Assembly (NCBI RefSeq): GCF_025244685.1
Contig: NZ_CP104202.1
Coordinates: 1,748,471 to 1,812,470, forward strand
From: Chlorobaculum sp. MV4-Y
GTDB lineage: Bacteria; Bacteroidota; Chlorobiia; Chlorobiales; Chlorobiaceae
Length of the DNA stretch: 64,000 nucleotides
Direction: 5' to 3'
Shown here one piece after another: positions 1 through 64,000 of the stretch. The translations under genes and the position numbers were made by a program. Numbering within the stretch: position 1 is the first letter of the stretch; the number at the start of each line of letters is the position of its first letter. The notes under the pieces were generated by a model that saw only the letters and a list, made by a program, of their open reading frames with translations, was not told the origin of the DNA and did not search any database.

Positions 1-259
1 CATCAGCGTCAATGCGATTCCTCTTTTTTTCATACACATATCCTCATTGCGCAGGAAATGAGCCCGCGTCATAGTGATCGTTGAGTCGGTTCATAAAACC
101 AGCGGCATACAGACAGGAAAGGAAGGAATCGATCATGCTTCTGCTCTATGGCCGTCGTGCATGAGAAGTCCGGCTGGCTTTTTTATAAAACTCAGTAAAG
201 ATAAAGTTTTTTCGTTGCGGCAAAAAGGTCACGGCACATGAAGCGTCCCGACGCGCCAT

Positions 260-850
260 TCAGCGTTTGATGCCTGAATGGCTCTGAAACTGCACTTCAG
301 CATCAGCGATGCGTGAATTCAACCTGATCCGCAGCCTTGCAGGCCACCAGTTGAACATGAGAATGCTCATTGACTCCCATATCGATACCCAGGCCGCAAT
401 GGTCACCCCTTCGACCAGCACCCGTTCGTAAACGAGATCCCGCACATCCGGAATCATGCTTCCGCCAAGCCATAACGAAAGAAAAAGCAATACCATGCCA
501 GAAAGGAAAAAGAGCAGGGATCTCCTCAGAAGCTGCTGCATCGAAGCCGACTCCAGCCCGCGCTGATAGATGAAGAATTTCCTGATGCTGGTTCTGATGC
601 GCTCCTGAAGCTCCTCTGAAGGAACGGCATCGAGCGTAATGCGGATGGTGAAATCGACCCGCCCGATTTCGCGCACGCAGTCGAGCAGGTATGCGGCAAG
701 CTCCTCGTCGAGGTCTTTGCGGTGAAAGGGCGCCTGTTTGTCAAAATCCTCGTACAGCTCCTCCACCTTCGACGCATAGACGTCGATGATAACGCGGCCA
801 TCGTCCAGACGGTCGTACCGCTCAAGGATGTCCTTTTTCATAGCCATCAC
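260..850 (-). CDS. hypothetical membrane protein
   Basis: 196-aa ORF with a hydrophobic C-terminal half (LLFFLSGMVLLFLSLWLGG...). No recognisable catalytic motif. Confidence 0.4.
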   Translation of the reverse strand: MMAMKKDILERYDRLDDGRVIIDVYASKVEELYEDFDKQAPFHRKDLDEELAAYLLDCVREIGRVDFTIRITLDAVPSEELQERIRTSIRKFFIYQRGLESASMQQLLRRSLLFFLSGMVLLFLSLWLGGSMIPDVRDLVYERVLVEGVTIAAWVSIWESMSILMFNWWPARLRIRLNSRIADAEVQFQSHSGIKR

Positions 851-935
851 GCATCATTGTCGTGAAAACCGTTGCCGCGCTTCGTATGGAATGGAGAGAG
901 CGAATCTCCGCCGGAAACCCGCTCTCCTCGCGCCC

Positions 936-1673
936 CTACTTCCCGCTCGCCGGGACGAACTGCCAGCGGGAGCTTACTGAAACCGAAAGCTTCTGTTCGC
1001 CCGGCTGCACATCGGTAGGCGGAGCGGCTATCGGTGCCTCCGCTTTGAACATAGCGACACGCATCATGGGATATTCGGTCTGCGGCTGGCCGTACTGAAG
1101 GTCAAGCAGCGCACCAAGCCGTCCACCGGCAGCGCGGGCAATCACTTCGGCATCGTGCTTCGCGCTCTTCACGGCATTTTCAAGCGCCTGCGTGCGGAAG
1201 CTCTCGAAGCGGGACGAGAAGTAGCTGAGTCCATCGACCGTACCCGCGCCCGCGCCGACCACCGCGTCGATCGCGCCGCCAAGTTTACCGAGATCACGCA
1301 CCACGACCCTGACGACATGCCGGGCTTTGTAGCCCCGAAGCTCACTTTTGCCCGTTGAACTGTTCCACTCCCACTCGGGGCTCACCGTGTAACTCGCTGA
1401 AGAGGCATCAGCAGAAGAAATCCCGACCTTGCGCAATGCCTGCTGGAGCGAACTCCAGAGCGTCGCGACCTTTGCCGAGGCTTTGGCCGCATCCTTGTCG
1501 GTCGATTCAACTGTCGTCGTGAATTCAGCCGTATCGGGATCGTAGGTTACCGTGCTTGACGCCGATACCGAAATGCCGGTCTCGCCAGCTTGAAGCGAAG
1601 TAGCGGGAAAAGCGCAACACAGCAGCGCCAATACCATGATCGTCACATTTCGGAAAGCAAAATAACGTTGCAT
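936..1673 (-). CDS. SIMPL-domain (DUF541, BP26/OMP28-like) periplasmic protein
   Basis: Start set at MQRYFAFRNVTIMVLALLCCAFPATSLQAG (signal peptide) with an AAGGAG RBS upstream. SIMPL-like middle and C-terminal region. Confidence 0.55.
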   Translation of the reverse strand: MQRYFAFRNVTIMVLALLCCAFPATSLQAGETGISVSASSTVTYDPDTAEFTTTVESTDKDAAKASAKVATLWSSLQQALRKVGISSADASSASYTVSPEWEWNSSTGKSELRGYKARHVVRVVVRDLGKLGGAIDAVVGAGAGTVDGLSYFSSRFESFRTQALENAVKSAKHDAEVIARAAGGRLGALLDLQYGQPQTEYPMMRVAMFKAEAPIAAPPTDVQPGEQKLSVSVSSRWQFVPASGK

Positions 1674-1739
1674 ACAAATCTCCTTTCTGATCGTTGAAAA
1701 ACAGACTCGAAGAAAAAATAACACTACTCTGGAGAAAAC

Positions 1740-2369
1740 TCAAGCGCACACTTCGCCGATGCAGAACCGCTGGGTGCTGAACTTGCTGAGAAAAGCCGCC
1801 ACCGATCCGTCCGGTCGCTCGACCATCACCGCGCCATCCTGCCATGGGCCGTTCTCCGCTGCCCACCGGCTGCCGGGGGGATCGCCCTGGTTCTGATGGA
1901 TATTGTGCACCCCTTTGCCATTGCGGAACGGCTCGCCGAAGACAAAAATTCTGCGCCCGCGCCGCAGCAGCGGCTCGAGGTCGCGAAAAGCGTCGTGCCC
2001 GGTGCCATACTTCCAGCAATACTTGCCCGCCGCCGCCTCGCGCCCGGCGCGGACGCACTCCGCCGACGGCCCGAGCCACTCACTCCGGTAGTAATCGAGC
2101 GCCCCGCTGTCCTCGTCCATGGCGATGCTGTACCAACCGTCCTCGCGCTCTTTCAGCGACGCCGCCCGCTCCTGCGGTAACTCGACCGTCTTCCACTGAA
2201 TGCCGTCACGATGATGCTTGCTGTCGAGATCGACCACACAGCGATAGACGGCAGCCCGCGCCCGCACCAGAAGCGAACAGTGGTAGTAGTGCGTTTCATC
2301 CTGCCGGTTATCGCAGCCATACCGGAGCAGCGACCCCGCAAGAACGCCATAACCGTCAAACAGTGGCAT
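1740..2369 (-). CDS. DUF2278 (YukJ-like) family protein
   Basis: 209 aa. Motifs IHQNQGDPPGS and ENGPWQDG are typical of the DUF2278 family. Confidence 0.4.
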   Translation of the reverse strand: MPLFDGYGVLAGSLLRYGCDNRQDETHYYHCSLLVRARAAVYRCVVDLDSKHHRDGIQWKTVELPQERAASLKEREDGWYSIAMDEDSGALDYYRSEWLGPSAECVRAGREAAAGKYCWKYGTGHDAFRDLEPLLRRGRRIFVFGEPFRNGKGVHNIHQNQGDPPGSRWAAENGPWQDGAVMVERPDGSVAAFLSKFSTQRFCIGEVCA

Positions 2370-2562
2370 GAGCGAAAAAATCGGGTTGAGAAAAGAGATA
2401 CAGCCAAGTGCGCGGCACTGTTATCAAGTTAGGATTCCTGCCTTTACCGCCCAAACCGGAGCGCATGACAAGTGTTTCCGTTTTTTGCGATAACCGGTGG
2501 CAGTTGATACTTTGACTGTCAGAGTCCGTCCGATTTCTCTCAATCCCTGAAACAATCCGATT

Positions 2563-4575
2563 ATGACACGCACTCGTTCCATCGATGAAGAGGCCGTCGC
2601 CACCATCAGGCTTCTGGCGGTCGATATGGTAGAAAAGGCCAAATCGGGCCATCCCGGACTGCCGCTCGGCGCGGCTCCGATGGCCTACACGCTCTTCACG
2701 AAAATCATGCGGTTCAACCCCGCCAATCCGGAGTGGCCGAACCGCGACCGCTTCGTGCTCTCGGCGGGCCACGGCTCGGCGCTGCTCTACGCCATGCTGC
2801 ACCTGTGCGGCTACGGCCTCGGCATGGATGAGCTGAAGCAGTTCCGGCAGCTCGGCAGCCGCACACCGGGACACCCCGAATATGGACACACGCCGGGCGT
2901 CGAAACGACCACCGGCCCGCTCGGCCAGGGTATTGCCACCGCCGTCGGCATGGCTGCCGCCGAACGCTTCCTCGCCGCCAAACTCAACACGTTGGAACGG
3001 CCGCTCATCGACCACTTCACCTACGTCATCTGCGGCGACGGCGACCTCATGGAGGGCATCAGTTCGGAGGCCTCGTCACTGGCAGGCCACCTCAAGCTCG
3101 GACGCCTCATCTGCCTCTACGACAGCAACCACATCAGCATCGAAGGCTCGACCAGCCTGGCCTTCACGGAGGATGTCGCCCGCCGCTACGAGGCCTACGG
3201 CTGGCACGTCCTGTCGCACATCGACGGCAACGACCTTGCGGCCATCGAGCAAGCGGTGCGCGACGCGCAGGAGATCGACGACCGGCCATCAATGATCATC
3301 GTCAACACCACCATCGGCTACGGCAGTCCGCACAAGCAGGGCACCGCTTCAGCACACGGCGAGCCACTCGGCCCGGAAGAGACAAAGCTGGTCAAGCAGG
3401 CGTTCGGGTTTGATGAAAATGAATCGTTCGTCGTGTCGGAAGCGGTGTACGCCCACTTCCGCGAGCTGGCCAAGCGCGGTGCGACGCTCGAAGCCGAATG
3501 GCAAGCGCGGTGGCAAGCGTTTGAGCGTGACGAGCCTTCGCTCGCCTCGGCAATCTCCGACCTGCTCGCGGGCCGATTCCCGGAAGCGTGGCTGCCGGAT
3601 GCGCCGGAGTTCGCGGCGGGCGAAAAGCTCGCCACGCGGCAGGCATCGAAAAGCGTGCTTGCCAAAATCGTAGAAAAGGCGCCACTGCTAGCGGGCGGCT
3701 CGGCTGACCTGGCCCCGTCGAACGGCACGCTCCTCGGAGCCGCTTTCGAGGCTGGAAGCTACGGCGGCTCGACCTTCCATTTCGGCGTCCGGGAGCACGC
3801 AATGGGCGCGCTTGTCAACGGCATGGCGCTGTCAAAAATGATGATTCCGTACGGCGCAACCTTCCTCGTCTTTGCCGACTACATGAAGCCCGCGCTGCGC
3901 CTGGCCGCAATGATGCAGTCCCCCTCGATCTTCATCTTCACCCACGACAGCATCGGCCTCGGCGAAGACGGCCCGACCCACCAGCCCGTCGAGCAGCTCG
4001 CCATGCTCCGCGCCATGCCGGGCTTCGACGTGTATCGCCCGGCGGACGCCAACGAAACGGCAGCGGCCTGGCTGCTCGCGCTGAAGCGCCGGAAACCGGC
4101 AGCGCTCGTGCTAACGCGCCAAGGGTTGCCTGTGCTCGAAGACGTTGACAGAGGTATTCGGGACGGCGTAGCGAGGGGCGGTTATGTGCTTGCGGATTGG
4201 CCAGATAACGCCGACGACACCCGGCGGGTCATCATCGTGGCCACCGGCTCCGAGGTGCATCCGGCGCTTGAAGCGAAGGCGCTGATCGAAAAAGAGGGAT
4301 TCGCCGCGCGGGTGGTCTCGATGCCGTCGCGAGAGCTGTTCGCCGAGCAACCGGCAGAGTACCGTGACGCCGTGCTGCCACCCTCGGTTCGAGCGCGCGT
4401 CGTCGTCGAAGCCGCTGCAACCTTCGGCTGGCACGACATTTCGGGCGACGGCTGCGCGGTGATCGGCATCGACCGCTTCGGCATGTCGGCCCCCGGCCCG
4501 CAGGTGATGGAGCACTTTGGCTTCACCGCCGCCAACATAACCGCCCGCGCCCTTGAACTGCTGAACCGGAAATGA
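2563..4575 (+). CDS. tkt: transketolase
   Basis: 670 aa. N-terminal TPP-binding motif GHPGLPLGAAPMAYTLF and full-length transketolase architecture. Confidence 0.95.
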   Translation: MTRTRSIDEEAVATIRLLAVDMVEKAKSGHPGLPLGAAPMAYTLFTKIMRFNPANPEWPNRDRFVLSAGHGSALLYAMLHLCGYGLGMDELKQFRQLGSRTPGHPEYGHTPGVETTTGPLGQGIATAVGMAAAERFLAAKLNTLERPLIDHFTYVICGDGDLMEGISSEASSLAGHLKLGRLICLYDSNHISIEGSTSLAFTEDVARRYEAYGWHVLSHIDGNDLAAIEQAVRDAQEIDDRPSMIIVNTTIGYGSPHKQGTASAHGEPLGPEETKLVKQAFGFDENESFVVSEAVYAHFRELAKRGATLEAEWQARWQAFERDEPSLASAISDLLAGRFPEAWLPDAPEFAAGEKLATRQASKSVLAKIVEKAPLLAGGSADLAPSNGTLLGAAFEAGSYGGSTFHFGVREHAMGALVNGMALSKMMIPYGATFLVFADYMKPALRLAAMMQSPSIFIFTHDSIGLGEDGPTHQPVEQLAMLRAMPGFDVYRPADANETAAAWLLALKRRKPAALVLTRQGLPVLEDVDRGIRDGVARGGYVLADWPDNADDTRRVIIVATGSEVHPALEAKALIEKEGFAARVVSMPSRELFAEQPAEYRDAVLPPSVRARVVVEAAATFGWHDISGDGCAVIGIDRFGMSAPGPQVMEHFGFTAANITARALELLNRK

Positions 4576-5372
4576 ACACCATGGCACACTGGATCAGCGA
4601 GCCGCTCGACGCGCTTCTCGAAAAAGCGGTCGCCTTCATCACCGACACTGCTTATCAGGCAGTCGCCGAACGGGGCCGCTTCACGCTGGTGCTCTCGGGC
4701 GGCAACACGCCGCGAGCGCTCCACAAGCAGCTCGCCAAAGGCATCCGCGAAGAGCGCTACCTCGAACTCGGCTACAAGCTGCCCGCCGACGTACGCCGCT
4801 GCACCCGCGATCCGGAAGTGATCGTGCCGCCCTGGGCGCACACCCTGCTCTTCCAGGGCGACGAGCGCTACCTGCCGCCAAGCCACCCCGACAGCAACTA
4901 CGGCATGGCCCGCGAAACGCTCATCCGCAACATCTGCGTCAAAGCGTCGAACATCCACCGGATGCCAACCGAATCGGGCAACCCACAGGCGGACGCCCGC
5001 AGCTACGAATCGCTGCTCCGTGGCCTGTTCCGCAAACACGCCAGCGACGACGCCCCGCCCTCATTCGACCTCATCCTCCTCGGCCTCGGCGACGACGGCC
5101 ACACCGCATCCCTCTTCCCCGGCGACCACAAATCGCTCGACGAAAAAGAGCGCTGGGTCATCGCCATCGATGCCCCCAACGGCAAACCGCCCGGAATGAG
5201 GCTGACGCTGACCTTGCCGGTTATCAACGAAGCCAGGAACGCCCTCTTCCTCATCCCGCCGTCGAGATACGACTTCGCCCGCTCGATCAGCAACGGCGAG
5301 AGGCCAGAGTTGCCTGCGGGGATGGTTAGGCCAAGGAGTGGGAATGTGTGGTGGTTTGTGGAAGGGGGATAG
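4572..5372 (+). CDS. pgl: 6-phosphogluconolactonase
   Basis: ATGA overlap with the tkt stop. Motifs FTLVLSGGNTP and LLGLGDDGHTASLFPG. Confidence 0.85.
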   Translation: MNTMAHWISEPLDALLEKAVAFITDTAYQAVAERGRFTLVLSGGNTPRALHKQLAKGIREERYLELGYKLPADVRRCTRDPEVIVPPWAHTLLFQGDERYLPPSHPDSNYGMARETLIRNICVKASNIHRMPTESGNPQADARSYESLLRGLFRKHASDDAPPSFDLILLGLGDDGHTASLFPGDHKSLDEKERWVIAIDAPNGKPPGMRLTLTLPVINEARNALFLIPPSRYDFARSISNGERPELPAGMVRPRSGNVWWFVEGG

Positions 5373-5438
5373 AACTCAAAACACCCTCAATGACATTTTT
5401 TAGTGTTAGTTCTTTTTAGACTTCGGCTCCCCTATTCA

Positions 5439-5538
5439 GGCGGGATTCATCCCGCCGGACATTTCGGCTTTTGCATTCATGTTGCCCCGGACTTTAGTCC
5501 GGGGAAGAGAGAGCCTCTGCCCATATGGGCTTCAGCCC
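5439..5538. repeat. cluster of short palindromes (REP-like), including CCCCGGACTTTAGTCCGGGG
   Basis: GGCGGGATTCATCCCGCC (5439-5456), CCCCGGACTTTAGTCCGGGG (5485-5504), GGGCTTCAGCCC (5527-5538). Second copy near 52381. Confidence 0.6.
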
Positions 5539-5648
5539 AATTTCTTACAACGGCGGCGATTGCAATTTTTTGTCGCAGAGGCAATTGAAATGGCAATATA
5601 AGCCTGAGTGTCCATGTCAGAACATTCAAAATCCTCCCCCCACCTTCC

Positions 5649-7085
5649 TCACCCGTAAATCCGCGACGATTCCGGCCCCCAGCTATGCACAGGATATTGC
5701 TCCGGAACCTGGCCGTCAATGGAATCTTTCAGGCTGTCGATAATTTCCCACGAGTACTCCACGCTGTCTTTGCGGATGAAGTTCATCTGGTTGCCTTCGA
5801 TGGCGTCGAGCAGCAGGCGATGGTACGGTGTGAGGCCCTCGCCCTGAAAGGTTCCCCGGTAATCGAACTTCATGAACACCGGATCGGTGATCATCTGCTC
5901 GCCGGGGCGTTTCGCGCCGAAGCGGATGGCGACCGTTTCGTCGGGCTGGATGCCAAGCACCACCTGGTTCGGCGTGCAGCACGCCGCGCCACCCGAAGGC
6001 CCGTAGTAGTTCTGCGGCGGGCAGCGGAAGGTGATGACGATTTCAGTCACGCTTTTGGCGAGGTTCTTGCCCGCCTTCATGTAGAACGGCACGCCCGACC
6101 AGCGCCAGTTGTCGATGTGGAACTTCACGGCGGCGAAGGTCTCAACTTTCGAATCCGGCGCGACATTTTTCTCGCTCTGATACCCCTCGTACTGACCGAT
6201 CACCACCGAGTCGCGCACGGAATCGGTAGTGAAGTGGCGCACCGAGCGCAGGATTTTGGACTTCTCGTCGCGAATCGAATCGGCGCTGAGATCAACTGGC
6301 GGCTCCATTGCGATGGCCGCGAGAAGCTGCAAGCCGTGATTCTGGATGATGTCACGCAAGAGTCCCGACTCCTCGTAGTAAGCGCCGCGATCACGAATGC
6401 CGAAATCCTCGGCGATGGTGATCATGACCTGCGCGATATACTGCCGGTTCCAGAGCGGCTCGAAGATGCCGTTGGAGAAGCGGAACACCATGATATTCTG
6501 CACAGGCTCCTTGCCGAGGTAGTGGTCGATGCGATAGACCTGCCGCTCCTCGAACACCTCGTCGATGACCCGGTTCAACTCGCGGGCGCTTTCGAGATCG
6601 TAGCCGTAGGGCTTTTCGGCGATGATCTTGCGCCACCCGGTGCACGACTGTTCACGCCCGCCCAGCCCGGCCTTGCCGAGACCGCGCACCACGGCGGGTG
6701 CGAGGCTCGGCGGTATCGACAGGTAGAACATCAGGTTATGGCAGGTTCGCCCTTTCTCCTCTTCACGCTGAATCTCATCACGCAGCGCTTCGTAGCCCGC
6801 CGGATCGTCGAGATCGGAGCGGACATAAAAAAGTCGGCTACAGAAAGCGTCGAGCCGCGCTGCTTCAGCGGCAGCTTCGGGCGAGTGCTCCAACAGGCGC
6901 TCGCGAACGAAAGCGCGGAACTCATCGTGGCTTTGCTCCCGCCGCCCGACGCCGATCAGCCGGAACAATTCAGGCATATGCCCCCACCGCGCAAGCTGGA
7001 AAACTGACGGGAAAAGCTTGCGCGAGGCCAGGTCGCTGCTCGCGCCGAAGATGACGATGGTGAAATTGTCGAGAGTGCCGCTCAT
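5649..7085 (-). CDS. zwf: glucose-6-phosphate 1-dehydrogenase
   Basis: 478 aa. N-terminal [21 protein letters not shown]-binding motif and G6PD family length. Confidence 0.95.
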
Positions 7086-7999
7086 GCTTTGCCCTCCCCG
7101 GATTCAGGTGCCTGGAACGCATGACCGCCGAACTCATGCCGCAGCGCCGCGACCACCTTGTCAGAAAAGTTCTCCTCGCTCTGCGAACGGAAGCGCCGGA
7201 ACAGCGAGCCGGAGATGATCGGCACGGCAACGCCGAGATCAAGGGCCGCCTCGACCGCCCACCGCCCCTCGCCCGAATCGGCCACCTTGCCGCCGAGCCA
7301 GCCGAGGTCGTTGTCCTGCGCGAATGCCTTGCCCGCAAGATCCATGAGCCAGCCGCGGATCACCGAACCGTTCGACCAAACCCGCGCCACGTTCTGATTG
7401 TTGAGGTCGTAGCCGCTGGCCCGAAGTAGCTCGAACCCCTCGCCGATGGCCTGCATCATGCCGTACTCGATGCCGTTGTGCACCATTTTCACGAAGTGGC
7501 CTGAGCCGCTCGCGCCCATGTAGCCGTAGCCGTTCTCGACGCAGAGGTCACGCAGCATCGGCTCGACGTGGTCGTACGCCTCGCGGTCGCCCCCGGCCAT
7601 CATGCACGCGCCGTGACGAGCGCCGTCCAAACCGCCGCTGGTGCCGATGTCGAGCATCCGAATGCCCTGCTTGCGGAGCTTTTCTGCGCGAGCGACAGAG
7701 TCGGTGTAACGGGAGTTGCCGCCGTCAATAACGATGTCACCCGCTTTCAGGAACGGCGTGATTCCATCGATCACCGCATCGACCGGACGGCCTGCGGGCA
7801 CCATCACCCAGACGACACGCGGTACGGCAAGTTCACCGACCAGATGCTGCAACGAACTGGCTGCCATCGCCCCTTTGGCCGCAATCGCCGCAACCGCTTC
7901 CGTTGAAAGATCGAACGCCACCACCTCGTGGCCAAGTTCAAGCAGATGCTCGACCATGTTGAACCCCATCTTGCCAAGACCTACAAACCCTATCTTCAT
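7082..7999 (-). CDS. gnd: 6-phosphogluconate dehydrogenase (decarboxylating), short NAD-binding form
   Basis: [19 protein letters not shown] Rossmann N-terminus. 4-nt overlap with the zwf start. Confidence 0.85.
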
Positions 8000-8426
8000 A
8001 TGAAATCTCCGTTTTTAGGAGTTGTTACCCCCTCCGTTGATTATTGGTTCCGCCCTTCTGTTAACAAGCTGCAAACCCAAGCAACACAGACGAGAAATAC
8101 GGATTTGCATTCAGAGACTACCTCAAAAAAGTTTCATCGCCAGTAATCTGACGCTGTATTTGATTGTCATTCTGAACGAAGTGAAAAATCCAGCATTCCC
8201 GAAAAATCACAATAACTGAATGATCCACAATATCTTGCAAGCCCCCACCGGATTCTTCGTTTGACTTTGTCGAACTCAGAATGACAATAAACGCAAAAAT
8301 GCGTCCTTCATTCAGAAATGGCTTTTGTACCAGACAGCCTCGGGCAAAGAAACAACGGCCACTAAAAATCATTTGCAACTGACAAACCGATTGTTCAGAT
8401 TCATTCACTTAACTAATGATTCATCA

Positions 8427-9860
8427 ATGGGCAGTGAAATAGCAAAAACAGAGTTCAGCAAGGAGGATTTCCGGCAGTTTCAGCAGAATCTCAGAAAAGA
8501 GACGCGGCTGCTGATGGAGTGGTTTTCCGCTGATACGTTCGAAAACCACCAGGTGATGTGCGGCTTCGAACTCGAAGGGTGGCTTGTCGATCAGAATTGC
8601 AATCCGGCAGCACGGAACGAGGAGTTCCTCGCAAAGGTCAACAACCCCCTCGTGGTGGCGGAGCTGTCGAAATACAACTTCGAACTCAACGTTGCGCCCC
8701 ACCCGCTGAACCGCCAACTCTCCGGATTCCTGCGGGACCAGCTTCAGACGCTCTGGGACGACTGCTCCCGCCATGCGCGTGAAATGGGATGCCAGACCCT
8801 GATGACAGGCATTCTGCCAACCTTGCAGGACAGGATGCTGACCCTCCAGAACATGTCGTCGATGCAACGGTTTCACGCCCTGAACCGTGAAATCCTACGC
8901 ACCAGATCATGCCATCCGCTCAAAATAAACATCGAAGGCCCAAACGACCGGCTGGAGATAGTGCATGATGACGTCATGGCAGAGGCGGCGACCACCTCGC
9001 TGCAGATTCACTTTCAGGTTCCGCTCAGCAAAGCCGCTGCATTTTACAACGTCGCGCATGTGCTCTCGGCTCCAATGGCCGCCCTCTCGGCCAACTCGCC
9101 ATTCCTGTTCGGCAGAGAGCTGTGGGACGAAACCCGCATTCCGCTCTTTGAGCAGGCCGTGCACACCCCGTCGTTCGTCGATCTCTCCGGCAGGCCGGTT
9201 TCGCGCGTCACCTTCGGTCGCGATTATGTGCGCGATTCGCTGAAGGAGGTGTTCCTCGAAAATCTCGACGGATTCCCGGTGCTCCTGCCGGTCACTTTCG
9301 ACCACGATCCCGGCATGATGCACCATCTGCGGCTGCACAACGGCACCATCTGGCGCTGGAACCGTCCTCTGATCGGCTTCGGCGAAAATGGACGCCCGCA
9401 CCTGCGCATCGAACACCGGGTTCCGGCGGCGGGGCCGTCGATTTCCGACGTCATCGCCAACATCCTCTTTTTCTATGGCACGATGCTCTACCTTCAACCG
9501 GAGGTTCCGCAGAGCTCCATATCGTTTGAACAGGCGCGAGCGAATTTCTACGCCGCCGCCCGCTCCGGCCTCGACGCACAAGTCAGATGGACGTCGGGCG
9601 ATTCGATGCCCGTCGAGACGCTCATTTTGCAGCACCTGATTCCCGGCGCGATTCTGGCGCTCGCCGCGGCGGGATTCGGTAGTAGTGACCTGCGCTACTA
9701 CCTCGTCGATATTCTGGCGCAGCGGGTGGCTTCGCGCCGCAACGGCGCATGGTGGCAGAAGGCCTTCGTCAAAAAGCACGGCCCCGACTTCAAGATGCTG
9801 ACGCAGGCGTACCTCGAAAACCAGAACCTCGGCACTCCCGTCCACGAATGGAGCATCTGA
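8427..9860 (+). CDS. glutamate--cysteine ligase family protein (gamma-glutamylcysteine synthetase-like carboxylate-amine ligase)
   Basis: Start chosen at MGSEIAK (the ORF tool starts further upstream at a TTG in AT-rich intergenic DNA). MCGFELEGWLVD-type GCS motif. About 477 aa. Confidence 0.5.
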   Translation: MGSEIAKTEFSKEDFRQFQQNLRKETRLLMEWFSADTFENHQVMCGFELEGWLVDQNCNPAARNEEFLAKVNNPLVVAELSKYNFELNVAPHPLNRQLSGFLRDQLQTLWDDCSRHAREMGCQTLMTGILPTLQDRMLTLQNMSSMQRFHALNREILRTRSCHPLKINIEGPNDRLEIVHDDVMAEAATTSLQIHFQVPLSKAAAFYNVAHVLSAPMAALSANSPFLFGRELWDETRIPLFEQAVHTPSFVDLSGRPVSRVTFGRDYVRDSLKEVFLENLDGFPVLLPVTFDHDPGMMHHLRLHNGTIWRWNRPLIGFGENGRPHLRIEHRVPAAGPSISDVIANILFFYGTMLYLQPEVPQSSISFEQARANFYAAARSGLDAQVRWTSGDSMPVETLILQHLIPGAILALAAAGFGSSDLRYYLVDILAQRVASRRNGAWWQKAFVKKHGPDFKMLTQAYLENQNLGTPVHEWSI

Positions 9861-10897
9861 ACCACCTCCCTGTTCCGGCGCTCCACCGCCTGGAGCGTCT
9901 GCCCGAAGGCTTCACCGACACGCCAGTCGAAAAAATCGGCTCTATCCTGCTCGGCCCGTCGCTGATCTGGATCGAGGGCGAACCGGGGCCGCCGCTCTTC
10001 GTGTCGATTCTCCTGCACGGCAACGAAACCACCGGCTTCGACGCCACGCAGCGGCTGCTCAAAGCATACGACGCGCCCCGCCGACCGCTGCCGAGGCCGC
10101 TGCTGCTTTTCGTAGGCAACGTGGCCGCCGCCGGGCTGGGATTGCGCACGCTCGACGGGCAAGCAGATTACAACCGCATCTGGCATGACGAGCGCTATCC
10201 GGAGCACCGGCTGGCGCAGGAGGTGCTGGCGGAAATCGCCAAAGCCTCGCCGCTCGCCGCTATCGACCTGCACAACAACACCGGCAAGAACCCGCACTAC
10301 GGCTGCGTCAACCGGCTCGACGACGCCACGCTCAGCCTCGCCCGCCGCTTCAGCAAAACCATCGTCTGGTTCACCGAACCGCATGAGGTGATCTCGATCG
10401 CTCTGTCACAAATCTGTCCCTCCGTGACGCTCGAATGCGGCGTGTCGGGCAACGCCGCCGGAACAAGTCATGTGGAGCGATACCTCCAAAACTGCCTCGA
10501 ACTCTCCGCCGAAGAGCTCTTTACGCCACCCCCAAATCATCTCAGCGACCTGTTCCACACCACCGCCAAAATCGTCGTGCGCGATAGGCTGCGCTTGGAA
10601 TTCGGCGTGTGCGGAAATGAGGCAGATCTCTGCCTGCGCAAAGACCTCGAAACCCTCAACTTCGAGCGCGTCCCCGAAGGCGCGGAGCTGGGAAGCTATC
10701 GAGGCAACGCTCCGCCACTCGTGGTGATCGACAACGACGAATGCGACGTCACCAATCGCTACCTCCGCTTCAGCGAAGAGCGGATTTTCACGCGCCTGCC
10801 GATCGTCCCCTCGATGTTCACCCGCGACGTGCGCGTCATCATGCAGGACTGCCTCGGTTACATCATGGAACCGTACGAAGTGAAGGGGACAGTTTAA
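9848..10897 (+). CDS. succinylglutamate desuccinylase/aspartoacylase (AstE/AspA) family zinc deacylase
   Basis: Start MEHLNHLP overlaps the upstream stop by 13 nt. HGNETTG zinc-binding motif. Confidence 0.6.
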   Translation: MEHLNHLPVPALHRLERLPEGFTDTPVEKIGSILLGPSLIWIEGEPGPPLFVSILLHGNETTGFDATQRLLKAYDAPRRPLPRPLLLFVGNVAAAGLGLRTLDGQADYNRIWHDERYPEHRLAQEVLAEIAKASPLAAIDLHNNTGKNPHYGCVNRLDDATLSLARRFSKTIVWFTEPHEVISIALSQICPSVTLECGVSGNAAGTSHVERYLQNCLELSAEELFTPPPNHLSDLFHTTAKIVVRDRLRLEFGVCGNEADLCLRKDLETLNFERVPEGAELGSYRGNAPPLVVIDNDECDVTNRYLRFSEERIFTRLPIVPSMFTRDVRVIMQDCLGYIMEPYEVKGTV

Positions 10898-10952
10898 GCG
10901 GAGCGGACAGACAGTACCGAATCAGACGGTTCGGGATAGCAATAGTTACAGC

Positions 10953-12083
10953 TCACTGCCTGGCTTTCGTGGCGATCAGCTCAAGATAACGGTCGATGAG
11001 CTTGCCGTTGACTGCCGCCCATGACTTGTCCTCGGCGAAGGCGAGGCCGCGTTCGCGCATGGCGCGGAACAGTTCTCCATCCTGCATGAGTTTTGTGCAG
11101 CACTTGTAGAAATCGCTAATGTCACCCGCTTTTGCGACAAAACCACCGCCGGAGCGTTCGACCAGCTCCTGACAGCCACCAACGTCCGACACCACGGCAG
11201 GCAGACCGGTAGCAAGCGCTTCGAGCGTCACGTTGCAGAACGCCTCGGTGGTCGAGGGGAAGAGAAAAAGGTCGCCGCTGGCGTAGGCCTCAGGCAGCGC
11301 TGTACCGGTGAGGTAACCGGTGAATACCGCATCCGGCATCCGCGCCCGCATCTCTGCCTCCTCGGGGCCGGAGCCGATCATCACGAACCGCACACGCTCG
11401 CCAAGCCCCTCCGCCACGAATCGTTCGTAAAGGCTCATCACCACCTCGATATCCTTGTAAAGCACGAAACGACCGGCGTAGATGATGACCGTCCGCCCCT
11501 CCGCGTCCCACGCCCGGCGCAGCTTTGCTGAGCGGCGCGACGGGTCGAACAGCTCTTTGTCGATGCCGCGCGACCAGAGTTCCACCTTCTCGATCCCCTT
11601 GCCGGTGAGCCGCTCACGGACGCTCTCGTTCGGCGCGAGCGTTACGTCACAGGCGTTGTAGAATTTCCGGAGAAAATTCCAGATCGCCGGTTCTGCGAAG
11701 CCGAGATGGTAGTAACTCAGGTAGGAGGGAAAATCGGTGTGATAGGCCGAGCCAACCGGAATGCCTTTTCGTTTGGCGTAGTGCAGAAATTTGCGGCCAA
11801 CGATGTCGGGGGTCGAGATGTGAACGATATCCGGCGCGAACTCGTCGAGCTGCCGTTCGGTGACGGCATTATAGAAGCCGAGCTTGTAGTCGGGATAGAG
11901 GGGAATGGGCACCGACGGCGTCAGGTTGACTGGCACCGAGGCGTTCGCTCCGGGCGTGAAATCGGGCGTCCAGACCACGACCTCGTGGCCATTTTTAATC
12001 ATGGACGAGACAAGCTGGTAGATCGAGCGGACAGCGCCATCCTTGTCCTTCACATAGGTCCCGGCATACAGGGCTACCTTCAT
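10953..12083 (-). CDS. glycosyltransferase family 4 (GT-B, group 1)
   Basis: 376 aa with C-terminal GT1 motifs (FLFPSTTEAFCNVTLEALATGLPAVVSDVGG). Confidence 0.7.
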   Translation of the reverse strand: MKVALYAGTYVKDKDGAVRSIYQLVSSMIKNGHEVVVWTPDFTPGANASVPVNLTPSVPIPLYPDYKLGFYNAVTERQLDEFAPDIVHISTPDIVGRKFLHYAKRKGIPVGSAYHTDFPSYLSYYHLGFAEPAIWNFLRKFYNACDVTLAPNESVRERLTGKGIEKVELWSRGIDKELFDPSRRSAKLRRAWDAEGRTVIIYAGRFVLYKDIEVVMSLYERFVAEGLGERVRFVMIGSGPEEAEMRARMPDAVFTGYLTGTALPEAYASGDLFLFPSTTEAFCNVTLEALATGLPAVVSDVGGCQELVERSGGGFVAKAGDISDFYKCCTKLMQDGELFRAMRERGLAFAEDKSWAAVNGKLIDRYLELIATKARQ

Positions 12084-12254
12084 ATCGGGGCGGCAAAAAG
12101 CTGAAAATCATTGCGTCTGACATATGGAACATCGAGCCGCACAGGCAAAAACCGGCAGACCGTTCCACTCCCATACAGGATGAGTCAAGGTAATATTTCC
12201 CTCATAAAAAGCCGCGTTGCCACCGAAGTTTGCACGATCCGCCGACAGGACGCA

Positions 12255-12722
12255 TTACCGGATCGAGGCGATCCTGCCCATCACCGGCTTGACCAGTCTT
12301 TTGTAATCGAACCAGGAGAGCCGGAGCAGCTCGCGGTGGGTTCCTGCGTTAAAAACAATATCCCTGCTCTCATCAAGCTCCTCGTCCGCATAGACCGTCA
12401 AGCCGTACAGATTGCCAAACGGCGGCATTGCTCCGATTTCACACTCGGGAAAAAGCCCACTGAACGCTGTCTCTTCAGCAAGAGTGACATCGCGTGAGCC
12501 ACACAGTTCGCGGAGCCGATCGAAATCGAGATGTCGCGAAGCGTGCAAAAGCGCCATGGCCATGTTGCCATCGATGGAAACCATGACCGTCTTGACCAGC
12601 TCTTTGCCCGACACATGCGCGGCGGCGGCGATGTCTTGAGCTGTGTAGGCCGGAGAGTGGCTGATGACGAAATACTTAACGTGATGGCTGTCGAGAAACT
12701 CCCGTAATCTGCGGATAGGCAT
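12255..12722 (-). CDS. YbaK/ProX-type aminoacyl-tRNA deacylase domain protein
   Basis: 155 aa YbaK/EbsC-like fold signature. Confidence 0.55.
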   Translation of the reverse strand: MPIRRLREFLDSHHVKYFVISHSPAYTAQDIAAAAHVSGKELVKTVMVSIDGNMAMALLHASRHLDFDRLRELCGSRDVTLAEETAFSGLFPECEIGAMPPFGNLYGLTVYADEELDESRDIVFNAGTHRELLRLSWFDYKRLVKPVMGRIASIR

Positions 12723-12927
12723 TGCATCCTCCTTGGTTTTGTGTTGAACCGCTGATGTTTACAGAGCACAAATTCCAGTCTGTCGAACCGGCAAGGAATG
12801 AAAAAATCGGACCGTCATGTCATGGATACCGGAAGGAGCCGGCCATGGACGAGTCGAGAGGAAACAATTCCATTGTACGAAAAAGGGCGGGCCAACGCAA
12901 ACCGCATGGGCGAACAGCCCCTGAATC

Positions 12928-13710
12928 TCACCGGTACCCGGCTCGCCAGGCCTCGAGCAAAGGCAGCGCTTCGCGGTAACCCGTGTCGATAATCTCCGGC
13001 ACTGCGGACATATCGACCAGGCTGAAACGGGAAAGATCGGGAGTGATAACCAGATCGGCTTCGCTGATCTGAATCTGCGAAATAGCACGCATAGCGCTGT
13101 AAAAAGCATTAAGCAACAAATCGGGCAAATGCTCTGGCCGCCGGAAGGTGTGGCGGCCAAACAGATCAATGCAAACAATGCGGTTCGCGCCCATCTCCTT
13201 GAGCGGAGAGACCGGCACATTCTCGGTCAGCACGCCATCGACCAGCAGCATCTCTCCCTGCTCCACCGGTTTGAAAATGCCGGGAATCGACGAGCTGGCC
13301 ATCACCGCCGTGGCCACATCACCCTCTCGAAGCACCACCTCGCTTCCGGTGCAGATGTCGGTGGCCACGATAGCGAGCGGAGTCGGAGCATCCTCGATGC
13401 GGCGGGTGCCGAGCTGGGCGCGGACGATCTCGCCGAATTTGCGGATCGAAAGCAGACCATAACTGGAGATGGTGAGGCCCGACAAATCAGACCAGTCCAG
13501 CTCAAGGGCGACCTTTTCGATCTCCTGCCAGCTTTTACCGAAAGCATGCATCGCCGCGATGAACGAGCCGATGCTGGTGCCAGCGACGCACGCTGCCCTG
13601 AAGCCGGTCTCCTCCATCGCCCTGAGCACACCGATGTGCGCCGCGCCAAGCACCACGCCGCCGCCGAAAGCCAGGCCGGTTCGTTCCGATACCTTCTCTG
13701 CTGTACTCAT
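12928..13710 (-). CDS. patatin-like phospholipase
   Basis: Start at [18 protein letters not shown] oxyanion motif and GTSIGS nucleophile elbow. Confidence 0.75.
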
Positions 13711-13714
13711 AAGT

Positions 13715-15096
13715 CTATGAAAAGAGGGTGACAATTTTTTTGAGCAAGTGGAACCGGCCCGAACTGTAGGGAGGATAGCGCAAATCCGGATCAGGGAAAC
13801 CGCCTCGGTCAAGCACGCTCCGCTCCGTGGTGAAGGTCTCAAAGCCGGCCCTGCCATGATAGACACCAATGCCGCTCGCCCCCCTGCCGCCGAAAGGCAG
13901 ACCATGAATCGAGGCCTGAAAAAGCAGGTCGTTGCAGCAGACGCCTCCGCTCCGGGTGTGCTCGCGCAGATACCGAAGCTCGGCGCGGTCACGGGAAAAA
14001 AGATAGACGGCGAGAGGAGCGTCGAGCGACCGGACCATGCCGACAGCCTCCTGAAGCGTCGTGAACGAACGCACTGGCAGCAGCGGTCCGAAAATCTCCT
14101 CTTTCAGAAGATCGGAATCCTCCGGAATGTCATGAAGAATCGTCGGAGCGATATAACGCGCTTCCCCGTTCGAGCCGCCCCCTCGACAAGCTTACCCTCG
14201 CGCAGCAACGCTTCGAGTCGCTGGAAGTTGCGGGCATCGACGATCCGGCCATAGTCGGCACTCGCCTCCGGATCGGCTCCATAATAAAGTCTGAGCGCCT
14301 CTTTCATCAATCCGTGCAACGACTCTTTGACCCCCTCCTGCACCAGCAGGTAGTCAGGCGCCACACAGGTCTGACCGGCATTGAGGAATTTGGCCCACGC
14401 GATCCGACGCGCGGCCAGGCGCAGATCGGCCTTTGCGGTCACGATCACCGGGCTTTTGCCACCGAGTTCGAGCGTCACCGGCGTCAGATGGCGCGCCGCC
14501 GACTGCATCACCTCACGCCCCTTCCAGCGGCTCCCCGTGAAAAAGAGATAATCGAACCGGTGTTCCAGCAGCCGGGTGGTGAACGCCGCATCGCCTTCAA
14601 CAACCCTGACCGCTTCAGGATCGACATAAGGCGCCAACTCCGAAGCAAGCAGAGCCGACGTAGCCGGAGCCATCTCCGAAGGCTTCACGACTGAAACGTT
14701 ACCACCGGCCAGAGCGCCGATGAGCGGAGCGAGGCAAAGCTGCAACGGATAGTTCCATGCGCCGATGATGAGCACGAGGCCAAGAGGATCGCGCTCAACG
14801 AAAGCGCGCGCGGGCTGGTAGTGCAGCGGCACGCCGACCTTTTTCGGGCGCATCCAGCGGCGAAGGTGTTTCAGCACGTAACGGATTTCGCTCCTGAGCC
14901 ACGCGGTCTCGGTCAGCCAGGTCTCGGCGACCGGCTTGCGAAGATCGGCATGAACCGCGGCGGCAATTTCATGTTCCCGTTCACGAAGAAACGCTTCGAG
15001 CCCGCGAAGCTGCGCGCGACGCCATTCGAGCGGGCGGGTTTGCCCGCTGTCAAAATAGCGCTGGAGGCCGGCATGGGTTGATGCGTCGTAGGTCAT
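13715..15096 (-). pseudogene. aldehyde dehydrogenase (ALDH3-like), apparently frameshifted
   Basis: Two ORFs (14104..15348 and 13715..14074) rejoin into continuous ALDH sequence after a -1 shift in a G5 run at about 14178-14182, giving ...[45 protein letters not shown]. Start taken at MTYDAS. Confidence 0.65.
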
Positions 15097-15122
15097 GGGT
15101 TCGGTTCGATTTTGCGCAGTCT

Positions 15123-15207
15123 TGATAATTTCTGTAGGGGTAGCCCTCGCGGCTACCCATCTTGTCGCGTGACATTGAAAAAAGAGGGCAACCGCGAGGG
15201 TTGCCCC
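15123..15207. repeat. about 80-bp palindromic intergenic element TGTAGGGG...CCCCTACA
   Basis: TGTAGGGGTAGCCCTCGCGGCTACCC ... GGGCAACCGCGAGGGTTGCCCCTACAAAGAAT. A related copy lies at 59101-59191. Confidence 0.6.
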
Positions 15208-15382
15208 TACAAAGAATCCGACCTCCCGCTCTTCAATCCATCGGCAAACAAAAGAAGCATCCTGAATAAATGTATCAATATCCGCCATTATAAACCGTAA
15301 TTTTGCTGGTCTGGTTCTGCGGATGTAACTTCTCGTAGTCAAAAACACAGCCCTCGATCAATATATATATACTCTACACTGC

Positions 15383-16144
<762 letters not shown>

Positions 16145-16267
16145 GCGCGACGGTTCAGGGAACCATTTCTGAACCGTCAAAAGTTCTTTGAAAAAGAACG
16201 TCAACCAGATCGTTGACCGTGCGTCCAGAAAGGCGGCTTTCCGATTCCGGCGGGAGGCCGCTTCCGG

Positions 16268-18642
16268 TTGAGACCCTTTCGCCGTCCGGAAAAAGGAGCA
16301 TACACCATGCCGGTTCCAGCAAAACTCCTCCCCACGCAGCTCTACAACCGGTGCGATCCCGGCCAGTTCACCTTCAGCACCACCGCCGAAATCGATGGCC
16401 CGGCTGGAATCGCCGGCCAGGAGCGAGCGCTTGACGCCATCCGGCTCGGCATGGGCATACGGCGCGATGGCTTCAACCTCTTCGCCCTCGGCCCGGCAGG
16501 CACCGGCAAGGAGAGCACCGTGCTGCAATTTCTCAACGACGCCGCGGCTGCGAGCTGAGGAACGACATGGAGCGCCTCGTCGAAACGCTTTTCAGCGTCA
16601 TGCCTGCCGCATTCAGCAGCGAAGAGTACCAGTCTCGGGAAAAGGAGATCGGCGAGGCGTTGCAGGAAAAGCAAGCCAACGCCATGGAGGCACTCGAAAA
16701 GGACGCGAGAGAACACGAAATCACCCTCATCCGCACGCCAGGCGGATTCGCTTTCGCGCCGGTGCGCGAGGAAGCGGTAATCGCGCCGGACGACTACCTG
16801 AAGCTGAAGCAGGAGGAGCGCGACCAGATCGAAAAGGAGACCGGACGACTGCGCGACAACCTCCAATCGATCATGGCGCAGTTTCCCAAGTGGCAGCGGG
16901 AAACCGCAGAGAAGATCAAGGAGCTGAACCGCGAGGTGTCGGCATTCGCCCTGAAGCCGCTCATGGATGAAATCAGAGCCAGATACAAAGAGGTCGAAGC
17001 GGTGCTTCGCTATCTGGGCGAAGTCGAAAAGGACATGATCGAAAACTTCGGCCAGTTCTTCGAAAAAGAGTCGCCGGACGAAGGGCCGCTCATGACGCTA
17101 CAGCCATTTGGCCCCGCCGGGCGCAGGCTCTCCACCGTCCGCTATCGAGTCAACGTGATGATCGACAACAGCCAGCTCGACGGCGCGCCGGTGATTCTCG
17201 AAGACAAACCCGCCTCCCAGAACCTCGTGGGTGACATCGAGCACGCCGCGCAGATGGGCACGCTCATCACCGACTTCACGCTCATCAAGCCGGGTGCCTT
17301 GCACCGGGCCAACGGCGGCTACCTCATCCTCGACGCACGGCGTCTGTTGCTCGAACCCTTCGCATGGGAAGCACTCAAGAAAGCGCTTCGCACCCGCCAG
17401 ATCCGCATCGAATCGCTCGCGCAGCTCTACAGCCTCGTAAGCACCATTTCGCTCGAACCGGAACCTATTCCGCTCGACATCAAGGTCGTGCTGCTCGGCG
17501 AGCGACAGCTTTACTCCATGCTGAGCAGTTACGATCCCGACTTCAACGAGCTGTTCAAGATCGCCGCCGATTTCGACAACGACATGGAGCGCACCCCGGA
17601 AACGCATCTGGCCTACGCGCGCCTCGTCGGCTCGATAGCCGCGCGCGACAAGCTCCTGCCCTTTGAGCGCGGTGCGGTGGCCCGCATCATCGAGCACGGC
17701 TCCCGCATGGCGGGCGACGCCACCCGGCTCACCTCGAATCTTCAGGCGATCCGCGACCTCGCGCACGAGGCAGAGTACCACGCCGCACAAAACAAGCGGA
17801 CGCAGGTGAGCGCCGACGATGTGGAAGCGATGCTCGAAGCACAGCGATACCGATCGGCGCGGGTTCAGGAGCGGATGCGGGACGCGATGATGCGCGGCAC
17901 GATCCTGATCGACACCTCGTCGGAAGAGGTCGGGCAGATTAATGGCCTCTCGGTCTATTCGCTGGGCGAACAGAGCTTCGGCACGCCGAGTCGCATCACG
18001 GCACGGGTACGGCTCGGCAAGGGCGAGGTAATCGATATCGAGCGCGAGGTCGAAATGGGCGGGCCGATCCACTCGAAAGGGGTGATGATTTTGTCGGGGT
18101 TCCTCGGCTCGCGCTACGCCGCCGAGCAGCCCCTCTCGCTCTCCGCGACGCTGGTGTTCGAGCAATCCTACGGCGGCATCGAGGGCGACAGCGCCTCATC
18201 CACCGAACTCTACGCTTTGCTCTCGGCGATCTCCGGCATTCCGATCCGCCAGTCGCTCGCCGTCACAGGCTCGGTCAACCAGCGCGGCCAGGTGCAGGCT
18301 ATCGGCGGCGTCAACGAAAAAATCGAAGGATTTTTCGATCTTTGCAACGCGCGTGGCCTCGACGGGCGCCACGGCGTAATGATCCCCGCCTCAAACATCA
18401 GGCACCTGATGCTCCGGCACGACATTGTCAAGGCAGTCAAAGAGGGACAATTCTCGATCTGGCCGGTCTCGACCATCGACGAAGGCATCGAAATTCTGAC
18501 CGGCGTTCCGGCTGGAGAACCCGACGAAAACGGCGCGTGGCCCGCAGGCACAGTCAACGCAAAAGTGTTCGAGCGGCTCAAGACGATGGCTGAAAAGCAA
18601 AAATCGTTCGGCAAAAAACAGAACGGCGAATCGGAAAAATAA
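16268..18642 (+). pseudogene. Lon-like ATP-dependent protease (LonB/LonC-type), apparent frameshift between Walker A and Walker B
   Basis: ORF1 (96 aa) ends just after Walker [13 protein letters not shown]2 (691 aa, different frame, 9 nt later) carries a Walker-B-like GGYLILDA and a C-terminal Lon protease domain (GDSASS Ser site, GGVNEKIEG Lys). A single-base indel near 16545-16560 would fuse the two. Confidence 0.65.
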
Positions 18643-18658
18643 AAGAGAGGTATCAACG

Positions 18659-19492
18659 ATGACAAACCGCATCATTCACTCGATAGCCGTTGCCATCGAC
18701 TGCTCGCCGCACAGCAAGGCGTCGCTCGAAGCCGCTGCCGAGATGGCCGCGCGGCTCAAGGCAGAGCTGATCGGCATTTTTGTCGAAGACATCAACCTCC
18801 TGCGCGTGGCGGGCCTGCCCTTTGCCGAACAGGTGCGCCTCGACACCGCGACCACCGAAAAGCTCGACACCGCGCAGCTCGAACGGATGCTCAGGCGCCA
18901 GGCGGAGCAGGCGCGGAAAATGCTGGAGCATATCGCCCAGACCCGGACACTCCATCACACTTTCCGCGTACTGCGGGGCATGGTCTCCGAACAGCTCATG
19001 CAAGCCGCGCCGGAAGCGGACATGCTGGTGCTTGGCCGAAGCGGACGCTCTCCGTCTTGCCGCAAAGGACTTGGCTCAACAGCCCGCACGGCGCTCGACG
19101 AATGCAAGATGAACGTGATGCTGATGCGTCCCGGCGTCACAGCCGCCGAAGGCCCACTGCTGGTGCTCTGCGACAGCTCGGAAGCCTCGAAGCGCGCCCT
19201 CCGGACAGCGCTCGAAATCGCCGGGCCGAAAAGCACGCTTCACCTGCTCGTCACCGACCCAACCACGGAAGCCGTGGAGCGCTGCAAAAAAGAGGCGAAC
19301 GCGATGCTCAACGGGCGACCCATCGAAACCGAATACGACCATCTCCCCTTCACCGAAGGCAAACAGCTCGCCAGCTTCATAAGAATGATCGACTCCGGCC
19401 TCCTCGTCATTGGCGAAGGCATGAACCTGCCGGACGCGACCATCCGCGAACTGATCGACAACATCGACTACCCGGTATTGGTGGTAAAATGA
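18659..19492 (+). CDS. universal stress protein (tandem UspA domains)
   Basis: 277 aa made of two Usp-like halves. RBS AGAGAGG upstream. Confidence 0.7.
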   Translation: MTNRIIHSIAVAIDCSPHSKASLEAAAEMAARLKAELIGIFVEDINLLRVAGLPFAEQVRLDTATTEKLDTAQLERMLRRQAEQARKMLEHIAQTRTLHHTFRVLRGMVSEQLMQAAPEADMLVLGRSGRSPSCRKGLGSTARTALDECKMNVMLMRPGVTAAEGPLLVLCDSSEASKRALRTALEIAGPKSTLHLLVTDPTTEAVERCKKEANAMLNGRPIETEYDHLPFTEGKQLASFIRMIDSGLLVIGEGMNLPDATIRELIDNIDYPVLVVK

Positions 19493-19551
19493 ATTGAACT
19501 CTGGGAAACAACAGGGCGGACATACAGGTGCGCCCTTACAGAATTCATCAA

Positions 19552-20343
19552 TTATCCATTTATCGTCGCCATCAAAATCCCCGCTGAAACCGAGGCATTA
19601 AGGGATTCGACGGCGGGGTGGGCCCCGGCGTGGGGAATCAGGAGACGACGGTTGGCGAGAGCGAGCACTTCGGTGCTGATACCGTTGGCTTCGTTGCCGA
19701 TGACAAGTATCCGTCGATCGGGCCACACTGCAAAGGAACGGTAGTCCTGCCCGTTGAGCGCTGAGGCCGCAACCGTGAAGCCATCGGTTTGCAGGCGGCG
19801 TAGCGTTTTGGCGAGGTCAGGAGTGGTGTCAATTCCGAGCGCGAAGATGCTGCCTGCACTCGACCGGACCGATTTGGCGTTGAAGGGATCGGCAGTGCCG
19901 CGCCCGCAGATGACCGCTTCCGCGCCGAACCAGGCAGCAGTGCGGATGATCGTGCCGACGTTGCCCGGATCCTGCACGTCATCGAGCGCCACGACGAACG
20001 AACGGGCGGATGCGGGCCGGTATTCGCCGCCCTGCGGCTTGCGGAACGCAGCACAGACGCCCTGCGGCGAGGTGGTCTGCGCGAGTCGCCGGAAATCATC
20101 CGTCCCGGCAAGCCACACCTTCCCGGCGAAACGCCTCAAGCCATCGAGCTGAGCCGCCGCATTTTCGTCGAGCACAAGCGCGTGCAACATTGCCGGATCG
20201 GGCAAACTCTGGAGCAGCTCGCTTACCGTGCGCAACCCCTCGGCAAGAAACAGGCTTTCGCTGTCGCGATGCTTCTTCTGCCCGAGCCGCGCCAGACGGC
20301 CCAGCATCGCCTTGCTCAGCGGCGGAAATGGTTCGCGCCTCAT
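19552..20343 (-). CDS. SpoU/TrmH-family RNA 2'-O-methyltransferase
   Basis: SPOUT C-terminal motifs (LVIGNEANGIS, ESLNASVSAGILM). Confidence 0.8.
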   Translation of the reverse strand: MRREPFPPLSKAMLGRLARLGQKKHRDSESLFLAEGLRTVSELLQSLPDPAMLHALVLDENAAAQLDGLRRFAGKVWLAGTDDFRRLAQTTSPQGVCAAFRKPQGGEYRPASARSFVVALDDVQDPGNVGTIIRTAAWFGAEAVICGRGTADPFNAKSVRSSAGSIFALGIDTTPDLAKTLRRLQTDGFTVAASALNGQDYRSFAVWPDRRILVIGNEANGISTEVLALANRRLLIPHAGAHPAVESLNASVSAGILMATING

Positions 20344-21134
20344 CGCTTTTCCGTCGAACGTTTGAAGCGCTCCATGACCGCCTTCGGATCATGGGAAAAT
20401 TCGGTTGGCGGCGTGCCTGGCCTCGACGAAAGATCGCCCGCATCGAGGCCCACCGAAAAGCCTTCGCTGTCGGTTGCATCATCGTCGATGCAGACATCTG
20501 GTTCGGTCATGCAGCGCTTGATGTAGTCGTCGAACGACTCCTTGTCGATGGAGAGCGAGAGGGCTGGCGATTCATTGCTTTTGGCCGGACCTTGCGCCGA
20601 AACCATTTCAACCACGACGGCCAGTACTCGGTCGCGCGTTACGCCGCCCATACCGGCCTTGCGTGCCATCGACGAAAAAGCGGCGGCGTCCATCGACTCG
20701 AGGGTTTCGCGCAGAGTGACAATGCCGCCAACCATGCCGGCATAGGCCGTAACGGCGGACTTCAGCTCCTCGTCATCAGGAACCCGCTCCTTCGAAGCAC
20801 CCGATGAAGGGGAGCCCGATGGTTTTGTGGATCTTGGTTTACGCACACCGCGTCCGAGAAACTCCTCGTCGATCTCGTAGTCATCGAGCAGATTGCCGAC
20901 CAGCCCGTCGCGCTTGGCTCGCGCGCGCCGCTCCGAGACGCTCTCGACCACCTCGCGACGCCCTTCCGACATGGTGCGCAGACCGAACAGCAAACCAACA
21001 AGCCCGGCATAGAGCGAAAGGAGAAGCACCATCCATCCCGGATCGAAACCACCAAGCGTGGCGACAAGAAGTTCAGCGGCGATAAATACTATGGAAATGC
21101 CGACAAGCAAACCGGCGGTGAGGCGTTGGTTCAT
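20340..21134 (-). CDS. hypothetical membrane protein
   Basis: Two N-terminal TM helices followed by an acidic, low-complexity region. 4-nt overlap with the downstream SpoU gene. Confidence 0.4.
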   Translation of the reverse strand: MNQRLTAGLLVGISIVFIAAELLVATLGGFDPGWMVLLLSLYAGLVGLLFGLRTMSEGRREVVESVSERRARAKRDGLVGNLLDDYEIDEEFLGRGVRKPRSTKPSGSPSSGASKERVPDDEELKSAVTAYAGMVGGIVTLRETLESMDAAAFSSMARKAGMGGVTRDRVLAVVVEMVSAQGPAKSNESPALSLSIDKESFDDYIKRCMTEPDVCIDDDATDSEGFSVGLDAGDLSSRPGTPPTEFSHDPKAVMERFKRSTEKR

Positions 21135-21198
21135 ATCGTCAAATCAGTTGTTATATTTTGACCACTAAAGTAACGAATAATTCGCTTTTCGCCCCGAC

Positions 21199-22434
21199 AT
21201 GCACACCAAGCCTGAACTGATCTCGCCCGCCGGCGACTGGACTTCGATGCGCGCCGCCCTCGATGCCGGAGCGAACGCCGTCTATTTCGGTGCAGAGGGG
21301 TTCAACATGCGGGCCGCGAGCAAGAGCTTTTCGCCGGGTGAGTTCGGCGGCATCACGCGGCTCTGCCGGAGTAACGGCGCGAAAGCGTATCTCGCGCTGA
21401 ACTCGGTGATCTACGACGCTGAGCTCGGCGAGGTTGACCGCACCGTCGCCACCGCAAAAGCCGCCGGACTCGACGCGGTGATCTGCTGGGATATGGCAGT
21501 CATTGAGGCGTGCCGTCGCCACGAAATGCCGATCCACCTCTCGACGCAGGCCTCGGTGAGCAACATCGACGCACTCCGCTTCTACGCCTCGCTCGGCGCA
21601 CGGATGATCGTGCTCGCGCGCGAATTGACACTCGACCAGGCGACGGCGATCACGAAAATGATCGAAACCGAAAAGCTGCCGGTGACGGTCGAAAGCTTCG
21701 TACACGGCGCGATGTGCGTAGCGGTCTCAGGACGTTGCTTTCTCTCGCAGGAGCTGTTCGGCCGGTCGGCCAATCGCGGCGAGTGCGTGCAGCCCTGCCG
21801 CCGCTCATACCGCATCGCCGATGTCGAGGAGGGCTTCGAACTCGAACTCGGCTCCGACTATGTGATGAGCCCGAAGGATCTCTGCACCATCGCCTTTCTT
21901 GATCAGCTCTTCGACGCGGGCATCGGTGCGTTCAAGATCGAAGGCCGTAACCGCAGCCCCGAATACGTCGCCACCACCACTGCGGCCTACCGCAAGGCCA
22001 TCGACTTCATCGCTGCACACCGGAACGACGAAGATTTCGCCGAGGCTTACCGCTCGCTGGCTGACGGACTTCAGGAGAAGCTGAAAAAAGTTTACCATCG
22101 CGGCTTCTCCGAAGGCTTCTTTTTCGGCAAACCGGCAGACTCGTGGGCGCGGCACCACGGTTCGGTTGCGACCGAAACCAAGAGCTACGTCGGCCTCGTC
22201 CGAAAGTATTTCCCCAAAGCAGGCGTGGCGGAAATCCTCGTGCACGGCCCCGGCATCGACGCCGGAGCGACGCTCTCGATTCAAGGCCCGGCGACAGGCC
22301 TCGTCACCGTACCGGAGCCTAAGCTGCATCTTGACGGCGAACCTGCAAACCGGGTCGAGCAGGGCCAGATTTTCACCGTCAGATGCAGCCGCGTCCGTAA
22401 AAACGACAAAGTGTATGTTTTGTTGAAAAATTAA
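21199..22434 (+). CDS. U32 family peptidase
   Basis: 411 aa U32 N-terminal motif [26 protein letters not shown]. Confidence 0.8.
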
Positions 22435-22543
22435 CAACTTACCCCTTTCTCGTCTCGGGCTTTTGCGTACATTTGTAGGAGATGACGCTTTCCATACAGG
22501 TAGAGCGTTATCAACGGGCACCTTGCCAAAACCGGAGACAGCG

Positions 22544-23623
22544 ATGATCTACAAAGTCATCTCCAAACCCGAATTCCGCGCCTTCGTCGATGCCCTCGTC
22601 CGGGCGAACACCTCCTACGGCCCGCGCCAGGTCGATACCGACCGCAATGGCAAACCGATCTACCAGTTTATGCCGGTCTCGTCCGCGGACGAAATCGCCT
22701 TCGACTACACCGTCACAACCTCGTCCGCCAAGCATCTGATCATGCCGTTCCGTGAGGAACTGTCAAAGTTCAATTTCCGCGATGGCAACTGGGATCAACA
22801 GGTCAGCTACGACGCACCACCGATCGTGCTGTTCGGCCTGCGTCCGTGCGACATCAACGCCATCAACATCCTCGACGAGGTGATGCTCAAGGGGCCATAT
22901 CCGTCGCCCTACTACCTGGCGCGGCGCAAGAACACCTTTATCATCGGCATGGATCACCTGCCGCTACCGGATTGCTTCTGCAAGTCGATGAACCGGCACA
23001 CAACCGACCACGGCTTCAACCTCTTCGCCTCGGACATCGGCGAGAAATACTTCCTGTCGATCAACTCCTCAAAGGCCTTCAACTTCCTCAAGGAGTTCGA
23101 AACCGCCGACCCGACCTACGACGACGACTGCCTGCTCATCGAGCGGCGCAAGACGATCAAGCAGAGCTTCACGACCAACGTCGAGGTAACCGGCCTGCCG
23201 ATGTTTCTCGATCTGGAGTTCGACTCGCCCATCTGGGAAAAGTGGGGCGACAAGTGCCTGAACTGCGGAACCTGCGCAATGGTCTGCCCGACCTGCTACT
23301 GCTACAACGTCGAAGAGCACGTCGAAACCGGCCTCGGAAGCTCCAGCCGGGAGAAGCGCCTCTACTCGTGCAACCTGGTCGATTTCGCCGAAGTGACCGG
23401 CGGCCACAACTTCCGCCCGAAAAACGGCGACCGGCTCAAGTACCGTTACTATCATCACTACCGCGGCTTCGCGGCCAACGACAACCAGCAGATCTGCGTC
23501 GGCTGCAACCGCTGCGGACGCGCCTGCCTGGCCGGCATCAACCCGAAGGACCTCATCAACGACCTCAGACTGGAAAAAGAATCATGCATGACCTGCGTTT
23601 CAACATCCCCGCAGAAGAGCTGA
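22544..23623 (+). CDS. hydB: sulfhydrogenase-type [NiFe] hydrogenase beta subunit (4Fe-4S; HydB/AsrA-like)
   Basis: Start MIYKV with a GGAGA RBS. Cys clusters [16 protein letters not shown] and [11 protein letters not shown]. First gene of a beta-gamma-delta-alpha operon. Confidence 0.7.
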
Positions 23624-23676
23624 ACCGCGCGCCGTTCGCCCGCACGAGCCCCGATTTCGGCAAGAAGTCGGAGGTC

Positions 23677-24501
23677 ATGGTGACGGACCACGGCTACAAG
23701 TGCCGCATCACCAACATCGTGCCGCTATCGGAGCACGAGCGGCTGTTCCAGCTTCGCATCGTCGATCCGCGCGAGCGCGAGCTGTTCACCTTCCGGCCGG
23801 GCCAGTTCCTGATGCTTGAAGTGCCAGGCTACGGCGAAGCACCGATCTCGATTTCAAGTGCCACGAGCAACCGCGAATTCATCGAACTCTGTATCCGCAA
23901 GGCGGGCCACGTCACCTCGGCCTTGTTCGAGGCCCGGCAGGGCGCGTTCGTCGCCGTCCGGGGGCCATTCGGCACCTCGTTCCCGATGGAAGCGATGCAG
24001 GACTCGGACGTGCTGCTCGTCGCGGGCGGCCTCGGCATCGCCCCGTTGCGCGCGCCGCTTTTCTGGATCAACGACCACCGCGACCACTACCGCAACGTCA
24101 GCTTCCTTTACGGCGCGAAGGAGCCGTCGCAAATGCTTTTCACCTACCAGTTCGAGGAGTGGAAAACCGTCAGCCATATCGACCTGCACACCATCGTCGA
24201 AAAGCCGGACGACAAGTGGACGGGACGCACGGGAATGATCACCTCGCTCTTCGACGAGATCACGATCGACCCGAAAAACACCTGGGCGATCGTCTGCGGC
24301 CCGCCAGTGATGTTCAAGTTCGTCTGCACGCATCTCGACAAGCTCAGCATTCCGATGAACCGGATGTTCGTGTCGCTGGAGCGCCGGATGCACTGCGGCA
24401 TGGGCAAATGCTGCCGCTGCATGGTCGGCTCGACCTTCACCTGCCTCGACGGCCCGGTGTTCGACTACTGGAGCGTCATGAACCTCAAGGAAGCGATTTA
24501 A
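23677..24501 (+). CDS. hydG: sulfhydrogenase gamma subunit (FAD/NAD(P)-binding oxidoreductase with 2Fe-2S)
   Basis: GGAGG RBS 5 nt upstream of ATG. RPGQF flavin motif. C-terminal CGMGKCCRC cluster. Confidence 0.7.
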
Positions 24502-24510
24502 GGAGTGAGC

Positions 24511-25278
24511 ATGAACCACCTCGGATTCGACACAGAAAAGCTGAAAATCGGCTCCTTCGACTTCACCTGCTGCGAAGGGTGCCAGCTCCAGCTCGCCAAC
24601 AAGGAATCGACCTTGCCGGAGTTCCTCGCGCTGCTCGACATAAGGAACTTCCGCGAAATCTCCTCGGAGCGATTGGACGATTACGACATCGCGCTGGTTG
24701 AAGGAAGCATCACGCGCCAGGATGAGGTCGAGCGATTGAAGGCGATCCGCGCCCAGGCCAAGGTGCTCGTTGCCTACGGAACCTGCGCCTGCTTCGGCGG
24801 CATGAACGCGCAGAAGAACAAGTTCCCGAAAGAGGAGTGCATCCGCACGGTCTATGGCGACAAAGAGATCGACACGATGCAGGAGTCGCACAAGATCAGC
24901 GACTTCGTCACGGTCGATTACTCGATTCCCGGCTGCCCGGTGAACAAGGAGGAGGTCGAGCGCATCGTGGTGAGCATTGCCACCCGCTCGCCCATCTCGC
25001 TGCCGAAGTACCCGGTGTGCGTCGAGTGCAAGCAGCGGCTCAACACCTGCCTGTTCGATCTCGGCGAGGTGTGCCTCGGGCCAATCTCGCGCGCGGGCTG
25101 CGACGCAGTCTGCCCGTCAGGCAAAACGGTCTGCCTCGGCTGCCGCGGCCCGGCGGACGGCGTCAACTATGCCTCATTCACGGAGCTTGTGAAAGAGAAG
25201 GGACTCAGCATGGACGAGATGAACGAAAAGCTCGCATTTTACAATGGTTTCGCAGATTACCTGAACCATGAAGGTTGA
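24511..25278 (+). CDS. hydD: [NiFe] hydrogenase small (delta) subunit
   Basis: [16 protein letters not shown] and GTCACFGG proximal-cluster motifs. Confidence 0.8.
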
Positions 25279-26542
25279 CTTCAACATAGACATCCACCAC
25301 CTGCCGAGGGCCGAAGGCCACGGCGATATTCGCATTTCGGTCAGGGACGGCAAGCTCGTTGACGCCAAGTGGGCGGTGGTCGAAACGCCGCGCTTCTTTG
25401 AAATGATGGTCAAGGGGATGAGCGCCGAGCGGGTGCCGTTCCTCACCTCGCGCATCTGCGGCATCTGCTCGATCAGCCACTCGCTGGCCAGCATCCGCTC
25501 GCTCGAACGCGCCATGCAGATCACGCCGCCCGACACAGCGAAGATCATCCGCCTGCTCGCCATGCACGGCGAAACGCTGCAAAGCCACGCGTTGCACCTC
25601 TTTTTCCTCGCCGCGCCGGACTTCATGGGCACACCGAGCGCCGTACCGCTTCTGCAATCGCATCCCGAGGTGGTCGAAGCAGGACTCATGCTCAAGGAGC
25701 TTGGCAACGAACTAAGCATCGCCACCTGCGGACGCGCCACGCACCCGGTCAGCCTGGTGCTCGGTGGTGTCAGCAAAGCCCCGTCGAAGCAGCGCCTCGC
25801 CGAAATCAAGCAGATGATCGCTGACCGCAAGCCGATGCTCGAACGTGCCACCGACTTCTTCATGACGCTCCGGATTCCGGAGTTCGTACGCGAAACCGAG
25901 TTCATCTCGCTCTTCGACGGCGAAAGCTACCCGTACATCGGCGGCAACCTCGTCTCGACCGACGGCGTCAAACGCGACGAGAACGACTACCTGCTGATGA
26001 CCAACGAATACACGGTTGACTTCTCCACCTCGAAGTTCACGAGGGTCAGCCGTGAATCATCGGCTGCCGGAGCGCTCGCGCGGTTCAACAACAACTACGA
26101 CCAACTCCACCCGCGAGCCAAAGAGGCAGCAGCAGCGTTCGGCCTCGAACCGGTCTGCCACAACCCCTTCATGAACAACATCGCCCAGCTCGTCGAGTGC
26201 CACCACATCGTCGAAAACGCCGAAGCGATCATCGATCGCCTGCTCGACGACAATTTGCACGACATTCGCACCAGCTACAAACCCCGCGCCGGAGCCGCCA
26301 CCGGAGCCGTCGAAGCCCCGCGAGGCGTGCTCTACCATTACATGGAGACCGACGACGAGGGCAAGGTGGTCAAGGGCGACTGTATCATTCCCACAACGCA
26401 GAACAACGCCAACATCCACTACGATTTGCACGCCCTCGCCGAGCAAGCGCTCGCGCAAGGCAAAGGAGAAAAAGAGGTTGAAAAACTCTGCGAAATGCTG
26501 GTGCGCTCCTACGACCCCTGCATTTCGTGCTCGGTGCATTAA
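25268..26542 (+). CDS. hydA: [NiFe] hydrogenase large (alpha) subunit
   Basis: N-terminal [10 protein letters not shown] and C-terminal DPCISCSVH Ni-binding motifs. The ORF stops directly after the final His. Confidence 0.9.
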
Positions 26543-26906
26543 AGCCGCACCGCACCTTTGCACTCGGGATAGTTGCTGCAGTCCTAAAACTGCGTACCTG
26601 CGTTTTGCCAGTTTTAGCGGTTCGCAAAACTATTGACCTGCCGCACTGAGGACATGCGGGAATACCCCCGGCAGGTGTCGGCTGTCGGCCGGGCCCGCTC
26701 TTATGGGGCTCCTGCTCTGACAGATCAATTAAATTCACCCGATGTGTCCGTTCTTTCCGGAACCGCCTCGGCGTTTAGCGCAGGGAATCCTCGTAGTCGA
26801 GCAAAAGCTCTTCGAAGCTGGCGCGTGCAACATTGACCAAGCGCAGCTCGATCTACGAAAAAGTCACTGCCGCACGGCTGACCTCGATTACTGTCATAGT
26901 CCCAAA

Positions 26907-26939
26907 ACAAAGCTGCCCCGTTTTACCGGGGCAGCTTTG
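26907..26939. terminator. bidirectional Rho-independent terminator
   Basis: CAAAGCTGCCCCG-TTTTAC-CGGGGCAGCTTTG hairpin flanked by A/T runs, between convergent hydA and the adhesin gene. Confidence 0.75.
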
Positions 26940-26981
26940 TTGCGTCACACTTGTGACTGCATTACCGAGATGACGTCTTTA

Positions 26982-28475
26982 CTATTTAGAGACCTTGTTT
27001 TCAAGATCAGCAAGCCTGCGCATCAACACCTGGATCTGCGAGTTCTGAGTATCGACCACGTTACGCAACGCCACAACCTCCGACGTTGACGCGGTCGGCG
27101 CTTTGGGCTTGGAACGTCCGAGCGCTATCGAAACGCCTGCGCGTCCCATTGCTTCGCCACCTGAGATTGCTCCGCCCAGGTTAAAGAGCACGCGTTCACT
27201 CGCATAGGCGTTCAGACCAAGCGCAACGGCATACTTACCATTGTACATACCGCCGGCAATGCCGATCTGCATCGGGTTCTCGCCGTTGAACGGCATTGGC
27301 TGCACACCGCTCAACGCTGCCGACATGGCACCCACACGGTCGAGGCGGTTACCGAGCCGGGTCACGCTGCCGTCGAGCGCGCCGATTGCAGAACCGACGT
27401 TGTTGTAGTTATTCCCCTGAACAGCATAGGTCGGCGCGGTAACGATACCGGTGGTCGTGTCATAGGTGGAGCCACCACCGAAGTTGGTGGCCGTGCTGGT
27501 GCCGGTTGCGTAGAGCTGGCTGCCGTTAACCGCGTCGGTCGAGGTGCCACTCAACTCGCCCGGAGCAACGTTGATGATTTTGTTGTTACCGTTGTCCAGC
27601 CCTGCGCTCGACAGGCTAACATTATGGTTAGGCCCGCCGGTAATGGTAACGCCGTTGGCGCCATAGGTGCCGGTGTTTGTGCCGTCATCGACAAGCATAC
27701 CGCCTGAGGTCAACTTAGCGGTGGTTGCGTCTCCAGCTCCATCATGGATGGTCAGCGCGCCGGCAGCTGCTGTATTATTACCAAGGTCAGCCTGTGCGCT
27801 GTTGGAGACGGCAAAGGTTTGGCCGTTCGCGGAGTCGATGAAAGAAACTCCGTTGTTATTAAGCACCTGGGTTGTCGATGCCGTACCTCCTGAAATAGTT
27901 GTACTGGTCGCATCAGCAGTAATGCCGTTCAGGTGACCGCCTGCATTGGTGACACCAAGCGACGCACTTCCGTCAACGACGTTCAGAGAAGCACTACCAT
28001 CTGTTGATGACAGAGCGCCGGTGTTGGTGATGCCGTTCGTCGACGTCTGATCTGCCACGTCCAAGGTGCCGCCGATCGATGCATTGCCGCCGATCGATGC
28101 ATTGCTGCCGTTGGTAAGATCGCCCGTGTTGGTGATGTTACCATCATTGGCGAACAGACCCGTGTTGATGATGCCGTTCGTCGACGTCTGGCCCGTCACG
28201 CCCAAGGTGCCGCCAATCGATGCATTGCCGTTGTTGGTAAAACTGCCTTTATTGAGAAGCGTATGTGTTACATCATCAATAGATGTAGTTGTTGAGGTAC
28301 TGTTGCCAGGACCCACTCGTACGGGCTTGTACGCAGCATGTGTGTCCTTGGGAGATGTCAGAAGACCTGTAACGGAGAGAAGACCGCAAACGATGGCCAG
28401 ATCGAGAGTTTTCTTTGAAGAACGACGACGACCAACCGAATTTCAGCGAAAGCGCACTTTCCTGCTCTTATTCAT
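26982..28475 (-). CDS. YadA-like trimeric autotransporter adhesin with head repeats, interrupted by an in-frame TGA at codon 11
   Basis: ATG at 28475 with an AAAGGAG RBS gives MNKSRKVRFR-(TGA)-NSVGRRRSSKKTLDLAIVCGLLSVTGLLTSP, a signal peptide in frame with the tool ORF 26982..28316 (GTG start). The body has NASIGG/TNG repeats and a YadA anchor-like block (GAMSAALSGVQPMP...YAVALG...AGVSIALG), followed by a 35-aa coiled-coil tail. Confidence 0.5.
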
Positions 28476-29149
28476 AAGAAAAACTCCTTTTTTGTTTGTT
28501 GTTGAAATCAAATGATCATTAAATGATCGACAATGATACTAAAAGAGAGTTTATACATATGGCTTACAAAAAACAACTTTTACGTTATAAATTTAGCATG
28601 AAGCACCATGAAGCATAAAGAGAAAATTAATCCCATGCGTTTCCGCCAAAGCGTTAACAAAAGCATAACGTCACAACAGCATCACGCAGTATGCTCCAAA
28701 AAATAAAGTCGAGAATCGGCATCGGCTGGTAAGGCAACAAGAAGTTCCCCGACGACCACAAACGGGAACAGTTCAAATACATCTGCCTGCGGAAGGAGAT
28801 GAGAGAATAAAATAAAGAGACTGTTGACAACTCGCCCGTTCGCTTTTTCTGCGAAGAGCTGCAAGACTTCACCGACACGGCAGCTCTGTGCATCATCGTG
28901 AATCTGGGAGTAATGAGCTGCAGAAGGTGATGCTCACCTTTGGCGATGGCTCGCCCAAAAACCTCACCGGCCTGGGCCGTCGATGAAGCGAAGCTCAAGG
29001 CGCTGAATGATATGGAGGCGCTAAAGCGACCTTGTCAAGAATCGTTTTGAACCGGTAATGGAATGACCGGTGGCTTGCGAACTGGTTGACGACCGGATCG
29101 GAGTGGTACTCGACCACAAGGTTGAGGCAGAACTGCGTCCAGCGATCAG

Positions 29150-29956
29150 TCAGCATACGAACCGCCGCAGCATCTCGCCGGTCAGCTCGCGCAGCTCCTG
29201 CCGGGCAGCAGGAGCTCTGGCAACGGAAGAGCAAATTGCGGGCCGGGCGTTCTCGAAATACTCTCCGTTGTAGTCGTTCCGCGCGATCTCCATCACCGTC
29301 TCGAAAACATCGTCACCGCCAACTGAAACATCGTCACCTGCAAGCGCCCATCCGGCGTGCAGCAGCTTGGTGGCGATCACGCCGGGATCGAGCGAGTTCG
29401 ACCTCACGGCCTCGTCACCGCTCGACGAGTCGATGGTGAACATGATGTTGAACAGCTTGCTCCGCGCGTAGGCCTCGTAGCCAGAATAACTCCGCTCGCC
29501 CTGCATGTTGGACGGATCGAACACGGCGCTGTGATGATCCATTGAACTCACATTCAGCACCGATCCGCCGTTGGCAATCAGCACCGGCTTGACGGCACTG
29601 GTCAGTAACACCGGAACGAGATAGTTGACGCAGAAGGTCGTCTCGTACCCCTCCGGCACCAGCGTCCGCGTCGGCATGTACACCGCCGCATTGTTGATAA
29701 GCAAGTCGAGATCGGGAAAGCGTTCCGTCAGCTCCCGCCCCATCGAATACACCGCATCGAGATCAGTGAAATCAGCCTCAACCGCCCCAAGCGGCTCCAC
29801 GCCCGTGGACTGGACGATTGCCGCGCACGCATCGCTGATCCGGGAAGCACTTCGCCCATGCACAATCACCCGATGTCCCGCCGATGCAAAGCGCTTCGCC
29901 GCTGCAAGGCCAATGCCGTCAGTGCTTCCGGTGATGCAGATGGTTAATGGGTTCAT
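29150..29956 (-). CDS. SDR family oxidoreductase
   Basis: Start MNPLTICITGSTDGIG (Rossmann TGxxxGIG). NNAAV motif. Confidence 0.8.
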   Translation of the reverse strand: MNPLTICITGSTDGIGLAAAKRFASAGHRVIVHGRSASRISDACAAIVQSTGVEPLGAVEADFTDLDAVYSMGRELTERFPDLDLLINNAAVYMPTRTLVPEGYETTFCVNYLVPVLLTSAVKPVLIANGGSVLNVSSMDHHSAVFDPSNMQGERSYSGYEAYARSKLFNIMFTIDSSSGDEAVRSNSLDPGVIATKLLHAGWALAGDDVSVGGDDVFETVMEIARNDYNGEYFENARPAICSSVARAPAARQELRELTGEMLRRFVC

Positions 29957-29995
29957 GCTTTTTTGATAAAACATTACAAAAAATGGAGATATGCC

Positions 29996-31480
29996 CTATC
30001 GCCTATCCATCAACCCGCTCACCACCCAGTCGTTCGCCGTGCTGTTGAGCGTGCTGCCGCAGAAGGCGCATTTGATGTCGAGCGTGTCCTTGACCGGTGC
30101 GCCGCAGGCCGGGCAGGTGTGCTGGTAGATCGAGCCTTTTCCGGCTCCGGCGCTGACGTCACGGGTCAGCGTCATGATCTCCTCGTGTTCCACGATCTCC
30201 GGATCGACGAGCCGAACGCTGTTGCCGGTGAGCACTGCCCGCTGAATCGACGCGGTAAGCGCAAAGGTGAGGATGTTTTTCCCGTCTCGCTGCTCGGCCT
30301 TGATGAGCGTCACGCGGTTCAGGAAAATGCGGTTGAAAATCTCCTTGTTCTGTTCGTACTTCGGCGTAAGCTGCCGAAACAGGTCGTCCGTGACAAACCG
30401 CCGCATGATCGCGGGATTATGCATGGCCTTGGCGGTCATCATCTGCATCCAGGCGTTTGAGGCCTTGTCTTCGACGAGCTGAACGGAAAAATCGCCATAG
30501 ACCGAATTCATTTCTGTAACCTTCGCCTCCAGATCGGGCATCTTTTCCGAATGAAGCCCGTCTCTGCGGTAATCCTCCTGCTGGGTGATTTCGGCGAGCA
30601 CCCAGTCGAACTCGCCGGAGTTGACCATCGCGTTACAATACTTGCACTTGCAGAGTTCGCCCATATCCTTCGGCAGCGGCGCACCGCAGTTGGGGCATTG
30701 TTCGGAGTCGTAGATATCCTTGCCAGCCGCGCCGCGCTTGCGGATGAACGACCAGTACTCGACAAATTCGCTCGTCCCCTCTTCGTCCAGCGCATGGTTC
30801 AGGGCGCAAATAAACCGGTCGGTCATGCTCGCCTTGACGCCGGCGTGGACAATGTCATACCGGCCATCCTGCTCGATCCGCTCGACCCACACCATCGAGA
30901 TGTTGATGTCGCTCAGCGGATTGCTCTGCTGGAGCAGGCGCATCATTTTGAACTGGGTGTTGAAGCGCTGGTAAACGCCGTCGGAGATAAACCGGCGCAT
31001 CATGTCCGTGCTCTGCGCCGACCAGGCCATCTGCACTTCGAGAAACGCCTTGCGTACCTTGGCGAGAAACGTGACTTGATCGAAACCGGCAGGGGCTCCG
31101 GGGAATCCCGCATTGTTACCGATACCGGGCAACAGTTCAGGCATAACCTCCTCGAATGGGCTTCCATCCGATCCTTTCCGCAATTTCGCCGCGACGTTGA
31201 AGACGACGTAGAGCATCGCGAGAAGAAACATGACGGTGAAAATCACCGAAAAATCGAAATGGCCGGATGAGCCGTAACTATGATAACTATTGAAACTGTG
31301 ATACGTGCTGTGTCCGCCCCCGGAAAATCCACCGCCAGAATGTCCACTACTACTATGCCCGCCTCCACTATGTCCACCCCCACCTCCTGCCCGGGCAAGA
31401 AGCTCACCGGCAAAAAACGGAACACCAAGCACGGCAAAGGTAGCGGAAGCAACAACGCGGGAGAAGAGAGCTGATCGCAT
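29996..31480 (-). CDS. Tim44-like domain protein with zinc ribbons and a Gly/His/Ser-rich N-terminal region
   Basis: Signal peptide or TM, then GGGGGHSGGGHSSSGHSGGGFSGGGHS low complexity, then a TM helix. Two CxxC...CxxC ribbons (CPNCGAPL..CKCKYC and CPACGAPV..CAFC). Confidence 0.45.
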   Translation of the reverse strand: MRSALFSRVVASATFAVLGVPFFAGELLARAGGGGGHSGGGHSSSGHSGGGFSGGGHSTYHSFNSYHSYGSSGHFDFSVIFTVMFLLAMLYVVFNVAAKLRKGSDGSPFEEVMPELLPGIGNNAGFPGAPAGFDQVTFLAKVRKAFLEVQMAWSAQSTDMMRRFISDGVYQRFNTQFKMMRLLQQSNPLSDINISMVWVERIEQDGRYDIVHAGVKASMTDRFICALNHALDEEGTSEFVEYWSFIRKRGAAGKDIYDSEQCPNCGAPLPKDMGELCKCKYCNAMVNSGEFDWVLAEITQQEDYRRDGLHSEKMPDLEAKVTEMNSVYGDFSVQLVEDKASNAWMQMMTAKAMHNPAIMRRFVTDDLFRQLTPKYEQNKEIFNRIFLNRVTLIKAEQRDGKNILTFALTASIQRAVLTGNSVRLVDPEIVEHEEIMTLTRDVSAGAGKGSIYQHTCPACGAPVKDTLDIKCAFCGSTLNSTANDWVVSGLMDRR

Positions 31481-31496
31481 GGGAGTGGCTCAGCGG

Positions 31497-32558
31497 TTAC
31501 AGTTGTGAGAGAATCTGCTGCTTTTTGGCATCGAACTCCTCCTGCGTGATGAGATTGCTGTCGAGCATCTGTTTCAGCTTGGAGAGTTTGGCCACCAGAT
31601 CGTCCGCCGCTGGTTGTTGCGCGTTCATGCCGCCCATCATGCCAGCCATCGCCTGCCCCAGCCCGACACCTGCACCAAGTCCAACCCCCGCACCGGCAGC
31701 ACCACCCTCATTCTGCGCGGCATCGCGAAGCGCGACGAGCTGCTGGAGCTTGGCGAAATCGACACCCACCGCCTGTGCGGCCTGCGCTTCAGCCTGCATG
31801 TCCGCGACTCGCCCAACGCGCCGCTTTGTGTCATCGTCGAAATCGGTGTTCTCGACGCGAAAATCGGTCAGCCCGAAGCCGAGCGCCGCGAAGATCGGCG
31901 CAACCTTCTCCCTGACGCCATCGGCAATCTCGTTCCGTTTGGCGTCGATCTCGTTGTAGCCGAACTTCGCTTCTGCGAGAAAATCGGTCAGCGGCTGCAC
32001 CAGCCTCGCCACGATCACCGTGCGAAGCTCATCGATGGTCAGCTGATCGCGCTGGCCCATGATGTTGACGAAGAAACTTCCGGCATCGGTAATCCGGAAC
32101 GAGAAGTTGCCATACCCGCGCATCCCGACGGGAAACTTGTACTGCGGATCGAGGTATTTGACCGGCCCCGGCGTCCCCCACCCCTGGTTCAGGATTTCGG
32201 CTGTCCGGAAAAAATAGATGCCGACCTTGTGCTCGCTCCGGAACGCCTGCATGAACCTGGTAATGGTCGTCCAGAAAGGAATGTTCGCCGTTTTCAGGTC
32301 GGTCATGCCGGGTTCGGTGATGACCGCCTGCGGCTTGCCTTCATAGACAAAAATCACGCCCTGGCCGGGGCCGACGATCAGCTTCGATGCATTCTTGATT
32401 TCATCCCCGTTATCCGTCCACCGCTCAAAAAGCACATCCGGAGCCGGGTTTTTCCACTCGATGACCGAACGGAGCTGCCCCGTGACTGAATTCCATAACG
32501 CCATATCTCTTTTCCTTTTATTGTTTGCTTCAAGAAACCTGATGTCATACAGATACAA
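31497..32558 (-). CDS. SPFH/band-7 domain protein with C-terminal SHOCT-like domain
   Basis: 353 aa. C-terminal LVAKLSKLKQMLDSNLITQEEFDAKKQQIL is SHOCT-like. 16-nt gap to the downstream Tim44-like gene. Confidence 0.55.
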   Translation of the reverse strand: MYLYDIRFLEANNKRKRDMALWNSVTGQLRSVIEWKNPAPDVLFERWTDNGDEIKNASKLIVGPGQGVIFVYEGKPQAVITEPGMTDLKTANIPFWTTITRFMQAFRSEHKVGIYFFRTAEILNQGWGTPGPVKYLDPQYKFPVGMRGYGNFSFRITDAGSFFVNIMGQRDQLTIDELRTVIVARLVQPLTDFLAEAKFGYNEIDAKRNEIADGVREKVAPIFAALGFGLTDFRVENTDFDDDTKRRVGRVADMQAEAQAAQAVGVDFAKLQQLVALRDAAQNEGGAAGAGVGLGAGVGLGQAMAGMMGGMNAQQPAADDLVAKLSKLKQMLDSNLITQEEFDAKKQQILSQL

Positions 32559-32816
32559 TCAAAACCGAACTATACGACGCCAACCAAAGCAAAACCCTGC
32601 TTGCCTGCAGGCGCCTGTTCCTGAAAATAGCCTTGTGACAAGATTTTCAGCGCATTGGCAGATGAATGAAGAAAGATACGGTATTGAGCAACAAGGTGGA
32701 TGGAGGCGCTGAAAAAGAGGTGATCGTCTCAAAGTGATTCCAGGGAAAGAAGGCGACCAGGAAGTACCGTTTTCAGGCCGTGCCTTTTCAGAAAAGCACG
32801 GCCTGTACGGAGAAAA

Positions 32817-33245
32817 TCAGAGGATTTCGACCAGTTCGAGTTCGAAGTTCAGATCGAGACCGGCCATCGGATGGTTGGCGTCGAGCGTGACGGTGGTGTC
32901 GGTCAGATCGACAATCATCACGATCGCTTCGCCACCGTCGGCGAGGCTCAACTGCAACTGCTGGCCGATTTCGAGCGGAATTTCGGCGGGAATCTGGTCG
33001 CGTTTGATTTCGGCGATCAGCTCTTCAGCTCTCGGGCCGTACGCCTCATCCACGGGAATGTTGACCGTCTTCTTCTGGCCCGGTTCCATATCGACCAGCG
33101 CGCGGTCGAAGCCTGCAATCACCATACCGGTGCCGATGGTAACCTCCAGCGGGCCGCGATCCATGGAGCTGTCGAAAACCGTGCCGTCATCATACGTGCC
33201 GGTATAGTGAACCAGAACCTTGTCGCCTTTTTTTGCCTGTGCCAT
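32817..33245 (-). CDS. slyD: FKBP-type peptidyl-prolyl cis-trans isomerase (SlyD-like)
   Basis: Start MAQAKKGDKVLVHYTGTYDDGTVFDSS with an AAGGAG RBS. FKBP fold with an inserted flap. Confidence 0.75.
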   Translation of the reverse strand: MAQAKKGDKVLVHYTGTYDDGTVFDSSMDRGPLEVTIGTGMVIAGFDRALVDMEPGQKKTVNIPVDEAYGPRAEELIAEIKRDQIPAEIPLEIGQQLQLSLADGGEAIVMIVDLTDTTVTLDANHPMAGLDLNFELELVEIL

Positions 33246-33484
33246 AACTCGTTCTCCTTCTATCATTTAAAATCGGGACATCCGCCAGAAAGACCATCAA
33301 CTCTTACCGGAACCGAAAGCCAACGACTGCCCGCATGAAAAAAAATTCCGCCAGAAGATAACACTTTTTACCAGAGCCGGGCCGAAAAGTTCCGGCATGA
33401 CTCGCCGTATTGATCTGCCGCGACACCACTTCAAAGTACACCGATTGGTGTCGAAACGTTCAGTGCCGGGTATTCTCCCCCTCC

Positions 33485-34534
33485 TCACTCCACCGGCAGT
33501 TCGACGGCGTTGTTGTCGTCGTCTTCGAGAGTTTGCGGAGAATGGATGAACGAGATCAGCTTTTCGCGGACGTGGCAGCGAAGGTTCCAGAGGTCGGTGG
33601 CGTTGGCGGCACTGACAAGCGCGCGAAGCTCCATGGTGACATCCCCCGAATCGGTGACTTCGAGCCGGGCGATGCGTTTGTCCCAGAGCGAACTCTGAGC
33701 GACGATCCGCTCGAACTCCCGCCGCACTTCATCGACCGGCACGTGGTAGCCGACCCGGAGCATCACTGCGCCGGTCAGTTCGAGTGAGTTGAATGTCCAG
33801 TTCTGGAAGGGCTTGTCGATGAACCAGGTAATCGGTACGATGATGCGGCGCTCGTCCCAGAGACGCACAACGACGTAGGTGAGCGTGATCTCCTCGACAC
33901 GCCCGCTCTCCTTTTCGACAACCACGATGTCGCCGAGACGCACCGGCTGGGTGATGGCGATCTGGATGCCCGCGATGAGGGTCTGAAGGCTGCGCTGGGC
34001 GGCGAAACCGATCACGATGCCCGCAAGCCCTGCCGAGGCGAGAATGCTCAGGCCGATCTGCCGAACGGTCTCAAAGGTCATCAGCACACCGGCAATGGCG
34101 ACAATCACGACCAGCACGTTGACGATCTTCCGGAGCAGGCTGATGTTGGTGGTAATGCGGCGCGCCTCTATGTCGCTTTTTCCGGCATCCCGGTAGCGCT
34201 GCCGGATCACCTCTTCGATCACAGCAAAAATCCTGAGCACGAACCATGAGACGCCCGCTATCGAGCTGATGGAGAGGATGTGAGTCAGAAGCTCCTTGAT
34301 CTCACCCGGTATCCGGACATAGTACACGATTCCGGCGAGGGTGATCAGAACAAAAAGCAACCGGATTGGGATGAGAAGCCGGACAAGTACCGGCGCACTT
34401 CCCGCCACGGTTTGCCTGATGCGTTCAAGAATCCGTTTCAGCACAGCATTGCCAAACAGATACAGCAGTACCGCCAGCACGGTGGCAGCCACCGGCATCA
34501 TCCACGATTCGATCAGAGTCTCTGCGTTCATCAT
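33485..34534 (-). CDS. mechanosensitive ion channel (MscS family)
   Basis: 349 aa with N-terminal TM helices and an MscS beta-domain. Confidence 0.8.
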   Translation of the reverse strand: MMNAETLIESWMMPVAATVLAVLLYLFGNAVLKRILERIRQTVAGSAPVLVRLLIPIRLLFVLITLAGIVYYVRIPGEIKELLTHILSISSIAGVSWFVLRIFAVIEEVIRQRYRDAGKSDIEARRITTNISLLRKIVNVLVVIVAIAGVLMTFETVRQIGLSILASAGLAGIVIGFAAQRSLQTLIAGIQIAITQPVRLGDIVVVEKESGRVEEITLTYVVVRLWDERRIIVPITWFIDKPFQNWTFNSLELTGAVMLRVGYHVPVDEVRREFERIVAQSSLWDKRIARLEVTDSGDVTMELRALVSAANATDLWNLRCHVREKLISFIHSPQTLEDDDNNAVELPVE

Positions 34535-34666
34535 CGTCCATTGATTGGTTCCGGGCGTTCGGCCCGATTCATAGTAAAAAGGTAGTGATGAACTCGAATG
34601 CCTGCAAACGCGAACGTCCCGAAGGGGCTGCCTTCGGGACGTTCAGAAAGGGGGGGCGAGATGCCT

Positions 34667-35866
34667 TCAGCGCGAAATCTTCATGCGGTCGAACTCTTCG
34701 CGGGAGCGGCTGACGCAGTCCTCGATGGCCATGCCGCCGTAGTAATTGCCGGTCATGTAGAGGTTACGCACGTTGCCGAGCATCTGGCCGGCTTTCGAGG
34801 CCCAATCCTTATGGCCAACGCGCAATGAAGGCACCACATTCTTTTTGGTGACGGTATGCTCGATCTTCGACTGACTGACGCCAAGCACCTCGGTGATCCG
34901 CTTGAATTTGGCGTTGTCGTCAAGGCCCGGACGGAAATGGAATGCAAAACCGCGGAAATTGTCATCGGGCACGGTGTCGCGCGACACCATCGAAAAGAAG
35001 GTGTCGTTCGGCGAAATGATCGCAGCCACAGGCTTGAGTGACACGTTGCTTTTGCGGATCACCACGCCAACCGAATCAACATCAGCGTACCTGAGTTTGG
35101 TAAAGTGATCGGCAAGTCCCGGATTGATGTCGTGCACCAGCCGTGCTGCCGGAGCCGAGGGCAGCGCAATGACGAGCGCATCACCGGCATACTCCTGACC
35201 GTCAGCGGTTTTGACAACATACTTGCCGCCTGAGGTCGAAACCGACTGCGCCGGCGAACCGGCGCGAACCTCGATTCCCTTCTGGCTGGCGATGGTGCGG
35301 GCAACGCTCTGCAGGCCATTCTTGAACGTATAGTTCTTGAGCACATCCTTGCGTTTTTCACGGCTCTTGAACATCATGTCAGCCGGAAAATCGTCAGTCG
35401 GCTGCGACGGCACGGCGTTGAAGAAGTGGCTCACCGTGTTGCGGTAGTTGTTCTCTCCAACGATTTTGGAGTAATAGGAGCGCACCGACATGTTCTCCTT
35501 CTTGAGGGAAAAGATGTTCGGCGCGGAACGGAGCAGCTCGAAAATATTGAGTCCGGACATGATCGACGACACCTTCCCGTTCTTGAGCAGCGTGAAGGGC
35601 ACTTTGGCACGGGGAATGATGGTATCGGCGATGCCGCAGCCTTCGACGATGCCGAGCAGGTTCTGGTAGGAGCTGTAGCAGGTGTGCGCCCCCATCTCCA
35701 GCCAGAATTTGTCGTTGTTGCTCGAAAACTGGGGGGAGGAGAATGAACCGCCAACGGCGCTCTCCTTTTCAATCAGTGTGGTTTTCATGCCGGCCTGCGA
35801 ACAGTAAAATGCCATGCTGAGTCCGCTGATGCCGCCGCCGATGATGACTACCTCTTTTTGCGCCAT
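34667..35866 (-). CDS. FAD-dependent oxidoreductase (protoporphyrinogen oxidase-like)
   Basis: Start MAQKEVVIIGGGISGLSMAF (GxGxxG dinucleotide fold). About 399 aa. Confidence 0.55.
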   Translation of the reverse strand: MAQKEVVIIGGGISGLSMAFYCSQAGMKTTLIEKESAVGGSFSSPQFSSNNDKFWLEMGAHTCYSSYQNLLGIVEGCGIADTIIPRAKVPFTLLKNGKVSSIMSGLNIFELLRSAPNIFSLKKENMSVRSYYSKIVGENNYRNTVSHFFNAVPSQPTDDFPADMMFKSREKRKDVLKNYTFKNGLQSVARTIASQKGIEVRAGSPAQSVSTSGGKYVVKTADGQEYAGDALVIALPSAPAARLVHDINPGLADHFTKLRYADVDSVGVVIRKSNVSLKPVAAIISPNDTFFSMVSRDTVPDDNFRGFAFHFRPGLDDNAKFKRITEVLGVSQSKIEHTVTKKNVVPSLRVGHKDWASKAGQMLGNVRNLYMTGNYYGGMAIEDCVSRSREEFDRMKISR

Positions 35867-35951
35867 GAGAAAGCTGGTGATGGTTCGTAGAAAAAATGAT
35901 GGGTAATGTAGCGAAATCATTACAGAAGATCATGGCAAAACGTAACGGGCT

Positions 35952-36482
35952 TTACCGGCCCTCATAGCCCTCTTCACGATAGTGCGCCACGTAACGCACG
36001 TAATTTTCCGGCGACTCGGCGATATTGGCACGCTCCTCCTCGGTGATCGGGCGGATCACCTTGGCAGGAACTCCGGCAACCAGCATTCCCGAAGGCACCC
36101 GAAAGCCCTGCTTGACGAGCGACCCGGCAGCCACGATCGACCAGGGTTCGACGACGCAATGATCGAGCAGGGTAGCGCTCATACCAATCAGCACGTTGTC
36201 CTCAACCGTGCAGGCGTGCAGCGTGGCCGCATGGCCGATGGTCACGTTGCTGCCGATCTTCAGCGGGCCGGTATCGTGGGTCACGTGCAGCGTCGCGTTG
36301 TCCTGCACGCTGGTCTTTTCGCCTATAGTGATCGGGCAGACATCGCCCCTGACCACTGCGTTGAACCAGATGCTCGAATGCGCGCCAATTTTGACATCGC
36401 CAATGACATAGGAGCCTTCGGCCAGAAAAACGGACTCGTGAATCTCCGGGTGCATCCCCCGGTATGACATGACCTTTCTCAT
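35952..36482 (-). CDS. gamma-class carbonic anhydrase family protein (hexapeptide-repeat, LbH)
   Basis: 176 aa with hexapeptide repeats. Conserved His positions typical of gamma-CA/YrdA. Confidence 0.8.
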   Translation of the reverse strand: MRKVMSYRGMHPEIHESVFLAEGSYVIGDVKIGAHSSIWFNAVVRGDVCPITIGEKTSVQDNATLHVTHDTGPLKIGSNVTIGHAATLHACTVEDNVLIGMSATLLDHCVVEPWSIVAAGSLVKQGFRVPSGMLVAGVPAKVIRPITEEERANIAESPENYVRYVAHYREEGYEGR

Positions 36483-36688
36483 GAGACGGATAATTGAAAT
36501 TTTGGACGACTTATAAACTCAAATTTCAGATTACCGTTTTTTCACCCGATTTGAAAGAGCGCCACGTGTAAAATGGAGGATAAATCGATGCCCCCTTTCC
36601 GGTCCGCGTTTGTTTTGCTTTGTAAACGGCCATGCGGTTCTTACCTTTCAAAGCAAGCCTCACCCCCAGTAACCAAAGCTTGAAGTAC

Positions 36689-37837
36689 ATGAAAAAGCTT
36701 CTCCTTCCGCTGGTGCTCCTTTCGGCACCCATGTTTTCCCCGCGGCCATCGTTCGCTTTCGGGCATGAACCTCTGTCAATAACCGCCAACCAGCAGGCCA
36801 GTCTGGAGCAGACCGCAAAAAACGGCACTTACGAACTCCTTGTGGCCAAGAGGAGCGTCACCCTGAAAAACGGCGCATTCAAGGCTGGCGACAATCCGGA
36901 CAATTTCATCGAGGCCAAACTGGTGCGCTCGGTGGTCTGCGACCTGAACGACGACAACAAGCCGGACATCGCAGTCATCATCGAGCACCACGGTATGGGC
37001 AGCGCCGGATTCTTCGAGCTTTCCGCCCTGCTCTCCGGAGAAAACGGATTCACGCAAACCAAGCCGGTGCTGCTGGGTGAAAACATCAGGATCGAAGAGT
37101 TCAGCGCATCCTCGTCCATGTGGCAACCGGAAGAGCTGAACATTGTGTATCTCGGTCACCAGGAGTCCGACTCCCACGCCAACCCGACCGGGCAGAAACG
37201 AGCACGCTATTTCCTCGACGATGACGGCCAGCTCAGCAACGATTTTTCGCACATCCAGATCGTCAAAAAACCGGCACTCTATCTCTATCCCGTCAGAACT
37301 GCGAAAATCGAGGTGCGCCTGTCGCCGGAAGGCAAGCTCATCCGGACGATTCCCGACTACAACAACCGCTGGCGCGTCACGGTACAGAAAGACGGCATGA
37401 TCGACAGCGGTTATCACTATCTCTTCTACGAGGTAGCGCTCGACAAAAAGATCGAACTGCCCCGCCACGGCTGGTCGGTCCGATATGATAATCTCAGCGG
37501 CTGGTTCGACACAAATCTGCGCGAGATGGGACTCAACCAGGCGGAAGCCGAGGATATGAAAGAGTACTGGCTCAAAAATCTTCCGGAAAGCCCGTGTTAC
37601 ACTATCAAGCTGATTGAGCCTGACGTCGTGAACAAGCGTCTCGGCCTGAAGATACAACCGAAACCGGACAGCCTGCTCAGGGTTCTGCTCAATTTCACTC
37701 CAACCGAAAACCCGAAAAAATCAAGGCGCCAAAGCTCACCGGCTTCCGCAGAAAGGGCTTCACTGCCGTCGAATGGGGAGGTATTCTCGACGATGGACAC
37801 ATGGCTGACAAAGTGCACTGACCGGCATTGTCCTTGA
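36689..37837 (+). CDS. secreted hypothetical protein
   Basis: Start MKKLLLPLVLLSAPMFSP signal peptide. No recognised domain. Confidence 0.5.
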   Translation: MKKLLLPLVLLSAPMFSPRPSFAFGHEPLSITANQQASLEQTAKNGTYELLVAKRSVTLKNGAFKAGDNPDNFIEAKLVRSVVCDLNDDNKPDIAVIIEHHGMGSAGFFELSALLSGENGFTQTKPVLLGENIRIEEFSASSSMWQPEELNIVYLGHQESDSHANPTGQKRARYFLDDDGQLSNDFSHIQIVKKPALYLYPVRTAKIEVRLSPEGKLIRTIPDYNNRWRVTVQKDGMIDSGYHYLFYEVALDKKIELPRHGWSVRYDNLSGWFDTNLREMGLNQAEAEDMKEYWLKNLPESPCYTIKLIEPDVVNKRLGLKIQPKPDSLLRVLLNFTPTENPKKSRRQSSPASAERASLPSNGEVFSTMDTWLTKCTDRHCP

Positions 37838-37970
37838 TCCGTAGCTGCCGCGACGGCTCCATGGATATTTCGACATCAGGACAGCGGAAGGATCGCTATA
37901 TTGCGGAACGAATGTGCAACGCCAGAACTGGCCGCGCCGTTACTGACAGGTAATTTTTGAGCTGAATGTT

Positions 37971-38705
37971 ATGGGTTCGATACTGAGCTGTACCAATCTG
38001 AAGAAGGTTTACAACAAACGCGAGGTGGTCAAAAGCGCGACTCTTGAGGTGAAACAGGGCGAGATTGTAGGTCTGCTCGGCCCGAACGGTGCGGGCAAGA
38101 CCACCACGTTTTACATGATTGTCGGCCTGGTCAAACCCGATGCGGGACAAGTGCTGCTTGACCAGGAGAATATTACCGACCTGCCGATGTACAAGCGGGC
38201 GCGCAAAGGCATCGGCTACCTGCCGCAGGAAGCGTCGGTGTTCCGCAAACTGACCGTCGAGGAGAACATCCTCGGCGTGCTCGAATTCACCTCGCTCTCC
38301 AAAGCCGAGCGGCACGAAAAGGCCGAGCAGATGCTCGAAGACCTGAACATCGCCAATATCCGCAAAAGCATGGGCTACGCACTTTCGGGCGGCGAAAGGC
38401 GCCGGACGGAGATCGCCCGCGCGCTGGCGCTCGACCCGCGCTTCATCCTGCTCGACGAGCCGTTCGCAGGCGTCGATCCGATTGCCGTCGAGGACATCCA
38501 GCAGATCGTCGAAGGGCTGGTGAAGCGCAACATCGGTGTGCTCATCACCGACCACAACGTGCACGAAACGCTCTCGATTACCGACCATGCCTACCTGCTC
38601 TTCGACGGTAGCATCTTCATGCACGGCACGCCTGAAGAGATCGCCGAAAACACCGAAGCCCGCAAGGTCTATCTCGGCGAAAAATTCTCGCTCGACCGCT
38701 ACTAA
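37971..38705 (+). CDS. lptB: LPS export ABC transporter ATP-binding protein
   Basis: Walker [13 protein letters not shown] signature LSGGERRR, Walker [12 protein letters not shown]. 244 aa LptB-like. Confidence 0.85.
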
Positions 38706-38848
38706 GCGGCAAGAAAACAAACATGTCAACGCACGGACTGTTTATTCTGAAACTATGAGGGATACCCAAAAGTTGTAGTAAAGACTTGCCGTTTTTTTCA
38801 TGCCGCTCAGATGTATAACGCTCGTTTATTGCCGGAGGCAATGATCCG

Positions 38849-40351
38849 ATGAATATTCTTCTTCTCTATCCCGAGTTTCCAGACACATTCTGGAGCTTCA
38901 AGCACGCTCTCAAGTTCGTCAAAAAAAAGGCATCGCTTCCGCCGCTCGGCCTGCTGACCGTGGCGTCCATGCTTCCACCCGCCTGGCAGCGGCGGCTGGT
39001 CGATCTCAACGTTCGCAAGCTTCTCGGCGAAGACCTTGCATGGGCTGATATCGTTTTCATCAGCGCTATGGCGGTGCAACAGGATTCCGCTCGCGAGGTG
39101 ATCGCGCGCTGCAAGGCTGCCGGATTGCCGGTGGTAGCCGGTGGCCCGCTCTTCACCACCGGTTATGCCGAATTTCCCGAGGTTGACTATTTCGTGCTGA
39201 ACGAGGCGGAGCTCACCCTTCCACGCTTCATCGCCGATCTCGAAAACGGAGTTCCGGAGCGCTACTACACCGCCAATGAGTTCCCGGCGCTTGATTGCAC
39301 GCCGGTACCGGAGTGGACGCTGCTCGATATGAAACAGTACGCATCAATGGCCATCCAGTTTTCGCGCGGCTGCCCATACCGCTGCGATTTCTGCAACGTC
39401 ACGACCCTGTTCGGCCACAAAATCCGCACCAAAACCAGCTCACAGATCATCGCCGAGCTGGAGGGACTTCGACGACACGGCTGGCAGGATAGCGTTTTTT
39501 TCGTGGACGACAACTTCATCGCCCACCGCGCCTACCTCAAAAAAGAGCTGCTTCCAGCGCTGATCGAATGGCGAAAGTCGAAAGGCGTGACCAACAAGTT
39601 CTACACGGAGTGCTCAATCAATCTGGCCGATGATGCCGAACTGATGGAGCTGATGGTAAACGCGGGCTTCAACCAGGTGTTCATCGGCATCGAAACGCCG
39701 GAAGTCACCGCTTTACAGGCCTGCGGCAAACAGCACAACACCTCGCGCGACATGCTCGACAACGTCCGCAGAATCCAGAATGCAGGCATCGAGGTGCAGG
39801 GAGGCTTCATCGTGGGCTTCGACAGCGACACGCCATCGATCTTCCAGAAACAGATCGAGTTCATCCAGAAAAGCGGCATAGTCACCGCGATGGTCGGAAT
39901 TTTGCAGGCCCTGCCTGGCACAAAGCTTTATGAGCGACTGAAAAACGAGGGACGCCTGCTGCCCCATTCGAGTGGCGACAATGCGGACAGCAACACCAAT
40001 ATCGTACCGATGATGGACCCCGAAATCCTGCGCAAGGGGTACAGGGAGATGATGAACCACCTCTATGCTCCGAAATACTACTACCAGCGCATCCGCACGC
40101 TGCTGGAGGAGTACCGGGTGCCACAACTGAAAAGTCGTTTCAGGATGAGCCAGTTCATGGCTTTCATGCGTTCGACAGTAATGCTTGGCGTTATTGGCAG
40201 AGAACGTTTCCAGTACTGGAAAATGCTCGCCTGGACGGCCGTCAACCGTCAGCAGGCACTACCGCTGGCTGTAACGCTTGCCATCTATGGCCACCATTTC
40301 CGGAAGGTCTGCGCCCTGCATCTAAAAGAGCGGCAACATAGAAGTATATGA
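38849..40351 (+). CDS. B12-binding radical SAM protein (BchE/P-methylase family, DUF4070 C-terminus)
   Basis: N-terminal cobalamin-binding fold and CPYRCDFC radical-SAM cluster motif. Confidence 0.8.
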   Translation: MNILLLYPEFPDTFWSFKHALKFVKKKASLPPLGLLTVASMLPPAWQRRLVDLNVRKLLGEDLAWADIVFISAMAVQQDSAREVIARCKAAGLPVVAGGPLFTTGYAEFPEVDYFVLNEAELTLPRFIADLENGVPERYYTANEFPALDCTPVPEWTLLDMKQYASMAIQFSRGCPYRCDFCNVTTLFGHKIRTKTSSQIIAELEGLRRHGWQDSVFFVDDNFIAHRAYLKKELLPALIEWRKSKGVTNKFYTECSINLADDAELMELMVNAGFNQVFIGIETPEVTALQACGKQHNTSRDMLDNVRRIQNAGIEVQGGFIVGFDSDTPSIFQKQIEFIQKSGIVTAMVGILQALPGTKLYERLKNEGRLLPHSSGDNADSNTNIVPMMDPEILRKGYREMMNHLYAPKYYYQRIRTLLEEYRVPQLKSRFRMSQFMAFMRSTVMLGVIGRERFQYWKMLAWTAVNRQQALPLAVTLAIYGHHFRKVCALHLKERQHRSI

Positions 40352-40504
40352 ACTTCAAATCATCACGGATTTGTATGTTTACACAATAAAGAGTAATATC
40401 AGGTTTCTGGACAACGGTTGGGCCAGAGGCTTTCAAGTGATTTGTGCTTTTGATTATTTGGCAGCTTTTCTCTTTCTATCAAAGCACTAAGACCTTTAAA
40501 AAGC

Positions 40505-40777
40505 ATGAACATCTACATCGGCAATCTCGACTATAACGTCACCGAAGCAGACCTGAGCGGCGCATTTGGCGAATTCGGTACGGTTTCCAAAGCAAACGTC
40601 ATCATCGACAAGTTCACCGGCCGTTCAAAAGGATTCGGATTCGTTGAAATGCCTGACGACGCAGAGGCAAACGAAGCGATTTCCCAGCTGAACGAAAGCA
40701 GCCTCAACGGCAGAAAAATCAGGGTTAACGAAGCAAAGCCGCGTGAAGAGCGCCCGGCTGCCCGCCCCAGGTACTGA
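40505..40777 (+). CDS. RRM-type RNA-binding protein
   Basis: RNP-2 IYIGNL and RNP-1 KGFGFVEM motifs. Confidence 0.85.
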   Translation: MNIYIGNLDYNVTEADLSGAFGEFGTVSKANVIIDKFTGRSKGFGFVEMPDDAEANEAISQLNESSLNGRKIRVNEAKPREERPAARPRY

Positions 40778-40798
40778 GCACTGACCGGAATACAAGCC

Positions 40799-40832
40799 AA
40801 AAGCTGCTGTCGAAAACAGCAGCTTTTTTATT
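40799..40832 (+). terminator. Rho-independent terminator
   Basis: AAAGCTGCTGT-CGAAA-ACAGCAGCTTTTTTATT downstream of the RRM gene. Confidence 0.8.
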
Positions 40833-40859
40833 GCCCTGCGATTCCCGACCCGTGATGTC

Positions 40860-42332
40860 TTGCCGAGGGAAGAGCTCGTGCGTATCTTGCTCGAGACACT
40901 TTCAACCATCCCCTCCATCATGATCGCCGAGCCGTTTCTTTTCCACTCCGAAGGCGGGTTTATCCGCATTCCCATATGGGGCCACATCCCGCTGAGCGCG
41001 CCGCTCAAGAAAATTCTCGCCCACCCGTCGTTTTTGCGGCTCAAGGGCATCCGGCAGCTTTCGTTCGCCCAGCAGGTCTACCCCGGCGCGAACCACACGC
41101 GCTTCGAACACTCGATCGGCGTCTATCACCTGATGAAGATGATTTTGCAGCGCATGGTGAGCAATCCCCTGACGCTCGAATTGCAAAGCGAGCAGTTGCA
41201 GTTCGACGACGAGACCTGCCGCACGCTACTGGCCACTTGCCTGTTGCATGATATAGGGCACTATCCCCACGCCCATGTACTTGAGGAGATCACCCCGGCA
41301 GGCGACAACTCCGCCGTGTTCACGCACCACGAATCGCTGACCGGCCAGTTTCTGAACGAGGAGCATCGCAACACCCCCTCCATCGCGGCTATCCTGCACA
41401 ACGACTGGCAAGTCGATCCCGGCGTCGTGACGGAGATCATCGCGGGCAAGACGGCGCACCGGCTCGGCAAGCTGGTGAGCGGCACGCTCGATCCCGACAA
41501 GATGGACTACCTCATGCGTGACGCGCACCACTGCAACATTCCGTACGGCAGTATCGACATCGAGCGGCTCATCGAATCGTTTGTGCCCGACCCGGAACGC
41601 CAGCGCCTCGCGATCACCGAAAAAGGGATCGCGCCGCTCGAAAGCCTGCTGTTTGCCAAGTACATGATGATGCGCAACGTTTACTGGCACCACACGAGCC
41701 GCACCTTCTCGACCATGCTCCGGCGGTTCCTGCAGGATATCGCCGACGAGAGCGCCCTGCCAGCGGAGACCTTGCGCGAACTCTTCTATTTCAACTCCGA
41801 CGACCGGGTACTTTTCGAGCTTGAGCGGGCAATTCGCGGGCTTGGCTTGCCAGCCTCAGAGCTGCTCGACGCAATTCTGGAGCGTCGCGTTTACAAACGC
41901 GCCATGACCATCCGGCCCTATCACGAACCATCAATGGAGATCGATCCGGTATGGTTCGCCTACAACACCAGCCACCGCCGCCGCAAAGAGAAAGAGCTGG
42001 AAATCTGCGCCATGCTTGCAAAAAAAACCGGCAAAAGACTTGCGGGCCACGAAGTGCTGATCGATGCGCCGCCATCGAAGGATGTGTTCGACTACGCGGA
42101 CTTCCGCGAACTGCGCATCTGGCCGACCAAAAGCGAGCACCGGCACCTGGTGCAGCCCACGGACTCGAACGGATACGTCCGGTTCGAGGATTTCCGGGAA
42201 TCGGTGTTTGGCTCCAACTTCATCCTCTCGTTCGAACATTACACCAAGAAGTTCAGGATACTGTGCCGTCACGACCTCGTCGATACGCTCTCCAGCCTCG
42301 AAGAGGAGGTGGTGGAAATCCTGCAGCGCTGA
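40860..42332 (+). CDS. HD-domain dNTP triphosphohydrolase-like protein (dGTPase/SAMHD1-like)
   Basis: HD motifs ANHTRFEHSIGVYHL and CLLHDIGHYPHAHV. Confidence 0.6.
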   Translation: MPREELVRILLETLSTIPSIMIAEPFLFHSEGGFIRIPIWGHIPLSAPLKKILAHPSFLRLKGIRQLSFAQQVYPGANHTRFEHSIGVYHLMKMILQRMVSNPLTLELQSEQLQFDDETCRTLLATCLLHDIGHYPHAHVLEEITPAGDNSAVFTHHESLTGQFLNEEHRNTPSIAAILHNDWQVDPGVVTEIIAGKTAHRLGKLVSGTLDPDKMDYLMRDAHHCNIPYGSIDIERLIESFVPDPERQRLAITEKGIAPLESLLFAKYMMMRNVYWHHTSRTFSTMLRRFLQDIADESALPAETLRELFYFNSDDRVLFELERAIRGLGLPASELLDAILERRVYKRAMTIRPYHEPSMEIDPVWFAYNTSHRRRKEKELEICAMLAKKTGKRLAGHEVLIDAPPSKDVFDYADFRELRIWPTKSEHRHLVQPTDSNGYVRFEDFRESVFGSNFILSFEHYTKKFRILCRHDLVDTLSSLEEEVVEILQR

Positions 42333-42372
42333 TTTTTGTTATATTTCTTTTTTACAACGAAATCCCGAGATC

Positions 42373-42699
42373 ATGGAAAATCAGGACAAATACTACAAGG
42401 GACTCTTTTTCGGAGCCGTGCTCGGCGCCGCAGTCGGCACCATCATGGGTCTCCTCTTTGCTCCGCGCAAAGGCGAGGACACCCAGATGATCATCAGCGG
42501 CAAGCTCAAACGCGCCATTGACCGCGCAACGGAATTGTACGAAGGTTCGGAACGCGATGCGGCGTACAGCAACGAGGCAAAGCACCGCTCACAGGAGATT
42601 ATCGACAGCGCCCGTGACGAGGCCCGCAAGATTCTCGATGAGGCCAACACCATCATCCGCGACATTCGCGGCAACCAGGCCAAAGCGCAGGAGAACTGA
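42373..42699 (+). CDS. YtxH/DUF948-like small protein
   Basis: Start MENQDKYYKGLFFGAVLGAAVGTIMGLLFAPRKG (TM helix) followed by a coiled-coil tail. Confidence 0.5.
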   Translation: MENQDKYYKGLFFGAVLGAAVGTIMGLLFAPRKGEDTQMIISGKLKRAIDRATELYEGSERDAAYSNEAKHRSQEIIDSARDEARKILDEANTIIRDIRGNQAKAQEN

Positions 42700-42702
42700 G
42701 CC

Positions 42703-43473
42703 ATGCTGACTTTCACTGGAGCAGCAGGTGGCGAAACCGGCAATGTGTTGCTTTTGCACGCATTCCCGGTTTCGTCGCAGATGTGGGAGCCGCAGCTTGC
42801 GCCGCTGGCCGAGTCGGGCTACCGGGTAATCGCCCCCGTCGTGTACGGCTTCGAGTCAACGCCGTCGCGCCCCGGATGGAGCATGGATGATTACGCCCGC
42901 GACCTCGCCCGCCTCATCGAGGCGCTTGGCTGGAAGAGCGCGACCATCGTCGGCCTCTCGATGGGCGGCTATCAGGCAATGGCTTTCTACCGGCTCTACC
43001 CCGAGCTGACCGCTTCGCTGGTGCTCTGCGACACACGCGCCAACGCCGACACACCCGAAGCCTTCTCCGTTCGGCAGGAGTTCAGGAAAGCGGTGATGGA
43101 AAAAGGAGCGGAAGAGGCCGCGGCGAGAATGCTACCGAACTTTTTTGCGAAGGAGACTTACGAAACGAACCCGTCGCTCGTCGAAAAAACGCGAGCGAGC
43201 ATTGTCAGACAGAGCCCGGAGGACATCAGCGAAGCGATGCGAGCCATCGCCGAGCGCGAGGATTCAACGGAGCTACTGACCGAAATCACCTGCCCAACGC
43301 TCATCATCTGCGGCATGGAGGACACCGTCACCACGCCGGAGACCGCCGCCGGAATGCACGCCCTCATCCCCGGCTCAAAGCTCGAACTGATCCCCGAAGC
43401 AGGCCACCTCTCAAACCTCGACCAACCCGCGATGTTCAACGGAATATTGCTGGAACATTTGCGGAGTTTGTAA
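42703..43473 (+). CDS. alpha/beta hydrolase fold protein
   Basis: GLSMGG nucleophile elbow. 256 aa. Confidence 0.75.
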   Translation: MLTFTGAAGGETGNVLLLHAFPVSSQMWEPQLAPLAESGYRVIAPVVYGFESTPSRPGWSMDDYARDLARLIEALGWKSATIVGLSMGGYQAMAFYRLYPELTASLVLCDTRANADTPEAFSVRQEFRKAVMEKGAEEAAARMLPNFFAKETYETNPSLVEKTRASIVRQSPEDISEAMRAIAEREDSTELLTEITCPTLIICGMEDTVTTPETAAGMHALIPGSKLELIPEAGHLSNLDQPAMFNGILLEHLRSL

Positions 43474-43478
43474 ACAGT

Positions 43479-43520
43479 AAACCCCCAACCGGTGTGAACT
43501 GGTTGGGGGTTTGTTCTTTG
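43479..43520 (+). terminator. Rho-independent terminator
   Basis: AAACCCCCAACC-GGTGTGAACT-GGTTGGGGGTTT followed by a T-rich tract. Confidence 0.8.
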
Positions 43521-43875
43521 ATTTTTGTGACGCTCTTTTCGCCGCCTGTTCTCTGCTGCCGTAGCTTGGCGGTCAACATATGTGCAGACAACCTTTTCAC
43601 GCTAATAAAAACTTATTTTTTATAACGGCCGAGTGTATGTGCCGTAAGGGATAGCGGAGCAGTTTCCTGTCCACCGGCACGAAAGTTTGAGCGGGATACA
43701 ACGCTTGAATACCCACTGAAACCCTTATGGCATATACACTTTGTTGTGCGTTCGGTGTTCTTGTTTTGTCTCGATTGTCTGCCAGTTGTGCGCAGGAACA
43801 GACACACTCTTTGCCAAGTTTTGGCTTGTGTGTTGGCTTGTGCGACTTGGCAATGTGTGTGGCTGTTGAGTTGGC

Positions 43876-45003
43876 TCATTTTCTCGACATTATTATATCA
43901 ACTTCTCCTGGCTTCATTGTCTTGTCCCCGAAGAGTTTTGTTTGAGTTTTTGTGTCCTTTGTCAAAGGTTTTTCGACAATCTTAACTGAATGATTTGGGA
44001 AATGCCTTTTCAGTATTTCAATTGTAGAGTTGAAAGTAAATTCTCTCTTGTCTGTCCGAACATAAACAGTGCTTTCTCTTTTCATCATTTTGGCACAAAG
44101 TCCAAAAACTTTGTCCAGTAAGTCATAATATTCTTGTTTATTTACAAATCGACCTTTATGCTTATCTTTTAGTGATTGAGGATTTTCTGAGCCACCTAAA
44201 AGCCACAGTCGCAACCACTGGTCTGCGTGATAGTCAGTAATCGAGTAATAGGGTGGTGAAGTAAACAGCAAAGAAAACTTTATATCATTGTTTATTGCTC
44301 TTTCTGCAATGTTTATTAATTTATTTGAACTATCACCGAACACAATGGCACTCTCAGAAACTTTTGGTTTACCTTTCTCGTAACGCCATTCGATTTTTTT
44401 GAGAATGAAATCACAGGGGTTTATTTCAGGCGGTGTGGTCATATTGTTTTTCTTCCACCATTGCACAGAGTAATTCATCCCCATTGATTTAGTCATTCTC
44501 ATTTGATTGGAAAGTCCTTCGCCAATTTTTGCGTGTAGGTAAATCAGAAGTATTGACATCAAAGTCGCATCAACTTTATTGTTTCTCCAATCTAAATGAG
44601 TTCGGGCGGCTAACAGGAATTTAAGAACTTCGTCACAGTAACAAATGCGATAAAATTCGGGCATTTTTTGGATTGCTCGGTTGTAATAGTTTCTCTTACT
44701 GTAAATTTCAAGTAGACGGTCAATGACTTCTTCTTTTTCTGCTGGTTGCAGTTTTACAGTTCCATACAACCAACCCACAGGGTTAATTTCTAATCCTAAA
44801 CTATTTCTTCCTAAAACGCCACCAGCATATATACTACTGCATCTACCCGCAAAAGGGTCAATTATATAATCACCATTCTTTGAGTATTTCTCAACTACAT
44901 CAAATGCAAATTCCAAAGGAAACATTGCATAGTATGGTCCAAACCTTGCCCAACGTGCTTCGGCAGTTTCAAAACCTTTCAATATTTTTTCCTTTGCTAT
45001 CAT
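43876..45003 (-). CDS. DNA methyltransferase, alpha-class (N4-cytosine/N6-adenine; SPPY motif)
   Basis: N-terminal motif I IDPFAGRCSS, about 200-aa spacer, then motif IV FTSPPYYSITDY. 4-nt overlap with the upstream NurA-like gene. Confidence 0.75.
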   Translation of the reverse strand: MIAKEKILKGFETAEARWARFGPYYAMFPLEFAFDVVEKYSKNGDYIIDPFAGRCSSIYAGGVLGRNSLGLEINPVGWLYGTVKLQPAEKEEVIDRLLEIYSKRNYYNRAIQKMPEFYRICYCDEVLKFLLAARTHLDWRNNKVDATLMSILLIYLHAKIGEGLSNQMRMTKSMGMNYSVQWWKKNNMTTPPEINPCDFILKKIEWRYEKGKPKVSESAIVFGDSSNKLINIAERAINNDIKFSLLFTSPPYYSITDYHADQWLRLWLLGGSENPQSLKDKHKGRFVNKQEYYDLLDKVFGLCAKMMKRESTVYVRTDKREFTFNSTIEILKRHFPNHSVKIVEKPLTKDTKTQTKLFGDKTMKPGEVDIIMSRK

Positions 45004-46367
45004 TCTTTTGATTTCTCTCTTATTTCTCTTGCTATGTCTTCAAAAATTCGCTTGCCTAAGTTCAAAGGAATTGCTGTTTCTGCGTGTGCTGAAACTAACG
45101 GAGAAACAGAATTCGGGTATCTGCTTGAAACAAGTTGGTCTAGTAAATTCATAACATCTGCTAATCTTGTAAATTGGTCAGGATTTGCTGTATCAAGATT
45201 TCTTTGATACTCGTTGAAACAAGCTACGACAGGAACAATTTTTTGACCTGATGCCGCTTTGTAGAAAAGTTTTCTTCCAAAATAAGTGTCTTGACCGTAA
45301 GGTTTGATACTCTCAGAAAAAATGATATTTCGTTTTATGTAGCCGTCATTTAAGAGTAAGGCAGATTGTTTTGGAAATTTATCAGTTACGCCATCTTTGG
45401 TAGTGTCTATATCAATGAAGTGATTGAAGAATGTTCCTGATTTTTCAATTCCAATGATTAAAAGGTCTTGACCATTTATTTTCCGTTGAAGGTCATTCAG
45501 CCGAGTTAATTCGTGACTTATAACTTTTGTTAACCATGATGAAGTGCTAAATACAGCTAAAGGTCCATCCATTATAAAAGCAACTCTGCGAAGTGTTGCT
45601 AACCAACCTTTGCGTTCAAATGCTCTTAGAATGTGAACAAGCCAAAGTTTTTCAAGAGTGGACATTATTTGCCCAAACATTTCACCATTGCTCCCGCCTG
45701 GGTTCATAAGTTCGTGTAAACGCAAAGCATCAGTTGAGAAAAGCGGCTCGCCTGAATGAGGACAAGTATATTCCCCAAAGTCATAAGTCATTTCTTCTTC
45801 AACTCCTTCAATTGGGCTTCTTGGTAAATTTCTTTCTTGAAAATGTTCACGTTTTATTCTAAAAAGATGCTCGTAGGTGTCAAGCAAACTTTCCCCATCT
45901 GAAAAAATGGTGTTGCTGCGTAACTCTTCAAATAAAGCTCTCCGTAAGGAAGACTTAGCATTTTTTTCTGTATCGAGAATTACATTACAACCGGGAAAAA
46001 CGCTTTCAATGGTTGATGCTTTTTCGGTTTCACGAAATTTCTTTGGTTCAACAAATTCCTTTTTTTCTAACTCTCCAATTAATTTCAAGTCAATTAAAAC
46101 GGAAGCAATGGTAATGTAACCAAATTCAGCACCAGGAAATCCGTTTTCTGCTTTTGCCGCTAAATTGCTTCCATCAATTGCAAGAACTAAATCAGGTTGT
46201 AAGGTACTTTCGGTCAAATCAGATTTTTTGACTATTGAACCTTCAAAGTCTTCTGTTTCTTCTTCCTGTTGCCTTATTTTAAGTCGGTTTTGAAGTGATT
46301 TGACTTTTTCACTATCAAGTAACCGTCTTAAAGGCTCGTAACTGGCAAATTCCCCTTCAAAACTCAT
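45000..46367 (-). CDS. NurA-like nuclease
   Basis: N-terminal LVLAIDGSNLAAKA (NurA IDGS catalytic motif). 455 aa. Located 11 nt downstream of the HerA-like gene. Confidence 0.45.
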   Translation of the reverse strand: MSFEGEFASYEPLRRLLDSEKVKSLQNRLKIRQQEEETEDFEGSIVKKSDLTESTLQPDLVLAIDGSNLAAKAENGFPGAEFGYITIASVLIDLKLIGELEKKEFVEPKKFRETEKASTIESVFPGCNVILDTEKNAKSSLRRALFEELRSNTIFSDGESLLDTYEHLFRIKREHFQERNLPRSPIEGVEEEMTYDFGEYTCPHSGEPLFSTDALRLHELMNPGGSNGEMFGQIMSTLEKLWLVHILRAFERKGWLATLRRVAFIMDGPLAVFSTSSWLTKVISHELTRLNDLQRKINGQDLLIIGIEKSGTFFNHFIDIDTTKDGVTDKFPKQSALLLNDGYIKRNIIFSESIKPYGQDTYFGRKLFYKAASGQKIVPVVACFNEYQRNLDTANPDQFTRLADVMNLLDQLVSSRYPNSVSPLVSAHAETAIPLNLGKRIFEDIAREIREKSKE

Positions 46368-46378
46368 ATGATAGTGTG

Positions 46379-48484
46379 TTAAACTTCAAACCTGTCCACT
46401 TGAACAGGAATGACAAATAGGTTACTTAAAGTTTTTACTCTTAAAAACCCTTTATCTTGGGCTCGTCTTATGGATGGTTCAAAGTCTGCAAAGTCGTAAT
46501 ACTTGCAAAGTTCTTTTGTCTCATCGGTATTGTTCAAATGGCTAATAAACCAATTGGCAGTGTTTTTAAGAATGTTCTTTTGAATGCTGCTTACTTCTTG
46601 CGTGGCGTATACCATTCCGATGCGATATTTAGAACCTTCTTTTGCAGTCCTTACCCAAATGTCTGATAAATCTAAATCATTACCTGCAGGCAAAATATTG
46701 TGGGCTTCTTCAACATAAACTAAAATTTCAGGAATGTTTGTTTCGCCTTGAACAAATTTTCTTTGATTTTCTTTGAAAATCTTTGTCATTATTCTGGTCG
46801 CAGAAGATTTGTTGAGTTCGGGTTCTCCACTTGATTGGTCAATTATTACCAATTTACCTTGAACAAGGTGGTTGTAAATATCTTCTGCATAATCACTTGT
46901 TGTGTCGGCACTATGTTGTTCTGCCGCTTTGCCGATTTTTCTAGTTCCGTTGGGATATTGAAAAATGCCAATGATTTTTTTCAAATCTTCATCAGCCCAT
47001 CTGTCGCCTGAGCCATTAGGACGACTTACATAAGCATTTTCAAATGTCGTGTAATTACTGCTGCTGTCTCGAATGAATTTATCTAATGCTTCAAAAGCGT
47101 TAGCAAGTTGACCCCAAGCAGGATTTGGGTTTGAGAATACTTGTGCTGCTGAAACATATTCAGGGGTTGGCGGATTATTATTTCTTCCCGTTTGAAGGGC
47201 GGTAATCAAGTCTTGATTAAAAAGACCCCTTGTGCTTGCCCTTAAACTTGGTGGAACTTGAAAACCTGCTCTGGCTAATACTGAACGATAGGCTAATAAT
47301 CGTCTGTTATAACGTGTAGTTGCACTTCGGTCATTTGGGTCAGGTTCATCAAAGCTTACTTGGCAGAATTGTTTGATGTAATTAGTGCTATCTTCTGATA
47401 GGATGCTATCAATTATACTTTTTCCAATCTGCGTATTACTTGTTTCAAAGAAGTTTAGAAGCATTAAGGTTCTTTCAGGGTCATTTGGATGTCTTGTAAT
47501 TCCATAGGTAATAACTTCGTTTGCCTTTACACCATTTGGCAAAAGTTGCCAAACATTTTTAAGAGCGGAATTATTGTCCTGAACATTTTCATTTGCATAC
47601 TCACCATTTGGGTCAAAAATAATTTGCCCTATTCGTAGCGGTCTGTCATTAGGATTTTCATTTTTTCTTAATTCAAATACTGATTTGGCGATAATTTTAG
47701 TGGTGTTTGATTTACCCGTTCTTGTCATACCGAACAATGCAGATTTTTGAGATAGCAAGTCCGCAGGATATATATAAACTGGAACATCATCTACTTGCTG
47801 ATATTTACGATTTGTTGAAGCATAGCGAACAAATCCAAGTTTCACTCTCTCTGTGTTTCCGTATTTCTCTGTGTGAGCCTGAATACTTGTAGGGTCTGCG
47901 TAATTTACGATTTGTTCAAGTGCTTTTCCGTTTGGCTTATAAACTTTCAAGCCCCTGTTTGGGTAGTAATTAGAAATATCGCTACCAAATTTCAGATTAA
48001 GAGGGGCGTCACCATTATGACCGTTTTCTTCAAGAAAGAATGTTCCAATAATTCGGCATTGAACACCAGCAAATCCAAGAATGTTTTTTGTTCGCAAGTC
48101 CATTGAACCTGCATCATCCCAATGTTTTTCAGTTTCTCCGCTTATTCTTTGAGCCGTTTCAACTCTAATTCTTTCTGCTTCTTTGTCTTGTGGTAAAGTT
48201 GCTGCATCCATTACTCGTAAAAGAACAAATGAAGCATCTTCCTTTTTAAAGTCAATATCTGTTTTACTTGGGTCAACTCGTGTCGCAATTAGAAAACTTA
48301 AACTTGGTATTCCACCAACTTTCTCTCTGTAAAAGTCGTGAATGATTACTCTTGCTGTCTCATAGTTGATAGAGTAAATGTCACCAACATACTGGTCTGC
48401 TTGAATAAGCTTTTGAAACCATTGTTGGCTTTCAACTTGTTTGTCGTTTTCTCGTCTTGAGTTAAGTCCCTGTTCTATACTCAT
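46379..48484 (-). CDS. HerA-like (FtsK/HerA superfamily, DUF87) ATPase
   Basis: Walker [14 protein letters not shown]. Walker [14 protein letters not shown] (DEAH-like, HerA-typical). 701 aa with a long N-terminal region. Confidence 0.6.
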
Positions 48485-48780
48485 ATTGTCAAATTATTAG
48501 TTGTCAAATTTATTAATTTCTGTCGGTGCGTTGGCAAAAAAATGGCTCTTTTGGTTTTTTGAGTTTTGGCTCGTGTGTCGGCAAAAACCAAATGTGCCAT
48601 TTGCGTGTCGGCTGTCTTTTTTACACTGACGCACAACGTTTTGCGGCTTTGCGTAGTGGCGGATTTCGGAGCACAAAACTGTCAACATACCACAAAAGCT
48701 GATGCGAGGTAGAATGTTCAATTAACCACTGAACCCGCCATTACGCAAAACCGCTGTTGGGTGCTGGCCTTCTATCTTTG

Positions 48781-49920
48781 TCAGAACATTTTGATTTGTT
48801 CACCGTGTTCAAATTCAAATTCTTTATGTCCGTCTAATACTTCTAATGCTTCTCTAACTTTTAAAGCAATTTTCTTTGCAAATATCACGGGAACTGCGTT
48901 TCCAATTTGGAGTTGTAATTCTCTTTTGTTGTTTCCGTAAAAAATCCAATCATCTGGAAAAGTCTGCAATCTCGCATATTCCCTTGCTGTAAAAGGTCTG
49001 ATTTTACTTGCTTTTATTCTCCAAAGTTTTGCAGTCGACTCAGGGTTTCTTACATACATTGCATTGTCTCTGTCCTTGTCAATTCTTTCTGCTACAACAT
49101 TGCCAATAGCCCAACCCCAAACGGTTGCTGTGTCAATTGCTGGAAAAGGAGAGTCAAAATCTCTGATTGGGTTTCCTTCTGATGCCGTTCTACTAAGTCT
49201 AACAGGAATTACAATTTCAGATTCGTCATATGGTAGCCCTGTTTCTGTATGAGCATAGCTTTTAAAGCCCCATTCAGGATTATGATTTGGTAATTCAATG
49301 TTTAAATTTTGTCCTAGTTCGTATATGAATTTCCTTATTCCTGTTTCCTTTTCTGCTCTTGGAAATTTGAAGTGTTTTAATGTGTCATCCTTGTAAGCGA
49401 TAAAAACAAAACGTCTTCTTGTTTGAGGAACTCCGTGTTCTGAAACTCTAAAAAAATCAAATTCTGTAGTATACCCGATTGAAGCAAGTTCATCTGAAAT
49501 CTGTTGTGCAAAAGGTTTGCCTGTTTCAGGGTGGGTCATTGTCCTAAGATTAAGAACATTTTCCATTACAATCACTCTGGGTTGCATTATACTCGCAATC
49601 CTGACAACTTCACGGTATAAAGTATTTCTTTCGTCATTTTCATCCCTGTTGCCACCAAGTGAAAATCCTTGACAAGGAAACCCTGCTAATAAAACATCTA
49701 GGCCACTCTTAAATGAGGGAGTATATTCTCGAACGTCTCCATGTATTATATCCCAATTTGGTCTGTTAGATTGTAAAGTATTGACTGCATAATCTAAAAT
49801 TTCATTTGATTCTGTATGTTCAAACCCTGCTAACTCAAAACCTAAGTCAAGTCCACCCGCACCTGTAAAAAGGCCGAGAAACGTATAGTTTGTTTTGGTT
49901 TCCTTCTTTAACTGATTCAT
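48781..49920 (-). CDS. DNA (cytosine-5)-methyltransferase
   Basis: Motif I FLGLFTGAGGLDLGF, motif IV GFPCQGFS, motif VI ENV. Confidence 0.9.
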   Translation of the reverse strand: MNQLKKETKTNYTFLGLFTGAGGLDLGFELAGFEHTESNEILDYAVNTLQSNRPNWDIIHGDVREYTPSFKSGLDVLLAGFPCQGFSLGGNRDENDERNTLYREVVRIASIMQPRVIVMENVLNLRTMTHPETGKPFAQQISDELASIGYTTEFDFFRVSEHGVPQTRRRFVFIAYKDDTLKHFKFPRAEKETGIRKFIYELGQNLNIELPNHNPEWGFKSYAHTETGLPYDESEIVIPVRLSRTASEGNPIRDFDSPFPAIDTATVWGWAIGNVVAERIDKDRDNAMYVRNPESTAKLWRIKASKIRPFTAREYARLQTFPDDWIFYGNNKRELQLQIGNAVPVIFAKKIALKVREALEVLDGHKEFEFEHGEQIKMF

Positions 49921-49923
49921 TGC

Positions 49924-50772
49924 TTATTTGGTTAAAGGTGGAATAATAGGAATGGAGGCTGTTCTCTCTTTTGGAGAACGCAGTTTGCAAGCATCAAAAA
50001 TATCTGTGAGTGTGGCTAAACTCCCTTTTGACTTACCTGCTGATTTTGTTTCATCTTTCAGATAATAGTAAAATGAATTGCCGTATTTATCGGTTCTGAT
50101 GATTTGTTCGCTAACAAAATCAGTAGATTTTATTTTTTCTAAATCAGACTTTTTTGCAACGAGAATTTGTCGAAGGTGAAATTCAGATATTTTGGAATTT
50201 AATGGATTTGGGTAGGTGTACATTTTTCTGTGTCGTACCGAACCTTCTCCATAAGGGCCGTGATTATATTCTGTGTAGTTTGAATATTTTGACTCTTTAT
50301 GCAATTCAAAATCATAGTTCAAAAAGTCTCCGTCTATCAGTATCAGAGTAACTATGTTTTTGCTGTCATTGTCAAGAAGTGCGAAAAGGTAAAAGCAAGG
50401 AATTATTATTGTTTCTGCACCAACTTTGATTAGTGTCGAGCCACAAGGCAAACTACTATTGTAGTCAATTGTCAAGCCCCTTGAATCGCTTCCGTTAGGT
50501 TTTTGGATTAATTTTTTAATTTCTAAACCAACAACTGTCCCTGATTTCGTATCTCTAACAACTAAGTCAGGGGTTGTCAATGAGCCTGAATGGTAAATTT
50601 CAAAAGATTTTGGTAATGCCTTTTTTATTTCTGCTTCAATCCAATTGTCAAATGGGTCGTCTTGAACTGTCCCAACTATTGACTTTGCTCTCATATCAAC
50701 AGGGATTCCGTTGCTCCCAATTTTGGAAATCAACTCTCGGTATATTCGTAAAATTATTTCTAGTTCTGTCAT
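49924..50772 (-). CDS. putative Type II restriction endonuclease (PD-(D/E)xK)
   Basis: TPDLVVRDTKSGTVVGLEIKK matches a PD...(D/E)xK pattern. The stop lies 3 nt before the C5-MTase start. Confidence 0.5.
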   Translation of the reverse strand: MTELEIILRIYRELISKIGSNGIPVDMRAKSIVGTVQDDPFDNWIEAEIKKALPKSFEIYHSGSLTTPDLVVRDTKSGTVVGLEIKKLIQKPNGSDSRGLTIDYNSSLPCGSTLIKVGAETIIIPCFYLFALLDNDSKNIVTLILIDGDFLNYDFELHKESKYSNYTEYNHGPYGEGSVRHRKMYTYPNPLNSKISEFHLRQILVAKKSDLEKIKSTDFVSEQIIRTDKYGNSFYYYLKDETKSAGKSKGSLATLTDIFDACKLRSPKERTASIPIIPPLTK

Positions 50773-50969
50773 ATTTCTTTAATGGTCAAAGTTACAAAAT
50801 TCAGGTCTGCTATCTCCATTTTAGCCCTGTCATTTTACTTGGTGGTCGTCTTTTAGGCTTGCACCCAACTTGCTTATCTGCGCTACTCTATAGCGCCTTA
50901 CATGCCATATTAGACAAATAAGCGCGACAAAGTAGCGTGTTATTGTCCGGCGTGGTCTTGTTACAGTTA

Positions 50970-52118
50970 TTACAAATCATCGAATGGACTTTTAATCTGC
51001 TGTAAACTTTTTTTGCTGACATGGGTATAGATTTCGGTGGTCTTGCTGCTTTTGTGCCCCAGAAGTTCCTGAATATACCTGAGGTCGGTTCCCGATTCCA
51101 GCAGATGAGTGGCATAACTGTGCCGTAACCAGTGCAGCGTTACCGGTTTTGTAATGGAAGCTTTTTTCAATGCATGTTTCAATACCTGTTCAAGACTTCT
51201 TGCGCTGTATTGGGTATCGGGAAATTGCCCTTCGAAAAGCCATTGCTTTGGTTTGCAGGCCTTATAGTATTCACGCAACATTCCAATCACTTTGTTTGAA
51301 ATTGGCGCTACCCTGTCTTTGTGGCCCTTGGCATCTTTTATGATGAGAAGGCCACGTTTGGAATCCACATGTTCGGGTCTAAGGTTCAGCAGCTCACTGC
51401 GCCTGAGTCCACAGGCGTAGATCAGGCTGAGCATTGTTCGGTGTTTCAGATTTGTGGGCGCTTCCAGAATCTCTTTTACCTCTTCTTTGCTCAGCACATT
51501 CGGCAGTTTGTGCTGTGAACGAGGACGTTGCAGTTTTTCTGGCCAGAGCGTTGCGTCATGTATAACTCTGAAAAAAAGCTTTGCTGCATTAACTACCTGG
51601 TTTTGATATGCATAACTTAATCCATTGGGCAAGATGTATTCGTTGACAAAACGCACCATATCCTCGCTGGTTATCTCGTTGGCTTGTTTCGGACTGATGA
51701 ATCTCAGGAATACTTCGAGAACCTGCAGGTAGGTTTTGACGGTAGAATCGCTATAGCGCTTGTGCAGCAGCCACTGCCTGAACGTATGAAGCTCTTGAAG
51801 CAATTGCGGCGAAAGCGTGGCCTGTATTATGGTCTTTTGCTGAGCAGATGTGGTTCTGTTGCCTCGGGTTGCCAGGTGCTTTTCTCTGAAAGCAGAATAA
51901 TCTACCCAAGCTTTGCCCTTGAACTGCTTGAGCATCAGATCGATCACCTCGTCCGATTCAGGAATATACCAACGGTTACAACTGCTACTCCAGCGTACGC
52001 CCTTTAACTGCTTCACCTCAGCAGTCAGGGCTTCATCGTATGGAAACTCAAGCACCACCCGCTTTTCACCCCTGTGCTCAAAGGGCGTAATCCGTATGAC
52101 GGTGCTTGCATGAGGCAT
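50970..52118 (-). CDS. tyrosine-type site-specific integrase/recombinase
   Basis: C-terminal HWLRHSYATHLLESGTDLRYIQELLGHKSSKTTEIYTHV (R..H..R..Y catalytic box) and an N-terminal SAM-like domain. Confidence 0.85.
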   Translation of the reverse strand: MPHASTVIRITPFEHRGEKRVVLEFPYDEALTAEVKQLKGVRWSSSCNRWYIPESDEVIDLMLKQFKGKAWVDYSAFREKHLATRGNRTTSAQQKTIIQATLSPQLLQELHTFRQWLLHKRYSDSTVKTYLQVLEVFLRFISPKQANEITSEDMVRFVNEYILPNGLSYAYQNQVVNAAKLFFRVIHDATLWPEKLQRPRSQHKLPNVLSKEEVKEILEAPTNLKHRTMLSLIYACGLRRSELLNLRPEHVDSKRGLLIIKDAKGHKDRVAPISNKVIGMLREYYKACKPKQWLFEGQFPDTQYSARSLEQVLKHALKKASITKPVTLHWLRHSYATHLLESGTDLRYIQELLGHKSSKTTEIYTHVSKKSLQQIKSPFDDL

Positions 52119-52380
52119 TTGCTGTGGGGGAAAGGTGATGCTACCTTATTATTCAGCCAACACATTTTATTAAAATAAATAAAATGTACTGACACGCAAA
52201 CAAATGCGGGAAACTTGCCACAGGATTTCCCTCTTCATCCCACCTCCAGAAACGCGAAAAAACCCCGACCGCTTTGCACCAGCCGAGGTTTCACGTTGTT
52301 GCTCCGGCAGTGATGCTCATAAAAGTCACCGAAACAAGAAATTAGGCTAAAGCCCTGAATTATTTTGCCTTATCCATCAA

Positions 52381-52445
52381 CCCCGGACTAAAGTCCGGGG
52401 CAACTGAAGAAAATGTAAGCATTGAATGTCCGTCGGGCTGAAGCC
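52381..52445. repeat. REP-like palindrome CCCCGGACTAAAGTCCGGGG plus GGGCTGAAGCC
   Basis: The same palindromes as at 5485-5538. Located between the integrase and aroA. Confidence 0.6.
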
Positions 52446-52461
52446 TTCCTGAATACGAAAC

Positions 52462-53766
52462 CTACTGCCTCAGCGACTCGATCAGGCTGAAGAAGTTCGG
52501 GAACGACACGCCTGCCACTTCGCGATCCGAGAGGCGTAGCGACGCGCCTGCGGCTTCGGCGGCAATGGCAAAGCTCATGGCGATGCGGTGGTCATCGAAG
52601 CACTCGATCTCCACCTCTTCGCGGTTGACCGTCGGGCGCCCCTTGACCACGAAGCCGTCAGGATACTGCTCGCACTCGAAGCCGAGGCGCTCCAGATTCA
52701 CGACCAGCGCGTCGATGCGGTCGCTCTCCTTGGTGCGCAGTTCGGCAGCGTTGTGCAGCTCGAACTCGCCCGAGGCGAATGCCGAAAGCACGGCGAGCAT
52801 CGGCAGTTCGTCGATCACGCCCGCCACGACGCCGTGATCGCTGATGCGCAGCGGCTTCAAGCCGGAGCAGCTCCGGACGGCGATGTCACCCACCGGCTCG
52901 CCGCCCTCCGAGCGCACATTCTCGATGCCGAGACCCGCACCCGCCTCCTGAAGCACATCAATGTAGGCCACGCGCGTCGGGTTGAGGCAGACGTCGCGCA
53001 GCACGACTTCCGAGCGCTTGCCGAGCAGGCCGAGCGCGATCATAAAGCAGGCCGCCGACGGATCGGCAGGCACGCTGAATGGCTTGGCGGCAATCGGCTT
53101 GCGCCCGTCGATAATGATCTCGCGGACGCCGTCGGGGCGGTCGATGGTTTCGAGGCCAAGCATCAACTCGGTGTGGTCGCGCGAACGGATCGGCTCGATG
53201 ATCTTCGACTGGCCGTCGGCGTGCAGCGCCGCGAAGGCCACGAGCGACTTCACCTGCGCGGAAGGCACCGGGAGATGGTACTCGATCGTCTTCAGCGCTT
53301 TGGAGCCGTGGATGACGACCGGCGCGGTTCCGGCGTCGGAGAGCGAAATCTTCGCACCCATCTGGCGCAGCGGGTCGGCGACGCGCTTCATCGGACGCTT
53401 CATCAGCGAAGCGTCGCCCACCAGCTCACTCCGGAAAGGCTGCGCGGCAAGAATACCCGCCATCATGCGCATGGTGCTGCCGGAGTTGTTGCACATCAGC
53501 GGCACGGAAGGCTCGCGGAAGCTCCACAGGCCATTTGACTTGATCACGACATGGCGGACGATCCGCCAGTCACCGCCGGAAAGCTCCTCCTGTCGAATGG
53601 AAATACCGGCATCCCTCAGCACCGACAGGGTTGACTGGTTGTCGTATCCACCCGAAAAGTTGGAAATCTCGGTCGTGCCTTCGGCGAGCGCGCCGATAAG
53701 CGCGGCGCGATGCGAAATCGATTTGTCCGGCGGAAGGGTCGTCACCTCGCCCTGAAAAATGCTCAT
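52462..53766 (-). CDS. aroA: 3-phosphoshikimate 1-carboxyvinyltransferase (EPSP synthase)
   Basis: [17 protein letters not shown]-terminal motif. 434 aa. Confidence 0.9.
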
Positions 53767-53791
53767 TGCTGGCTGTTTTTGAGTTCGATAA

Positions 53792-53822
53792 AAAAAGCAG
53801 CCCCAAGGGAGCTGCTTTTCAA
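53792..53822. terminator. Rho-independent terminator (bidirectional form)
   Basis: AAAAAAGCAGCCCCAAGGGAGCTGCTTTTC, downstream of rpsU. Confidence 0.7.
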
Positions 53823-53840
53823 TACTGAATTCCTGAAAAA

Positions 53841-54038
53841 TCAGGAGTTGCGCTCTTCGTTCGCGCGCTGTGCGCGACGCTTGCTTCTTGAACGCTTCAG
53901 ACGGTTGTCGATTGAAGGCTTCACGAAGTACGCCTTTTTACGAAACTCCTTCAGAACACCTGCTCTCTCGTATTTCTTTTTGAAACGTTTGAGCATCTTG
54001 TCAATCGATTCATTTTCATTTACCTGAACGCTGACCAA
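53841..54038 (-). CDS. rpsU: 30S ribosomal protein S21
   Basis: 65 aa, [22 protein letters not shown]... Confidence 0.9.
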
Positions 54039-54070
54039 TGAAATTCACCCCCTTACCTGTGATTCGACTC

Positions 54071-54631
54071 TTAACGCCGTAATTTGAGTTTGATAATATC
54101 CGTAACCGACTCGATGCTTTTCGGCTTGCCCTGGTTGAGCTGCACGTTTTCGAGAAGCTGCTTCCGGCCGCTTTTGCAAAATTCCACGATGATGACATGC
54201 GCGCCGCTTCCGGTCACCTGCTTTTCACGAACCACCCCCACTTCATCAAGGGATTTGTGATACAATGCATCCCCCTGCGCATAGATTCCATGAGGAGTAT
54301 AGAGCTGGCAATCCTCGGGCTTCAGCTCGTTGGGACTCAGATCCTTGTCGATCTGTATCTGCCACTCATTGAGAAGATGCACCTGGTTGCAGGAGGTGCA
54401 CCGGATCCAGTACTGGTTCTCGGCGGCCGAAGCCTCCTCTTCCGCGACCGGATTCTTCTCCTTCGACTTTTTATCGGACAATCCGAAAAGCGGATCCTCA
54501 TCCTTGGGCTTGTCGCTCGGCTTCCATTCGCCGACAAACACCTGCACGGTGACACAGCCACAGCCGTCGCAAAAGCCAGGCTTGATCTTGCCTTCGAGTA
54601 TGTACTGCCTTTTTCTTGACTCTACCTTCAT
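54071..54631 (-). CDS. hypothetical zinc-ribbon protein
   Basis: CDGCGC...CTSC Cys pairs. 186 aa, Lys/Glu-rich. Confidence 0.4.
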   Translation of the reverse strand: MKVESRKRQYILEGKIKPGFCDGCGCVTVQVFVGEWKPSDKPKDEDPLFGLSDKKSKEKNPVAEEEASAAENQYWIRCTSCNQVHLLNEWQIQIDKDLSPNELKPEDCQLYTPHGIYAQGDALYHKSLDEVGVVREKQVTGSGAHVIIVEFCKSGRKQLLENVQLNQGKPKSIESVTDIIKLKLRR

Positions 54632-54888
54632 AAATGTCGCTGTTGTTGGAGTGCATATCCCTGCACTCTGTCATGCGTTTGCACAAGGTTCGGAAGTACT
54701 TTCCTGAACAGGTTCCGGGGACGTTACCCGATTCAGGCCATCGATCGTGCCTCATGCCCAAGGAAATGTGGCTTCAGCAGGCAGGCATGCCGGAACCATA
54801 GCTGATGATAGTTCCGTAAAACTCTCTGCTCAGGAGTGCTTAGATAAGTAAATCACCCAAAAAAACAACCATATAATTCAAGCAGACT

Positions 54889-56259
54889 TCACTTGTGAGT
54901 CAGCACGTCGATAAGGTCTGATTTGTTAATCAGTTGCAGGCGACCATCGCTGAGGCTGATAAGCACGCCGGATGCATTTGCCTGTAATTTTTCCGACAGC
55001 TCGGAAATGGTTGCATCGGGCTGGCAGACCGGGAACGGCTTTTCCATGAAGGCAACCACCTTGGCGTTCATGGCCGAATCGTTCTCGATGAGAATGGAGA
55101 GAATCCTGTTTTCACTGATGCTGCCGATGGGGGCGCCGAACGAAACAATGGGCATCTGGGAGACGTCATTCTGCTTCATTGTTTCGAAAACCTCGGCAAG
55201 CGTCTGCTCGGGCTGGGCGAAAATGAGGTCTTTGCGGGCCTTGCGCTGGAGGATGTCGTCCGCCGTGATCTGGTCGAGCGCGGTTTTGGCTTTGCGGTAA
55301 AATCCCTGACGCCGCATCCAGTCGTCGTTGTACATGCGCGACAGGTCATAGCCGCCGAAATCGGTCATCATCACCACCACCAGCGCGTCATCGCCGTACG
55401 ACTCGCCCTCGCGAAGAGCGGCGGCCATCGCCGCGCCGGAGGCTCCGCCCGCGAAGACCACTTCGGCACGCAGCAGCTCACGCCCGCAGTTGAAGGCGTC
55501 GGCATCGCTCACCTGCACGATCCGGTCGATCACCTCGGGGTCCCAGAAGGAGGTCGGCTTCACCGCGCCAATATCTTCGAGCTGAAACGCCGATGGACAG
55601 CCCTGGCTTTTGCCGCCGTGAAGATCGCCGTAAACCGAACCCACCGGCTCGACGCCGATGATCTGAACCTCCGGATTGACCGACTTGAAGTAGCGTCCGA
55701 TCCCTGAGATCATCGCACCGGAGGCCATAGGCACGAAGATGTGCGTCACCTTGCCCTCGGTCTGCCGGAAGATCTCAGGCCCAGTACCATCCTGATGCAC
55801 CTGACGGCTGACCGGATTTTGGTACATGTTGGCGAACCAGGCGTTTGGCAGCGTGCGGACGAGGTTCTCGGCTACATCGACGCAGCTTTGCAGATCGCCG
55901 GGCAGCGCCTCGGACGGGGTGAGCACCAGCTCCGCGCCCAGCGCCCGAAGTACCTCCTGCTTCTCGCGGCAGATGCTCTCCGGCGCGGCAAGCAACACTT
56001 TGTAGCCCCGGCTGACGGCGGCCATCGCCAGAGCAATGCCGCTGCTGCCAAAGGTCCAGTCCACGAGCGTCATGCCGGGATGAATCGCCCCACGCTCCTC
56101 GGCATCACGCACGATGGCCCCCGAAACCCGGCAATAGTGCGAAAAGCAGGGGTTCATGTATTCGAGCTTCGCCATGAACCGTGCACGCTTCTGCCGGGTA
56201 AGCTGCTTCATGAGAACCAGCGGAGTGTTGTCCGAGATGTCAAAAATGTCGTTGGTCAT
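54889..56259 (-). CDS. PLP-dependent cysteine synthase/cystathionine beta-synthase family protein with C-terminal CBS pair
   Basis: Fold-II PLP enzyme N-terminus, glycine-rich loop, C-terminal CBS domains. Confidence 0.7.
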   Translation of the reverse strand: MTNDIFDISDNTPLVLMKQLTRQKRARFMAKLEYMNPCFSHYCRVSGAIVRDAEERGAIHPGMTLVDWTFGSSGIALAMAAVSRGYKVLLAAPESICREKQEVLRALGAELVLTPSEALPGDLQSCVDVAENLVRTLPNAWFANMYQNPVSRQVHQDGTGPEIFRQTEGKVTHIFVPMASGAMISGIGRYFKSVNPEVQIIGVEPVGSVYGDLHGGKSQGCPSAFQLEDIGAVKPTSFWDPEVIDRIVQVSDADAFNCGRELLRAEVVFAGGASGAAMAAALREGESYGDDALVVVMMTDFGGYDLSRMYNDDWMRRQGFYRKAKTALDQITADDILQRKARKDLIFAQPEQTLAEVFETMKQNDVSQMPIVSFGAPIGSISENRILSILIENDSAMNAKVVAFMEKPFPVCQPDATISELSEKLQANASGVLISLSDGRLQLINKSDLIDVLTHK

Positions 56260-56422
56260 GGCGCTCGATACTCTGATAATGGTTTTTTCGTGAATAATAA
56301 TACATATAACAATAATTGTCCATTTCCGTCAGTTGATCGCCATTGTTTTGAAAATCATGGGCAAAAAGCGTTTTTTAGAGCATGTCCGGCTTCCGGCCTG
56401 AACCTCAACCATAAAAACCCTT

Positions 56423-57574
56423 GTGAGCGCCAGTCACGAACAGAACTCCGCCGCCGCACCGAACGACCCTAACCTCTCGGAAGCGCTCATTTCACTCGGC
56501 AATCTCCGCCACAACCTCGCCTGCATCCGAGCCATCACCGGGCCGCAATGCCGTGTCATGGGCATCGTCAAGGCCAACGCTTATGGCCATGGTGCCACGA
56601 AGGTCACTGCGACGCTTGAAGAGGAGGGGGTGCGGGATTTCGGCGTAGCCAACATTTACGAAGCGATCGAGCTTCGTCAGGAGCACCTGATGCTGCCGGA
56701 CTCGCGCATCCTCGCTTTCGCCTCGCCTCTCACCAGACATATCGATCTGTATCTGCAACACGGCGTGGAAATGACCATCTGCGACCACGAAACTGCCCGA
56801 ACGGCCGAATCGATTGCCGCCGCGAGCGGTGGACGGCTCCGGGTACAGCTCAAGGTCGATACCGGTATGGGGCGGCTCGGCGTCACCCCCGAAGAAGCAG
56901 CGGGACTGCTGGAACTGATCGAGGCCTGCCCGAACCTTGAGCTGACCGGCATCTACACCCACTTCGCTGAAAACGACAAGCCTGAAGGATTCACGGCCCG
57001 GCAACTCGAACGTTTCCTGCAGGTAACCGGTGCTTACGAGCACCGAACGGGCAAAACCGTGACGAAGCACGCTGCAAACAGCGGAGCCATTATCTCGATG
57101 CCCGACGCACGGCTCGACATGGTGCGCCCCGGCATTCTGCTCTATGGCTGCCACCCGGCTGACGCCGCACCGTCGCCCGTGCCCGTCAGGCCGGTGATGC
57201 AGTTCCAGAGCCGGGTGATCTTCGTCAAAAAGGTACCCGCAGGCACGGCTGTCAGCTACAACCGCACGTGGAGCGCGCCTGAAGCAACACGAATCGCGAC
57301 GATCTCCGCCGGATATGCCGACGGCTTCCACCGCGCGCTTTCCAACCGGACGCGGGTGAGCATCGGCGGAAAAAGCTTCCCACAAGTCGGCACGGTCACA
57401 ATGGACCAGACAATGATCGATCTCGGTAGCGACCGCTCGGTCAAGGTCGGCGACACGGCGGTGCTCTTCGGCTGGGATGGCCCGACGGCTGGCGAACAGG
57501 CCATTGCCGCCGGAACGATCAGCTACGAACTGCTCTGCTCCGTCTCGCGCCGGGTGCGAAGGATTTTTGTGTGA
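56423..57574 (+). CDS. alr: alanine racemase
   Basis: VMGIVKANAYGHG PLP-lysine motif. GTG start. Confidence 0.85.
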   Translation: MSASHEQNSAAAPNDPNLSEALISLGNLRHNLACIRAITGPQCRVMGIVKANAYGHGATKVTATLEEEGVRDFGVANIYEAIELRQEHLMLPDSRILAFASPLTRHIDLYLQHGVEMTICDHETARTAESIAAASGGRLRVQLKVDTGMGRLGVTPEEAAGLLELIEACPNLELTGIYTHFAENDKPEGFTARQLERFLQVTGAYEHRTGKTVTKHAANSGAIISMPDARLDMVRPGILLYGCHPADAAPSPVPVRPVMQFQSRVIFVKKVPAGTAVSYNRTWSAPEATRIATISAGYADGFHRALSNRTRVSIGGKSFPQVGTVTMDQTMIDLGSDRSVKVGDTAVLFGWDGPTAGEQAIAAGTISYELLCSVSRRVRRIFV

Positions 57575-57635
57575 ACAACATCGCGCTTGCGATGAGCTGA
57601 AAATACCCCTTACAACAACAGAACTTTCAACCCCT

Positions 57636-58151
57636 ATGAAAATTCTGGACAACCTCGCCGTGAAACTCGGCGTCACCAGGGCGGAGATGACCGCCGTCAC
57701 GCTGCTCACCTTTTTCCTGCTGCTCGGCGGAGCGCTGAAGTACAGCGGCTCGGTGCAGGATGCCGACAAGGCGATCGCGAAAGCCGAAACGGCCCGCTAC
57801 TCCGAAGCCGAGGTGGACAGCCTGCTCGCGCTGGCCATGAAGCCCGACGATGCGGTGGCCGCCGAACCGCCCGGCGTTGCCGCGAACGACGCGGAGCCGG
57901 AAGAGTCCGCGACAAAATCGTCGGCAAGGCGTACATCGAAAAAACAGTTTTCCGGAACTATCGTCTTCCGCACGGCGTCGGCCTCACAACTCCAGATGAT
58001 CCCAGGCGTTGGCCCGGTGATGGCCAAGCGCCTTATCGAGTTCCGAAAACAGAATGGGGGAAAAGTCGAACATTTTAACGATTTTCTGAAAGTCAAAGGA
58101 GTCGGAAAGAAGAAGCTCGAACTCCTCCAAAAGCATCTTACCCTCAACTGA
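57636..58151 (+). CDS. comEA: ComEA-like helix-hairpin-helix DNA-binding protein
   Basis: Start MKILDN, TM anchor, C-terminal tandem HhH (IPGVGPVMAKRLIEFR...VKGVGKKKLE). Confidence 0.7.
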   Translation: MKILDNLAVKLGVTRAEMTAVTLLTFFLLLGGALKYSGSVQDADKAIAKAETARYSEAEVDSLLALAMKPDDAVAAEPPGVAANDAEPEESATKSSARRTSKKQFSGTIVFRTASASQLQMIPGVGPVMAKRLIEFRKQNGGKVEHFNDFLKVKGVGKKKLELLQKHLTLN

Positions 58152-59020
58152 TGAGCCGAAGCCAGACAGCCTGTGCGTTCGACGCGAGCAGCACCACCAT
58201 AACGCGAGTCAAATCGACCGGTCACGGCTCGTTTACGATGACCATGTGCCGCACCATCAATGGAGGGCTTGACGATCTGGGCGGCCCGAGAGGCTCCAGG
58301 CTCGCCGGAAAGCTCCTCTCAGCGCTCAAAGAGTGGCGAAACGAACCGATCGCTCTCAGCTTTTCCCCCGCAGGACTCATGACCCTCCCTGCCTGGTTCC
58401 CGTCCGGAAGCTCTGCCGAATACTGCGACAGCCTGTGCAAGATCGAGGCAGGCTATTTCCTCGACGAGGCCGATAAATGGCAGTGGCACAATATGGCGCT
58501 GGAGCCAGGCCCTGACCAGCCCTCCGGACTGGATCGGCGGATGCTGCTCTTCTATCCGGTCAAACCGGCGCAATTCATTGAAAACGAGCTGTTGAAGCAT
58601 GGTAACGTTGGCTGGCGGGGAGTGCATGTCGAAGCAGTGGCCCGGCTCTCCGGCGTGACAGGCGAAACGCTGGCTGTGCTGGAACTCGAAGAGCACTACG
58701 CGGCGCTGTACATTTCGACGAACGGTAAAATCAGCTATTTCCAGTACTGGCCGGTGAAGGATGGAAGTGAACGGGAGTACTTTGCCGTCACGGAGCTGAC
58801 CTCCGCCCCCCTCAACGGAGCGCCCGTCAGAGTAACCGGCTCGGCGGCGAGCGCAAAAGTCATCGAACGCATCAGCCGCGAAACCTCGCGGGCCATAGAG
58901 CCCCTTGAGCTGCACCCTTGGGTATCAGCGGAAAAAGGAGCCAACAAAGGGAAATCACCGACTGCCACCATCCGCGCCGTCAGCACAGCAATTCTGGCGC
59001 TGAACAGCGCCGCAAACTGA
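58151..59020 (+). CDS. hypothetical protein
   Basis: 289-aa ORF whose start overlaps the comEA stop. No domain recognised. Confidence 0.4.
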   Translation: MSRSQTACAFDASSTTITRVKSTGHGSFTMTMCRTINGGLDDLGGPRGSRLAGKLLSALKEWRNEPIALSFSPAGLMTLPAWFPSGSSAEYCDSLCKIEAGYFLDEADKWQWHNMALEPGPDQPSGLDRRMLLFYPVKPAQFIENELLKHGNVGWRGVHVEAVARLSGVTGETLAVLELEEHYAALYISTNGKISYFQYWPVKDGSEREYFAVTELTSAPLNGAPVRVTGSAASAKVIERISRETSRAIEPLELHPWVSAEKGANKGKSPTATIRAVSTAILALNSAAN

Positions 59021-59100
59021 GGGGTTCACACTCTTCTTTCCATTGCCATCCCTGCTTTTCTTGCCGTCCTTTTTGTCCCTTTCACGTTCTGCCCCTCACT

Positions 59101-59191
59101 TGTAGAGGCAGGCCTTGCGCCTGCCCTTCCCCGACTACACAATTCATCGGAAAAAGAAAGGGCAGCCACAAGAGCCGCCCCTACAATGAAT
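59101..59191. repeat. about 85-bp palindromic intergenic element TGTAGAGG...CCCCTACA
   Basis: Related to 15123-15207: TGTAGAGGCAGGCCTTGCGCCTGCCC...AAAAAGAAAGGGCAGCC...GCCCCTACAATGAAT. Confidence 0.6.
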
Positions 59192-59211
59192 TCACGCCCT
59201 AAAGCAAATCC

Positions 59212-60228
59212 TCACAGATTCCCCACCAGCAGCTCGGCGATCTGCACGGCGTTGGTGGCGGCGCCTTTGCGGAGGTTGTCGGCGACGATCCAGAGGTTCA
59301 GCGTGCGCGGGTGCCAGTAGTCCGGGCGCAGGCGGCCCACGAACACCTCGTCACGCTCGTAGGCGGTCATCGGCATCGGATAGAGGCGGGCCGAAGGGTC
59401 GTCCTGCATAACGATGCCCGGCGAGCCAGCGAGCAAGGCGCGCACCTCGTCGATGTCGAAGTCGCTCTTCAGCTCGACGTTCAGCGATTCGCCGTGGCCG
59501 CCGTAAACCGGAATGCGCACGGTGGTCGGCGAGACCTGGATGGTGTCGTCGTCCATGATCTTCTTGGTCTCGTTGACCATCTTCATCTCCTCCTTCGTGT
59601 AACCGTTCTCGGTGAAGGCGTCGATCTGCGGCACGGCGTTGAAGGCGATCTGGTGAAAGTGGGTGAACTCGTCGGGGATGTTGCCCGCCAGCTCGCTTTC
59701 GAGCGCGTCGCGCCCGGCCTTGCCTTTACCGGTCACCGACTGGTAGGTCGAAACCACCACGCGCCTGATGCCATAGGCGTCGTAGAGCGGCTTGAGCGCC
59801 ACCACCATCTGGATGGTCGAGCAGTTGGGATTGGCGATGATCGAGGCCGCCTTGCCTTCACGGTCAAAGATCGATTCGGGATTGACCTCCGGCACGACGA
59901 GCGGAATGCCCTCGTCCATGCGGAAGGCCGAGGAGTTGTCGATCACGATCGCGCCTGCCTCGGCGGCCACGGGTGCCCACTCCTTGCTGGCCGATGCGCC
60001 CGCCGAAAAGAGTGCAATGTCAACGCCCTGGAAAATCTCCGCCGACGGCACTTCGGTGACGAATTCGCGCCCATTGAAGGTGATCACTTCGCCCCGGCTG
60101 CGCGGCGAGGCGAGCGGCACCAGCTCGCTGACCGGAAAATTGCGCTCTTCGAGCACCTTGATCATGGTTCTGCCAACCAGGCCGGTTGCGCCAAGGACGG
60201 CTACTCGATAGCCTGCTTCACTGCTCAT
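59212..60228 (-). CDS. asd: aspartate-semialdehyde dehydrogenase
   Basis: VAVLGATGLVG N-terminus. 338 aa. Confidence 0.9.
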   Translation of the reverse strand: MSSEAGYRVAVLGATGLVGRTMIKVLEERNFPVSELVPLASPRSRGEVITFNGREFVTEVPSAEIFQGVDIALFSAGASASKEWAPVAAEAGAIVIDNSSAFRMDEGIPLVVPEVNPESIFDREGKAASIIANPNCSTIQMVVALKPLYDAYGIRRVVVSTYQSVTGKGKAGRDALESELAGNIPDEFTHFHQIAFNAVPQIDAFTENGYTKEEMKMVNETKKIMDDDTIQVSPTTVRIPVYGGHGESLNVELKSDFDIDEVRALLAGSPGIVMQDDPSARLYPMPMTAYERDEVFVGRLRPDYWHPRTLNLWIVADNLRKGAATNAVQIAELLVGNL

Positions 60229-60250
60229 AAACGTAAGAATGGATGATGGT

Positions 60251-61309
60251 TTAGTAATTCAGAATCAGTCTGGGCGAATGATCGTTCAAATTTTCACCTC
60301 CCTCCTTCAGCAGCCCCTCGCGGTCAAGCGCTTCGCACGTTGCCTCGAACTCGCGGAGCAGCTCGACGATCACCGCCGGATCGGGTTCGCGCACCAGCAG
60401 GTTGCGAACTTTCGAGACACCGGGAAGTCCTTTAAGATACGTGGAATAGTGCCGACGCATTTCGAGCACGCCATGTTTCTCGCCCTTGTACTCCAGCGAC
60501 AGGCGTAAATGCTCGCGCGCGGCTTCGATACGGTCGCGGTATGACGGAGCTGGAAGATGCACGCCCTCTTTGACCAGACTTTTCGCCTGCGCGAAGATGA
60601 AGGGATTGCCGATCGAAGCGCGCCCGATCATGATGCCGTCCGCGCCGGTTTCGGCGAACATCGCCACGGCGTCGTCCGCGCTCCAGACGTCGCCGTTGGC
60701 GATCAGCGGAATCGAGCACGCCTGCTTCGCTTTGGCGATACGCCCCCAGTCGGCCCGCCCCTTGTACATGTCGCTGCGCGTGCGCCCGTGCACCGCGACC
60801 GCCTGGATGCCAGCATCTTCGAGCCGCCTAACGGTGTCGGTGATATTGATCGAGTCGTGATCCCACCCGATGCGCGTTTTCGCTGTCACCGGCAGGCTGA
60901 CGGCATTGACCACCGCCGAAGCGATCTCCGAAAGCTTCTCCGGCTCCTTCAGCAAGGCCGCGCCCGCGCCGCGCCCGGCCACCTTTTTCACCGGGCAACC
61001 AAAGTTGATGTCGAGATAGTCCGGCTCGTAGGTTTCGGCAATCGCCGCCGCCTCAACCATCGACTCGACCGTGCTGCCGAAAATCTGCACCGCGACCGGC
61101 CGTTCGTGGGCGTCCACGGTGAGCTTGCGGATCGACTTCTCCGCGCCGCGCCGGAGCGCTTCGGCACTGATGAATTCGGTGTAGACGATGTCCGCCCCGT
61201 GCTGCTTGCAGAGCTGCCGGAAGGCCCGGTCGGTCACATCCTCCATGGGCGCGAGGATAACGGGACGGTCGATGTCGATCTGTCCGATGCGCATGGCGCT
61301 TTGTCCCAT
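60251..61309 (-). CDS. dusB: tRNA-dihydrouridine synthase
   Basis: ILAPMEDVTDRAFR Dus motif. TIM-barrel FMN enzyme. Confidence 0.85.
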   Translation of the reverse strand: MGQSAMRIGQIDIDRPVILAPMEDVTDRAFRQLCKQHGADIVYTEFISAEALRRGAEKSIRKLTVDAHERPVAVQIFGSTVESMVEAAAIAETYEPDYLDINFGCPVKKVAGRGAGAALLKEPEKLSEIASAVVNAVSLPVTAKTRIGWDHDSINITDTVRRLEDAGIQAVAVHGRTRSDMYKGRADWGRIAKAKQACSIPLIANGDVWSADDAVAMFAETGADGIMIGRASIGNPFIFAQAKSLVKEGVHLPAPSYRDRIEAAREHLRLSLEYKGEKHGVLEMRRHYSTYLKGLPGVSKVRNLLVREPDPAVIVELLREFEATCEALDREGLLKEGGENLNDHSPRLILNY

Positions 61310-62350
61310 TTATGCGGTTGGCATTCCGGTAAGCGTATCGCGAACCTGCTGGCGAATCGTGTTGCGCAGCGTCTCGTCCTCCTTCAGCAGCTTCTTGACA
61401 TTCTCGCGCCCCTGACCGAGCTTTTCAGTGCCATAACTGAACCACGCACCTGATTTCTTGATGATGCCGAACTCGACAGCCAGATCGATGAGCTCACCCA
61501 GCACCGAGATGCCTTCACCATAGAGAATGTCGAACTCGGCAGTCTTGAAGGGCGGAGCGACCTTGTTCTTGACCACCTTGACCTTGGTACGGTTGCCAAC
61601 CAACTCTTCGCCATCCTTGATCTGCGCAATCTTGCGGATGTCGAGCCGGACTGATGAGTAGAACTTCAGCGCCTTGCCTCCAGTGGTGGTCTCGGGGCTG
61701 CCGTACATCACGCCGATCTTGTCGCGTAGCTGATTGATGAAGATGCAGACGCTGCTCGACTTTGAGATCGCCCCGGTCAGCTTGCGCAGTGCCTGGCTCA
61801 TGAGGCGGGCCTGAAGTCCGACGACGCTGTCACCCATCTCGCCTTCGAGTTCGGCCTGCGGCACAAGCGCCGCTACCGAGTCGATAACGATGATGTCAAC
61901 CGCACCGCTGCGCACGAGCGTCTCGACGATGGAAAGCGCCTGCTCACCCGACTCGGGCTGACTGACCAGCAGGGCATTGATATCGACGCCGAGCTTGCGG
62001 GCGTAGGTCGGATCGAAAGCGTGCTCCGCATCGACCAGCGCCGCGATACCACCTGCTTTCTGCGCTTCGGCAATGGCATGCAGGGCGAGCGTGGTCTTGC
62101 CGGAGGATTCCGGGCCATAGATTTCGGTCACGCGGCCTCGCGGAAATCCGCCAACGCCTAGCGCATAGTCGAGCGCCATCGAACCGGTGGAAATCACCTG
62201 CACGTGCATGATGGCCGAGTCGTCGCCAAGACGCATGATTGCACCTTTCCCGAACTGCTTCTCGAGTGTCTCTATCGCGAGATTAAGCTGTTTGAGCCTG
62301 GCCGGATCGACGGCCGTCGGCTGTTGCTGCGGTGTTGTCTCTTTTTCCAT
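61310..62350 (-). CDS. recA: recombinase RecA
   Basis: Walker [11 protein letters not shown]1/L2 loops. 346 aa. Confidence 0.95.
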
Positions 62351-62388
62351 AGGGGTATGCTCTGAATTTGTAAAAGTATGGCCCTGGT

Positions 62389-63390
62389 TTACTGCATAAT
62401 GGCGCTTCGAAGCGTCTCCTCGAATGGGCGGTACGACATGCCAAGCTCGTGCACCGAACGCTGGTTGCTGTAGCGGGACGAATGCGCGGCCTGCCTGAGA
62501 CTCTCGATGCTGATGAACGACGGACGCTGCGTCAGGAGCGACCAGAGTTCACCCCCGGCTCCAGCCGCCATTCCGGCCACTCCGCCGACCTTGTACGGTT
62601 TACCGCTCCGGCTGCCGGGCATCGCGGCGATCCGCTCGAACAGCTCGCGGAACGAGAGATTCTCGCCAACGATGATATAGCGCTCCCCCGCTTTTCCCTT
62701 CTGCCATGCGGCAATATGGGCGTCGGCCACGTCACGCACATCGACAAATCCTGTCGCGCCGTCGGGGCAGAGCGGGAGGCGGCCCTCGTAGATCATCCGG
62801 AGCACCTCGTTGGAACTGCTGCCGGGCATTCCCTGTTCGAGACTCTTGCCAATCACCACGCCGGGATTGACCATCACCACATCGAGCCCTTCGGCCACGC
62901 CGCGGCGGCATTCGAGCTCGGCCAGGTGCTTGGACTCCATGTACACGTTGTGACGCTGCCACTCGGTGAAGACGGTCTGCTCGTTGGACTCCGGAGCGCC
63001 GTCGTCTTTGTCTGACGAACCGACAGCGGCAATCGAGCTGGTGACGACCAGCCGCTTCACGCCCGCCTCCAGACAGGCATCGACAACGTGGCGGGTGCCG
63101 AGTACGTTGGTATCGTACAGCCGGTTGCGGAAATTTCTGGTGTAGGCAATCAGGCCTGCGCAGTGGAAAACTACCTCCGCGCCTTTGACCGCCTCGTTGA
63201 CAGCGACCGGATCGTGCATGTCAGCCCGGACGATCTCGACCGGTAAATTGCGGAGAAACGATGCGTCCGATCCCTCCCGAACGGTAACCCGGCAGCGGAC
63301 AGAGTCGCCGAGCCGTGCGATCATATCGACGAGAAGCCGCGCCCCTATGTAGCCGGTTGCACCGGTGATGAGAATCGGTATACTTGACAT
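62389..63390 (-). CDS. NAD-dependent epimerase/dehydratase family protein
   Basis: Start [16 protein letters not shown]. Confidence 0.7.
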
Positions 63391-63562
63391 GAAAAAATGA
63401 CGTGTCTGCAAAACCTTCCGTTTGGTCTTCCGTCCGCTTGTGGCGGCCCGGGAGATACCGCGGAACCGGCTGGAGCGCAATCCGTGCAGATGCGGCCCAG
63501 AGCCAATTTGTGCTTAATAATAAGAAGAATAACTTACATTGCACCCAAATCCATCCGCAATC

Positions 63563-64000
63563 GTGAGAAAAAATATCGTATCGCCCTCTATCGGCAACGC
63601 CACGCCCCCTGCAGAACGCCTCTCGACCGGCATTGTTGAAACTGGAACCCTGCCCAACGGCCTGCACATCGTCAGCAATCAGGTGCCCTGGATTCACAGC
63701 GTCACGCTCGGCTTGTGGATCAACGCCGGTTCGCGCGAAGATCCCGAGGGATTCGAGGGTATGGCCCATTTCATCGAACACGCACTTTTCAAAGGCACGC
63801 AAAAGCGTGACTACGTCGAGATTGCCCGCAGCATCGAAGAGACCGGTGGCTATATCGACGCCTGGACAACCAAGGAGCAGACCTGCCTCTGCGTCAGGTG
63901 CCTCCGGGAGCATCTGCATCTTGCTTTCGATCTGCTCGCCGATCTCTGCTGCAATCCGGTTTTTCCGCCCGACGAGATCGAGAAGGAAAAAGAGGTGGTG
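63563..64000 (+). CDS. M16 family zinc peptidase (pitrilysin-like), 3'-partial
   Basis: Inverted zinc motif [10 protein letters not shown] (HxxEH). Start tentatively at the GTG at 63563. Runs off the window. Confidence 0.55.

Follow-up and report, generated by a model that had tools for sequence, protein, structure and literature searches.

Recombinase-associated rAID arrays are known from gut Bacteroidales (Ross et al. 2019, bioRxiv 10.1101/471110; also 10.1101/2025.05.03.651265), with rAID-1 arrays recognized by at least two co-directional genes downstream of a recombinase, a GC content in these genes of at most 41% and under that of the recombinase, repetitive intergenic motifs, and, as the cargo of a Bacteroidales host, orphan genes for immunity to interbacterial toxins (Ross et al. 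2019, bioRxiv 10.1101/471110). Among integrons, sedentary chromosomal ones store defence cassettes (bioRxiv 10.1101/2024.07.02.601686), and for Chlorobi, too, there are reports of integrons (PMC9024848). Here we evaluate a locus of Chlorobaculum sp. MV4-Y within a stretch of 64,000 nt (NZ_CP104202.1:1748471-1812470, hereafter the window), which from its sequence is quite probably a chromosomal, integron-like gene-cassette platform of rAID type, located between aroA and a hydrolase gene in one Chlorobaculum lineage.

A low-GC block between convergent host genes

Evaluating composition along the window, we found a GC content of 0.59-0.63 at 42500-43499, 0.35-0.40 at 43750-50999 and 0.46-0.48 over the integrase stretch (51000-52499), with aroA at 0.66; by feature, the two cassettes described below have 0.371 and 0.375, the recombinase gene (int) 0.469, the hydrolase-side flank 0.59 and aroA 0.64. 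An earlier note on this DNA had described an abrupt GC drop between hydrolase and aroA, six island genes all on the minus strand, a hydrolase terminator, and a tyrosine integrase at the aroA-proximal edge, and our computations agree: the drop in GC is from about 0.60 to 0.37, gene coordinates place all six genes on the minus strand, a hairpin is found at 43472-43519, and int (50970-52118, minus strand) is intact. The extent given there (43521-52460) holds at the hydrolase side and is too long at the aroA side. Because native sequence, by alignment of relatives, reaches about 43520 on the hydrolase side and about 52241 contiguously with aroA, we place the foreign block at roughly 43520-52292. 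A terminator-like hairpin with a T-run (52249-52292, minus strand) forms the aroA-proximal edge of the conserved platform, and by blastn two copies of this ~45-bp segment bracket an extra toxin-antitoxin insert in four relatives (L003-L006). Elsewhere in the Chlorobiaceae, about 30 genomes have aroA and the hydrolase gene side by side in convergent orientation, 7-940 bp apart, which is the empty site that the note had proposed looking for. These sequence comparisons support horizontal acquisition of the block and its insertion between two convergent genes whose pairing is conserved.

The borders themselves were less like those of a single integrated island. Between 43480-43900 and 52119-52460, where attL/attR copies might lie, the longest common word is 7 nt (shuffles, 7-9), so that no direct repeat rises above chance, and no tRNA or tmRNA target occurs across the entire 64-kb window, as the note had already seen for the borders. 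With this shared word at chance and no tRNA in 64 kb, a classical integrase-mediated island became unlikely for want of att sites, and the earlier suggestion of decayed or atypical att sites, like that of a decayed prophage-like island, gave way to an integron-like gene-capture array. A REP-like palindrome (52381-52400, no strand assigned), once proposed as part of the junction, is a dispersed host repeat outside the element: it is not junction-specific, since an identical second copy lies at 5485-5504 and relatives L011-L013 have similar copies at other positions.

Recombinase, putative attachment sites and two cassettes

The product of int is a Xer/IntI-like tyrosine recombinase of 382 aa (PF00589, 1.8e-40; PF13495, 1.4e-11) that is extended by ~100 aa at its N-terminus and has no IntI-specific insertion. 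It scores 217 bits against NF040815 (cut-off 220), 196 bits against the integron-integrase model TIGR02249 (cut-off 265; E = 7.7e-58, matched in two stretches) and 130 bits against PRK15417/NF011946 (cut-off 435). VchIntIA is matched at E = 2.6e-32, and in the alignment to VchIntIA 2a3v IntI residues 186-246 have no counterpart, the IntI-specific insertion being ~40 residues. An IntI-type integron integrase identity was rejected, with the IntI domain absent and TIGR02249 and NF011946 both under cut-off. The recombinase of a Bacteroides ovatus immunity-gene array (L157) is 35% identical over 367 aa (E = 1e-65), N-terminal extension included. Compared with the copy in the relative L041, int is under purifying selection (dN/dS 0.094) and less diverged (dS 0.27) than aroA of the same genome pair (dS 0.95).

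Directly downstream of int lies an attI-like site (50867-50969, minus strand), delimited by alignment of seven Chlorobaculum copies and built from two inverted repeats of one box, IR-a (50922-50938, ACGCTACtttGTCGCGC) and IR-b (50880-50896, GCGCTAtagagTAGCGC), followed by AGATAAGCAAGTT. Conservation with relatives ends at GTT (50867-50869), where variable DNA starts. Instead of preceding a divergently oriented int, this site follows an int that has its own orientation, and most of ~80 metagenome int homologues have the same architecture just 3' of the int stop codon, with a repeated 6-mer box at 23 of 55 loci (3.6 expected). At the opposite side, a conserved distal array end (TTATAAAAAATAAGTTTTTATTAGCGTGAAAAGGTTGTCTGCACA; 43578-43625, minus strand) is common to relatives whatever their cargo, and in L041, which has two platforms in tandem, it also stands at the end of the first.

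Cassette 1 (48637-50868, minus strand) comprises a TTGGGTGCAAGCC leader, orf282 (49924-50772, minus strand), a C5 cytosine methyltransferase (48781-49920, minus strand; PF00145, 207 bits; TIGR00675, 183 bits) and an attC-like element, X1 (48637-48767, minus strand, with the G of GTT at 48637). The orf282 product, a putative restriction endonuclease, carries a PD...EIK motif; it gave no family match and no Foldseek match, its AF2 model being poor (pLDDT 55). The two genes are kept together in Bacteroidota at 73-91% aa identity, with constant linkage in the matches, and cassette 1 appears to be a type II restriction-modification pair with orf282 as its putative nuclease.

Cassette 2 (43626-48636, minus strand) has a TTGTGCGTCAG leader, a hairpin H1 (48540-48602), genes for a HerA-like ATPase (HerA/FtsK-type, DUF87; 46379-48484), a NurA-like nuclease (45000-46367; PF09376, 8.4e-32) and an N6/N4 DNA methyltransferase (43876-45003), all on the minus strand, a second hairpin H2 (43797-43867), and the attC-like element X2 (43626-43754, minus strand, with the G of GTT at 43626). 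HerA equivalog models score the ATPase at 29.9-40.9 bits (cut-offs 600-970), PADLOC has no model for the NurA-like partner, and no Mre11/Rad50 genes neighbour the pair, the third gene being the methyltransferase. A HerA-NurA end-resection complex was rejected on the HerA scores, far under cut-off, and on the methyltransferase neighbour. The three-gene module is kept at 75-96% in Bacteroidota and Acinetobacter and is probably an ATP-driven restriction-modification-like system. Taken together, the cargo genes would seem to have DNA-defence roles.

Each cassette thus ends in a ~130-nt hairpin element bounded by AAC...GTT, and the two elements are homologous (120 nt aligned, z = 6.7) and matched no Rfam family. 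In X1, the R''-type flank CCAGCACCCAAC matches the cassette-1 start GTTGGGTGCAAG in reverse complement at 10 of 12 positions (12 of 14 when extended), and there is a 20-bp stem (GCGGTTTTGCGTAATGGCGG / CCGCCACTACGCAAAGCCGC) and a conserved ~70-nt centre, with a bulge AAAAC ahead of the G of GTT. In X2, the flank CGAACGCACAAC can pair with the cassette-2 start GTTGTGCGT over nine contiguous bases, and the stem (AAGTGTATATGCCATAAGGG / CCCTTACGGCACATACACTC), with a GGCC bulge, covaries with that of X1. Folding is strongest in the circular form, at z = -4.2 for X1 (reached in 0 of 200 shuffles; array context, -2.2) and -4.3 for X2 (array context, -1.6). The attC analogy offers no explanation for the conserved ~70-nt centre.

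To summarize this anatomy as a mechanism, the Xer-like recombinase would stand first, with its primary attI-like site, ending ...CAAGTT, directly downstream; circular cassettes, each with one attC-like hairpin, would be inserted at this site and excised again, with crossover at or beside the GTT triplet. Recombination at GTT implies that TT + N9 opens each cassette of the array and that the hairpin at its end has a 5' flank able to pair with this opening, and the circular junctions to be expected are …CAAAACG|TTGGGTGCAAG and …CTCGGCCG|TTGTGCGTCAG. We infer that int itself performs this recombination, and the sites may act as folded single strands, as they do in integrons. The single-stranded substrate is no more than an analogy, since int has no insertion of the kind by which IntI reads extrahelical attC bases.

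Cargo turnover and cassette boundaries in other genomes

In six close Chlorobaculum relatives the locus retains sequence homologous to the int 5' end with its upstream region and to the attI region, followed by low-GC cargo that is different in each: PDC-S46 (L001), PDC-M30A/B (L003), PDC-S54 (L004), a gene of unknown type (L005), Gabija GajA/GajB (L006), and a C5-MTase with an HNH nuclease (L041, where two platforms stand in tandem). It is the cargo, not the int-bearing platform, that varies between sister genomes. Two observations on these relatives speak against the proposed mechanism. Five of them (L001, L003-L006) have no int other than an internally deleted one, and different cargo beside a deleted int requires a recombinase acting in trans, homologous recombination via the conserved ends, or independent histories. 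Start/flank complementarity is also weak or absent among the six: L006 and L041 alone come within 3 mismatches in 12, and L001 and L003-L005 yielded no match.

The ~80 metagenome int homologues for the most part have an equivalent site and arrays. At 14 of 33 metagenomic loci the start of the first cassette is found again downstream in reverse complement, with no more than one mismatch, against 0 of 33 for shuffled sequence and 2 of 165 for starts swapped between loci; our chain-following script chooses wrong GTTs at some loci. An HMM built solely from X1, X2 and the L005 copy revealed another 39 elements; a single one lies off the int strand, and those checked are all downstream of int, with nine consecutive elements in one array (L101). 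Several consecutive cassettes of a Chitinophagaceae array (L148) follow the rule at 10-11 of 12 positions, and this array shares with another (L149) a 5071-bp HerA-NurA-MTase cassette at 99.1% identity amid unrelated neighbours, the breakpoints lying at most 2 nt from both GTTs. To judge from its matches in Bacteroidota and Acinetobacter, the HerA/NurA/MTase operon travels across phyla as a mobile cassette. In the B. ovatus array, which is of rAID type and holds T6SS/toxin immunity genes, 9 of 11 cassettes have at least 8 contiguous complementary bases (non-adjacent start/flank pairings average 3.3), and its repeats are hairpins of the form ...TAAC-stem-loop-stem-AAACC-ATT. Across these comparisons, the sequences directly show how the array is built, that its sites are conserved throughout the family, that breakpoints between genomes are cassette-precise and that cargo turns over at the locus.

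A Chryseobacterium plasmid array carries an IS110-family element and a group II intron inserted at one fixed site position. Integrons have attC-targeting elements, to which these site-specific insertions are a parallel.

Weighing other explanations, we consider it unlikely that the whole 9 kb was inserted as a unit at a non-tRNA attB whose att repeats then decayed. Such a classical integrative or mobilisable element would fit the empty site in relatives, the foreign composition and the integrase at one edge, and the platform does seem to be horizontally exchanged, given the low int dS relative to aroA and the tandem platforms of L041. Standing against it are borders that have no direct repeat, six relatives that keep both ends around a wholly different interior, an internal copy of the terminal element that divides the cargo into two cassette-like units, and the same cassette with precise breakpoints in unrelated arrays.

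We think it quite improbable that the locus is a defence-island hotspot renewed solely by homologous recombination of its flanks, with the integrase a bystander and the X and H elements serving as terminators or regulatory RNAs. Relatives with a dead int do still vary in cargo, their conserved ends could act as recombination arms, and X and H elements do fold as hairpins in 3' untranslated positions, but this would leave unexplained both the complementarity of cassettes' own starts and own 3' elements over many loci and the breakpoints within 2 nt of GTT; X elements are moreover tied to int homologues in the same orientation (all but one), and Rfam holds no such RNA. A canonical integron with IntI and true attC sites, missed by annotation pipelines, is very unlikely: the E-values against TIGR02249 and VchIntIA, the hairpins with AAC...GTT ends and the integrons reported from Chlorobi all speak for it, whereas the curated cut-offs are not reached (196 of 265 bits for TIGR02249, 130 of 435 for PRK15417), the ~40-residue IntI insertion is absent, the N-terminal ~100-aa domain is held in common with a rAID-type recombinase, and the attI-like site is downstream of a co-oriented int. 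An integron-like cassette platform of rAID type remains our preferred reading.

Relation to integrons, HerA-NurA systems and rAID arrays

Like integrons, this platform has a resident tyrosine recombinase beside a probable primary site, followed by a one-directional array of promoter-poor cassettes that end in imperfect palindromes (...AAC / GTT...), with crossover placed at GTT on structural and comparative grounds; once a cassette is circular, its first bases belong to its own site, and the cargo includes defence genes. It differs in a recombinase that has an added N-terminal domain, has no IntI-specific insertion and falls under curated cut-offs; in the co-orientation of int and cassettes with the attI-like site downstream; and in sites whose bulge of 4-5 nt (AAAAC / AAACC) is asymmetric and whose central ~70 nt are conserved. 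Chromosomal integrons of Xanthomonas are fixed downstream of ilvD and have decayed integrases. Compared with that setting (bioRxiv 10.1101/2025.06.18.660453), the island is similar in its one chromosomal site per clade, mostly inactivated integrase and strain-variable arrays, and differs in recombinase family, site type and arrays of only one or two cassettes. Cassette 2 resembles archaeal HerA-NurA and bacterial Sir2-HerA and DUF4297-HerA defence in its HerA/FtsK-type ATPase beside a NurA-domain nuclease, and departs from archaeal HerA-NurA in having a DNA methyltransferase rather than Mre11/Rad50 and in being borne on a mobile cassette.

With rAID-1 arrays the island shares co-directional genes (five on the int strand), cassettes of lower GC (0.371/0.375) than int (0.469) between host flanks of 0.59-0.64, and repeat motifs (X1/X2, z = 6.7, with HMM matches in int-homologue arrays and the same logic in L157). 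The recombinase identity of 35%, measured on L157 as a B. ovatus proxy rather than on BF9343_RS08045, is probably under the 44% cut-off that delimits rAID-1, and cargo and host are different: a restriction-modification pair and a HerA/NurA/MTase operon in Chlorobaculum. More broadly, rAID arrays occur in Bacteroidales and hold orphan toxin-immunity genes as single genes of 100-300 codons with sites of ~65 nt and ATT, whereas here a green sulfur bacterium (Chlorobiota) carries DNA/phage defence, including Gabija and PDC candidates in sister genomes, in multi-gene cassettes of 2.2-5 kb with sites of ~130 nt and GTT. Hairpin repeats and start/flank complementarity are common to the B. ovatus array and the island.

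We describe the island as a likely variant of the rAID / integron-like kind, its recombination mechanism being deduced from sequence. Somewhat more speculatively, though we lean towards it, integrons may include a second class that does without IntI. Circular cassettes would be captured in it by a Xer-like recombinase bearing an additional N-terminal domain, via long attC-like hairpins with crossover at GTT/ATT, in Bacteroidota and Chlorobiota, on chromosomes and plasmids, with the Bacteroidales rAID arrays as one branch and anti-phage systems moved between phyla. If so, such a class would carry whole anti-phage systems across phyla, among them the HerA-NurA-methylase operon, Gabija and restriction-modification pairs.

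The insert between aroA and the hydrolase gene

An earlier note on this DNA had read the stretch between aroA and an alpha/beta-hydrolase gene as an AT-rich integrated island, and the feature is real and the DNA foreign, but a single integrated island explains it less well than an integron-like cassette platform related to rAID (the recombinase-headed arrays of Bacteroidales), an architecture-level explanation that we consider very likely and whose recombination chemistry we infer. Six long ORFs, on the minus strand throughout, occupy the gap, and domain scans assigned them to a tyrosine recombinase (int, 50970-52118), a 282-aa protein without family assignment (orf282, 49924-50772), a C5 cytosine methyltransferase (C5-MTase, 48781-49920), a HerA/FtsK-type ATPase (DUF87, 46379-48484), a NurA-domain nuclease (45000-46367) and an N6/N4 DNA methyltransferase (43876-45003). 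Computed GC was 0.59-0.63 just left of 43500 and 0.35-0.40 across 43750-51000, rising to 0.46-0.48 within the integrase gene and to 0.66 in aroA; by feature, the two cargo blocks stood at 0.371 and 0.375, int at 0.469 and the flanks at 0.59-0.64. The GC break, the six minus-strand genes and the tyrosine integrase among them were thus as the note had described, and so was the lack of a tRNA or tmRNA target, with neither gene type found by a scan of the 64 kb.

Comparison with related genomes revealed the empty site that the note had proposed to look for: in about 30 genomes of Chlorobiaceae, aroA and the hydrolase gene are convergent neighbours whose spacer of 7-940 bp consists of terminators and host repeats. 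Chlorobaculum thiosulfatiphilum DSM 249 and several Chlorobaculum MAGs encode aroA products with 92-94% identity to the window's. An insert of 3-6 kb occupies this locus only in the closest relatives of the window (L001, L003-L006) and in one further sister genome (L041), and since that DNA had no match to the window's cargo, the island genes are not a shared native possession of all relatives, which had been the note's alternative. The borders yielded nothing above chance as attL/attR by local alignment or longest common words; a direct repeat of at least 12 bp had been suggested, and the longest shared word was 7 nt (7-9 in shuffles). The REP-like palindrome at 52381-52400, offered as a possible part of the junction, is a dispersed host repeat with an identical twin at 5485-5504 and related copies elsewhere in related genomes. 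This repeat family (window 5485-5504 and 52374-52455; L013 2791-3096) is built on CCCCGGACTAAAGTCCGGGG and GGGCTGAAGCC-type palindromes, and one relative carries three copies in tandem. Upstream of a 490-aa gene, a separate local dip in GC contains a match to Rfam RF01697 (Chlorobi-RRM RNA, 57.5 bits) at 40404-40479.

The recombinase and the attC-like sites

The int product, whose catalytic Tyr falls in EIYTH, matched Phage_integrase and Phage_int_SAM_4, and scored 217 bits against the NCBI "XerA / integron integrase" model (cut-off 220) and 196 and 130 bits against integron-integrase models (cut-offs 265 and 435). Residues 110-289 and 309-380 align to residues 6-185 and 247-318 of a Vibrio integron integrase of solved structure (IntI), leaving int without roughly 40 extra IntI residues, which in integrons bind the extrahelical bases of folded attC; its N-terminal ~100 residues have no Pfam match. 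Relative to its L041 counterpart, int shows a dN/dS of 0.094 at a dS of 0.27, with aroA at a dS of 0.95 for the same pair; on these rates, the int gene is predicted to be functional, and the platform appears to have been exchanged among Chlorobaculum lineages after these had separated.

Behind int lie an attI-like site (50867-50969) with four GCGCTA-type boxes and two cassettes, cassette 1 with orf282 and the C5-MTase and cassette 2 with the HerA-like, NurA-like and N6/N4-MTase genes, closed by the attC-like elements X1 (48637-48767) and X2 (43626-43754). The stretch after the C5-MTase (48780-48661) is homologous to that after the N6/N4-MTase (43768-43649) at z = 6.7 against shuffles, a 120-nt homology that was revealed by gentler scoring with shuffles after harsh scoring had given a chance-like score of 32. 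Read on the coding strand, each element consists of a flank ending in AAC, 1-2 bases, a 20-bp stem arm, a conserved centre of ~70 nt, the complementary arm, a 4-5-nt bulge (AAAAC or GGCC) and GTT, with stems that differ in sequence and keep their pairing (X1 GCGGTTTTGCGTAATGGCGG, X2 AAGTGTATATGCCATAAGGG). The X1 flank (GGCCAGCACCCAAC) is a reverse-complement match at 12/14 positions to the 14 bases starting at the attI GTT (GTTGGGTGCAAGCC), and the X2 flank (ACGCACAAC) pairs without mismatch with the 9 bases starting at the X1-closing GTT (GTTGTGCGT), so that each flank mirrors the start of its own cassette. When the cassettes were circularised at the GTTs, the sites folded at z = -4.2 and -4.3, with 0/200 shuffles as good, as against z = -2.2 and -1.6 within the array; this is the geometry that defines integron cassettes. 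The junction of an excised circle would read ...GCCGCAAAACG/TTGGGTGCAAGCC for cassette 1 and ...ACACTCGGCCG/TTGTGCGTCAGTG for cassette 2.

Two further hairpins, H1 (48540-48602) and H2 (43797-43867), bracket the HerA-NurA-MTase operon, having different 20-23-bp stems and a common 21-nt loop, GCC(A/G)ACACAC(A/G)AGCCAAAACT, with CA-rich GCCAACAC-like motifs recurring nearby. They accompany the operon in unrelated genomes, as the homology of L147 begins exactly at H1 and two Chitinophagaceae MAGs (L148 and L149) contain both, and may serve as insulating terminators or mark the two ends of an older mobile unit. No Rfam family matched the X or H elements at gathering threshold in the window and four arrays, or in E-value mode in the island. 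Minus-strand ORFs at 43613-43879 (88 codons) and 48497-48721 (74 codons) overlap these elements and, being composed of repeat sequences, are most likely spurious.

Homologues of the recombinase show the same logic. Scanning metagenomes recovered 80 loci with int homologues (36-75% identity), mostly on low-GC contigs, and most of these loci share one layout behind the int stop codon: two inverted repeats of one locus-specific box (e.g., GCGCTA/TAGCGC, GTATGAT/ATCATAC, GTCTGAC/GTCAGAC), with a CCCAAAnnnGGG-type spacer between the repeats and then ATATAAACAAGTT/RNNNGCAA(T/G). A non-AT 6-mer occurred at least three times, counting both orientations, in 23/55 post-int regions against 3.6 in shuffles. 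Because both repeats share sequence, beyond mere pairing, we regard the boxes as putative protein-binding sites, possibly contacted by the extra N-terminal domain of int. The reverse complement of the first cassette's start recurs downstream with at most one mismatch in 14/33 loci, compared with 0/33 for shuffled DNA and 2/165 for starts exchanged between loci, and the next cassette at these loci opens with the same GTT-RNNNGCAAT consensus. A profile built from X1, X2 and the L005 copy only found 39 further elements at E < 0.01, which with a single exception share the strand of int and, where checked, lie downstream of it; one int-homologue locus (L101) holds nine X-type elements spaced 0.7-1.5 kb apart.

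On plasmids, tblastn against plasmid records placed int homologues of 52% identity at the head of arrays in Chryseobacterium. On one of these, Chryseobacterium sp. SNU WT5 plasmid NZ_CP041688.1 (13240-14560 and 15700-17560), an IS110-family element and a group II intron that runs antisense to the cassettes (Rfam RF02001/RF00029) each interrupt an attC-like site at one fixed point, immediately behind ...CC(T/A)GGTAAC and ahead of the stem. Integrons are known to host attC-targeting IS1111 elements and group IIC introns, which these fixed-position insertions recall.

Cargo turnover and cassette movement

Six relatives keep ~230 bp homologous to window 52062-52292 (the first 19 int codons and upstream DNA) and ~100-160 bp homologous to 50851-51017 (the int 3' end and downstream DNA). 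The two segments are only ~75-110 bp apart in L001, L003, L005 and L006, and are separated by an IS3 in L004, such that int in L001 and L003-L006 is an internally deleted integrase. Conservation downstream of int ends directly after ...GATAAGCAAGTT in every copy, and at the far end a common ...CGTT/ATAAAAAATAAGTTTTTATTAGCGTGA... segment returns in every copy before the hydrolase terminator. Between these conserved ends the DNA differs in each genome and is mostly defence-related: PDC-S46 in L001, PDC-M30A/B in L003, PDC-S54 in L004, a 456-aa gene without assignment in L005, Gabija GajA/GajB in L006 (E = 3e-287 and 4e-236) and a C5-MTase with an HNH nuclease in L041. Cargo thus differs also among the genomes whose int is gutted. 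A start/flank match, as sought by a chain-following script that picks wrong GTTs in long arrays, was not found in good form in L001 and L003-L005 and was weak in L006 and L041.

L041 (11303-15949) holds two tandem platforms, the first running from aroA through a gutted int, attI, an R-M cassette and a small cassette to the conserved distal end, and the second carrying a complete int (protein 95% identical to the window's) and reaching the contig end. An extra insert of 0.7-1 kb lies between aroA and the int remnant in L003 (11303-12500), L004 (5329-6730), L005 (7188-8600) and L006 (11303-12600); it codes for a ParE/RelE-like toxin (MKARFIATASLELDEAVKYYDYQ...) and a DUF2442-like small protein, and is bracketed by two ~45-bp terminator-like copies, the counterpart of window 52249-52292.

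Evidence for movement came from the cassette 2 genes. NurA-like homologues 80-96% identical to the window's occur in Chitinophagaceae, Flectobacillus, Pontibacter, Flavobacterium, Bacteroidales and Acinetobacter, always as part of a HerA-NurA-MTase trio, and in L148 and L149 this trio lies within long arrays headed by an int homologue, where its start (GTTACAGGCAAC) is mirrored by its own 3' site flank (GCAGCCTGTAAC). These two MAGs have exactly one block in common, 5071 bp at 99.1% identity among unrelated neighbours, which extends from 2 nt before one GTT to 2 nt past the next and is direct evidence for cassette-precise movement. The L148 array was read by hand, the stem-based scanner being noisy (15 reverse-strand against 20 forward matches), and several of its successive cassettes match the start/flank rule at 10-11/12 positions; the two mismatches fall at constant positions (GCAGC vs GCAAC), pointing to a mismatch that is conserved inside the site. 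This array (JAUCCB010000001.1, 1-21365) has at least 25 co-oriented genes after the int homologue, encoding among others a WapI immunity protein, MerT/HMA, a NucS-like nuclease, a Gp49/HTH toxin-antitoxin pair, an AAA_15 ATPase and the HerA cassette; a single array can thus combine immunity, defence and housekeeping-type cargo. Acinetobacter towneri and a relative (L151/L152, 7362-12492) carry the operon at ~75% nucleotide identity, sharing the genes only, beside a C-terminal piece of TnsE directly downstream of glmS. This setting suggests carriage by a Tn7-like element and hence at least two different mobility routes for the operon.

Turning to function, the cassette 2 genes overlap or abut, the NurA stop overlapping the MTase start, and the trio is intact across phyla. 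Its methylase would mark self DNA, and the HerA motor would feed unmarked DNA to the NurA nuclease. PADLOC-DB v2 has no model for the NurA partner, and we found no paper joining NurA, HerA, a methyltransferase and anti-phage defence; we flag this widely travelling operon as a candidate defence system. In cassette 1, orf282 has a PD...(E)IK motif (TPDLVV...GLEIKK) and always has the methylase directly after it, so the cassette would most simply be a type II R-M pair. The endonuclease call is tentative, since orf282 had no Pfam, NCBIfam or PADLOC match, a poor AlphaFold model (pLDDT 55) and nothing usable by Foldseek against the PDB. The pair is widespread at 73-91% identity and, in both contexts examined, lies outside arrays and has no X element, suggesting that cassettes arise by recruitment of gene sets.

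Relation to integrons and rAID arrays

Integrons are the textbook gene-capture device, with an integrase defined by one extra domain. We rejected a canonical integron, as int falls below the integron-integrase cut-offs and misses the extra IntI residues; pdif/Xer modules and a prophage remnant were also considered and rejected. The IntI insertion has been described as "not fully conserved" in a subgroup of integron-like recombinases (Smyshlyaev et al., PMC8138268).

Arrays of the rAID type, for which operational criteria exist (10.1101/471110), have been described as "reminiscent" of integrons. Their recombinase is called predicted in two rAID papers, including a 2025 preprint in which the words attC, hairpin, excision and cassette are absent, and we found no paper describing an attC-like hairpin logic for rAID. 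The tblastn search of plasmid records also led to a B. ovatus record in which SUKH, Imm26, PoNe-immunity and Tdi1 genes follow an int homologue, cargo that identifies it as a rAID-type array. Its recombinase aligns with the window's int at 35% identity over the whole length, N-terminal extension included, and its ~65-nt intergenic repeats read ...TAAC-A-stem-loop-stem-AAACC-ATT-A.... Using the true intergenic repeat sites, at least 8 contiguous post-ATT bases complement the 5' part of the cassette's own 3' repeat in 9/11 consecutive cassettes, with non-adjacent pairings averaging 3.3 contiguous bases. Given the homologous recombinase and the same complementarity, the window element would work like rAID-1 and is homologous to it.

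This anatomy would give the rAID-like family an explicit recombination logic, comprising a GTT-ending primary site, a hairpin flank that pairs with the cassette start and breakpoints within 2 nt of a GTT, and it widens the family's range to another phylum, plasmids and anti-phage cargo. What sets the window element apart from rAID-1 is its host phylum, class of cargo, size of cassettes, length of site and recombinase identity; relative to integrons, it would work alike, but its recombinase fails the integrase test.

Follow-up and report, generated by a model that had tools for sequence, protein, structure and literature searches.

The window, a 64-kb stretch of the Chlorobaculum sp. MV4-Y genome, contains a block of low GC content in which three minus-strand genes are packed end to end. 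The GC content of this triad block is 0.37-0.41, compared with about 0.55-0.60 outside it. The first gene encodes a HerA-type hexameric-translocase ATPase (46379-48484, 701 aa), the second a TdpB-like nuclease of the NurA family with an RNase H fold (45000-46367, 455 aa) and the third a DNA methyltransferase (MTase) of the PF01555 family in alpha order (43876-45003, 375 aa). Reading the sequence, we found that 11 nt (cacactatcat) separate the TAA stop of HerA from the ATG of NurA, and that the stop codon of NurA is overlapped by the MTase in an ATGA. The coordinates and junctions agree exactly with the first-pass annotation, which had described three closely packed genes, and its motifs were all recovered by position: GMTRTGKS (residues 252-259) and VEEAH (591-595) in HerA, AIDGS (63-67) in NurA, and DPFAGRCSS (49-57) and TSPPYY (248-253) in the MTase. 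Pfam profile searches bore out the three family assignments (PF01935, E=2.6e-12; PF09376, E=8.4e-32; PF01555, E=2.2e-12). All three products, the HerA-type ATPase, the NurA-fold nuclease and the amino-methyltransferase, are intact.

The genes are preceded by a 5' leader (48485-48636, minus strand) that starts with TTGTGC just past the G of an upstream recombination-type site. It carries a conserved hairpin (inverted repeat I2, 48540-48602) and a TTGACA...TTGACAAT stretch ahead of the HerA ATG, and it is kept in six other loci (L007, L008, L058, L060, L063 and L064). Directly 3' of the MTase stop lies a stem-loop with 23-nt arms (I1; 43797-43867, minus strand), which is also kept in other cassettes and is a possible terminator or regulatory hairpin. 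Promoter and terminator scans scored no better than shuffled controls, an Rfam search across the island returned no match and no tRNA gene was found in the 64-kb window. We rejected an 88-aa open reading frame at 43613-43879 as a gene; its translation is of low complexity and has no family matches, and it overlaps both the hairpin and the site described below.

The triad is bounded as an integron-type cassette. We recognized attC-like sites as bulged, imperfect palindromes that close the 3' end of a cassette in the order R''(RYYYAAC)-L''...L'-R'(GTTRRRY). The site of the triad cassette (43620-43749, minus strand) has R'' GCACAAC at 43749-43743 and R' GTTATAA at 43626-43620, and its arms (43740-43722 and 43650-43632) form an imperfect palindrome of 17 pairs with 2 bulges, in which 13/17 pairs covary. 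A second site (48631-48762, minus strand; R'' ACCCAAC at 48762-48756, R' GTTGTGC at 48637-48631, arms 48754-48732 and 48665-48643) marks the boundary with the cassette upstream, and R' begins GTT(A/G) in all 13 elements compared. Recombination at the point G|TT predicts that the R'' of each element is complementary to G plus the first six bases of its own cassette. This pairing is complete (7/7) for both cassettes in the window, that of the triad matching G+TTGTGC, and for L007, L057, L058, L063 and L064; it is 6/7 in L008 and 4/7 in L060. The triad cassette thus defined ends at G 43626 and spans 5.0 kb with three genes. At the nucleotide level, homology sets in at 48603-48644 for other triad loci and stops at 43621-43624 for the closest ones; these breakpoints coincide with the predicted cassette ends.

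Upstream lies a separate cassette (48781-50868, minus strand), outside the triad system, that starts with TTGGGT at 50868 and encodes a C5 cytosine MTase (48781-49920, minus strand; PF00145, E=5e-61) and a 282-aa open reading frame in which we read a PD...ExK motif (49924-50772, minus strand). The junction predicted for this restriction-modification (R-M) cassette, GTTGGGT, was found at 50869-50863. The array is headed by a tyrosine recombinase (50970-52118, minus strand, 382 aa; PF00589, E=1.8e-40), which shares the low-GC block and is oriented with the cassettes. It scored 217 bits with the NCBIfam XerA model, below the cut-off of 220, and fell well short of the IntI-type integrase models (TIGR02249, 196 bits against 265; NF011946, 130 against 435). 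A long-range search for direct repeats found no att sites. The first-pass annotation had placed the genes in an AT-rich integrase island beside a Type II R-M system. Low GC and the tyrosine recombinase stand, and the island is more precisely an integron-like array of two cassettes with attC-like bounds; the R-M system is an independent cassette that accompanies the triad elsewhere at 0/42 and 0/80 loci. The neighbouring integrase is also not conserved with the triad. Integron gene cassettes that encode phage defence are known (bioRxiv 10.1101/2024.07.02.601719; PMC12614218), and the triad cassette is like them in its attC-like bounds, G|TT recombination, R''/R' complementarity and adjacent tyrosine recombinase. 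It differs in its large size, and its array differs from integrons in having a recombinase that is co-oriented with the cassettes and scores below the curated integron-integrase thresholds.

HerA matches the DUF87/HerA profile at 47.8 bits, against a cut-off of 23.2, which places it in the HerA/FtsK superfamily, and its Walker A and Walker B motifs are invariant across this HerA family. The NCBIfam equivalogs for HerA repair helicases and anti-phage HerA proteins scored far below their cut-offs (NF040819, 41 bits against 970; NF042943, 34 against 800), and this HerA is a subfamily distinct from them. Its best relative in the PDB is TdpA (8wet_A; E=4e-14 with the single sequence and 7.6e-17 with a profile); every other HerA there gave E>=2e-8, and further matches included 8j4u, 8wiv and 8ziq. 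The most variable part of the protein is a helical insert at about residues 300-520. An AlphaFold2 model built from a shallow alignment of 81-99% identical sequences reached a pTM of 0.35, and Foldseek found nothing below E=1 with it.

The nuclease belongs to the NurA family by its domain profile match, RNase H-like fold and conserved acidic and histidine residues; D65 (in IDG), D213, H218, E239, D267 (in DGPLA) and H316 are invariant. Sequence and profile searches of the PDB returned no match for NurA, and its nearest solved relative, TdpB, was reached through fold comparison only, at 13-15% identity. The NCBI product name for such proteins is 'DNA double-strand break repair nuclease NurA'. 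In the MTase, motif I (DPFAGRCSS) precedes motif IV (TSPPYY), which is followed by WLRLW, the order of the alpha group, and the N-terminal stretch aligns to the part of the beta-ordered PF01555 profile that holds motif I at its C-terminal end, as fits an alpha-type permutation. These motifs are invariant in homologues at 19-26% identity, which also adjoin HerA and NurA genes, and an alignment of homologues lacks a hypervariable target-recognition (TRD) segment. SPPY is typical of enzymes that form N4-methylcytosine. On the strength of the TSPPY motif the predicted product is most likely N4-methylcytosine and possibly N6-methyladenine; PDB matches to N4-cytosine MTases were weak (E=0.15).

About 100 further loci, spread over no fewer than six bacterial phyla, keep the triad in identical order with identical junctions. 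Hosts include Bacteroidota, Chlorobiota, Ignavibacteriota, Cloacimonadota and Gammaproteobacteria, and among the haloarchaea a plasmid bears a copy at 25-33% identity. Among loci from genomes or assemblies, counting only those whose contig extends far enough, order and junctions are kept in 40/40; in metagenome loci the arrangement recurs in 60/62 (HerA) and 66/67 (MTase). The recurrence of the same genes, order and junctions in these counts means that the arrangement is far beyond chance. The ATGA overlap of MTase and NurA is conserved in the clade of the window. The triad is a co-evolving unit whose genes are inherited and transferred together, and on every bioinformatic count by which it could have failed the first-pass proposal of a three-gene system stands. 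Its settings range from a bare three-gene cassette between housekeeping genes to Tn7 cargo, plasmids and clusters of defence genes; Gabija-like, GmrSD, dGTPase and Mrr genes and Tn7 cargo are frequent neighbours, so that the defence-island or mobile-element context noted for the window is recurrent. Patterns for distant loci were built from a narrower alignment, as one of 50 sequences was too diverse. Three cyanobacterial plasmids carry distant XRE-HerA-NurA relatives lacking an MTase, and the HerA-NurA core is therefore not always tied to methylation. In one metagenome locus (L096) the MTase is truncated while HerA and NurA are intact, which may be an assembly artefact, and an asymmetry in decay of 4 versus 1 lacks statistical meaning because HerA is the longest gene.

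The first-pass annotation knew of no system that joins a HerA/NurA pair to a dedicated modification methyltransferase. The triad is indeed absent from PADLOC 2.0 and the searchable literature, but two systems precede it. A 2025 report by An et al. in Nat Chem Biol described TdpABC as a phosphorothioate-based R-M system of extreme thermophiles, in which phosphorothioate marks on self DNA reportedly inhibit TdpAB translocation. TdpABC likewise combines a HerA-type hexameric ATPase, a NurA-fold nuclease and one linked DNA-modification gene, and among solved structures (8wet, 8wfd and 8y1k for Tdp) TdpA and TdpB are the nearest relatives of the HerA and NurA in the window. The relationship is distant, with 701 and 455 aa in the triad against 586 and 358 aa in Tdp. 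The modification enzyme is an amino-methyltransferase of the PF01555 family rather than the phosphorothioate-forming TdpC, and Pfam and PADLOC found no phosphorothioate genes in the cassette; the triad occurs in mesophilic hosts and is carried on integron-type, Tn7 or plasmid elements. A search with a TdpA fragment for TdpB/TdpC loci returned only truncated or decayed contigs (L132 and L133). The triad is most likely, as judged from sequence, a methylation-based relative of TdpABC.

The second precedent is ICEth1 of Thermus thermophilus HB27, described in 2017, which carries Tth111II, the NurA-like TTC1878, the ATPase TdtA (TTC1879) and the methylase TTC1880; DNA donation ('transjugation') depends on both NurA and TdtA, and loss of the methylase has only a minor effect on transfer (PMC5365140, PMC7767461). 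Both loci have a NurA-like gene, a HerA/FtsK ATPase and a PF01555 methylase, co-transcribed in ICEth1, beside an R-M enzyme and an integrase of the Xer type, but the likeness is one of gene content and description: the order is NurA-ATPase-MTase in ICEth1 and ATPase-NurA-MTase here, TdtA is membrane-associated, and the ICEth1 operon was interpreted and assayed as DNA-donation machinery. Of the 150 best NurA representatives, almost all are 440-480 aa long, and none is a clear match for the 377-aa TTC1878.

Other systems share single features with the triad. The HerA-NurA end-resection complex of Archaea and Deinococcus comprises the same two families and uses ATP to degrade double-stranded DNA, and by analogy the triad pair is probably also a hexamer plus dimer. 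Sir2-HerA, DUF4297-HerA and DndH/'HerA-FtsK capture' systems likewise turn a HerA-type ATPase against invaders, with Sir2, DUF4297 or a restriction endonuclease as effector in place of NurA and without the dedicated MTase that is predicted here; surveys of capture systems do not mention NurA. Type I/III R-M, BREX, DISARM and MADS combine a self-marking MTase with an NTP-driven motor and a nuclease, but their motor is an SF2 helicase rather than a HerA/FtsK ring translocase, and the nuclease of ATP-dependent methylation systems is PD-(D/E)XK rather than RNase H fold. PADLOC gave weak matches of HerA to HerA, DndH and mad8 models, none for NurA, and none of the MTase to mad2, BREX or DISARM MTases. 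The match to mad8, the P-loop component of MADS (E=1.3e-11), stands alone, and MADS, an eight-gene mad1-8 operon with the N6-MTase mad2, was rejected as the identity of this three-gene locus. We likewise rejected the capture systems related to BREX and the HerA of the SXT hotspot.

We consider that the three genes probably form a compact modification-based restriction system on an integron-type cassette. The R-M-like logic proposed at first pass, a self-marking MTase with an ATP-driven nuclease motor, remains the most economical reading. A hexameric HerA ring and a NurA dimer would together form an ATP-driven translocase-nuclease of the TdpAB type. It would draw double-stranded DNA through and degrade it, probably starting from free ends, for instance those of injected phage genomes or of transfer and replication intermediates. 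The MTase would mark the host genome, and methyl marks on self DNA would halt the motor-nuclease, eject it or leave it unlicensed, by analogy with phosphorothioate and TdpAB. Translational coupling of MTase and NurA would hold protection and attack co-expressed, which matters because the cassette must establish in a naive host. The mark might be read by HerA, through its variable helical insert, or by the MTase in the role of a specificity subunit; we identified no domain in the triad proteins that would read sequence or methylation. Several points count against this reading: a sulfur in the backbone and a methyl group on a base are sensed in different ways, the cyanobacterial plasmids and L096 have HerA and NurA without an intact MTase, and in ICEth1 a like gene set serves DNA donation, with methylase loss of little consequence for transfer.

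HerA-NurA might instead act alone, as an effector of abortive infection or of anti-plasmid 'capture' that responds to some trigger besides a lack of methylation, with the MTase shielding the host of the element from other restriction, regulating it epigenetically or serving addiction. The cyanobacterial plasmids show that the effector pair can exist without methylation, the MTase has no variable TRD that co-varies with motor or nuclease, PADLOC and PDB matches show HerA with a range of effectors in known systems, and L096 points the same way. We nevertheless think this unlikely, as the MTase is retained in 66/67 loci of the window's clade with its ATGA overlap, this family of MTases diverges together with HerA and NurA as far as Archaea, and the closest characterized relative is modification-linked. 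Carriage on integron-type cassettes, Tn7-like transposons and plasmids, with R-M-like architecture and coupled expression, would also suit a selfish addiction module that stabilizes its cassette by post-segregational killing, phage defence being incidental. This is compatible with restriction, in that both would work by one mechanism and differ only in the benefit under selection, but the repeated occurrence of the triad among bona fide defence genes speaks for a benefit through defence, and as the primary role we regard addiction as quite improbable. It is very improbable that the triad is mobilization machinery in which, as in ICEth1, NurA and a HerA/FtsK pump export donor DNA. Here, too, an R-M system and a tyrosine recombinase adjoin the genes, and the ICEth1 integrase is XerC-type, but the R-M system is never co-inherited with the triad, the ICEth1 proteins are of other sizes (377 and 410 aa against 455 and 375 aa), conjugation or competence genes are not consistently near triad loci, and bare cassettes, Tn7 cargo and defence clusters are its settings. 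A housekeeping machine for double-strand-break end resection, as the NCBI product name implies, has the repair enzymes of Archaea and Deinococcus in its favour, but the herA-mre11-rad50-nurA linkage is missing, with no Mre11/Rad50 in the window island or any annotated neighbourhood, and we give this scant credence.

More tentatively, the restriction cassette may represent a widespread, cross-domain R-M class in which base methylation gates a HerA-ring translocase and NurA nuclease, which spreads in integron-like arrays headed by a non-IntI tyrosine recombinase and whose self-marking modules are interchangeable. If so, its motor and nuclease chemistry would be unlike that of Types I-IV R-M, BREX and DISARM, and the triad would be the founding example of a HerA-NurA R-M class gated by base methylation, not phosphorothioate. 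HerA-NurA would then be a general restriction chassis, coupled to an MTase here, to TdpC in thermophiles, and to none or to XRE control in cyanobacteria. The compact 5-kb cassette with its defined recombination boundaries lends itself to cloning and assay and, if the reading is confirmed, would offer a route to the mechanistic question of how base modification controls a backbone-tracking ring translocase. Confirmation would extend the TdpAB-type motor-nuclease from a rare phosphorothioate system of thermophiles to a common one based on methylation; the NurA-TdtA-methylase operon of Thermus ICEth1 may need reinterpretation, and many bacterial genes annotated as encoding a double-strand-break repair NurA would be suggested to be immunity genes.

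All three triad genes lie on the minus strand and match profiles of their families in Pfam: a HerA-type ATPase of 701 aa (46379..48484; PF01935, DUF87/HerA, E=2.6e-12), a NurA nuclease of 455 aa (45000..46367; PF09376, E=8.4e-32) and a DNA methyltransferase (MTase) of 375 aa (43876..45003; PF01555, N6_N4_Mtase, E=2.2e-12). At the nucleotide level, 11 nt separate the TAA of HerA from the ATG of NurA, and NurA and the MTase share an ATGA overlap. The first-pass annotation had described these genes from the sequence alone, and its observation was confirmed as a whole: coordinates, sizes and junctions agreed exactly with the ORF calls and nucleotide sequence, every Walker, IDGS and MTase motif that it quoted was found in the translations, and the three families were those it had named. 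Its alpha-class assignment of the MTase also held, as motif I (DPFAGRCSS, residues 49-57) precedes motif IV (TSPPYY, 248-253) by ~190 residues. The TSPPY motif suggests N4-methylcytosine as a candidate product, and the MTase has no hypervariable segment, so one specificity is probably common to the family. Variation within the system is greatest in a helical insert of HerA (aa ~300-520), a candidate for the sensor; a subset of HerA proteins (~747 aa) has a coiled-coil-like insertion. In NurA, the catalytic-type residues D65, D213, H218, E239, D267 and H316 stay unchanged in homologues as distant as 22% identity. Distant NurA homologues also carry a CxxC...CxxC zinc-ribbon insert at aa ~180-210 (window 45740-45830; alignment A5), of which C202 is the sole cysteine left in the window clade, so the ribbon has degenerated there.

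Assemblies and species-representative genomes supplied 42 loci for comparison. The three genes stood together, in the same order and on one strand, at all 40 loci with a long enough contig, and the short HerA–NurA gap and the NurA/MTase overlap were also kept across other loci. A metagenome scan yielded 444 relatives; among the best 80, counting contigs with room, HerA was complete in 60/62 and the MTase in 66/67. The triad is thus a conserved unit, as had been proposed. At ≥80% identity, the clusters of NurA number over 120 and stem from Bacteroidota, Acinetobacter and others; at 50% identity, its subfamily has 626 clusters. No relatives were found among 2.9 million viral contigs. Hosts include Bacteroidota, Ignavibacteriota, Cloacimonadota, Chlorobiota, Gammaproteobacteria (Acinetobacter, Alteromonas and Parabeggiatoa) and others, and this breadth at 57-99% identity indicates recent horizontal spread. 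Identity to the window is mosaic at several loci (62% for HerA, 57% for NurA and 82% for the MTase at L039; 65/82/80% at L006; also L020, L021 and L040), which suggests that cassette variants recombined with one another.

More distant relatives vary in layout. Searching PLSDB by tblastn, we found that the NurA and HerA queries both match the same five plasmids. A plasmid of the haloarchaeon Halorarius has the order DUF87–NurA–MTase, its proteins being 33/27/25% identical to those of the window, and a Deferribacter megaplasmid has MTase–HerA–NurA, where an IS200/IS605 element interrupts HerA; distant MTases have the common layout DPFxGxGT ... TSPPY ... NWIRLW. Three cyanobacterial plasmids carry XRE–HerA–NurA and a small unannotated ORF with no MTase (for example, L049, Calothrix, 4619-8782, and L050, Tolypothrix, 4464-8647). 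Judged from these layouts, the association of HerA, NurA and MTase is old, though not universal, and the MTase-less variants suggest one main alternative, that HerA–NurA is an effector independent of the MTase. Decayed copies are compatible with restriction–modification (R-M) logic, although the pattern is statistically weak: in broken loci HerA is mostly lost and the MTase retained (L032, L081, L126 and L051). At one metagenome locus (L096, 7368-7781), HerA and NurA are intact and the MTase is cut off after ~115 residues. The sequence beyond that point is unrelated, and the locus either truly departs from R-M logic or was assembled as a chimera.

Extra genes occur at some loci. At L036, HerA and NurA are separated by a gene (9144-9989) for a GIY-YIG nuclease that is fused to DUF4357/RAMA; RAMA stands for 'restriction enzyme adenine methylase associated', an R-M-type accessory. 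A similar ~860-bp HerA–NurA spacing occurs at L037. At three other loci, a defence-type dGTPase (PADLOC E~1e-69; HD and HD_assoc) begins no more than a few bases from the MTase stop (L009, 12489-13877; L012 and L013, 12516-13895), and the cassette there appears to be a four-gene unit.

The nearest solved relative of HerA by sequence is TdpA (8wet), at E=4e-14 for a single-sequence query and 7.6e-17 for the family profile; in the same searches, all other solved HerAs, including Sir2–HerA, DUF4297–HerA and archaeal HerA, scored 2e-8 or worse. A third phosphorothioate-based R-M system has been described in tdpABC, with the modification made by tdpC alone. Both systems combine a HerA-type/NurA-type motor–nuclease pair with a DNA-modification component, an MTase in the triad and the phosphorothioate-forming TdpC in TdpABC. 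Phosphorothioate marks on self DNA reportedly inhibit both the translocation and the nuclease activity of TdpAB. The triad is best regarded as a putative TdpABC-type system that would use methylation. Its gene set is also already known from the Thermus element ICEth1, where Tth111II, a NurA-like protein, the HerA/FtsK protein TdtA and a methylase of PF01555 are encoded next to a XerC-type integrase; this match is by description of gene content. A second main alternative is that the triad is ICEth1-like DNA donation machinery; in ICEth1, donation requires NurA and TdtA, and the methylase is marginal (PMC5365140, PMC7767461). The first-pass annotation had seen no precedent for such a system. Full-text literature searches indeed returned no description of a HerA–NurA–methylase defence system, but the claim was overstated given TdpABC and ICEth1; with that exception, its interpretation was largely right.

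Annotated neighbourhoods of the triad are repeatedly defence-like or mobile. It occurs as Tn7-like cargo in Acinetobacter and in a comM-inserted island in Pontibacter. At one locus it lies behind an integrase, flanked by GmrSD on the upstream side and by an OLD-ATPase/UvrD (Gabija-like) pair on the downstream side; another neighbourhood has ResIII/RE, HD, PIF1, Mrr and Fic genes, and another an integrase, HigBA-like genes and AAA_15. For 20 non-redundant loci, we tallied the three nearest ORFs per side: among the PADLOC matches were dGTPase (3), GajA/PtuA/AriA/Old-type ATPases (3-4) and mad3, and Schlafen/AlbA_2, Panacea, integrases and transposases were among the Pfam matches. No PADLOC 2.0 model matched the window NurA; HerA matched no more than generic HerA models and mad8, weakly. 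The proposed defence-island setting therefore stands, but the adjacent Type II R-M that had been counted towards it is a separate cassette: its C5 MTase and 282-aa ORF adjoin the triad at 0/42 loci. That ORF (49924-50772) has a PD...ExK nuclease motif (TPDLVV...GLEIKK) and no match in Pfam, NCBIfam, PADLOC or PDB sequences, and is probably an uncharacterised Type II restriction enzyme.

Cassette boundaries could be defined. Nucleotide homology to other triad loci begins ~120-160 bp upstream of HerA and, in the closest relatives, stops ~250 bp downstream of the MTase. Both gene blocks of the window end in a ~125-nt imperfect palindrome, with 19-23-nt arms around a 66-71-nt spacer and with RYYYAAC-like and GTTRRRY-like cores on its flanks, giving attC-like sites at 43620-43749 (triad) and 48631-48762 (R-M). 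Thirteen such elements from eight loci share a 17-pair stem with two bulges, in which 13 pairs are kept via double changes. If a cassette follows integron logic, its R'' is expected to be complementary to G plus its first six bases. Triad cassettes showed 7/7 complementarity, with GCACAAC pairing with G|TTGTGC in the window, L007 and L063, and ACCCAAC pairing with G|TTGGGT in L057, L058 and L064. The predicted R-M junction, GTTGGGT, was located at 50869-50863, on the stretch that separates the recombinase from the 282-aa ORF. From these features, the low-GC island (43620-52118) is read as an array of two cassettes, in the order tyrosine recombinase (382 aa, 50970-52118), attI-like region, Type II R-M (50868-48637) and triad (48636-43626). 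Because the recombinase scores under curated integron-integrase cut-offs and has the same orientation as the cassettes, we term the array integron-like rather than an integron. Related attC-like elements flank cassettes in MAGs of several phyla, and there may be a non-canonical integron family. Hairpins upstream of HerA (20-nt arms, 48540-48602) and right after the MTase stop (23-nt arms, 43797-43867) are conserved in other cassettes and may be regulatory or terminator elements. An 88-aa ORF overlapping the MTase (43613-43879) was rejected as a gene, having a low-complexity translation and no family matches; it covers the attC-like site and a hairpin. Integron cassettes are documented carriers of phage-defence genes (bioRxiv 10.1101/2024.07.02.601719; PMC12614218).

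The triad block has a GC content of 0.37-0.41, compared with ~0.55-0.60 for the surrounding genome. A HerA protein annotated from Chlorobaculum sp. MV4-Y is 100% identical to that of the window, which makes a green sulfur bacterium the probable host. Shine–Dalgarno-like sequences are absent before NurA (46368-46378) and HerA (48485-48520), and a TAAATTTG/TAATTTG-type motif lies directly upstream of HerA (48485-48520); together with the 37% GC, this hints at an origin in Bacteroidota-like hosts. A purely selfish addiction module is the third main alternative. DNA repair is the least likely reading, because of the mobility of the triad, its composition and the structural ranking. The three enzymes are intact, with conserved active-site motifs, are obligately co-inherited and translationally coupled, include a TdpAB-like pair and occupy mobile, defence-rich contexts. 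In the R-M reading that we favour, a HerA hexamer and NurA dimer would translocate along foreign dsDNA and degrade it, and MTase marks on host DNA would exempt self from attack.
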